The notes below the pieces were generated by a model, which saw only the letters and a list, made by a program, of their open reading frames with translations, ran no database searches and was not told the origin of the DNA. A stretch of DNA of 42,312 nt from an uncultured archaeon. GTDB taxonomy: Archaea > Thermoplasmatota > Poseidoniia > MGIII > CG-Epi1. The translations under genes and the position numbers were made by a program. The stretch lies in NCBI GenBank assembly GCA_964651915.1, contig CAZYZI010000003.1, positions 1-42,312 on the forward strand, written 5' to 3'. This document shows, piece after piece, positions 1 to 42,312 of the stretch (position 1 is its first letter; each line of letters begins with the position of its first letter).

Positions 1-1405
1 CAAGACTTTCAGCGAATTTAGCTTGCTTACAAATTTTACTTCTAAAGATTGTACTCTACAAAAAATAAGCCTAAATAGTGAGTTTGGAGGCATGAGATTA
101 CGCCTTCCTTTTATGAGTGCAGCTATGACATCTGTTACTGGTTATGAAATGGCATTATCATTAGGTAAAGAAGGTGGAATAGGTATTCTTCCTGCAAGAC
201 TATCAATAGATGAACAAGTAGAAATCATTGAAAAGATTAAAGGGTATGAAATGGGATTTGTGGAAGATCCAATTACAGTTCGAGAAACAGCCACTATTGA
301 TGAAGTAGTTAGGCTTGTTGAAAAGCACGGCCATTCAAAAGTCCCTATAGCTGACAGAAATAATGTATTTTTAGGATTATTTAGTTTTGATAAATATTTA
401 GATGCTAATGCAACACCTGGTGAATCAGTTACTACTATAATGATTGAGCCTAAAGATTTGCCTTGTTCTAAAAATCCTAATATTAGTTTGGAAGAAGCAA
501 AAAGTGAATTGAGTGAAAAGAATTATCTAATTGTTTTAGATGAATTGGGAAGGTTAGCAAAAATTGCATTTAGAAAAGATGTAGAAAATATAGCAGTAGG
601 AGCTGCAATATCAACACATAAAGGCTGGAAAACTCGAGCTAAATCTTGCGTAGAGGCTGGAGCAGATATGATTGTAATAGATACATCTGATGCTTTCAAT
701 GAATTTACAACTAAGGTTATTAAAGAGTTTAAAGAAATGAAAAATTCGGTACCTATTTGTGCAGGAAATATCATAACTTATGATGGTGCAAAATATCTGA
801 TGGAAAATGGTGCAGATTTAGTGAAGGTAGGAATGTCTTCAGGATCAATATGCACAACTCAAAGGGAAAAGGCAACAGGTAGAGCACCTATGACTGCCTT
901 ACTTGAAGCTGCAAGAGCAAGGGATGACTTCCAGAAAGAATCAGGGAAATATGTCCCCTTGGTAATTGACGGAGGAGTTTCTGCTGCAGGAGATATGATT
1001 ATAGCACTTACAGTTGCAGATATTGTAATGATGGGAGGATATTTCAATCATTTCTTTGAGGCTGAAGGTGAGAAATTAGATGAAAACATGCAAGTAACAA
1101 GCCATGAACCCGATATCAAATTTATTGCAACTTGGGGGGAAGGTTCAGCAAGAGCTAGAAATTTGGATAGATATGGTCATGTTGCAAGAAAAACATTTTT
1201 TGCTGAGGGTGAAGAAGGAACTGTAGAAAATTGGGGAAGGTTAAAACCGAAACTCAAGCAAGATATACGTAAAATTAAAGCTGCATTGAGTAATACAGGC
1301 TGTATGAATTTAGATGAATTTAGAAATAAAGCAGTTATTGAATCAATGTCAACTTATACGCAGCAAATAGTGGGCAACACTCACAATATGCAAGTTAAGG
1401 AATAA
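1..1405 (+). CDS. guaB: IMP dehydrogenase with CBS pair (5'-truncated by window edge)
   Basis: Frame open from nt 2 (KTFSEFSLL...). Motifs PFMSAAM, IDTS, VKVGMSSGSICTT (catalytic Cys), DGG, WGEGSARAR; CBS subdomain in the N-terminal half. Confidence 0.93.
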   Translation, partial: KTFSEFSLLTNFTSKDCTLQKISLNSEFGGMRLRLPFMSAAMTSVTGYEMALSLGKEGGIGILPARLSIDEQVEIIEKIKGYEMGFVEDPITVRETATIDEVVRLVEKHGHSKVPIADRNNVFLGLFSFDKYLDANATPGESVTTIMIEPKDLPCSKNPNISLEEAKSELSEKNYLIVLDELGRLAKIAFRKDVENIAVGAAISTHKGWKTRAKSCVEAGADMIVIDTSDAFNEFTTKVIKEFKEMKNSVPICAGNIITYDGAKYLMENGADLVKVGMSSGSICTTQREKATGRAPMTALLEAARARDDFQKESGKYVPLVIDGGVSAAGDMIIALTVADIVMMGGYFNHFFEAEGEKLDENMQVTSHEPDIKFIATWGEGSARARNLDRYGHVARKTFFAEGEEGTVENWGRLKPKLKQDIRKIKAALSNTGCMNLDEFRNKAVIESMSTYTQQIVGNTHNMQVKE

Positions 1406-1409
1406 GCAC

Positions 1410-2384
1410 TTACTTACTATCTTTACAAATCCTAACTAATTCTAATCCCAAATCTTCGATGCCTGTATTATCCATAACTGAAACAGATATTGAGTTTTCA
1501 TAATCTAGTGGTGCTTCAGGTTCTAAATCTGATTTGCTATAAACATCAATCCAATTATAATTCGAATATCTGTCTTTTAACTCCTTGTGCAAAGATTTTT
1601 GAGTATCAGTAGAATATCCGGAAGTACCAGATAAATCTGTAAGAAATACAATCACTGGTTCCAGATGATCAAGTGCAGCTATACCTTGTTTTTCCATGTC
1701 ATTACGATCGGAATCAGGCCTATCAAGTAAACCTGGCGTATCCATTACTTGAATAATATCATATTTGGCTTTTATGTGTCCTAATGAAACACCTTTAGTA
1801 GTAAAGGGATAGCTTTTGACTTCAGGTTTTCCTGAAGAAATAGCACTAATTAAACTGGACTTACCAACATTGGGAGCGCCAGCGAATACTGCTAATGGTT
1901 TTTCAGTATCTACATTTGGCAAATTACGGAATACAGATCTTGCTGAAATAAGAAAATTAAGATTTTTCTCAATTTGCCTAACTACATTTGTCATTTTGGT
2001 ATAAGCCTCACTCATAATTTTCATAGTGTTTTCAGCACTTTTTCTTGCTCTAGCCTTAGGAACATACTTTGTTGCAATCATCAAAACTTCTTTACGAGCC
2101 CAATCTGCAGCTCCAAGTGCTTTCCGTAATTTGTCAACTCCAACAGTTAAATCTATTATAGCTCTATCAAAAGAGTGTATAGTGTCAAATGAAGGAAAGG
2201 CTTTGACATAAGAATGAAGAGGGTTTGCAATATTGTCAGCAACTGAATGGATCTTTCTAACAGCAGTTAAACGTGCTCTGTAATCTGCATTTCTAACACT
2301 TTCTTCAACCCTTGAAGCACGCCTTAAAGCCCTATCAATCAATTCTTCAGTTGTAGCAATTGTTGGTATTTCTTGAAGATTCAC
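1410..2384 (-). CDS. NOG1-family GTP-binding protein (ribosome biogenesis)
   Basis: GAPNVGKS P-loop, [15 protein letters not shown], helical N-terminal NOG1 region; GTG start overlaps icd stop. Confidence 0.92.
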
Positions 2385-3607
2385 AACTTATCAATGATAG
2401 CGTCACCAAATTCACTACATTTTAGCAATTTAGCACCATCCATTAGCCTCTCAAAGTCATAAGTGACAGTCCTAGCTCCAATTGCACCTTCCATGCCTTT
2501 AACGACAAGATCTGCAGCTTCAGTCCAACCAAGATGACGTAGCATCATTTCACCAGAAAGGATAACCGAACCTGGATTTACTTTATCTTGACCTGCATAT
2601 TTTGGAGCAGTACCGTGTGTTGCTTCAAACAAAGCGTGTCCTGTATCATAATTTATGTTAGCACCGGGTGCAATTCCAATCCCTCCAACTTGTGCAGCCA
2701 ATGCATCAGAAATATAGTCTCCATTTAGATTTAGAGTAGCAATAACATCATATTCAGAAGGTCTGGTTAGTATTTGTTGAAGCATTGCGTCTGCAATTAC
2801 ATCTTTAACAATAATTTTTTCACCATTATTAGGATTTGTAAAAGAATGCCAAGGTCCTCCATCTAGAGGTTCAGCTTCAAATTCATCTCTGGCTAATTCA
2901 TAACCCCAGTCTCTGAAACCTCCTTCCGTAAATTTCATTATATTTCCTTTATGGACTAAAGTAATTGATTTTTTGTTATTTGAAATTGCATATCTAAAAG
3001 CAGCTCTAATCAAACGTTTAGATCCTTCGCTAGAAACAGGTTTAACACCAAGGGAACTAGTTTCTGGGAAACGAATTTTAGAGACATCCATTTCATTCTT
3101 TAAGAATTCGATAACTTTTTTTACTTCAGGAGTGCCTGAATTCCATTCAATACCAGCATAGATATCTTCGGTATTTTCTCTGAATATAGCCATATTTACT
3201 TTCTCAGGTTCTTTAACGGGACTTGGAACTCCAGTAAACCATCTAACAGGCCTAACACAGGCAAAAAGATCTAAACGTTGTCGTAAGGTCACATTCAAGC
3301 TTCTGAACCCTCCGCCAACTGGTGTTGTTAGCGGCCCTTTTATTGCAACTAAATGTTCCCTAATGGCATCTAAGGTTTCTTCAGGTAACCATTCATTTAT
3401 CTCATTGAATGCTTCTTCACCAGCTAGAACTTTCTTCCATGATATTTTTTTATCATCACCATAAGCTTTCTGAACTGCAGCATCCAAAACTTTCATTGCT
3501 ACTGGAGTCACATCTTGGCCAATTCCATCTCCTACTATAACGGGAATAATGGGATTATTTGGAACGTCTAATTTTCCATTGCTACATGTAATAGAAGCTG
3601 GTATCAT
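2381..3607 (-). CDS. icd: NADP-dependent isocitrate dehydrogenase (bacterial dimeric type)
   Basis: [68 protein letters not shown]. Confidence 0.97.
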
Positions 3608-3680
3608 ACTTGGTGCTAAGCAGGGCTGTATAAATCGGCCACGGAGTTATATAATAACCACAGTTTCGTGGGGGTATTCA

Positions 3681-4595
3681 ATGGGAATTCTAAACTCACT
3701 AGTTGTAGGAAGTGCCCCTCTTATGCCAAAATTTATGATTGGTAAAATTGCTTCAGTTTATGTTGCAGGGGATAAACTTGAAGATGGTTTAAATTTGGCT
3801 AAAAAGTTAAATTCAAAGGGGTTCTCAGCTACGCTTGATCTTTTGGGTGAAGAAGTAACAAATAGGAAACAGACTAATTTTATCAGAAATTCTTATTGTG
3901 ATTTATTGGATGGTATAGCTAATTGGGGAATCGATTGTAATGTTTCTCTTAAGCTAACAGCTTTGGGGTTGAAAATTGATGAAGAACTTTGTTGGGATAA
4001 TTTAAGTGTTGTATTAGATAAAGCTAGGGAATATAATAATTTTATTAGGTTGGATATGGAGAATTCGGAAGTTACTGATGCTACAATTCGTATGTGTAAG
4101 AAAGGTCAAGTTTATTATTCAAAGTGTGGAACTGTTTTGCAAGCATATATGAAAAGGACATCAAATGATATTGATGATTTAAATTCACACAATACGAATA
4201 TTAGACTTTGTAAAGGTGCATACAAGGAAAGTGAAGAATTAGCATACCAAGGTTATCAAGAGATTAGGGATAATTATCTGATAGCTGCCGAAAAAATGAT
4301 GGATAATGAAATTTACATTGGCTTGGCGACCCATGACCAATGGTTAATTGAGAATCTAGAAAAATTAATAGAAAAGAAAAATTATCCAAAGAGTAAATAT
4401 GAGTTTCAAGCCTTATCAGGTGTGCCAATTGACAAAGTATTAGAAAGACTAATTCAACAAGGTCATAAGGTTAGATATTACATACCGTATGGACCCGAAT
4501 GGTATGCCTACTCATTAAGGAGAATGAGGGAAAATCCAGATATTTGGAAAGATACATTGAAGGCTTTTGTATTCCGTTCTAAGCATAGAAAGTGA
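3681..4595 (+). CDS. Monofunctional proline dehydrogenase
   Basis: LDLLGE, SLKLTALG, RLDME, IRLCKGAY, ATHD, YIPYG..WYAYSLRRMRE. Start moved to ATG 3681 to avoid overlap with icd; TTATATAA lies ~26 nt upstream. Confidence 0.92.
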   Translation: MGILNSLVVGSAPLMPKFMIGKIASVYVAGDKLEDGLNLAKKLNSKGFSATLDLLGEEVTNRKQTNFIRNSYCDLLDGIANWGIDCNVSLKLTALGLKIDEELCWDNLSVVLDKAREYNNFIRLDMENSEVTDATIRMCKKGQVYYSKCGTVLQAYMKRTSNDIDDLNSHNTNIRLCKGAYKESEELAYQGYQEIRDNYLIAAEKMMDNEIYIGLATHDQWLIENLEKLIEKKNYPKSKYEFQALSGVPIDKVLERLIQQGHKVRYYIPYGPEWYAYSLRRMRENPDIWKDTLKAFVFRSKHRK

Positions 4596-4634
4596 TAACG
4601 TCAGCTTTTTGTAAAGCACTCGAGTAGTAAACAC

Positions 4635-5537
4635 ATGGCGAGAAGGGTAAGTAGGAAAAAAAAGTTGGTTAAAGCAGCCGTTCCTAATTACAGAGAAGAT
4701 AGTAAGACAGCCTCGGGACCCGATCCAAAACTCGCAATTGTTGCACTTTTATTAGTCGTTCTTCTAATAGGTAGTGGACTTTATCTTACTTCAATGGTCG
4801 ATGAAGCTCCCGAAGTATCATATGGAGTTGAAGCTGATTTATTAACTGACAATCATAAAACACAACCTGGATATGATACTGATTTTGTAATGATAATTCA
4901 GAATACAGGATTAATTACAGACACTTTTGATATTTCTGTCAAGTCTAATGATGGTGGTTTCACAATTACTATAGAAGATAATTATGAATCAGTAGTTATA
5001 GAGAGTGGTAAGAGAAAACCAGTAATAATTAATGTTCAAACTTCAGAATCTTCTAAAGGTATGCTATACGCATATATGGAGATAAAATCGAGAGGAGACA
5101 GTGGTCAAACAGCGGATGTAAAGCTCACAGTAGATACAGATTATGAATTTGGGAATAAGACATCATTTGGTAATTCAGTTGATGTTCATTATGCAGGTAT
5201 TTTAGCATCTAATTCAAAGTTATTTGATTCGAGCATGGAATATATTTGGGATAATTACATGCATAGGAAAGATGGAGTAACAGATCAAAATAAACACATA
5301 GATACTCTTAATGCTAATAATATTGGGTGTGATGGTGAAGGATATCCTACTGCTGATTGTGAAGGTGGCCGAGGTATGATTAAGGGCTTTGATGCAAAAA
5401 TGGTTGGAATGTATGAAGGTCAGACGTTGTCTGTTCGCATTCCCGCAAAAGATGCTTATGGAGAAGCTGGGGCAAGTAGTAGTGATTTAGCTGGTGAAGA
5501 TTTAATTTTCACTATTGAAATGGTTAAGATTAATTAA
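4635..5537 (+). CDS. Membrane-anchored FKBP-type peptidyl-prolyl isomerase with an Ig-like domain
   Basis: Basic N-tail, TM helix (LAIVALLLVVLLIGSGLYL), beta-rich NTGLITDTFDISV domain, C-terminal FKBP motifs VDVHYAG..LFDSS, MIKGFD, IPAKDAYGE, LAGEDLIFTIE. Confidence 0.82.
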   Translation: MARRVSRKKKLVKAAVPNYREDSKTASGPDPKLAIVALLLVVLLIGSGLYLTSMVDEAPEVSYGVEADLLTDNHKTQPGYDTDFVMIIQNTGLITDTFDISVKSNDGGFTITIEDNYESVVIESGKRKPVIINVQTSESSKGMLYAYMEIKSRGDSGQTADVKLTVDTDYEFGNKTSFGNSVDVHYAGILASNSKLFDSSMEYIWDNYMHRKDGVTDQNKHIDTLNANNIGCDGEGYPTADCEGGRGMIKGFDAKMVGMYEGQTLSVRIPAKDAYGEAGASSSDLAGEDLIFTIEMVKIN

Positions 5538-6457
5538 ACTACAAAATTTCCAAACTCACGGCAAAACACACAAGATTCGCTTCCTCCAGATGGTTCACCG
5601 CATGAAGGGCAGTTTGAAAGTTTAGGAGGGGGTGTAACATTTTCTCTTATTTTTTCCATTCCATTTACTAATGAATGACGCGTACCAGGTTGTTTACTTT
5701 CTAATTCCATAACTATCTTTCTAAAGAAATTTCTTTGAGCTTTACCAGCATATGGGCAATCACCATCATGGAATTTCATTCCTTTTAAAATGGCGTAAAG
5801 ATATACTTCTTGTTCTGGTAATCTTCTTAACGGTAATAATCGAGGTACGAATCCTTTCTGTACATATTTGTGTGGTGCCATTCGATTCATTCTTGAAACA
5901 TCACCTCTAGAATGGTTCATCATTATAGTTTGGGAAAAATCATCTAAATTATGGCCTAGAATCATACAATCAACATTTGCATTTCGTGCCATTTGATTAA
6001 GTGATCTACGACGTAAAATTCCGCAAGGGGAGCATGGTGAGGCTTCAGGTGGTTTAGTAATTAATAACTCTCCAAGAGTCATTCCTATTAACTGCTTATA
6101 AGAAAATACTTCAATTGGAACATTTAATTCATCACATGCTATTTTTGCACAATCAAGAGAGGCAGACCGATAATTTTCAATTCCTTCATCGACTGAGAGC
6201 CCTACAATTTCTGTTTCTCTCTGATTGCAATACATATTTAGAATATTGAGGGCTACCATTGAGTCTTTACCACCTGAAAGACCTATGCCTATACGTTTAA
6301 TTTCAATTTTAGAATTATTTACTAATTCATTAATTTGCGTTCTCAATTCTTTAATTGCATTTTTTTCAAAAGAACGAAAAAAGCATTTCTGACAAAGTAT
6401 TTCGCCTGAATAACGGCGACTGATAACTGGTTGAGTATTGCAAGATTTACAAGGCAC
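5534..6457 (-). CDS. tRNA 2-thiolation protein, TtuA/Ncs6 (TIGR00269-like) family
   Basis: N- and C-terminal Zn fingers (CKSC/CQKC; CPSC/CVFC), PP-loop SGGKDS, CSPCGILRR, GHNLDD, CPYA. Confidence 0.9.
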   Translation of the reverse strand: MPCKSCNTQPVISRRYSGEILCQKCFFRSFEKNAIKELRTQINELVNNSKIEIKRIGIGLSGGKDSMVALNILNMYCNQRETEIVGLSVDEGIENYRSASLDCAKIACDELNVPIEVFSYKQLIGMTLGELLITKPPEASPCSPCGILRRRSLNQMARNANVDCMILGHNLDDFSQTIMMNHSRGDVSRMNRMAPHKYVQKGFVPRLLPLRRLPEQEVYLYAILKGMKFHDGDCPYAGKAQRNFFRKIVMELESKQPGTRHSLVNGMEKIRENVTPPPKLSNCPSCGEPSGGSESCVFCREFGNFVV

Positions 6458-6578
6458 AAATGAGCATACATACTACTTTATATCCTTTCAATGGTGCCGA
6501 AAGTATGACACACTTTTGACACTATAAAGATAATAAATAAAATATTATGGCAACTTTTATGCGTCAAAAAACATTAGG

Positions 6579-6586
6579 TTTATATA
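6579..6586 (+). promoter_or_regulatory. TATA box of the RHH-ftsZ operon (likely leaderless transcript)
   Basis: TTTATATA ending 25 nt before ATG 6611, the canonical archaeal spacing. Confidence 0.65.
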
Positions 6587-6610
6587 GTAGGTTCTTATAG
6601 GAATGATATT

Positions 6611-7006
6611 ATGGCACCACTTGGACCCCTTACTACAAACAGATTAACCGTACGTTTAGACCCTGAAAGGGCGGCCAGAATTGAGTATTGGGCTACGGAA
6701 AATCCACTAAAAATCAAATCTTATAATCAATTGATACAGGAAGCATTAGATGAATATCTAGACAGACATACTGTTTCACCTACTCACGATTCACTAACGG
6801 TGAAGATACCTCAGAAAGTAAGAGAAAAGTTACACGATTTACAAGAAGATGGTTATGGTAATATTGATCAAATTGTTTCTGAAGCTCTTTTACAGCATTC
6901 CACTTCAAAATACAGAGAAGAAAAGGATTACCAATTCCTTCGCAATGAAGTTAATACAATAGCTAATAGAAGAAAAATGGTCTTCTCAGATTATGGGGGT
7001 GACTAA
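6611..7006 (+). CDS. Tandem ribbon-helix-helix protein (CdrS-like cell division regulator)
   Basis: Two RHH-like units (RLTVRLDPERAARI...YNQLIQEALDEYL; SLTVKIPQKVREKL...IDQIVSEALLQH), ending 2 nt upstream of ftsZ. Confidence 0.72.
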   Translation: MAPLGPLTTNRLTVRLDPERAARIEYWATENPLKIKSYNQLIQEALDEYLDRHTVSPTHDSLTVKIPQKVREKLHDLQEDGYGNIDQIVSEALLQHSTSKYREEKDYQFLRNEVNTIANRRKMVFSDYGGD

Positions 7007-7008
7007 TT

Positions 7009-8055
7009 ATGATGGATAGATTGGAAAGTTTTGATTCTAGTGATTTAATGGAATTTATAACTCCACCAAAAATCAAACTAATTGGTAGTGGTGGTGCTGG
7101 AAACAATATCTTAGATAGATTATATAGTACAAGAATAGAAGGTGTGGAAACGATTGCTCTCAATACGGATGCAAATCATTTAAGTAAGTGTAAAGCACAT
7201 TCAAGGAAAGTTTTAGGAGCAAAAATTACCCAGGGAAGAGGTACAGGAGGAGATCCTCATCTGGGAAAACGTTGTGCAGAAGACGATGAAGATTCCCTAA
7301 GAGAAAAAATAGATGGTGCAGACATGGTATTTGTCATTGCAGGAATGGGAGGAGGAACTGGAACAGGAAGTGCACCAGTTGTTGCAAAATACGCTATGGA
7401 AACTGAAGCATTGGTAATAGGTGTCGCAGTTTTACCTTTCAAGGAAGAAGGATTACCAAGAAGAAAAATAGCATTACAGGGTTTATCCGAGCTCAAAAAG
7501 AATTGTCATTGTGTAATTGAATTGGATAATGAGAATCTAAATGAATTAACTAATGGAGATTGCCCAATGAAAAGAGCGTTTGATGTGATGTCTGATTTAG
7601 TAACAAGAACAGTGAGATCATTGTCTGAAGTAATAACTGAACCATCAACTATAAATGTTGATTTCGCAGATTTAAGAAAGATTATTGAAACTGGAGGAAA
7701 TGCTAAGGTTTTGTATGGTGAATCTGACAATTCAGATCCAGGAAGTGTTTTAGATTCATTATTGGGTAATCCACTGCTTGGCTCACATTACCAAGGGGCT
7801 GAAGCTGTAATGCTTCATATAACTGCAAAGAGCGAATTTTCATTGAATAATTGTCATGAGGTTCTTGCAGCATTAAAATTAGAATTATCTGAGGATGTTA
7901 ATTTGATATGGGGTCTTCGAACAGATGATTCTATGGATGCTAATGTCAAAGTTGTGATGCTTGTTGCAGCTATACCTGATAGTAATTTGGATGTTGAAAA
8001 AAAAAGTGACGAAATGATTCCCCTTCTTGGCGAATCAGTTCAAATGATTAACTGA
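7009..8055 (+). CDS. ftsZ: Cell division protein FtsZ (probably FtsZ2-type by context)
   Basis: GSGGAGNN, NTD, AGMGGGTGTG, PFKEEG, T7 loop INVDFADL; SD GGGGGTGA upstream. Confidence 0.95.
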   Translation: MMDRLESFDSSDLMEFITPPKIKLIGSGGAGNNILDRLYSTRIEGVETIALNTDANHLSKCKAHSRKVLGAKITQGRGTGGDPHLGKRCAEDDEDSLREKIDGADMVFVIAGMGGGTGTGSAPVVAKYAMETEALVIGVAVLPFKEEGLPRRKIALQGLSELKKNCHCVIELDNENLNELTNGDCPMKRAFDVMSDLVTRTVRSLSEVITEPSTINVDFADLRKIIETGGNAKVLYGESDNSDPGSVLDSLLGNPLLGSHYQGAEAVMLHITAKSEFSLNNCHEVLAALKLELSEDVNLIWGLRTDDSMDANVKVVMLVAAIPDSNLDVEKKSDEMIPLLGESVQMIN

Positions 8056-8075
8056 TAATTATCACACCTTCGTTC

Positions 8076-8110
8076 GCTACAAGCCTTGTTATCTAAGCAA
8101 GGTTTGTGGC
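8076..8110 (+). terminator. Hairpin between convergent ftsZ and hpt (3' end/terminator-like)
   Basis: GCTACAAGCCTTG/CAAGGTTTGTGGC 13-bp stem; both non-Watson-Crick pairs are G-U only on the + strand. Confidence 0.55.
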
Positions 8111-8115
8111 ACCAT

Positions 8116-8640
8116 TCAATTTTCTTTGATGTCTTCAGGTTCCATAACCATTACGTCTTTTAGATGTCTATATTTTTCGTCATAATCTAAACCATATCCT
8201 ACTACAAATTCTGGTGGTATTTCAAATCCAACGTAATCTACTTCAAAATCTAATTTAGCCACTTCCTTTTTGAATAAAATAGTTGCAACAGATACAGATT
8301 TCGGGCCTGAATTTCTCAATCGCTTAACTAAGAAGTTGATTGTAAAACCAGAATCTATAATATCTTCAACAATAATTACATCTCTTCCATCAATATCAGC
8401 AGATATATCCTTCCTAAATTTTATTGTTCCAGTTGAAGAATCACCTTCATAACTACGTATTTTAACAAAATCAACCTCAGCATCAAGTTCTACTTCACGA
8501 AGTAGATCAGCCATGAAAACATAACAACCATTTAGGATTCCTATGAAAATAGGTTTTTTACCTTTATAATCGGCAGTAATCCTTTCTCCTAAGGCTTTTA
8601 CTCGTTTTTTTATTTCGGATTCTGATATTAGTATCTTCAT
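8116..8640 (-). CDS. hpt: Hypoxanthine(-guanine) phosphoribosyltransferase
   Basis: IIVEDIIDSGFT PRPP-binding loop, SY dipeptide, FVVGYGLDY. Confidence 0.95.
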   Translation of the reverse strand: MKILISESEIKKRVKALGERITADYKGKKPIFIGILNGCYVFMADLLREVELDAEVDFVKIRSYEGDSSTGTIKFRKDISADIDGRDVIIVEDIIDSGFTINFLVKRLRNSGPKSVSVATILFKKEVAKLDFEVDYVGFEIPPEFVVGYGLDYDEKYRHLKDVMVMEPEDIKEN

Positions 8641-8643
8641 GTT

Positions 8644-9159
8644 TCAGTATTTTACTAAGGAATGAACATTATATTGATTTAGTTTTTTTCTTCCATTCAG
8701 AGATTCAAGTTCTACCAGAACGACAAATCCATTAATTTTTCCTTTGAGTTTTGACACTAATTCACAGGTAGCTTCAGCAGTACCTCCTGTTGCTAATAAA
8801 TCATCAACAATCAAAACACTTTGATTTTCTTTAATACTATCTTGATGTATTTCTAAAGAATCAGTTCCATATTCTAAATCATATGTTACTTTTTTAGTCT
8901 TACAGGGTAATTTCCCAGGTTTTCTAACAGGAACAAAGCTTGCCCCTAGTATGTCTGCAATAGGTGCTCCAAATATGAATCCCCTAGATTCGATCCCGAC
9001 GACAACATCGATATCTAAATTCATAAATGGAGATGCCATTTCTTTTACAGATATTCTTAGAGCCTTAATGTCAGATAATACGGGTGTAATATCTTTGAAT
9101 ATTATACCCTTCTTAGGAAAGTCAGGTACATCTCTAATGAGGTCTCTAATATATTCCAT
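8644..9159 (-). CDS. apt: Adenine phosphoribosyltransferase
   Basis: PDFPKKGIIFKDITP, ESRGF, RKPGKLP, YDLEYG, VDDLLATGGT; start moved to ATG 9159. Confidence 0.95.
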   Translation of the reverse strand: MEYIRDLIRDVPDFPKKGIIFKDITPVLSDIKALRISVKEMASPFMNLDIDVVVGIESRGFIFGAPIADILGASFVPVRKPGKLPCKTKKVTYDLEYGTDSLEIHQDSIKENQSVLIVDDLLATGGTAEATCELVSKLKGKINGFVVLVELESLNGRKKLNQYNVHSLVKY

Positions 9160-9186
9160 AGTTAATTGATTTGCTAATAGGTGTTT

Positions 9187-9212
9187 GAGAACCCACAATT
9201 AAGTGGATTCTC
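9187..9212 (-). other. Intercistronic hairpin between the NCS2 permease gene and apt
   Basis: Minus strand GAGAATCCAC-ttaatt-GTGGGTTCTC, 10-bp stem with one G-U pair. Confidence 0.5.
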
Positions 9213-9227
9213 TTCTATTTTGTATCT

Positions 9228-10829
9228 CTAATCTGCGTATATCAATGCAAGTATTGAAAATACGTTGATTGCCCATAGAGGGATTGATATCTGATCAGCT
9301 TTTCCTACAAATATTTTTATTGCAGTCCATGAGAGGAAACCCCAGATTATTCCTTGTGTAATGGAATAAGTGAAAGGAATCAACATCATAGCCATAAATG
9401 CAGGGAATGCAGTCTCGAAATCATTCCAGTCTATCTTTGCTATTGGTTTACACATAAACAAACCAATAAGCACCAGTATTGGTGCTGAAGCAGCCAATGG
9501 TACCATTTGTATCATTGGAGCTAAGAACAAGAATGGAATGAATAGAACTCCTGCAAAAGCAGCAGTTAAACCACTTCTTCCACCAGCCTCGATACCTGCG
9601 GCAGATTCAATATAACTGGTTCCAGAACTTGAACCAAATAAACCAGCAATAGCTGTAGAACCACCATCAACAATCAATGATTCTTTGATGTTACGTGGGT
9701 CTCCATTTTCATCGTTCAAACCACCGACTTCAGAAACTCCTACAAATGTAGAGATACTGTCAAACATATCAGTGAACAAGAAAGCAAACATTGCAGGTAA
9801 GACTGCAAATTTTAGAGATTCTACTAGAGGCATTCCAAGAGTTGTTTCTGCACCATTATAACCTTCTGTCCAAGTGTTTCCTTCAACGGCCAAACAAGCT
9901 TCTTCAGTTGCAAGGGCAGCATCACTACAAGCCCAACTCATTGCTGGAACTACCTGTTCTGAGAAGATTGCAGCTACGAGTGTAAAGTCAGGACTTTCAA
10001 ACATATTCTCTGGGACGGCTACCATCTCAGCACCACCTAGTACTCTTCCATACATGAAAGCGTAAGCAGTGGTTGCCAATATTCCAATGCTTAGTGCACC
10101 AGGTACTTTCCTACCAATTAATGCACCAGTAAACATTAGACCAAATATGAAAACCATCATTGGTTGATTATATCCTAGTAATCTGTCAACTAAAGAACCA
10201 TCATCAGGGAACATATTACCTAACGCTAATATAGTTGAGAATGGATCCTTTCCAACAACAAAACTAGCATGGTCTGCAAATCCTAGAAGTGCTAAGAATA
10301 AACCAATTCCTATAGCTACACCATACCTTAACTGGGTTGGAATAGCTTTTACAATTTCAGTACGTATGTTGAAGACTGAGAGTAAGATAAATATAACTCC
10401 AGACCAAAATACGGCACCTAATGCAATGTAAGGATGAACATTCATGCCCCAAGGAGCAGTTACTGTGTAGGTAAAGAAAGCATTAAGCCCCATACCCGGC
10501 GCCAGAACTATTGGATTTTTCGCATAAACACCCATTGCAATACTACTAAATGCACTAACAAAAACAGTTGCAGTAACAAGTGAGTTACCAGCATCTGTAA
10601 TGCCGTGGTATGCAAATCCTTCTCCTAAAATAGCTGGATTAACAAATATGATATATGCAGTTGCTAAGAAGGACGTTAATCCTGCCATCAACTCAGTATT
10701 CATATCGGTTTTATTTCCAGTCAAATCAAACATGTCTTCTAGCATATCATCACCACCGCCAGCAGCTGGCGCCGGTTCTGGTTCACTAGGCATGTCATCG
10801 CTACCATTTTCTGTGTCGTCGTCACTCAT
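9228..10829 (-). CDS. NCS2/AzgA-family purine (guanine/hypoxanthine/adenine) permease
   Basis: TELMAGLTSFLATAYIIFVNPAIL, LAPGMGLNAFFTY, TDMFDS, SYIESAAGIEAGGRSGLTA; adjacent to apt and hpt. Confidence 0.93.
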   Translation of the reverse strand: MSDDDTENGSDDMPSEPEPAPAAGGGDDMLEDMFDLTGNKTDMNTELMAGLTSFLATAYIIFVNPAILGEGFAYHGITDAGNSLVTATVFVSAFSSIAMGVYAKNPIVLAPGMGLNAFFTYTVTAPWGMNVHPYIALGAVFWSGVIFILLSVFNIRTEIVKAIPTQLRYGVAIGIGLFLALLGFADHASFVVGKDPFSTILALGNMFPDDGSLVDRLLGYNQPMMVFIFGLMFTGALIGRKVPGALSIGILATTAYAFMYGRVLGGAEMVAVPENMFESPDFTLVAAIFSEQVVPAMSWACSDAALATEEACLAVEGNTWTEGYNGAETTLGMPLVESLKFAVLPAMFAFLFTDMFDSISTFVGVSEVGGLNDENGDPRNIKESLIVDGGSTAIAGLFGSSSGTSYIESAAGIEAGGRSGLTAAFAGVLFIPFLFLAPMIQMVPLAASAPILVLIGLFMCKPIAKIDWNDFETAFPAFMAMMLIPFTYSITQGIIWGFLSWTAIKIFVGKADQISIPLWAINVFSILALIYAD

Positions 10830-10916
10830 GGTTATAACACCTAAACATGTTTACATGAGAATCGTTTATTAAGTGTATCGGACCTTTTAAGAAGGTTTTT
10901 TCTTTGCTTTTATCAT

Positions 10917-11765
10917 CTATAAACTACGTTTTTTGTAATCAGATTGGTTGTAAACTTTAATCTGGTTATTTTCCGCCCATTCTTTCCACATTCTATAGTC
11001 TGTTTTTTTCATTCCTTTTTTATGAAAATATATTCCTTCAGCTCCACTAAATTTAATCGCTTTTTCTATTAGTTCTGAAGTTAGTACATTAACTCCATAA
11101 TTTGCAACCATATGTCCAAAACATACTTCATGTGAAAATGCAGCTTCAGTAAATCTTGGAGTATAATGTCCACCACCAATTCCAATTACATTAATTCCCT
11201 TTGCGGGTTCTAAATCTAACAAAGAACTGATGAGAGCTTTTGCAGGCTCATGTTTTTCCCATTCAGCCTCACTTGATCCAATTTCAAGAAACATAGTTGG
11301 TGTTTCTAGTAAAGGACCATGATGTGTAGCTTCGAAGCACACATCATATCCCGATATTCGATTTTCTTTTATTTTCAATAAAAGGCCAGTCATCCATTCA
11401 GGTGCAGCCCCTGAAATCTCTGCTTTTTTTCCACCATATTCAGCCTCACCCCAGTTACCAATTGGGTGTACGGTAAGACTTGGCCTTCCACTAGCAGCTT
11501 TGTGCCTTGATAAAAATACGATATTATCTATTTCTTTTCCATTTTGTTCTTTCCATAATATGTCTATTCCTTCGGCATAAATGTGAAGTTTCTCAATAGT
11601 TATTAATTGCGTTCCTTTTTTACAAAAAGTCCCATAATCCTTTGTAAGAGTCCACATCTTTTTTCCATCAAATGTTCCATTTTCTTCCCATTCAGACATT
11701 TCAAGCAGTCTGTCTCTCAAGTTAATTGATGCACTATCTGCTTCAGAGGAGATTATTAAGTTCAT
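10917..11765 (-). CDS. dtdA: D-aminoacyl-tRNA deacylase (archaeal DTD2)
   Basis: [41 protein letters not shown]. Confidence 0.93.
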
Positions 11766-13420
11766 AAACCTTCGACAATACCTACGTGTAGGTTACGTTC
11801 TTTAGCTATTTTCTTTGCTTTTTCATATCCTGCATCAACATGTCTCATTACTCCCGTTCCAGGATCTGTAGTCAATACTCTTTGTAGCCTTTTGTCTGCT
11901 TCTTTTGTACCATCTGCAACAATTACCATGCCTGCATGAAGTGAGTATCCTATGCCAACTCCACCACCATGATGGAAACTAACCCATGTAGCTCCAGCAG
12001 CTGTATTCAATAGTGCATTAAGTATTGGCCAATCAGCAACTGCATCAGTTCCGTCTTTCATTCCTTCAGTTTCTCTGTTTGGTGAAGCAACAGAGCCAGC
12101 GTCTAAGTGATCTCTTCCAATAACAATTGGTGCACTTACTTTCCCACTTCTCACTAATTCATTAAATGCTAATCCAGCTTTTGCTCTTTCTCCGTAACCC
12201 AACCAGCATATCCTTGCAGGTAATCCTTGAAATTCAACTCTTTTTTGTGCCATTTTAATCCACTTGTGGAGTGCCTTATCTTCAGGAAATAAATCTAGAA
12301 TAATTTTATCAGTTTCGTATATGTCATTTGGATCTCCAGATAATGCAGCCCATCTGAAGGGTCCTTTTCCCTCACAAAATAAGGGTCTGACATAAGCCGG
12401 TACAAATCCGGGAAAATCAAATGCATTTTCAACTCCAGCTTCTTTCGCCATAGCTCTTAAATTATTTCCATAATCAAAAGTAACAGCCCCCATTTCCATT
12501 AATTTGAGCATGTAACGAATATGCGTTGCCATACTGCTGTAACTACGTTCAAGATATCCTTTCTTATCTTGATTTCTCATTTCTTCAGCTTCATCTAATG
12601 TTAGCCCATGAGGGATATATCCAATTAGTGGATCATGTGCTGAAGTTTGGTCTGTTAATAAATCAGGAACAATATTTCTTTCTATTAATCGTTCAAGTAA
12701 ATCTCCAATATTTGCTATTACGGCAATTGATTTTGCTACTTTATCTTTTTTCCATTTAAGAGCTATATCTATTGCTTCATCTATATCCTCAGAAACTTCA
12801 TCACAGTATCGAGTCTCTAATCTTTTTTTGACTCTTTTAGGATCAATTTCAGCAGCTAAGAATGTTCCTCCATTCATTGTTGCAGCTAATGGTTGGGCAC
12901 CTCCCATCCCCCCTAATCCTCCAGTTACAACTAGTCGGCCATCAAGACTTCCGTCAAAATGCTGTCTTGCAGCTTCAGCAAATGTTTCAAAGGTACCCTG
13001 TAATATCCCTTGAGATCCAATATATATCCAAGATCCAGCAGTCATTTGGCCATACATCATTAGACCTTTCTTTTCTAATTCATCAAAATGTTCCCAATTT
13101 GCCCAATTTCCTACTAGATTTGAATTTGCGATAATTACTCTCGGTGCATCTTCATGTGTTTTGAATACTCCCACAGGTTTTCCACTTTGAACGAGTAATG
13201 TTTCGTTTCCTTCTAACTTTTTTAATGTTTTAATTATTGCATTATAACATTCCTGATTTCTTGCAGCCTTTCCTCTTCCGCCATACACTATTAATTCTTC
13301 AGGTATTTCAGCTACACTTGGATCTAAATTATTCATTAGCATTCTGAGTGCAGCTTCTTGCAACCAGCCTTTGCAACTTATTTTATTTCCATGTGGCGCT
13401 TTCACCATATTCAATGACAA
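11762..13420 (-). CDS. hutU: Urocanate hydratase (start may be ATG 13408)
   Basis: [71 protein letters not shown]. Confidence 0.97.
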
Positions 13421-13456
13421 TTCAAGAGCTCTGATTTAAACATATTTCCATTAATC

Positions 13457-13464
13457 TTTTAAAA
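13457..13464 (+). promoter_or_regulatory. Candidate TATA box for the GC-rich hairpin RNA
   Basis: TTTTAAAA ending 22 nt before hairpin start 13486. The motif is palindromic, so it could instead serve hutU. Confidence 0.4.
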
Positions 13465-13485
13465 GAGGCGATTATTAGCATATAA

Positions 13486-13552
13486 GCTGCTCCCGGCGGG
13501 CCCCCTCCCACCTCCCAACCTGTCGGTTGAGCGGCAACATTTTTTGTGGGGG
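13486..13552 (+). ncRNA. Candidate small structured RNA / leader with a CU-rich (anti-SD-like) loop
   Basis: 38/50 GC in 13486-13535; stems GCTGCTC/GAGCGGC and CCGGCGGG/CCTGTCGG with three G-U pairs valid only on +; loop CCCCCTCCCACCTCCCAA; T6 run at 13540-13545. Confidence 0.6.
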
Positions 13553-13586
13553 AAAAACAATTATAACGTTAATAATTAGTAAGTTT

Positions 13587-13742
13587 ATGAATAAAAGTAT
13601 AATCAAATCTAAAAATTACACAAATTTTATCCAGTGTATTTGTGGTTTTCAAGGTTTGTCTATAGAAACGAGACAGCATAGAGAATGCCCACAGTGTCAT
13701 ACCGTTGTAGAGGCTTGTTGTGAAGGCAACAGCTGTACTTAA
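13587..13742 (+). CDS. Small Cys-rich zinc-finger-like protein (51 aa)
   Basis: CxCG-x10-H-x2-CPQC-x6-CCEG..C, 7 Cys in 35 aa; start placed at ATG 13587; stop overlaps the sdhB stop convergently. Confidence 0.6.
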   Translation: MNKSIIKSKNYTNFIQCICGFQGLSIETRQHRECPQCHTVVEACCEGNSCT

Positions 13743-14476
13743 TTTGTTTTTCCAATTATTCTATTCCAAATCCATTTTAGTGGGTCATAATATTCATCGA
13801 CAACTCTTTCTTTCATAGGTATAATCGCATTATCAGTTATACCTATATGTTCAGGGCATACAAATGTACAACATTTTGTTATATTACAAAGTCCAATACC
13901 ATGTTCACTACGTATACTCTCTAAACGGTTGCCTTGATCAAGCGGGTGCATTTCCAATCCGGCGTTTCTAATCATAAATCTAGGTCCTGCAAACTCTTGT
14001 TTCATATCATGAGATCTTAAAACATGGCAAACATCTTGACAAAGGAAACATTCTATGCATTTTCTGAATTCTTGAACTCTATCTACTTCTTTCTGAAACA
14101 TTATAGGATCATCATCTGTTTCAGTGTGTTGGTAAGGTTGAATTCGCTTGTTTACTTCATAATTCCACGATACATCAGTTACTAAATCCTTAATCAAAGG
14201 AAATGTTTTCATGGGTTGAACAGTTAGCGTTTCGTCTTCAGGATAATCAGATAATCGAGTCATACATGTTAATTTAGGTTCTCCATTAATTTCAGCTGAA
14301 CAAGACCCACATTTTCCTGCTTTACAATTCCATCTAACAGCTAAGTCAGGAGCCTCAGTAGCTTGGATTCTATGTATTGCATCCAAAACTACCATACCCG
14401 TTTCTACCTCTACTTCAAACTCTTCTAATTTCAGGTTTTTAGGTGTTCCTCTCTGTACTCTAATTTTTCTTTTCAT
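13739..14476 (-). CDS. sdhB: Succinate dehydrogenase/fumarate reductase Fe-S subunit (Sdh1-type)
   Basis: RWNCKAGKCGSC, CIECFLCQDVC, CNITKCCTFVCP, ITDNAIIP. Confidence 0.93.
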   Translation of the reverse strand: MKRKIRVQRGTPKNLKLEEFEVEVETGMVVLDAIHRIQATEAPDLAVRWNCKAGKCGSCSAEINGEPKLTCMTRLSDYPEDETLTVQPMKTFPLIKDLVTDVSWNYEVNKRIQPYQHTETDDDPIMFQKEVDRVQEFRKCIECFLCQDVCHVLRSHDMKQEFAGPRFMIRNAGLEMHPLDQGNRLESIRSEHGIGLCNITKCCTFVCPEHIGITDNAIIPMKERVVDEYYDPLKWIWNRIIGKTN

Positions 14477-16272
14477 ACAGCCTCCTGCAAAACATACTCT
14501 TTCAAATCTGAAGGCATTTTAGCTAAAGGTGCCCTTACTACAGACATACCTTCTGGACTAGGTCTTATAATCATATTTATTTTCCCTAAGTCTTTATCAT
14601 ATTCCGGATAATCTAATCGAGTGTGCGCACCTCTACTTTCAGTTCTTTCCAAGGCAGCTTTTGCCAATGCTAAAGAAGTAATTATCATATTATTTAAATC
14701 AAGACAGAGATGCCACCCGGGGTTATAATTTCTATCTCCTTTTGCATGCAAATCAGGCAATCTTTTCTTCAAACCTTCCAATTTCTTTATTCCCTCTTCT
14801 AGTTCCTTCCCAGTTCTAACAATACCAACATTTGCTTCCATTATTTCTTGAAGTTCTTCGTGTATTTGGTATGGATTTTCTGTTCCCTGCTCAAATGGCT
14901 TTAGTGTGTCTTCTATGCTTTTGTTTATTATTTCACCATGAGGTGATACGTAAGTATTAGTTTGTGCAAAATTAGATGCACTCTGTCCTGCAATTTTCCC
15001 AAATACTAGCAAGTCAGACAGGGAATTTCCCCCTAATCGATTTGCCCCATGCATTCCTGCAGCTGCTTCACCAGCAGCATAAAGTCCAGGTATTGTTGAA
15101 GAAGCAGTCCCTGCTTCCACTTTTATTCCTCCCATCATGTAATGTGTAGTTGGTCCAACTTCCATACGCTCTTTAGTTATATCTAAAGTAGCTAGTTCTT
15201 TGAATTGATGATACATAGAAGGTAGTTTGCGTTTTATGTAGTCAGCTTCTCTTCTAGATGCAATATCTAGGAATGCCCCACCATGCGGAGACCCTCTTCC
15301 TTCCTTGACTTCAGTCATTATCGCTCTTGCAACAACATCTCTAGTCAGTAATTCAGGAGGCCTCATCGCTCCTTCTTCACCTCTCAACCAAGCATCAGCT
15401 TCTTCTTCTGATTTGGCAGTTTCAGCCGCAAATACTTCCGGAATATAATCAAACATGAATCTTTTCCCTTCGCTATTAACTAAAATTCCACCTTCACCTC
15501 TAACTCCTTCGGTTACTAATGTTCCTTTGACGCTAGGTGGCCAGACCATTCCAGTTGGATGAAACTGAACAAATTCCATATCAATTAAATCAGCTCCAGC
15601 TAAATGTGCTAAGGCATGCCCATCACCAGTGTACTCCCACGAATTGGATGTAACTCTGTATGCTTTCCCAATACCTCCAGTAGCAAGAACAATAGCTCCA
15701 GCTTCAAATACTTTCAATTTTCCAGAAGAACGATTGTATGCTAAAACCCCAGAAACGGTTTTATCTGATTTTAGTAAAGTTGTTACCGTATATTCCATGA
15801 ATACTTCAATATTTTCTTTATGGACTGTATGATCCTGTAATGCTCTAATAATTTCTAATCCAGTCCGATCACCAACATGTGCTAATCTAGGATATCTATG
15901 TCCTCCAAAATTTCGTTGGCTAATTTTCCCTTCTTCAGTTCTATCAAAGACAGCTCCCCAACGCTCTAATTCTCTAACTCTTTCTGGTGCTTTTTCAGCA
16001 TGTATTTTTGCCATTTCCCAATTTGCCAGATTCTTACTGCCTCTAATGGTGTCACGAAAATGAACTTTCCAATTATCTCTTTTATCAACGTTGCCAAGTG
16101 CGGCTGCAACACCACCCTCAGCCATAACAGTGTGAGCTTTTCCTAATAGTGATTTCGTTACAAGAGCTACTTTTGAACCATAATCGGCAGCTGCAATTGC
16201 AGCTCGTAGTCCAGCACCACCAGCACCTACAACAACGACATCAAATTTTTCAGTTTTAAATTTATCAATCAA
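14473..16272 (-). CDS. sdhA: Succinate dehydrogenase/fumarate reductase flavoprotein subunit (Sdh1-type)
   Basis: GAGGAG, KAHTVMAEGG (covalent-FAD His), QFHPTG, TEGVRGEGG, HYMMGG, HGANRLGGNSL, ESRGAH; probable TTG start at 16272 overlapping the upstream stop. Confidence 0.94.
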   Translation of the reverse strand: MIDKFKTEKFDVVVVGAGGAGLRAAIAAADYGSKVALVTKSLLGKAHTVMAEGGVAAALGNVDKRDNWKVHFRDTIRGSKNLANWEMAKIHAEKAPERVRELERWGAVFDRTEEGKISQRNFGGHRYPRLAHVGDRTGLEIIRALQDHTVHKENIEVFMEYTVTTLLKSDKTVSGVLAYNRSSGKLKVFEAGAIVLATGGIGKAYRVTSNSWEYTGDGHALAHLAGADLIDMEFVQFHPTGMVWPPSVKGTLVTEGVRGEGGILVNSEGKRFMFDYIPEVFAAETAKSEEEADAWLRGEEGAMRPPELLTRDVVARAIMTEVKEGRGSPHGGAFLDIASRREADYIKRKLPSMYHQFKELATLDITKERMEVGPTTHYMMGGIKVEAGTASSTIPGLYAAGEAAAGMHGANRLGGNSLSDLLVFGKIAGQSASNFAQTNTYVSPHGEIINKSIEDTLKPFEQGTENPYQIHEELQEIMEANVGIVRTGKELEEGIKKLEGLKKRLPDLHAKGDRNYNPGWHLCLDLNNMIITSLALAKAALERTESRGAHTRLDYPEYDKDLGKINMIIRPSPEGMSVVRAPLAKMPSDLKEYVLQEAV

Positions 16273-17117
16273 AACATCCACACCCTGTCTAATCCCCATT
16301 CAATGCAGCAGAATCTAATATAGAAATCAGTGAAACAAACCCAGAAGAGTGAAAACCATGCCCATTTCATATGTTGTTTGTTAAGACAACTTACACAATC
16401 AAATGCTTTTTGCTGAACTTTTGGTTTTTTTACTATTCTGTCAGCATATCCTCCAATTAAATGTCGCAAAGAATGGCAACCAAATGTGTACCCGCCAAGT
16501 AAAATTACGTTTAACACCATGACAAAGCTACCTATTCCTATTCCAAAATCACCTTTGAATGGTTTTCCATTGTACCACATAGAAAGCCAAGCATCATATC
16601 CTAATATGAAGATAAAAATTATTGCAAGATATAACATATACCGATGAAGATTTTGTAATATCAAAGGCATTGTGTTTTCACCCCAATAACCGGTCCTTGG
16701 TTCTCCAACAGAACAGGCAGGGGGATCTGCCCAGAATGCTTTGTAATAACTTCCTCTGTAGTAGTAGCATGTTACACGGAATCCTGCGGGAATCCAAAGA
16801 ATAAGAAATGCAGGTGAAAATGGTAACCAGTCAGGCCACAGAGGGGGTCTCTCTCCAAAAATTGCATGTTCAGTTACACCAAAAATTTCAGGTGAATATA
16901 ATGGTGAGAGATAACTTGCTCCGTTTTCACCGTCGTAAAAATAATTATTTCCCTGAAAAGCAGCCCATGTCATGTAAATTACAGCAGTACTTAGACTTAG
17001 AAAAACTACTAAAGGTTGTAGCCACCAATTATCAGTTCTAGCCGTTGGAAAAATACCCTTATCACCTGGTATATCACAGGCTTTTTCACCATCGAATTCA
17101 ACATCAACAGGAGGCAT
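16269..17117 (-). CDS. Single membrane-anchor subunit of Sdh1-type succinate dehydrogenase (Rv0249c-like)
   Basis: RTDNWW, YLSPLYSP, GFRVTCYYYR..YY.AF..DPPAC.V.EP, QNLHRY, GCHSLRH, LN..H..WAW; multiple TM helices; first gene of the sdh operon. Confidence 0.85.
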   Translation of the reverse strand: MPPVDVEFDGEKACDIPGDKGIFPTARTDNWWLQPLVVFLSLSTAVIYMTWAAFQGNNYFYDGENGASYLSPLYSPEIFGVTEHAIFGERPPLWPDWLPFSPAFLILWIPAGFRVTCYYYRGSYYKAFWADPPACSVGEPRTGYWGENTMPLILQNLHRYMLYLAIIFIFILGYDAWLSMWYNGKPFKGDFGIGIGSFVMVLNVILLGGYTFGCHSLRHLIGGYADRIVKKPKVQQKAFDCVSCLNKQHMKWAWFSLFWVCFTDFYIRFCCIEWGLDRVWMF

Positions 17118-17197
17118 CAATATCCAATTGAAGAAGGTGATTTATACAATTTGGTTAAGCCACCAACTTTTTTAGGAGGCATAAGCATTGTGATGTG

Positions 17198-18769
17198 ATG
17201 AAGACCACGGTATTGATGACAGCTATGCTTCTCAGCATATCATTTATGGGCTGTTTAGAACCTGAAGATAAGAGATCGGTTATCCCTGAAGACGAATTTG
17301 AAAAAACGAGATTAGCAGTCAGTGAAGAACAATTATCCCAATTTCCGTATTCATTTGATCCAATTCGCAATTTTTCAGTTGTTAATCCAGCTTCAATGGA
17401 AATTTCTACAGAACGTATTTGGGCAGTTTACGGGACAGAAGATTTTGGTGGAAGTAATGAGCATAATTATGGTGGAAATTGCTGTGAACATTATCTTGCT
17501 ACAGATCAAGATGGTGTAATCTATAACTTGGGTGGAGAATGGCCATGGTATAGTACTGATAGGGGTTTGACGTGGACTGAATGGGTCCCTCCAGCAGTTA
17601 ACACAGATTTAGGATGTGAAGAAGGACAGTTTGACCCTACCATTGCTCCAGGTTTGGGTGAGGGGTCAATTATTCAAGCACCAAATGGAGACATTATAGC
17701 AATGACTTGGTTTCCATATCCTAGTGTTGATGGAGTTGACCAATTCTATGCGATTTTAGGCAAGAAGACAAGTACTACTGAAATTGAATGGGAATGGTGC
17801 TGGAATTCAGCCGATAAAGAGCCATTTTACGATAGGTCATGGCAAGTTCCTGTTGTTGGTCCAATTAATCCACCATTAGAATATGCTACAAACAAATGTT
17901 CTTCCAATTGTCCATGGGCTAGCATGGTCGTTTCAAATTTTTGGAGTTATAATGAGCAAGGCTACCAGATTAGTGTAGATGGTTTGAATTATAGACCTAT
18001 ACAAATTCCAGATAGTAATTCTGGGGGGGAGGCTGACGTACAGTTTGACTTATATTTTGATGATTTGGGGCCTGAATGGGATTACATGCAGCCTCATAGA
18101 GAAATGCGAGCCTCTCCCATACCTTCTGGAGGGCTTTTATTTCCACGATGGTTTAGTGATGGTAGTAACTTATTTTTGGATACGAATTTAGAATGGCAGA
18201 AACATACATTGCCAGGAGGTTTACTACTCCCTTCACGTAACTTAGTGATAGACAGTTCTGGAGCATTACACAGTGTATCTTGTAATACTGCAAACCCGGG
18301 GAACAAGGGTTGCGACGGTTCCTTCAATTTAACTCATCAAATTAGTTATGATGGAGGATATAATTGGACAAATTATACACATAGATGGCCCGGATCATTA
18401 TCAGTGTCTGACAATACTTTTGAATGGGATTTCCAGGCTGATGGAAATTTGGATTTGGCAGTAATCTCTATGAGGGTTCAAACTGAAATGAATGGAACTT
18501 CTAGTGACATAGATTTAGTCTTTCACATAAGAGATTATAGAGAAAGTATGGAGGCCGATTCTATAACTCTTATTGGACTTGGAGATTTGGACGCAACATC
18601 TGGTGCGGGAAATGATGTAAGATTTGACTTTTCATCTTTTGCCATCCTTCCAGATGGTGGTATTGTTGTTGCTTATCATGATAGTAGTGAAGGTTGTACC
18701 GATGATACTCCTTGCGATCCTATGTTTGCTATAGAATTAGAATTGCCTGAAAGCTATTTTATCCTTTAG
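17198..18769 (+). CDS. Secreted acidic lipoprotein with Asp-box (BNR) repeats, probable beta-propeller
   Basis: Signal peptide ending FMGC (archaeal lipobox); YSTDRGLTW, ISVDGLNY, ISYDGGYNW; many Cys. Confidence 0.7.
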   Translation: MKTTVLMTAMLLSISFMGCLEPEDKRSVIPEDEFEKTRLAVSEEQLSQFPYSFDPIRNFSVVNPASMEISTERIWAVYGTEDFGGSNEHNYGGNCCEHYLATDQDGVIYNLGGEWPWYSTDRGLTWTEWVPPAVNTDLGCEEGQFDPTIAPGLGEGSIIQAPNGDIIAMTWFPYPSVDGVDQFYAILGKKTSTTEIEWEWCWNSADKEPFYDRSWQVPVVGPINPPLEYATNKCSSNCPWASMVVSNFWSYNEQGYQISVDGLNYRPIQIPDSNSGGEADVQFDLYFDDLGPEWDYMQPHREMRASPIPSGGLLFPRWFSDGSNLFLDTNLEWQKHTLPGGLLLPSRNLVIDSSGALHSVSCNTANPGNKGCDGSFNLTHQISYDGGYNWTNYTHRWPGSLSVSDNTFEWDFQADGNLDLAVISMRVQTEMNGTSSDIDLVFHIRDYRESMEADSITLIGLGDLDATSGAGNDVRFDFSSFAILPDGGIVVAYHDSSEGCTDDTPCDPMFAIELELPESYFIL

Positions 18770-19553
18770 ATTTTAACAGTAATATAATTTCTTTTGCTCG
18801 ATTTCTTAGAGTAACTTCAGATGTACCAACTGTTTTTGCAATTTCTAATTGACTTCTTCTCACTTTATTGTTTTTACAGGATATGTACAAAGCGGCACCT
18901 AATAATGCAGCAGGAGAAATTCCTTGTCTATAATCACTATCTTCTACCAACTTAATTATTTCCTGTGCATCGGTTTGAACAATATTGTTCAATGCTAATT
19001 TATTTGAAAATCTAGGTAGTAGATTATTGAGGCTAGTAAATCCAATTTTTAGCTTCAATTTTCTACTTATAAGTTTGTGAAGTCTACTTAATTCATTCCG
19101 ATTTAAATTACTAGTTTCAGCAATTTCGTCTAAAGTTCTTGGTACATTTCCCATTCTACATGCAGTGTAGATTGATGCAGCAGCTACTTTTTCACTACTT
19201 CTTCCTCTAACTAAACCCTCTTTTGATGAACTTGAAAATATTTCTAATGCAGATTCTTTAATGGAATCATTAATTTTTATTTCGTTTGAGATTCGTTCAA
19301 TTTCTTCAGAGGCCAATAATATACTTCTACTTGCTAAGTTTCCAGTTCTAGTTTCTCTCTGCCACTTTAGTATTGTTTTTGAATTAATACCTTTATTTTC
19401 ATTTTTTACAGTTTGAGTAGTTTGATTTTTCGGTTTGTAACTTGTCCATTGTGGGCCAGAATCAAAAATTAATTCACATTTCTGGCACGACATAATGCCA
19501 TCACCTTCATTCTTAATTTCATTTGTAGAACACTCAGGACACTTTAATTTCAT
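18759..19553 (-). CDS. tfb: Transcription initiation factor IIB, short divergent paralogue
   Basis: Zn ribbon CPEC/CQKC, GPQW, two cyclin repeats (LVRGRS..VAAASIYTACR..PRTLDEIA; GISPAA.LGAALY..RSQLEIA..SEVTLRNR). Confidence 0.9.
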   Translation of the reverse strand: MKLKCPECSTNEIKNEGDGIMSCQKCELIFDSGPQWTSYKPKNQTTQTVKNENKGINSKTILKWQRETRTGNLASRSILLASEEIERISNEIKINDSIKESALEIFSSSSKEGLVRGRSSEKVAAASIYTACRMGNVPRTLDEIAETSNLNRNELSRLHKLISRKLKLKIGFTSLNNLLPRFSNKLALNNIVQTDAQEIIKLVEDSDYRQGISPAALLGAALYISCKNNKVRRSQLEIAKTVGTSEVTLRNRAKEIILLLKSKG

Positions 19554-19774
19554 TTTCTGTAAACCTCTCTTCCTACAAGTTTGGTAATTCGGATTCCTTT
19601 TTTTGCAGATATTGTCAAATATGGTTCACTAACAGGTCCAAAAATATTAATCACTCTACCAACAAGCTTATTTTCGGAGTCAAAAACTTTTGTATTTTTT
19701 TCTACTTTGTTTTTGGCTATTACAATTGCTCGATTTTTAGAGTCGAGATGTGCTACTTTTCCTAGGCACTCCAT
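19550..19774 (-). CDS. gar1: H/ACA RNP component Gar1/Naf1
   Basis: LGKVAH, VGRVINIFGPVSEPY; the gar1-tfb adjacency is conserved in archaea. Confidence 0.85.
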   Translation of the reverse strand: MECLGKVAHLDSKNRAIVIAKNKVEKNTKVFDSENKLVGRVINIFGPVSEPYLTISAKKGIRITKLVGREVYRK

Positions 19775-19813
19775 ATCTCATCTCGTAAAAACTTCTATTT
19801 AAAGTTTGTTATT

Positions 19814-20677
19814 TTACAGTATGTTTTCTAGAGTCTTTCCTAATTCAGAAGGATTTTCGGTAACATGTATTCCAGCTCTTTCCATAGCTTTCATTTTTTC
19901 ACTAGCAGTTCCTTTACCACCAGATATTATTGCTCCTGCATGCCCCATTCTTTTTCCAGGTGGGGCAGTTCTCCCTGCAATAAATCCTACAACAGGTTTT
20001 GAAACATGTTCTTTTACATATTCAGATGCTATTTCTTCTGCACTTCCGCCTATTTCACCAATCATTATGATTGATTTCGTGTCTTTGTCATTTTCGAATG
20101 CTTCTAGGCAGTCAATAAAATTAGTTCCATTTACAGGATCACCTCCAATACCAATACAGGTAGATTGGCCAAGTCCTCTCTCAGTTACTTGATTCACAGC
20201 TTCATACGTTAATGTTCCAGATCGGGATATGACCCCAACATCACCTCTTCTGTGTATATGTCCAGGCATAATACCTACTTTACTTTCCCCTGGTGTAATT
20301 ATTCCAGGACAATTAGGCCCAATAAGTCTGGTATCTTTTGAATTTATGTATTTTTTTACTTTTACCATATCTAACGCAGGGATTCCTTCAGTAATGGCTA
20401 CAACCAATTCTATTCCTGAATCTGCAGCTTCCATTATTGCATCGGCTGCAAACGGAGGTGGTACGAATATACATGTCACATTAGCTCCAGCATCCACAGC
20501 TTCATTCATAGTATCCCATATAGGTAAACCTAATGTTTCTTGACCTCCCTTCCCAGGAGTTACCCCTCCAATTAGTTTACTTCCATAATCAAGCATTTGT
20601 TCACTGTGAAATTGACCATTCTTTCCAGTTATACCTTGTACAACTATTTTGCTATTAGAATCTAACCAAATACTCAT
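19814..20677 (-). CDS. sucD: Succinyl-CoA synthetase alpha subunit
   Basis: [35 protein letters not shown] (phospho-His). Confidence 0.97.
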
Positions 20678-21843
20678 GCATTTCCTCCTATAGATTTTAT
20701 TGCCTTTCTGGCACCATCATCCATATCATCTGCAGTGATTAAATCTAAACCGGAATCAGACAGCATTTTTTTCCCAAGTTTTACATTTGTTCCAGCAAGT
20801 CTAACAATTAATGGAACCTTCATATCTATTTCTTTTGCAGCTTCTATTATTCCTTCTGCAATAAAATCACACCTCATTATTCCTCCAAATATATTAACAA
20901 AAATGGCTTTCACTTCAGGATCTGAAAGTATAACTTTGAATCCTTCGGTTACCTGCTTTGCATTAGCACCTCCACCAACATCTAAGAAGTTTGCAGGTTC
21001 TCCTCCATGTAGTTTAATTATGTCCATTGTAGCCATTGCCAAACCCGCTCCATTTACCATACATCCAATTTCTCCATTTAGTTTTATGTAATTTAGTCCA
21101 ACTTCATTTGCTCGAGTTTCCAAAGGCTCTTCTTCATTTGTATCTCTTAATTCTTCAATTTCCTTGTGTCTAAATAATCCAGAGCTATCAAAATTTATTT
21201 TTGCATCTAATGCAATAATTTCATTATCAGTATTGACGACTAAAGGGTTAATTTCAACTATTGAACAATCTAAATCAACAAATAGTTGGTATAATTTTTT
21301 CATAAATTTGATACAATTCTTAATTTGGTTTCCTTCCAATCCAAGGCCAAACGCAATTTCTCTAGCTTGCCAATCACCTATCCCTGTTATAGGGTCTGCA
21401 TAAACTTTCAAAATTTTTTCAGGATTTTTGTGAGCAACTTCTTCAATTTCAACACCACCTTCTGTTGACGCCATAATTACGGGTAATTCTTTTTCACGAT
21501 CTAATACAATCCCCAAGTAAAGTTCTCGAGAAATATTACATCCTTCTTCCACATATATTTTTCTAACTTCTACACCTTTGCTGGTAGTTTGTGGCGTTAC
21601 CAAATTTTTTCCTATCAAATTACTTGCAGCCTCAAACACTTCATCAGCCGAGCGACAAAGAACAATACCTCCACCTTTACCTCTGCCTCCTGCATGAACC
21701 TGTGCTTTAACAACCCAAATTTTGCCTCCCAAATCTTTACAAGCTTTTGCAGCTTCATCCGGATTCGAAGCGATAACACCATCTAATGTTCTTACTCCAT
21801 ATTGCCTAAAGAGGTCTTTTGCTTGGTATTCATGTATATTCAT
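20674..21843 (-). CDS. sucC: Succinyl-CoA synthetase beta subunit
   Basis: [57 protein letters not shown]. Confidence 0.97.
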
Positions 21844-21943
21844 GTACCGTTGCAGATAGATTGGGGTTTAATATGCTAAGTTCAAGTGTAGTTATGTAAA
21901 GATTTAAATAGAACACAATCTGGCGCCAGAAGCAGGTTAGCAC

Positions 21944-22444
21944 ATGGCAAAGAAAAACCCCGCACATATGTTTCGTGGAAAGAAAAAAGCCTACACTCGT
22001 AAGAAGTACATAGGAGGAGTTCCAGCTAGCCGTATAACTCAATTTGATGTTGGAGCAACTAAAACAGATTTTGCGGTTAAAGTCACATTATCTGCCGAGG
22101 AAGAATGTTTGGTAAGACATAATGCTTTAGAATCTGCTAGAGTTACAGCAAATAGATATATTCAAACCCATGCAGGAAGAGAAGGTTATCATTTGAAGGT
22201 TAGAATATACCCTCATCATGTTTTAAGACACAATAAGATTGCTCAAGGTGCAGGAGCAGATCGAGTTTCTATGGGAATGCGTAAGTCATTTGGAAGAACT
22301 GTTGGAACAGCAGCAAGAGTCAAATCGGGTCAAAAATTAATTACTTTGAGTACATCCGAAGAATTCCTTCTTGAAGCTAAAGAGGCTTTGAGAAAATCTT
22401 CACATAAGCTTCCAACACCTTGTACAATTAAGGTGAATCAATAA
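21944..22444 (+). CDS. rpl10e: 50S ribosomal protein uL16 (L10e)
   Basis: YTRKKYIGGVP, ALESARVTANRY, RIYPHHVLR, GAGADR..GMRKSFG, EALR..HKLP. Confidence 0.95.
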   Translation: MAKKNPAHMFRGKKKAYTRKKYIGGVPASRITQFDVGATKTDFAVKVTLSAEEECLVRHNALESARVTANRYIQTHAGREGYHLKVRIYPHHVLRHNKIAQGAGADRVSMGMRKSFGRTVGTAARVKSGQKLITLSTSEEFLLEAKEALRKSSHKLPTPCTIKVNQ

Positions 22445-22447
22445 TAG

Positions 22448-22702
22448 ATGGCTGAAGTCGTTAAGAAATTAGGATTACCCCAACAGGATGGGTTTCTTTA
22501 TTTTGTCGAAAATGATGGCACAGTCTGGAAACATCAGGGTGGTCAGAAAACAATCGTTTCAAAATCTAATGTTAAAAGAGAAGAAGGTTATCTGTATTTT
22601 ATTGACCTTAATGGCGATTTGGCAAAGAAAGTTAATCCTCAACAGAGAGATGTTGAAACTAATAAACTTTACAAACCAGGAACACAAGTTGAAGAAAGTT
22701 AA
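22448..22702 (+). CDS. Small hypothetical protein with an internal G[FY]LYF[VI]xxxG tandem repeat
   Basis: QQDGFLYFVENDG and REEGYLYFIDLNG; SD AGGTGA upstream, starts 3 nt after the rpl10e stop. Confidence 0.75.
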   Translation: MAEVVKKLGLPQQDGFLYFVENDGTVWKHQGGQKTIVSKSNVKREEGYLYFIDLNGDLAKKVNPQQRDVETNKLYKPGTQVEES

Positions 22703-22710
22703 TTAGTAAT

Positions 22711-23385
22711 TTACCAGAATTTCCACCATGGCTTTTGATTTGGGAGAGTTCTTTCTTTCATTTTTGTTGCATATCCACCATCACCCTCTGATAATCCTTT
22801 GATGATTGCTACATCCATACTTCTGTAGGCAATTTTTCCAGCAGGACTCATTTCTTTCAAAAGAGTTAAGGTATTACTTGTTAGTTCATTTAACATTTCA
22901 AATCTTTCTTTATCAAAATTAATTTCTCCAGAGGCAGATACATCTTCACCTACTGCATTAGAAATTAAAGAAGACAAATCTATTTCTCCATCGTTTTCTT
23001 TTTCTCTAAACCAGAGAGCAAATCCAGCTAAGAAGCTTATTTCATTACAGATCCATTCATTTACGGTTCTTGCTTCCAAATCTCTTGCTACAATTTCACC
23101 CTGAGACCAATATTTCATCATATGTTTTTCTAATTTCTCTTCAATAGTTTTTGTAAAATCTTTAGATTCATTTTCTCTTAGTTTTACTTTTCCAATTATA
23201 TTATTTGGAATCCAATTATAGTTACAATATATCTTTAGTTCTTTGTCTGTTTCTTTACAAAAAAAATCATCTGAATTTGGTAACGAAATTAATTCAGCAA
23301 TTTGTTCTACTTTTAGGTTAGATCGTTCTTTTGCCTCTTCAATTGTGAATTTACCTCCAATAATTGAGAGAAATAATTTAGCCAA
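22711..23385 (-). CDS. Hypothetical protein with C-terminal KPWWKFW amphipathic tail
   Basis: 224-aa ORF filling the gap between neighbours, host-like codon use; start codon uncertain. Confidence 0.75.
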   Translation of the reverse strand: MAKLFLSIIGGKFTIEEAKERSNLKVEQIAELISLPNSDDFFCKETDKELKIYCNYNWIPNNIIGKVKLRENESKDFTKTIEEKLEKHMMKYWSQGEIVARDLEARTVNEWICNEISFLAGFALWFREKENDGEIDLSSLISNAVGEDVSASGEINFDKERFEMLNELTSNTLTLLKEMSPAGKIAYRSMDVAIIKGLSEGDGGYATKMKERTLPNQKPWWKFW

Positions 23386-23405
23386 ATCTCCTGAGCCTGG
23401 ATCTT

Positions 23406-24188
23406 TCAGATAATCACCCTACTTCCACTAGGTTTATTGTTGAGAAAATCATTAAATGAATCTAAATTTGTTATCCATGTATCACTATATTTTGCCATTT
23501 CAATCCCACATTCAATTTTACCGATTAATCCCCCAGTAACATCAGCAATATTTTCATTATCTTTTTGTTTTTTGAGTATTTCTATAGTTTCTTGATTAAC
23601 AATAGGAATAATTTTTGAATTTGGATTATCTGGATTTCCATCAAATACTCCAGGGTAATCCATAACAAATATAGAGTAAGATGGTTTGTAATATTCAGCT
23701 AATTTCATCATTAAAATATCTCCACTAAGTATGCTTATTCCTTGTAGTTTGTCATCAGTTACATCACCAAAAGTAACAGGAACCTTATTTTCAGATAAGG
23801 CCTTGCTAAATATTTTATATGGAAAATCTACAATTTCCTTTGGTCCATTTGTAGTCATTGAAGACGAGGGAACAATTGTTTCGTTATTTATTCCAACTTT
23901 GTTTAAAGACTCACAAAATATTCTATTTAGTTCACGGACCTGTTTTCTGGTTTCTTTTATTGCTTCTTTTTGTTTCAAGTCTTCATTTAATCCTTTTGCG
24001 ATCTCAAATTTCTTAGCAATTGGATGTCCAAATGATCCTGCACCATGAACAATAATTAAATTATATTTTTTTTGATTTAGGATATTACTAATCGATTCTA
24101 AATTTTTATTGTTTATTTTGGGAGTTTCACTTGATTTATCAGTTATTAAGGAACCCCCGAATTTAACAATGATGAGTTCTTTTTCCAT
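23406..24188 (-). CDS. ipk: Isopentenyl phosphate kinase
   Basis: VKFGGSLITDK, VHGAGSFGH (IPK-specific His), FGDV, ILSGD, DVTGG..GK. Confidence 0.9.
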   Translation of the reverse strand: MEKELIIVKFGGSLITDKSSETPKINNKNLESISNILNQKKYNLIIVHGAGSFGHPIAKKFEIAKGLNEDLKQKEAIKETRKQVRELNRIFCESLNKVGINNETIVPSSSMTTNGPKEIVDFPYKIFSKALSENKVPVTFGDVTDDKLQGISILSGDILMMKLAEYYKPSYSIFVMDYPGVFDGNPDNPNSKIIPIVNQETIEILKKQKDNENIADVTGGLIGKIECGIEMAKYSDTWITNLDSFNDFLNNKPSGSRVII

Positions 24189-24263
24189 ATATCCTCTAAT
24201 GTCTATAGCTGGGCAGTCTAAAAGATGCAGTACCCTGCTAAATAGTCAGTTCTTTGGGACTAT

Positions 24264-25385
24264 GTGCATAATAAAATAACACTTGCCCTTATTGGTGCTT
24301 TATGTTACAATATAACTCAAGGTCTTGCTTTTACTATAGTTAGATTACAAGCTAATTCTTTGGGGGATTTTAGAACATTAGGTTTAGTAGTAGGTCTTCC
24401 TAATTTTGCACTAGTTGCAGGTTCAACTTTTTGGGGTATTGTTGCAGATAGGTGGAAAAATAGAAGAGAAGTTGTGGTTCTCTGTGCAATCATTTCAGCT
24501 CTTTTGTATCTACCTTTACCTTGGGCAAATCCAGTTAATTTAATAATTTTGAGAACAATTCAATCATTTTTCCTAGGTGGTATGGTTCAGATTGCTACTT
24601 TATTCTCAGAATTGAATCCAAAGGCACGGGCTACTCTGATGGGTAGATTAGAATCAGCATTGGGATTTGGTTGGGGAGCTGGAGCTTTTTTTGGAGGAAT
24701 TCTGGTGTTATCAACAGATTATGGTTTAGGTACACCTTCAGTTATCTTATCCTTCTTTTTGACAGCTTCAATTGGTGTTTTTGCAGTAGTTGGATATATG
24801 GGTGTAACTGAGCGTTCAGTTATAAGAGAAAATCAAGAATTAGAATTCCAGCCATATTTTTGGAAATTAGCTCGTTTATTCGTGACGACATTTGTTCTTT
24901 TTATGGGTTATATGTTTTTCCTTAGTTTTTCACCTGTTTATCTCACAGAGATTACAGGCTCTAGTTTTGGTATGGGGATAATTGTGTTATTTAGTGGAAT
25001 TATACATGCAGTAGTCGCACCTTATGCAGGAAGAATGGTTGATAAATATCCTAGAGAATTAGCAATCAGAGCAGCTTGTGGCCTAGTTTTCTTATCTATG
25101 GTTACATATTCATTAACCCAGAATATTTATTTGGTAACTCTAGCCTTTGTATTGCCAATATACATGACTTATTTTTTGGGTGCACGCTCAATAGTTGCAG
25201 ACACAGTTCCTTATCAGTTAAGGGCTCGAACTATGGGCTTATTATCATCTTTTAGTCTTTTAGGTAGTGGTGTCGGTAGTATTCTTGTAGGAGAACTTCT
25301 CCTTTATTTTGATTATCAGAGTGTCTTCCGAATTGGAGCCTTTATCTCTCTAGTTGCCTTATTAGCTGGCTGGAAAAAAATCTAA
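24264..25385 (+). CDS. MFS transporter
   Basis: About 12 hydrophobic helices; motif A variants WGIVADRWKNRR and GRMVDKYPR; RARTMG. Confidence 0.88.
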   Translation: MHNKITLALIGALCYNITQGLAFTIVRLQANSLGDFRTLGLVVGLPNFALVAGSTFWGIVADRWKNRREVVVLCAIISALLYLPLPWANPVNLIILRTIQSFFLGGMVQIATLFSELNPKARATLMGRLESALGFGWGAGAFFGGILVLSTDYGLGTPSVILSFFLTASIGVFAVVGYMGVTERSVIRENQELEFQPYFWKLARLFVTTFVLFMGYMFFLSFSPVYLTEITGSSFGMGIIVLFSGIIHAVVAPYAGRMVDKYPRELAIRAACGLVFLSMVTYSLTQNIYLVTLAFVLPIYMTYFLGARSIVADTVPYQLRARTMGLLSSFSLLGSGVGSILVGELLLYFDYQSVFRIGAFISLVALLAGWKKI

Positions 25386-26461
25386 TTTTCTTTTATTGTA
25401 ATACCTTTTTTGTTAAGATAATCTAAGATAAAATCATATATTTCCTCATCTTGACCTAATACTTCAGGGCATTGTATACCTTTTTTATTAATTTTATTTT
25501 TAATAAGAAGTTGACTAAATGCACAGGCAGTCAGTCCTGTAGTTCTTGACATACTACTCCACCCATCTCTTCTTTCATCGTATATTGTATAAATTATTTC
25601 TTTCCCATCTTTAGTTTTAGCCAGAATAATCATAAAAGTGAATTCATCTTCATCATTTAGTCTCCATTGGTTAAATAAATCTGAGCAGGTTTTTTCTTTC
25701 ATTGTTATTTTCTTATTGTTATATTCAATAATTTCATCTGAAAAAGCCCCTTCTTTAATCAGTTTTTTGACTAGATTAGCGTGTCCTGGATATCTGATAG
25801 TATATTCTCCTAGGTTTGGAATATTTGATATTTTTTCATCAGAGTTTAATAAGGTTCTTAATCCATCTGTTAGGAATGCTTCCAATTCACCAATACCTTC
25901 AACTTCAAATTTTCTAATGTCAGATAAAGCTTCTTTAACTACAATTTTACCATTTATTTTAGATCTTGCAGGTCTCGTATATTCTTCAATAACATCGATT
26001 GGAGAGAAAGGTGCTCGATAATTCCACGGTGGGTTTTTTTCTTTGGGTAATCCACCAACCATGATTTCTATCTCTTTAATTTTATTTTTTGAGATTATAT
26101 TTCCAATAATTAGATTACTCAGACCGGGCGCAACTCCAGCATCAGGTATTATTGTACAATTCATTTCTTTCTTTAAGGTTAAGCAATCTTCAGGCATAAA
26201 TGAAATATCGACGCATGGCACTTGTAATTCTATTAAGGTCTCAAGCATTTTGAATCCCATAAATCCAGGTAAACAATTAACTGATAAATTGTAATTTACT
26301 ATTTCTTTTCTAAAATCTGCATTAGTTACATCTTTAATGATAGTATGTATATTTTTCAAATTTAGCTTCTTATTATCAAATACTGTAACATCATAATCTT
26401 TTGATAATTCAGTTGCAATAAAAGAACCAACCATACCGCCCCCTAAGACAGCTATTTTCAT
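25382..26461 (-). CDS. Saccharopine dehydrogenase / lysine 6-dehydrogenase family oxidoreductase
   Basis: VLGGGMVG, DISF.PE, DAGVAPGLSN, VGGLP, FSP.DVIEEYTRPAR, EAFLTDGLRTL, TIRYPGH, MSRTTG. Confidence 0.87.
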   Translation of the reverse strand: MKIAVLGGGMVGSFIATELSKDYDVTVFDNKKLNLKNIHTIIKDVTNADFRKEIVNYNLSVNCLPGFMGFKMLETLIELQVPCVDISFMPEDCLTLKKEMNCTIIPDAGVAPGLSNLIIGNIISKNKIKEIEIMVGGLPKEKNPPWNYRAPFSPIDVIEEYTRPARSKINGKIVVKEALSDIRKFEVEGIGELEAFLTDGLRTLLNSDEKISNIPNLGEYTIRYPGHANLVKKLIKEGAFSDEIIEYNNKKITMKEKTCSDLFNQWRLNDEDEFTFMIILAKTKDGKEIIYTIYDERRDGWSSMSRTTGLTACAFSQLLIKNKINKKGIQCPEVLGQDEEIYDFILDYLNKKGITIKEN

Positions 26462-26467
26462 ATTCAA

Positions 26468-26824
26468 TTAGTCACTCAATTTCTTTCTTGAAACTCGTAT
26501 ACTTTTTGGAGTCACGACAATCCATTTTTGACTTACACCAACTAAATCCCCATCTACATCTGCTACAGCCCTTTCTAATTCAGCTAAGATTTTGTGTAGA
26601 GTTTCCTGATCTGAGGTTAATGGTGTGAAGTCAATAAGAATTACATTTCCATCATGTAATTCAGTAGTTATTTGGTTAACTTGTTCAGGCTTGCTTAGCA
26701 ACATGGTATGGACTATCATAGATGCTTTTCCACCATAATCCTCAGCATTATCGGCACTCCAATTTCTTAAATCGAAAAATTGCTCAGTAGGTATTCTTCT
26801 AAGCTGTGTTGGATTAGATGCCAT
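26468..26824 (-). CDS. sepF: Archaeal SepF (FtsZ membrane anchor)
   Basis: F.DL N-terminal motif, DGNVILIDF, L...V..VDGDLVG, IVVTP..I.V.R. Confidence 0.82.
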   Translation of the reverse strand: MASNPTQLRRIPTEQFFDLRNWSADNAEDYGGKASMIVHTMLLSKPEQVNQITTELHDGNVILIDFTPLTSDQETLHKILAELERAVADVDGDLVGVSQKWIVVTPKSIRVSRKKLSD

Positions 26825-26844
26825 GTTTGAATATTTAGTTGTGG

Positions 26845-29800
26845 TTAATTAGGCTTCCGACGCATACACAATGCGACAACTGCAATAGATATGAGGGCTA
26901 TTGGTAAATTTGGTGAAGGTATTAATCCAGTTTTCTTTTCAGATTTGAAACTAGCTGAAACAGATAGATTATTATTATCTACAATAATTTCTCCATCAGG
27001 TACATACGCTATAACTTCAAAATGTCGCAACCCTGCAATTGACAACCATTCAAAGTTAAAAATTTGAGAATCATTAGGTTTTATGCTATAAGACCACGTG
27101 TTGACAATTTCTCCTTCAATAAGTAGGTCTACAGTTCCAATTGCTTCTTGTCCATTGTATACACTTGTTTGATAGGTTTCATTATAATTAGTAAGAATGA
27201 ATTCAATATTCTGTTTTTTACCAGTTTCTTTTGAGCCCTTGATTTCAATAGATTCAACATAAATATCTACCCAACCCAAAACTTCCACATTGCTAATATT
27301 CGTTCTAAAATTACCCATTTCATCAGTTAATTGGTATTCTAGAACCATAGTTCCAGTATATTCTACTTCAAATATAATATTGAAATTAGCACCTTGGTCT
27401 TCGTATAATAAAACAGCTCTTTCAGTTCCTTCTATGTCATAAACTGTTATTTTTAGAGTATCTATAACAGCTTCACTTTCCTCATCATATGCGTTTAGAT
27501 ATACTTCAAAATCTTCACCATACCTTGGGTTCTTGGGGAAAGTATTCATTATCCCCCAAGGTTTGTAATCAGCATAAAATTCCATTTCATAATAACCAAT
27601 TCCAACAGGTTCTTGGAAAACCGTTAAATTGATAGTATGGGTTCCACCAGTTTCAATAAGTGTGGTAATTATTTCATCAGTTCCTGCAAGTTCATCACCA
27701 TCCAGTAACCATCTGTAGTTTAATTCAAGTTCTTTCTCATTAATTGATTCAGAACCATTCCAGAATCCTGCTGATTTAGAAGAATTAAAGGTAAGCCACT
27801 GACCTTCATTAATATTCTGGTCAAATTCAAAATAGGCATGTGGATTATCATAGACAAATATTGGCATTGAGAAATTTTCGGTCCATAAATCTGTTTCAAT
27901 GTCTCTTCCAGATACTTTGAGGAGGTATTCACCTTGTAACCATTCAGTCCAATCGAGTTCTAATGAATCATTAATATTGTTGTAATTAAGGAACGGATAG
28001 GTATTTTCTATCTTTAATTTCTCAACATTCCACATGTAAAAATTAAATTCGCCGTTTTCAGAGATAGTTTGAAGTTTTACATTATCTCCTTTTGCTACGT
28101 TTGTATATTCTTCCCAATCACTAATAGTCAAAGAAGGTACATTTTCAGCAATAATGGTAAATGTTTCACTATTTTCTCCTCCCCTAATATCTAATACTCT
28201 CAATTCTAAGGTTGTTTGCTCTGTAAAAATAAATTCTATTGTTTCTCCAGATAAACTTTCTTCATTTATAGTCCAAAAGAAATCTAAGTCATCTCCTTCA
28301 TTATCAAAAGTTGTACTTCCATCAATAATTATTGTTCGATCCTTAGGTACTTTCCATTCCCTATTGCCTAAATTTATACCATCAGGGATGCGTATGGCTG
28401 GACTAGGTGGTGCATTATCAACCTCAATTTCAATTGTGGTTGAATTTACGCCATTTTGGTCATCAGTTACTGAAAGAATGACCGAATATATTCCAGGCAA
28501 ATTAAATTGATGTTGAGGATTTTGTGAATCAGAGGTTGTCCCATCACCAAAGTCCCAATTCCATTGTTCAATTTCTCCATCGTCGTCATAAGATAAATCA
28601 TTAAATCCAAATATTAACATCGTATTTCCACTATCTGGATTTATTTCAAAATTTACAATAGGTAATTTGTTTATGACTTCAATAGTGTAGTATATTGTGG
28701 TAATGTCATTTAGATCATCTATTATTTTTAATGAGACATTGTACAATCCTGAATTTTTGTATTCATGCTCAGCTAAAGCTTGATTTGAGGTGTATCCATC
28801 ATCAAAATTCCAGTAAAAGAATTCAACATCTCCATCAACATCATAGGAGTCAGAGGCATCAAATGTTATTGTTTCCCCAAGCATAATTGTCAATTTAGAT
28901 ATTTCGACAACAGCAATTGGAGGTTTATTTACAAAAATACTAAGTATCATAGAATCACAAAGATCGTTGTTATCGCAAACAGTTAGTTTTACTTCATAGG
29001 TTCCATTTTGAGTAAAAATATGCGTTGGATTATCCATGTAGGCAAAATCACCATCACCAAAATCCCAGGTATAACTGACAATGTTTCCGTCTTCATCCCA
29101 TGATTCATTTCCATAAAATTGGAGTTCTAAACCTTCAGCTATAACAGCTTCATCAGCATCAGCAACGGCGTGTGGTTTTGATAGAAAACTAACATCAATG
29201 ATTATATTGTCTCCATTAATTTCTATGTTTTCAATTTTCCATCCAGATTCAGTTCCATTATATGCTAGCGAATTAGGATAAGTATCTTTTGAAAAAGTCC
29301 CTGAATTGTAGGGATCTCCACTATCTCCATAATTTGTTTTTGAGTCAAGATCATCCTCTCCATCAGCTTCTTCTAAATCAACGCCTTTGTGTTCTTCATC
29401 ATTATTTACGCTGTTTGAATTCCATTTAGAGTTAAGAATATCTTCATCAATGTGCCAGATTAATAATCCTTCGCTAGGTAAGTAGGCATCATATTTTATT
29501 TTTTGCCGATTTTCTAGCAAATAATATTCATTAGAATTTGACCAATTTCCAGGTATAGGCAGAAGGTATACATCCCCATCATTTTCGATAGGCCTTAATT
29601 CTAGATTATTAATATCATCTGTAATCACAATTGGTTCAACCCATCCAAGCCAGTATCTTGACCAAGCACTCATGTATACTGGTGTTTCACCATTATTCCC
29701 CCATGATCCAGAGGCCATGATGCCCCAGTCTCCAATCCCTGCAGATGAGCCATCTGTATCATATAAATCCGGTAATCCTAATTCGTGTCCGAATTCATGA

Positions 29801-30351
29801 CACCATACTCCTAGGGGGTTATTTTCACCAACTATTGTTTCATATTCGGGTGCTTGGGTAATTCTTTTTATTACAAATCCATCATCTTCAGTTCCAATAT
29901 TTGCGCTTGGCCAGTGTATTGACCAAACGTCATCGCTGTTTCCACTTGATTCCTCACCAGGTCCGGAATGAATAACCATTACGGCGTCATAATTTCTATA
30001 ATCAATATCATCATCAGCAATTTCTACACTATCCCTTACAAATTCTAAATTTTCATCACCATAATCAGCAGCATCTCCATCTAGTGTGTATGGCCCATAT
30101 ATATCCCCTTGAATATTTAATTGGCTCCTTGAGACTTCATCAAAATATTCCCACATAGAATTTGTTTCTCCAAAAGCTAAATCTTCGAAGTAGTCTTGAT
30201 CATGTTCAGTTTGATATGCTTGATCTTCGAATTCAGAAAGAATAAATGCTACTTCAATAGTTCCAGTAGTAGGTGAAGCTTCACTACTTCCTAATATTAA
30301 TAAACTAAGACATAAAAATCCTGTTAGAGTGAGTAGTGACCTCCTAAACAT
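26845..30351 (-). CDS. Cell-surface M6 (immune inhibitor A-like) metalloprotease with PKD repeats, CARDB-like domain and C-terminal anchor
   Basis: Signal peptide; HEFGHELGLPDLYD zinc site; Met-turn WGIMASGSW; EYYLLENRQ; GLLIWHIDE; WDFGDG PKD repeats; C-terminal TM followed by RRK. Confidence 0.92.
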   Translation of the reverse strand: MFRRSLLTLTGFLCLSLLILGSSEASPTTGTIEVAFILSEFEDQAYQTEHDQDYFEDLAFGETNSMWEYFDEVSRSQLNIQGDIYGPYTLDGDAADYGDENLEFVRDSVEIADDDIDYRNYDAVMVIHSGPGEESSGNSDDVWSIHWPSANIGTEDDGFVIKRITQAPEYETIVGENNPLGVWCHEFGHELGLPDLYDTDGSSAGIGDWGIMASGSWGNNGETPVYMSAWSRYWLGWVEPIVITDDINNLELRPIENDGDVYLLPIPGNWSNSNEYYLLENRQKIKYDAYLPSEGLLIWHIDEDILNSKWNSNSVNNDEEHKGVDLEEADGEDDLDSKTNYGDSGDPYNSGTFSKDTYPNSLAYNGTESGWKIENIEINGDNIIIDVSFLSKPHAVADADEAVIAEGLELQFYGNESWDEDGNIVSYTWDFGDGDFAYMDNPTHIFTQNGTYEVKLTVCDNNDLCDSMILSIFVNKPPIAVVEISKLTIMLGETITFDASDSYDVDGDVEFFYWNFDDGYTSNQALAEHEYKNSGLYNVSLKIIDDLNDITTIYYTIEVINKLPIVNFEINPDSGNTMLIFGFNDLSYDDDGEIEQWNWDFGDGTTSDSQNPQHQFNLPGIYSVILSVTDDQNGVNSTTIEIEVDNAPPSPAIRIPDGINLGNREWKVPKDRTIIIDGSTTFDNEGDDLDFFWTINEESLSGETIEFIFTEQTTLELRVLDIRGGENSETFTIIAENVPSLTISDWEEYTNVAKGDNVKLQTISENGEFNFYMWNVEKLKIENTYPFLNYNNINDSLELDWTEWLQGEYLLKVSGRDIETDLWTENFSMPIFVYDNPHAYFEFDQNINEGQWLTFNSSKSAGFWNGSESINEKELELNYRWLLDGDELAGTDEIITTLIETGGTHTINLTVFQEPVGIGYYEMEFYADYKPWGIMNTFPKNPRYGEDFEVYLNAYDEESEAVIDTLKITVYDIEGTERAVLLYEDQGANFNIIFEVEYTGTMVLEYQLTDEMGNFRTNISNVEVLGWVDIYVESIEIKGSKETGKKQNIEFILTNYNETYQTSVYNGQEAIGTVDLLIEGEIVNTWSYSIKPNDSQIFNFEWLSIAGLRHFEVIAYVPDGEIIVDNNNLSVSASFKSEKKTGLIPSPNLPIALISIAVVALCMRRKPN

Positions 30352-30383
30352 AGTATCTTAATCTAAATAACCGATATTAAACT

Positions 30384-31400
30384 TCAGTCTGAAACAAAAC
30401 CCAGAGGGTCTGATAGAATATTATCTCTAGCAGAATGTGTAATTTTAACAGGTTTTTCACCGAAGAAGACCTCGTTATTATTCCTCATAGTTTCAAGAGT
30501 GCCAACACCCATAGCAAAATTGACTGCAGCTCCAGCCCTAAATCCAGCATATTCGTCAGGTATTGCATTTAGATAAGCTTTGACAGGTTCTATGTGCTGG
30601 CAGGCATTATCTAGCATTGCATCTAATATTTCCATGGTTTTTACCTCATGTTCTTCTAATAAAAGATCAGGAGGCGTTAAATTATATTTTTCAAATAAGA
30701 ATGCTGGCCAAAATATTTTCTCATTATCTAAAATATCTTCGCGGAAGTCACGAATAATATTAACTTTTTGCAGGAAGAGTCCAAAGTCTCTTTCATTTTC
30801 TATTAATATTTGTGAATCTTCTTCTGAAAGATCCTTTGATCGTGTTCTTATTAATTCAGTTAGGAATCCAGATGGAGTACCTGCTACATAATAACAATAT
30901 TCATTCAAGTCTTCAAAAGAATAAACTTCTTGTTTCAAGAATTTTTGCATTCCAAAGTTCATCTCTTTTAACCATCTTACCATACACTCCTTTGTTTTTT
31001 CATCAAAGCTATCATGCACAGTTAGTACCCTTTCCATATTTTTTACTAAATCACGGTATTGAGGATTAGCTACCATTTCATCTGCAGAAGATACTAATTC
31101 TTTGGCTTTTTCTTTTGCAGAGATACTACTTGGACTTTCTAGAACTTCCATTAGCATGTTCATAGAGTGTATTCTTTCTTCTAAACTAATTTCTCTTCTA
31201 CCTATATCATCTTCAAAGGTATCGAGAATTCGAGCTTCTAAATATCCAACCATAATTGGGGCTAAAATATTTTCTTCTACTAAGGGAATAGTCAAGGCAA
31301 ATGAACGAGATACAGATTGAAGAGCACCTTTACAATAATCCATGCTCTCTTGGAGTACTTCTCCAGTTTTGCTTTTGACGGCTCCGTACAGGGATGGCAT
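30384..31400 (-). CDS. Squalene/phytoene synthase family protein (SQS-like)
   Basis: VSRSFALTI, YL.ARILDTFEDD, YCYYVAG, GLFLQKVNIIRDFRED. Confidence 0.88.
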   Translation of the reverse strand: MPSLYGAVKSKTGEVLQESMDYCKGALQSVSRSFALTIPLVEENILAPIMVGYLEARILDTFEDDIGRREISLEERIHSMNMLMEVLESPSSISAKEKAKELVSSADEMVANPQYRDLVKNMERVLTVHDSFDEKTKECMVRWLKEMNFGMQKFLKQEVYSFEDLNEYCYYVAGTPSGFLTELIRTRSKDLSEEDSQILIENERDFGLFLQKVNIIRDFREDILDNEKIFWPAFLFEKYNLTPPDLLLEEHEVKTMEILDAMLDNACQHIEPVKAYLNAIPDEYAGFRAGAAVNFAMGVGTLETMRNNNEVFFGEKPVKITHSARDNILSDPLGFVSD

Positions 31401-31467
31401 AGTTATCTCGTATTCGGACTACATAAATTGACGAAGTATATTTAAAAGTAGCTTTTCCTGTCGTCTA

Positions 31468-32229
31468 ATGAAATCATTGTACAGTATGCCTGAAAAAAAA
31501 GCTAAAAAAATTAAGGCATTACTATTTGATTTGGATGGTACTTTTGTTAGCGATGATAAAATTGTTAGTAAGGCCTATGAAAGTTTAGAAAACCTTCATA
31601 ATTCTGGTGTTAAAACTATAGCAGTTACTGGTAGACCTGCAGGTTGGTGCGATTTGATGGCTCGTTGGTGGCCAATTGATGCAGTTGTAGGGGAAAATGG
31701 AGCTTTTTTCTATAAAAAAATGGATAATAAAATAGTTAGAGAGACCTATCATCCTCTAGATACCTATTCTAATTGTCAAGAAAAGTTGGAATCTCTATTT
31801 GGTAAGTTATTAAAAAAATATGATTATCTTAAATTAGCCTCAGATCAACCATTTAGGCATTGGGACCTTGCAATAGATATATCAGAGGAAACAAATATTC
31901 CAATGGAAATTGCAATTGATATTGTAGATTTTTGTCACAATAATGGTGCTAGAGCTGCGATATCTAATATTCATGTAAACATTTGGTTTGGAGATTATAA
32001 CAAAGAAACAATGTCGTTGAAAGTTCTAGATAACCTTGGCATAATGAAGGATAATTGTGTTTACATCGGTGATTCTCCAAACGACTCACCGATGTTTGAT
32101 TGTTTTCCTTTATCTGTAGGTGTTAAATCTGTTCAAAATTATAAAGATATAATGGATAACCTTCCTGAGTACATTACAGATGAAGATGGTGCCACCGGAT
32201 TTATAGAATTAGTTAAATTTATTTCTTAG
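31468..32229 (+). CDS. HAD-IIB family hydrolase
   Basis: FDLDGT, VTGRPAGWCD, VVGENGA, SNIHVN.WFG.Y.K, IGDSPNDSPMF. Confidence 0.88.
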   Translation: MKSLYSMPEKKAKKIKALLFDLDGTFVSDDKIVSKAYESLENLHNSGVKTIAVTGRPAGWCDLMARWWPIDAVVGENGAFFYKKMDNKIVRETYHPLDTYSNCQEKLESLFGKLLKKYDYLKLASDQPFRHWDLAIDISEETNIPMEIAIDIVDFCHNNGARAAISNIHVNIWFGDYNKETMSLKVLDNLGIMKDNCVYIGDSPNDSPMFDCFPLSVGVKSVQNYKDIMDNLPEYITDEDGATGFIELVKFIS

Positions 32230-32698
32230 ACCAAGTTATTCCGCTTTGGTTTTGGTAATTCCCACTTCTTTCAGAGTACAAAGAGGTTGCAGGCCCAGTC
32301 ATCATTTCAAAGACCATTTGGGCAAAAGTTTCTCCAGCAATGAGTTTTACATCTTCATCTCCCGAGTTGAATCCTAATAGAGTTAATGTTCCGTCAAAGC
32401 CTGAATCAATTTTCCCAAAACTACACACAATTCCTTTTCGAGCCCAACTAGTTCTTAGCCATAATTGCGCACATACATTAGGTCCACATGCTATACGCTC
32501 TTTTGTAGAAACTGCAAATCTTTTACCAGGGGGAATAATTAATTCTCCCTTTGAGGTAGCCTGAGTATTAGGTATTTCTATTTCTTCTATAGTCAAATCA
32601 TAACCATTTGGCGTCAGATTTTCGCCATTGAATGGTTCAATTTCTAATTCGCCAACATCTAGTGCAGAAAGTATGGCTTCATCAGATAAAACAGTCAT
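32219..32698 (-). CDS. dcd: dCTP deaminase / dUTPase family
   Basis: VLSD..I, PNGYDLT, LRTSWARKG, IDSGFDGTLTL, FAQMVF, SGNYQNQ.G. Confidence 0.85.
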   Translation of the reverse strand: MTVLSDEAILSALDVGELEIEPFNGENLTPNGYDLTIEEIEIPNTQATSKGELIIPPGKRFAVSTKERIACGPNVCAQLWLRTSWARKGIVCSFGKIDSGFDGTLTLLGFNSGDEDVKLIAGETFAQMVFEMMTGPATSLYSERSGNYQNQSGITWSKK

Positions 32699-32700
32699 TT

Positions 32701-33975
32701 TTATTCTCTTATTTCTGAAAGGAACTTTTCAGCAACATCAGCTCTAACTGTTCCAGAGCGTTTTAACATTTCTGCCACTTTATCTATTTCTTCATTTTTA
32801 GCACCAGCTTGTACTGCTAGATTTCTAGCATGAAGCCCCATATGTCCTCTTTGAATACCTTCTGAAGCTAAAGCTCTCAGAGCACCTAAATTCTGACATA
32901 ATCCCACTGCACAAATAATCTGAGATAATTCAGAAGCCCCCCCTGGAATCTTAACATCTAATATTTTTACACAGGCTTTTGCAGTTGGATGAGTAGCTGT
33001 GGCTCCCCCAACTAAACCTACTGCCATTGGAATCTCTATAGTTCCTTCAAGATTTCCGTCTTTTGTTTTCTTCCAATTAGTAAATGAATCATGTCCCTCT
33101 TTCCATTGTCCATATGTATGAGCTCCAGATTCTATAGCTCTCCAATCATTTCCTGTGGCTATTACTACAGGATCAATTCCATTCATTATTCCTTTATTAT
33201 GTGTTGCAACTCTAAAAGGATCTGCGCATGCAAACGCAAATGCTTCAATTATACCATCTACAACTTCTTCTCCTCCAAGAAATTCAGCAGGCCAAACAGC
33301 CTTTGCTCTAGTTTTTCTATAAATTGCTAAGTTTGAAATAATTCTTAGGTAAACTCTTCCTCCAGTTATAGTTTCTAATCTTGGAGCTACAGCTTCTGCC
33401 ATGGTATTAACGGCGTTAGCTCCCATAGCATCACGACAATCTACCAGAAGGTGGGTGATTACCATTGGTCCTGTATCCGAATCTAGAACTCTGACTTCTA
33501 TGTCTTTGCAGCCTCCTCCAAATTTGACTAAGATTGGGTCTTGCTCATTTGCTAAATTAATAATTTCATCTCTTTTAGCTTTTATTTTATCTTTTGCTGC
33601 GAAGGGATCTTCTAGATTAACTAATTGTATTTGTCCAATCATAACAGGATCATCAGAATCGGCTTTGATTCCACCAGTATTTCTTGTACCTTTAGCCATA
33701 TGCGTTGCAGCAGCAACGACAGACGGTTCTTCAACAGCCATTGGAACCATATATTCTTTTTTATTTACCATAAAATTAGCCGCAATTCCAAGAGGTAAGG
33801 GAAATGTTCCAACAACATTCTCTATCATTCTATTTGCTGTTTCTTCACCTAATGCGCCGTAGCCTCCTATTGCAGCAGTTTCCTCATGTGAAAGGTTAGC
33901 AAAATTCTTAACATATTCCAATCTTTCAGATGGTTTTTTCTTGTAAAAGCCAGGTACTTCTGAACTCGAAGTCAT
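32701..33975 (-). CDS. HMG-CoA reductase, class II (bacterial type)
   Basis: MIENVVG, PMAVEEPSVVAA, DAMGAN.VNT..E, THNKGIMNG, GNDWRA.E, ALRAL.SEGIQRGHM.LHAR. Confidence 0.94.
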   Translation of the reverse strand: MTSSSEVPGFYKKKPSERLEYVKNFANLSHEETAAIGGYGALGEETANRMIENVVGTFPLPLGIAANFMVNKKEYMVPMAVEEPSVVAAATHMAKGTRNTGGIKADSDDPVMIGQIQLVNLEDPFAAKDKIKAKRDEIINLANEQDPILVKFGGGCKDIEVRVLDSDTGPMVITHLLVDCRDAMGANAVNTMAEAVAPRLETITGGRVYLRIISNLAIYRKTRAKAVWPAEFLGGEEVVDGIIEAFAFACADPFRVATHNKGIMNGIDPVVIATGNDWRAIESGAHTYGQWKEGHDSFTNWKKTKDGNLEGTIEIPMAVGLVGGATATHPTAKACVKILDVKIPGGASELSQIICAVGLCQNLGALRALASEGIQRGHMGLHARNLAVQAGAKNEEIDKVAEMLKRSGTVRADVAEKFLSEIRE

Positions 33976-34014
33976 AAATGCCTAAGCAAGTATTCCTTAA
34001 AGATAGTTGTGTGA

Positions 34015-37000
34015 TTAAAGCGGGGAATCTCCGAGAGTCCCGCAGTATGGGCACATGACTTCCTTATCCTCTTCATCTACTTCAAATTCTTTCATACAAC
34101 CTTTATCACATACAAACATTAATTGTCTGGAGAATTGACTTCCAGAGACAACACTAAATGTTTTTTCTTCCTCAGGTACATTTAAGCCATCTTTTACATC
34201 TCCTGTATTATCAACAGGAATTAAAACAGGCCCATCAGGAATAATTTCTTCTTTATTTCCCCTAATTAGATATGAGGCCCCATATATGGCGATTGAACCT
34301 AAAACAACGGCGGCAACACCATATGCGTAAAGATTATCATTTGATTTAGTTTCAGCTTCAAATACTTCTTTTACTTCAGCTTCAATAATAACTCTGATAT
34401 GTTCATCCTTCATATTAGGATTGGAGTATCCCATTCTATCCACAGAAACTATCCGGTAGTAGTGGAATCCGCTAGTCAAATTTACTAATTTGTAATTCAA
34501 GGTATTTGTGTTGTTTGAGTACACTGTTTCGAGAGCTACCCATGGCATACTGAAATTATCTTTACTTTCTATTATGAAACTGGTTGCATCTGTAGGTCGA
34601 TCCCAAGTAATTATGACATTATTCCGTTCTTCTATAGCATATTCTATATTTTGGACAGCCTCAGGAGGAGTTTCATCTATTGTAGTTTCTAAATCAAAAG
34701 CTTTGTAAATTAAATTAATAGTTGAATTTTTAGGAGGTTGATAGCCATCTTGTCCATCTCCAAGAATTATCTCGCCTTTGTCATAATCGACCCAATATTG
34801 ATTTGCTTTCATTGCACTCAAATCAATGCCAGTATATTCTTCAAGTGTTTTTTCGAATATACCATCACCATCTTCATCTGCTGTTATTTCAATATTGCGA
34901 ATTTTACCAATCATAATTGGTTTAAGAGGTAAAACAGGCAGTTCTATTTTTTCGGTATAATTTGAGTCAATGAAAAGAGTATATTGGTAAGAATCTCTTG
35001 TATATTCATTTCCAGCTAAATCAACAGGATTTGCTCTGAAATAGTAGGTATAACCATCAATTAAGGGGCTAACTACTATTTCATCACCATTCCATTCAGA
35101 TTCTATAGGAATCCAGGTTAGTACATCTTCCGTTCCTTCTGAGAGCCTAGCATATTCTAAATTTATGTTACTTAAATTTTCATTGGTCGATTTAATACTT
35201 ATAATCAGTTCACTTGAACCAGTTAATTTGTCCACTGAATTTAATACAAGTTCAGGTCTCATTCTATCGAATGTTATTGTGACATCACTAATCACTTTGA
35301 GTTCTTTATTTCCTGCGTAATCGATAGTTCTTGAACGAATTTCATATTGGGCATCTCCCTCAGGTGAGAACCAATATTCTCCAGGTGAGGTAAATGCTCC
35401 AAAGTCATTCCAAGTATCATTCCCTACAATTTTGTACTCAATTAGATAGGCCTGTATATCAACAGTATCATTCGCTTTCCATTGAAGAGTCACACCTTCA
35501 AAGTTAGTATATTGTAAATCACCTTCTACTATCCAGAGAGTTGATTTAGGCAGTTCTAAGTCAATACGCATTTCAGTATCATAAGTTCCTTTGTATTCTA
35601 TATTTCCATTGCTATCTACTGCAATTGATTTGAACCTGTAAGTAAGGCCTCCTTCTCCAGTGAAATTTAGAGACTCTTTTTCATAAAACCCGTGTAATGT
35701 CCACTCTCCTAAATTACTTCCATTCTTTTCTAAATAATAGATGTAGTATCCCTCTAAGTCCTCAAAGTCAGAAATACTTCTCCATTTTACTTCAAAAGTT
35801 GAACTATTACGATAAAATCCTTCTTCTAATACTCTAGAGGTAGGGGCGGTGGCATCTAAGTATAGTGGAATGTTAGTTGTTTGTGTTTTGTATTTCCATA
35901 GGTTTGCTTGTGGAAATGTCATCATAATTTCTTGATCGAACCATTGAGTATTTGTAGGATTAGATACAATACTAGCAATTACGTTTGGCCCTTCATTTAG
36001 ATAGTTTATGTAAACCTGAAATTCTTCATTCCAATATTCGGCACCATGGCCCCCCCCTCCATCTATGTCTCCAAAGACGTAGATTCCATTAATGTAATGA
36101 TCTCCGTAATTATTGGTTGCAACATTAATAGTCATGAAACCTCCTTCGTAGAGGCCCATGTCAGGAATATCTACTATATGTCTGAAATAACCATAATTGT
36201 TTCCATCCCAAAAAGTATTGTAGTCTATTCCACCTAAATCATCATCACCAAAAGGTGTGCTACCATCCTTCCATGCAGAATCATTAAAATTTAGTTTTGT
36301 CCAATTAGTATCACCATATAACTCTTCATCACCAGTAGAATTAATCCATCTCCAATCAACATTTTCGTATGTTCCTCTTTGTAACAATGCTTGTGTTTTT
36401 ACATAGTTATATTGACTTTCGGTTTTTATTGATAAGTTGTAATATCCATCTTCGTATGAATCAGGGACAACTGCAGTTACAATAACTGTTTGGATTTCGT
36501 TCGGATTAATAAGGAAATTATTTGGTGTAAATTGGACATTCCAATTGTTAAATATGTCGTCATCAATTGAAAGTGTTATGTTATCAATTAAATCTCCTGT
36601 ATTTTCTATTTGGATTATTTTAGTCACGAGTCTACTTTGATTTATGATTAAAATATTATCATCTAATGTAGTTTCTAAGGAATATACAACGGCCGTTAAA
36701 TTCAAAATGTATTCGTTATTAGTCAAATTCGAATCACTGCAATTACACGTAACTTTAACCTGTAACTGATTAAGACCAATTTCAGCAGGCGTCCATTCTA
36801 GCCAAGAAAACCCATACCCTTCTGCAGGTATAGTATCATAAAATATATTATCGATTAAAGTGCCATTTGAAGTAATATTTAGGTTAAATTCATTTACCAC
36901 AGTGTCTCCCTTATTCCCTCCAGTTATTCCAACTAAAACAGTGTCCCCAAATATTACAGACTCATTTGTTGATTCGAACACTTGGGCAGTTATCTGCAAA

Positions 37001-37617
37001 TCTATCCATTGTCTATTGCTACTACCCCATCCTCCAACATAATCACGAGCATATACAGCAAGTACATTTTCACCTTGATTGAATGAAGAAGGCGTTATTG
37101 TTCCTGCAGCATCATCATTCCAATACTCCTGCGCTCGGCTATCTCCACCCCTATCATCATAAATCATATTTCCGTTTAAGTAAGGTGTGCAAAAATTTGC
37201 AACTGCTACATCAATTTCAGCAGAGGTCACGATTCCGGAAACTTGGAATTTGTGTCTTATGAGTATAACATCTTCGTTATAGGGAGAACTGCCAGAAGTA
37301 TCCCAGTCAGTATTAGGGTCTACACCACCAGATGACCGATCACCAAAAGGCGCAGCACCTAAGTTCCAGGCCGTGTCATTGAAATCCGATTGTGACCAGT
37401 TTTCAGGTGCTTCAGAATAATCATCAAGTATTAAATATTTGTAAAAGGTGGCATTATCTCTCCCACTTTGGACCAATGTTTTACTTTCAGTACTATCTTT
37501 AGAATACAAGACGTCATCTATGTAAGGATCCGTTTCACCTGCAACTACGGAGGTCGCCAAAAACATAGCTCCAATTAGGGCTACAGGGATGGCAAGAATC
37601 TCTAATTTATGTCCCAT
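34015..37617 (-). CDS. 1200-aa membrane-anchored surface protein: two jelly-roll sugar-binding-like domains, CARDB/FN3-like repeats, TM helix, cytoplasmic Zn ribbon
   Basis: Signal peptide; duplicated W...FND.AW..G..PFG / Y.NG / N.G.NV.A domain; repeated D.AGN.E FN3-like ends; TM YAYGVAAVVLGSIAIYGASYLI; CDKGC...CPYCG. Confidence 0.8.
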   Translation of the reverse strand: MGHKLEILAIPVALIGAMFLATSVVAGETDPYIDDVLYSKDSTESKTLVQSGRDNATFYKYLILDDYSEAPENWSQSDFNDTAWNLGAAPFGDRSSGGVDPNTDWDTSGSSPYNEDVILIRHKFQVSGIVTSAEIDVAVANFCTPYLNGNMIYDDRGGDSRAQEYWNDDAAGTITPSSFNQGENVLAVYARDYVGGWGSSNRQWIDLQITAQVFESTNESVIFGDTVLVGITGGNKGDTVVNEFNLNITSNGTLIDNIFYDTIPAEGYGFSWLEWTPAEIGLNQLQVKVTCNCSDSNLTNNEYILNLTAVVYSLETTLDDNILIINQSRLVTKIIQIENTGDLIDNITLSIDDDIFNNWNVQFTPNNFLINPNEIQTVIVTAVVPDSYEDGYYNLSIKTESQYNYVKTQALLQRGTYENVDWRWINSTGDEELYGDTNWTKLNFNDSAWKDGSTPFGDDDLGGIDYNTFWDGNNYGYFRHIVDIPDMGLYEGGFMTINVATNNYGDHYINGIYVFGDIDGGGGHGAEYWNEEFQVYINYLNEGPNVIASIVSNPTNTQWFDQEIMMTFPQANLWKYKTQTTNIPLYLDATAPTSRVLEEGFYRNSSTFEVKWRSISDFEDLEGYYIYYLEKNGSNLGEWTLHGFYEKESLNFTGEGGLTYRFKSIAVDSNGNIEYKGTYDTEMRIDLELPKSTLWIVEGDLQYTNFEGVTLQWKANDTVDIQAYLIEYKIVGNDTWNDFGAFTSPGEYWFSPEGDAQYEIRSRTIDYAGNKELKVISDVTITFDRMRPELVLNSVDKLTGSSELIISIKSTNENLSNINLEYARLSEGTEDVLTWIPIESEWNGDEIVVSPLIDGYTYYFRANPVDLAGNEYTRDSYQYTLFIDSNYTEKIELPVLPLKPIMIGKIRNIEITADEDGDGIFEKTLEEYTGIDLSAMKANQYWVDYDKGEIILGDGQDGYQPPKNSTINLIYKAFDLETTIDETPPEAVQNIEYAIEERNNVIITWDRPTDATSFIIESKDNFSMPWVALETVYSNNTNTLNYKLVNLTSGFHYYRIVSVDRMGYSNPNMKDEHIRVIIEAEVKEVFEAETKSNDNLYAYGVAAVVLGSIAIYGASYLIRGNKEEIIPDGPVLIPVDNTGDVKDGLNVPEEEKTFSVVSGSQFSRQLMFVCDKGCMKEFEVDEEDKEVMCPYCGTLGDSPL

Positions 37618-37703
37618 GGTTTTTATCGATAATCAACCAGTATTTTAAAGTATGAGATGTAGGAACCCCTTTTATTATCCCTTTTTAGTAACAGCGCATT
37701 ACT

Positions 37704-41818
<4,115 letters not shown>

Positions 41819-41820
41819 GT

Positions 41821-42312
41821 TCAGAAGAGTTTGGCTGCAGTTAGAAATATCCTAGGTTCTGGATAATTCTCGCAATGCTGATAGGTGTATGAGACAAGGA
41901 TTGTCCCTGATTTATCTACTAAGAATTCTCCGGGAGATAACCACGGATTGTCAACAAGGGGGCGGTTTATGGCACGGCGAGCTTTCTGGAACTCTAGTCC
42001 AACTTCTTTCGAATGGCACCACGTTTCTTCAGGAGCGTCGTAAAGGAGCTGTTCGATACCAAAATTTGAAAGTCCGAAAGCACTGTATGCTTTAAAATCC
42101 GGATCGCAAAGAATGGTACATTCAATCTTATGTTCCTCTTTGTATGCGGAGGCCCTTTCTGGTTCACCCTGTCCAATAATAACAGGATTGATGCCGGCAG
42201 CACGGTAGTCTTTGTATTCTTCGTTTAGTCTTGCTGCGCGATCAACACCACATCCACAACCAAAGTGCCGCCAAAACATCAATAGTGCGGGACCTTCAGA
42301 CCAGAGCGAGGA
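41821..42312 (-). CDS. Peroxiredoxin-like (AhpC/TSA, PRXL2/SelU-like) thioredoxin-fold protein, 5' end outside the window
   Basis: Frame open to the edge: SSLWSEGPALLMFWRHFGCGCG..., ILCDP...AY.AFGL, PGEFLVD..G. Confidence 0.78.
   Translation of the reverse strand, partial: SSLWSEGPALLMFWRHFGCGCGVDRAARLNEEYKDYRAAGINPVIIGQGEPERASAYKEEHKIECTILCDPDFKAYSAFGLSNFGIEQLLYDAPEETWCHSKEVGLEFQKARRAINRPLVDNPWLSPGEFLVDKSGTILVSYTYQHCENYPEPRIFLTAAKLF

Follow-up and report, generated by a model that had tools for sequence, protein, structure and literature searches.

PMC4615179 describes the cuckoo RNAs of Alphaproteobacteria (RSs0680/CcsR, SmelC397 and relatives) as arrays of two to four adjacent hairpins, each carrying one copy of a C/U-rich, anti-Shine-Dalgarno (SD)-like loop motif (CCUCCUCCC) with a presumed role in blocking ribosome-binding sites. 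Their stems vary freely by compensatory change, and the loop motif is the sole conserved sequence. The 6C small RNA (sRNA) of high-GC Gram-positive bacteria, according to PMC6486639, pairs through C-rich, G-poor loops with the G-rich ribosome-binding regions of several mRNAs, and does so with no chaperone. Among archaea, a review (PMC5867862) gives sRNA41 and sRNA154 of Methanosarcina mazei as intergenic RNAs whose anti-RBS sequences mask ribosome-binding sites, for sRNA41 within polycistronic mRNAs; an archaeal sRNA that masks the ribosome-binding sites of internal cistrons is, on that account, an already published idea. A marine metatranscriptome study reports a different RNA, Tan1, in Marine Group II (PMC5069720), and a search of the literature on Marine Group III archaea, which are uncultured, found no described regulatory RNA.

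Here we analyse a 42,312-nucleotide stretch of one such genome (the window: contig CAZYZI010000003.1, positions 1-42,312, + strand, assembly GCA_964651915.1; all coordinates are window positions). Comparison among related genomes indicates that the window very likely contains a previously undescribed RNA gene of ~55-60 nt, present in two genera of uncultured Marine Group III archaea. Judged from these alignments, the existence, strand, boundaries and structure of the gene can be proposed with considerable confidence. The whole statement, a small RNA gene at 13457-13545 with a trans-acting anti-SD loop, is put forward as tentative and could well prove wrong in part, because we infer its transcription, its trans-acting mode and its SD targets.

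Anatomy of a GC-rich hairpin and its flanking signals

The features of the locus, in window order, are:

13434-13441, − strand: TATA-like element of the divergent hutU (urocanase) gene, from the sequence; conserved in the window's genus
13457-13464, + strand: TATA-like promoter element TTTTAAAA, from the sequence; its end lies 22 nt before the stem
13484-13486, + strand: predicted start of transcription, at a purine lying 0-2 nt ahead of the stem
13486-13492, + strand: 5' strand of the lower stem, GCUGCUC (GCTGCTC in DNA), from RNAfold; invariant in 15 of 15 distinct variants
13493-13500, + strand: 5' strand of the upper stem, CCGGCGGG, from RNAfold
13501-13518, + strand: loop of 18 nt, G-less, CCCCCTCCCACCTCCCAA in DNA and CCCCCUCCCACCUCCCAA in RNA, from the sequence and RNAfold
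13519-13526, + strand: 3' strand of the upper stem, CCTGTCGG in DNA and CCUGUCGG in RNA, from RNAfold
13527-13528, + strand: 2-nt bulge, UU (TT in DNA), from RNAfold
13529-13535, + strand: 3' strand of the lower stem, GAGCGGC, from RNAfold; invariant in 15 of 15 distinct variants
13536-13539, + strand: unpaired 3' tail, AACA, from the sequence
13540-13545, + strand: T6 run, likely an oligo-T termination signal, from the sequence

Positions 13486-13492 pair with 13529-13535 (7 bp) and 13493-13500 with 13519-13526 (8 bp), and this hairpin is both the minimum-energy and the centroid structure in RNAfold, with the loop unpaired in both. Three pairs are non-Watson-Crick (U13488-G13533, G13496-U13523 and G13498-U13521), all three being G-U when read as + strand RNA. 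CCUCCCA heptads make up the loop, which holds CCTCCC at 13504-13509 and again at 13511-13516, as well as CACCTCC at 13509-13515. The stem-loop (13486-13535) is 76% GC, compared with 26-27% in its flanks (13421-13485 and 13546-13586). The GC-rich island in an AT-rich gap, the two-part stem with its UU bulge, the exclusively + strand G-U pairs, the twofold CCUCCC and the CACCUCC in the loop, and the placement of TTTTAAAA and T6 on either side of the hairpin had all been pointed out in a preliminary description of this DNA, and each was recovered at the positions given above.

Twelve GC-rich islands lie outside long open reading frames (ORFs) in the window's genome; the others are tRNAs, 23S rRNA, 5S rRNA, RNase P RNA and one that we read as an intron-bearing tRNA, and the hairpin is the sole orphan among the twelve. 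Its fold energy is no better than chance for its composition (z of 0.17 against dinucleotide shuffles, with 116 of 200 shuffles folding equally well or better), so that the case for more than chance is comparative, not thermodynamic.

The flanking signals suggest how such an RNA would be made. The distance from TATA box to stem is the same in all copies of the window's genus, with TTCTTTTTTA at equal distance in the sister genus, and the tRNA genes of the window's genome carry similar TATA-like elements roughly 25-37 nt upstream. Archaeal TATA elements lie at a characteristic spacing from the transcription start; this usual spacing, together with a conserved purine before GCTGCTC in the alignment, places the probable start at 13484-13486. 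Archaeal transcription terminates at oligo-T, on which basis T6 is likely to be the terminator, and a T4-T7 run, interrupted in some, follows the tail in nearly all copies. Ten sequencing runs were listed for 13100-14000, and four of these, labelled as RNA, shared 4-6% of the sampled words; the four contributed assembled contigs from relatives that span the 5' part of hutU and give no informative coverage of the hairpin. A single contig, from a run whose RNA label was guessed, stopped at 13514.

Distribution and conservation in two genera

When 60 further genomes of the class were searched at the DNA level, the element was recovered in 22 (E ≤ 2.2e-9), all within the window's family, and a covariance model matched 18 of the 31 other genomes of the window's own genus and 9 of 9 genomes of its sister genus in that family; one further congeneric copy, truncated by the start of its contig, brings the former count to 19 of 31. 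The carriers belong to Marine Group III / CG-Epi1, in keeping with the marine archaeon proposed at the outset, and each genome has a single copy. In several congeners a 60-nt core is 93-100% identical beside wholly unalignable flanks, and a 50-nt core is almost invariant across the carriers of both genera, again with diverged flanks, even though the examined loci of the sister genus are 61-67% GC versus 38-43% in the window's genus. This contrast between core and flanks, with TATA box and T-run kept, argues for a stand-alone + strand RNA gene; promoter, hairpin and T-run are conserved as one block that is not part of a protein-coding gene or an untranslated region, in line with the stand-alone transcript supposed in the preliminary description. 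The gene is dispensable, since the element is absent from the same locus in all five congeners that have no model match but do have the hutU locus assembled.

Beyond the family, a model search of 151 genomes of the class gave weak matches alone (E of 0.0036 to 1). The best of these (L063, L064 and L066, in family f4) resemble the element in stem, UU bulge and AAC layout, and were rejected as chance; they lie inside a small ORF conserved at all three loci, and one change breaks a pair. The flanks in that ORF look coding by our reading. Viral contigs, when scanned, gave no match to the element. A scan of genome contigs yielded at least 16 true copies among the 80 stretches listed (of 108), all in archaeal metagenome-assembled genomes, the remaining 64 of the 80 being chance matches in GC-rich bacterial DNA, and metagenome contigs yielded at least 8 among the 117 stretches listed, with two new variants (L245 and L261); true copies were few among the latter because the search pattern was too loose. 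Sibling hairpins with CCUCC in the loop were sought at 35 intergenic CCTCC sites and none was found, in a search whose 80-codon ORF mask hid the known hairpin too.

Variation among 15 distinct variants, five of them from the sister genus, bears on strand, structure and constraint. Standard pairs fill 99.1% of the 225 stem pair cells, and sliding the 3' partner by 1-3 columns lowers pairing to 26-67%. The stem changes seen are G-U to G-C, C-G to U-G, G-C to G-U and, in two sequences, G-C to A-U; in the 5' strand of the upper stem, C changes to U at column 17 and G to A at column 20, with pairing kept in most sequences. By our count, G-U or U-G pairs occupy 45 of the 225 cells and would turn into A-C mismatches on the − strand, so the variation fits a + strand helix only, and the earlier proposal of selection on a + strand RNA agrees with every G-U pair and every wobble change. 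The same A-C mismatches, with no T-run following the helix on that strand, led us to reject a − strand terminator.

Stem covariation is not significant (the observed score is equalled or exceeded in 78 of 500 shuffles); ten of the 15 pairs are invariant and only one has changes on both sides. The comparison with homologues called for in the preliminary description had a divided outcome, with the element kept in 19 of 31 congeners and in every sister-genus genome and with covariation too sparse for significance.

The lower stem and the position of the bulge are the same across both genera, the bulge itself being UU, UA, UC or CU in relatives beside fixed stem bases. The AA of the tail is likewise invariant; 13 of the 15 variants then have C and the other two U, and the fourth base is variable. 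The loop, of 18-25 nt, differs in length by 7-nt CCUCCCA units, with two or three heptads, and such 7-nt indels exclude a coding role on either strand. Loop invariance, which had been anticipated, did not hold: CACCUCC reads CACCUCA in two of the five distinct sister-genus variants, and CCCACCUC is the only loop string common to all 15. With loop edges and length varying and the stems more conserved than the loop, the pattern is the reverse of that in cuckoo RNAs and may mean that a partner, perhaps a protein, recognises the helix by its sequence.

Possible modes of action

The preliminary description read CACCUCC as an anti-SD string, and it does coincide with 7 nt of the 16S rRNA 3' tail of the genus (GGAUCACCUCCU), an end shared by the 16S fragment of the window's genome (contig C65). 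An SD signal is present in this genome: upstream of first ATGs, SD-like 5-mers are most frequent at 8-12 nt (15-25 per position, versus 1-11 elsewhere), in 117 of 983 ORFs, and in the window the ftsZ-like start at 7009 has GGGGGTGA ahead of it and the purA-like start at 40556 has AGGAGGT, the two SD-led genes singled out beforehand. The unpaired loop with its CACCUCC therefore presents an accessible C-rich seed complementary to the SD consensus.

In the mechanism that we tentatively favour, an archaeal TATA promoter would give a + strand transcript of ~55-60 nt consisting essentially of one GC-rich hairpin (7 bp, a 2-nt 3' bulge and 8 bp), then an AAC tail and an oligo-U end. The hairpin would hold open an 18-25-nt, near-G-free loop of CCUCCCA heptads, the proposed working part, which could pair in trans with G-rich SD-type sequences (GGAGGUG, GGGAGG) and in this way occlude ribosome binding on the minority of cistrons that are SD-led.

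The expected enrichment of targets at SD sites did not appear. Of 640 sites with loop-complement 7-mers, 24 lie 1-13 nt upstream of candidate ATGs, compared with a mean of 22.9 (maximum 46) for 30 shuffled C-rich loops, in a test that is crude and of low power, since the 16S tail itself scores only 14 of 578. Outside the RNA gene, complements to the loop in this genome reach 11 nt at most. The 11-nt complement was rejected as a target, lying inside the coding region of a histidine-kinase-like ORF, as was a 9-nt match in Gly-rich codons of hutU, which synonymous changes in relatives fail to preserve.

The null result at translation starts would fit an RNA that worked as a ribonucleoprotein component or protein decoy, a reading that we consider unlikely but worth serious attention. 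A protein would recognise the invariant helix and UU bulge, or the C-rich heptads, and be titrated or scaffolded with no mRNA pairing; the heptads would suit a poly(C)-binding factor, whether KH-type or not, or one whose normal site is the CACCUCC 3' tail of 16S rRNA. It is more typically in protein-bound RNAs that a helix is constrained at the level of sequence, and here lower stem, bulge position and tail AA stay fixed in all 15 variants across two genera with widely different GC at the locus while the loop varies. The number of heptads shifts between two and three, as in multi-site sponge RNAs, and the 7 loop nt identical to the 16S tail fit the last of these candidates. However, the genes beside the element (for urocanase, succinate dehydrogenase subunits and a variable small ORF) include none for a partner protein; the sequence shows neither a K-turn nor another recognised protein-binding motif; and the invariance of the stem may reflect the shallow depth of the clade.

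A global role is improbable, though conceivable: the RNA could be an anti-SD competitor or 16S-tail mimic that coats SD sequences or titrates a factor bound to the CACCUCC tail. A dedicated copy of the ribosomal anti-SD sequence displayed on a hairpin would then alter, in a streamlined planktonic archaeon, how translation is shared between SD-dependent internal cistrons and leaderless starts, the number of heptads (two or three) would tune its capacity, and loss of the RNA would mark lineages lacking that layer of control.

The position of the gene raises the alternative, which we also think improbable and to which we give slightly less credence, that it acts in cis, as part of the hutU promoter region, and not in trans as an RNA. 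In one version, divergent transcription or the GC-rich DNA itself (a G-quadruplex on the − strand or an i-motif on the + strand) would modulate or insulate the urocanase promoter; in another, the element would be a barrier to read-through from the sdh operon. The RNA gene lies directly upstream of hutU (identified by Pfam; ATG at 13408, − strand) and divergent from it in all copies whose upstream flank was inspected, the two TATA elements being ~16 nt apart, and four G3 tracts occur on the − strand of the copy in the window. In G020 and G028, two genomes that lack the element, hutU has no promoter region of its own and follows sdhB directly. Yet synteny in so shallow a clade is weak evidence, the four G3 tracts are not retained in the sister genus, and the hutU TATA-like element is kept in three genomes that have no RNA gene. 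The G-U pairs and wobble changes, moreover, indicate selection on a + strand RNA helix and not on DNA, the − strand helix being mismatched and followed by no T-run. That the unit stands alone is also indicated by its varied downstream side, where some genomes have a 51-aa Zn-ribbon-like ORF, others (L018, L021 and L023) run directly into the 3' end of sdhB, and the sister genus has another gene; copies of the block are found with the small ORF and without it, and one genome (G015) has the ORF and no hairpin.

Very improbable is a guide or chaperone directed at rRNA, in which the loop would pair with a conserved internal 16S segment (GGAGGAAGGAGGGGG) during small-subunit assembly. That segment gives the best loop-16S duplex (5 bp, a 2-nt mismatch and 8 bp) at -28.3 kcal/mol, a value reached by none of 200 shuffled loops, although by a small margin (minimum -27.5, median -20.7). 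The segment is identical in both genera while sister-genus loops fit it worse by our reading, so there is no co-variation; C/D and H/ACA boxes are absent; and the gene is missing from congeners that have the same 16S segment. Least probable of all is a functionless GC-rich remnant (left, for example, by a mobile element, a one-time tRNA or a terminator) persisting by chance in a young clade, as narrow distribution, repeated loss, unexceptional fold energy and non-significant covariation might suggest, against a core 93-100% identical beside unalignable flanks and retained from about 40% to about 65% GC, a single copy per genome with none in viral contigs, and a promoter and T-run conserved alongside.

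If the favoured reading is right, a 55-60-nt RNA displaying an anti-SD sequence would offer a handle on translation control in archaea with mixed leaderless and SD-led genes, and it is small enough for direct biochemistry (gel shifts, toeprints and pull-downs) with no need to cultivate the host. Even if the mechanism differs, the element would be a clean new RNA family, useful for annotating Marine Group III genomes and as a marker for two genera; were it merely an ordinary lineage-specific sRNA, the gain would be modest.

Comparison with known RNA families

Searches against Rfam 15, whose families cover tRNA, SRP RNA, RNase P RNA, C/D and H/ACA sRNAs and, where curated, 6C and cuckoo-type RNAs, gave no match at gathering scores in the whole window, in agreement with the earlier remark that no described family was recognised, and at E ≤ 10 the interval 13380-13780 gave only chance-level scores, for CRISPR-DR39 (17.4 bits; gathering 39), pntA (17.1; 54) and Acido-1 (15.4; 50). 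Neither ARAGORN nor the Rfam tRNA model found a tRNA or tRNA-like gene in the window. A C/D box sRNA was rejected as well, both the C box (RUGAUGA) and the D box (CUGA) being absent from the + strand of 13480-13550, where Rfam also gave no match. Like archaeal H/ACA guide sRNAs, the element consists of one GC-rich hairpin with a short tail at its 3' end, and the window copy has ACA at 13537-13539. Unlike them, the element has no Rfam match and no conserved ACA box, since besides AACA the tail can read AACU, AACC, AAUA or AAUU; it also has no pseudouridylation pocket, upper helix or G-A (K-turn) motif, and a loop of C, U and A only cannot form an upper helix.

The closer comparisons are with the RNAs introduced at the outset. 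With cuckoo RNAs the element shares a C/U-rich, anti-SD-like loop and a repeated motif, here repeated within one loop. It differs in being one hairpin with two or three heptads per loop and near-invariant stems, in having no exact CCUCCUCCC and no Rfam match, and in its archaeal host and TATA promoter; the single hairpin, the missing motif and the ten invariant pairs of 15 beside a varying loop argue against membership of that family as described in PMC4615179. The 6C RNA resembles it in its C-rich, G-poor hairpin loop, whereas 6C has several loops, is bacterial and has demonstrated targets, and the Rfam search of 13380-13780 revealed no similarity to it in sequence or model. For sRNA41 and sRNA154, compared by described mechanism and not by sequence, the likeness lies in the mechanism proposed in the preliminary description; these RNAs come from a different phylum, and their targets and regulation are, in the review's account, experimentally supported, whereas the element is a minimal single hairpin. 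Together, these likenesses and differences suggest that the element represents a new candidate family of archaeal sRNAs, with a mode of action plausibly like that of the cuckoo, 6C or sRNA41 RNAs.

Structure and setting of a GC-rich hairpin

Direct reading of positions 13000-14100 bore out, base for base, the preliminary description of a GC-rich stem-loop (stems and bulge also from RNAfold), with the following features.

13457-13464, + strand: TATA-like box TTTTAAAA
13486-13492 with 13529-13535, + strand: lower stem, 7 bp
13493-13500 with 13519-13526, + strand: upper stem, 8 bp, stacked on the 7-bp stem
13527-13528, + strand: UU bulge
Loop, + strand: 18 nt, CCCCCUCCCACCUCCCAA, G-less, with CCUCCC twice and CACCUCC at 13509-13515
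3' of the hairpin, + strand: AACA, then T6 at 13540-13545
ATG at 13408, - strand: urocanase gene hutU, flanking the element
13587-13739, + strand: 51-aa Cys-rich ORF on the other flank, 0 Pfam matches
Beyond the 51-aa ORF, - strand: sdhB-like and sdhA-like genes

The element, flanked by two genes in divergent orientation, occupies the 166-nt gap that separates them and is single-copy in its 1.17-Mb genome. Its stem-loop is 76% GC, against 26-27% in the flanks, and three of its pairs are G-U. RNAfold returned the same hairpin as minimum-energy and centroid structure; its fold energy is ordinary for its composition (z 0.17; 116 of 200 shuffles folded as well), so thermodynamics alone proves nothing for the hairpin.

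Neither a tRNA nor, at gathering scores, any Rfam match turned up in the window, and a permissive scan of 13380-13780 returned three matches only, all at chance level; the element thus matches no curated RNA family. Cuckoo, H/ACA, C/D and tRNA-like identities were rejected for want of their defining features. Among the 12 GC-rich islands found outside long ORFs in this genome, the hairpin is the sole orphan, the other 11 being tRNAs, 23S rRNA, 5S rRNA, RNase P RNA and one island read as an intron-bearing tRNA. That last island (contig C24, 6-102) had no Rfam match at E <= 0.01 and was not called by ARAGORN; its - strand resembles a tRNA interrupted by a long intron. Separately, contig C71 of the same genome carries an imperfect direct repeat of ~45 nt (near 260 and near 3345, + strand; copies ~3.1 kb apart), the first copy of which is the 3' terminus of a sequence resembling a tRNA (T-arm plus ...CACCUCCACCA); the repeats look like attachment sites of an integrated element.

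The 51-aa ORF starts ~40 nt past the T-run and has the look of a zinc ribbon (CxC ... CPxC ... CC..C); it is kept in part of the genus and missing where the hairpin adjoins sdhB. The hairpin lies directly beside the sdhB 3' end, with no small ORF, in three aligned loci (L018, L021 and L023), and genome G015 has the ORF without the hairpin, so the RNA unit does not depend on what lies downstream. A hydrophobic ORF of 283 aa that contains Cys (16269-17120, - strand; no Pfam match) lies immediately 5' of the sdhA-like gene, and its product may serve the complex as an unusual membrane or anchor subunit.

Distribution and loss

When 60 other genomes of the class were searched at the DNA level, 22 gave a match to the region (E <= 2.2e-9), and all of these belong to the window's family; for several congeners the alignment was limited to a 60-nt core of 93-100% identity. 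The aligned block runs from the TATA box through a variable spacer, the hairpin and an AAC tail to the T-run, with flanks diverged or replaced. With a covariance model, one copy each was detected in all 9 genomes of the sister genus and in 18 of the 31 others in the window's genus; none was found in 2 genomes of a further genus or 2 of the order's other family. Across 151 genomes of the class, strong model matches (E <= 3.1e-17) came from the family only, in 14 of 18 genomes; the best match in 132 genomes of three other families reached only E 0.0036. The element was absent from all viral contigs searched, and public records containing it, among the matches listed, were titled Marine Group III or CG-Epi1, or bore vaguer archaeal labels. 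The clade with the element is shallow, yet its depth is not trivial, since loci of the sister genus are 61-67% GC versus 38-43% in the window's genus.

The best weak matches outside the family fall inside a conserved small ORF and were taken as chance. This ~95-aa ORF lies beside a tRNA gene in another family of the class (L064 1501-1567, with L063 and L066; genomes G073, G105 and G152) and contains a 60-nt stretch near-invariant at the nucleotide level between variable flanks, odd for a coding region, that can form a long hairpin carrying CCCAUCCC in its loop, a UU bulge and an AAC tail.

Thirteen genomes of the genus lacked a model match, including one whose copy is cut off by a contig start. 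Seven of the 13 were left out of the absence count, the 5' part of hutU being outside the assembly; in the other five the hutU locus is assembled and the RNA gene truly absent, which indicates that it is dispensable. Three of these (G004, G015 and G030) keep the hutU TATA element and have lost the RNA promoter and hairpin; in G020 and G028, hutU directly follows sdhB (within ~12 nt, with no promoter region between; L329 on contig C37 and L330 on C5), and urocanase appears to be co-transcribed with the succinate dehydrogenase genes. In three congeners the assembly breaks inside the hairpin or no more than ~60 nt away (G024, C65 end and C16 start; G005, C173 start; G014, C126 start), possibly through heptad-number heterogeneity in the sampled populations or poor coverage of the GC-rich hairpin.

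Evidence for a + strand RNA gene

Loops differ by whole CCUCCCA heptads, in two or three copies, which leaves no reading frame on either strand and excludes coding sequence. Of 225 pair cells in 15 distinct variants, 99.1% hold standard pairs; the stem changes are G-U to G-C, C-G to U-G and G-C to G-U, together with G-C to A-U in two sequences. G-U or U-G pairs fill 45 of the 225 cells (counted from the pair table); read from the other strand these would become A-C mismatches, in line with the + strand RNA first proposed. Both bulge positions are variable (UU, UA, UC, CU), next to paired bases that are fixed. The TATA box resembles elements upstream of the genome's own tRNA genes, its distance to the stem is kept in both genera, and box, hairpin and T-run persist as a block beside differing downstream neighbours, as befits the stand-alone unit originally proposed. 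Stem covariation had no statistical support: 10 of 15 pairs never vary, one changes on both sides, and 78 of 500 column shuffles reached the observed score. RNA-labelled data for the locus comprised assembled contigs, none of which resolved the hairpin, and the transcript is a predicted one. Taken together, we regard the evidence for a real RNA gene on the + strand as good, judged from sequence comparison.

Candidate modes of action

The preliminary description had proposed a trans-acting anti-Shine-Dalgarno (anti-SD) sRNA. In this genus 16S rRNA terminates in GGAUCACCUCCU, as does a 16S fragment of the window's genome, so the loop carries 7 nt of the anti-SD, CACCUCC being common to both. Of 983 long ORFs, 117 carry SD-like 5-mers, which peak 8-12 nt before first ATGs; within the window, SD-like sequence precedes both the purA-like gene and the ftsZ-like one, the two examples originally named. 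SD-led genes therefore exist, as a minority only. An open, G-less, C-rich loop binds ribosome-binding sites (RBSs) in the cited accounts of cuckoo RNAs (PMC4615179) and 6C (PMC6486639), and archaeal sRNAs that mask RBSs are described in Methanosarcina mazei (sRNA41 and sRNA154; PMC5867862); the loop of the element would bind such sites in trans in the same way. However, loop complements at translation starts were not enriched over shuffled loops, the genome yielded no extended target, and CACCUCC varies among copies. As these tests add no support, we hold anti-SD or anti-RBS action of the predicted RNA with modest confidence, as the most economical reading.

Stems are under tighter constraint than loop edges, a pattern no less suited to an RNA bound by protein than to anti-SD action. 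The loop might also pair with an internal 16S segment, GGAGGAAGGAGGGGG, conserved in L086 (G029, contig C53, ~1113-1130) and L087-L094: the predicted duplex (5 bp, 2-nt mismatch, 8 bp) reached -28.3 kcal/mol, matched by 0 of 200 shuffles, but the margin is thin (shuffle minimum -27.5) and loops of the sister genus fit more poorly. Anti-SD action stays plausible but unproven beside the good evidence for the gene.

Our literature search turned up no account of a similar sRNA in the host phylum. If the anti-SD reading holds, the element would work like the C-rich-loop or anti-RBS sRNAs, from which it differs in consisting of one minimal hairpin, with near-invariant stems and with heptads in tandem within a single loop.
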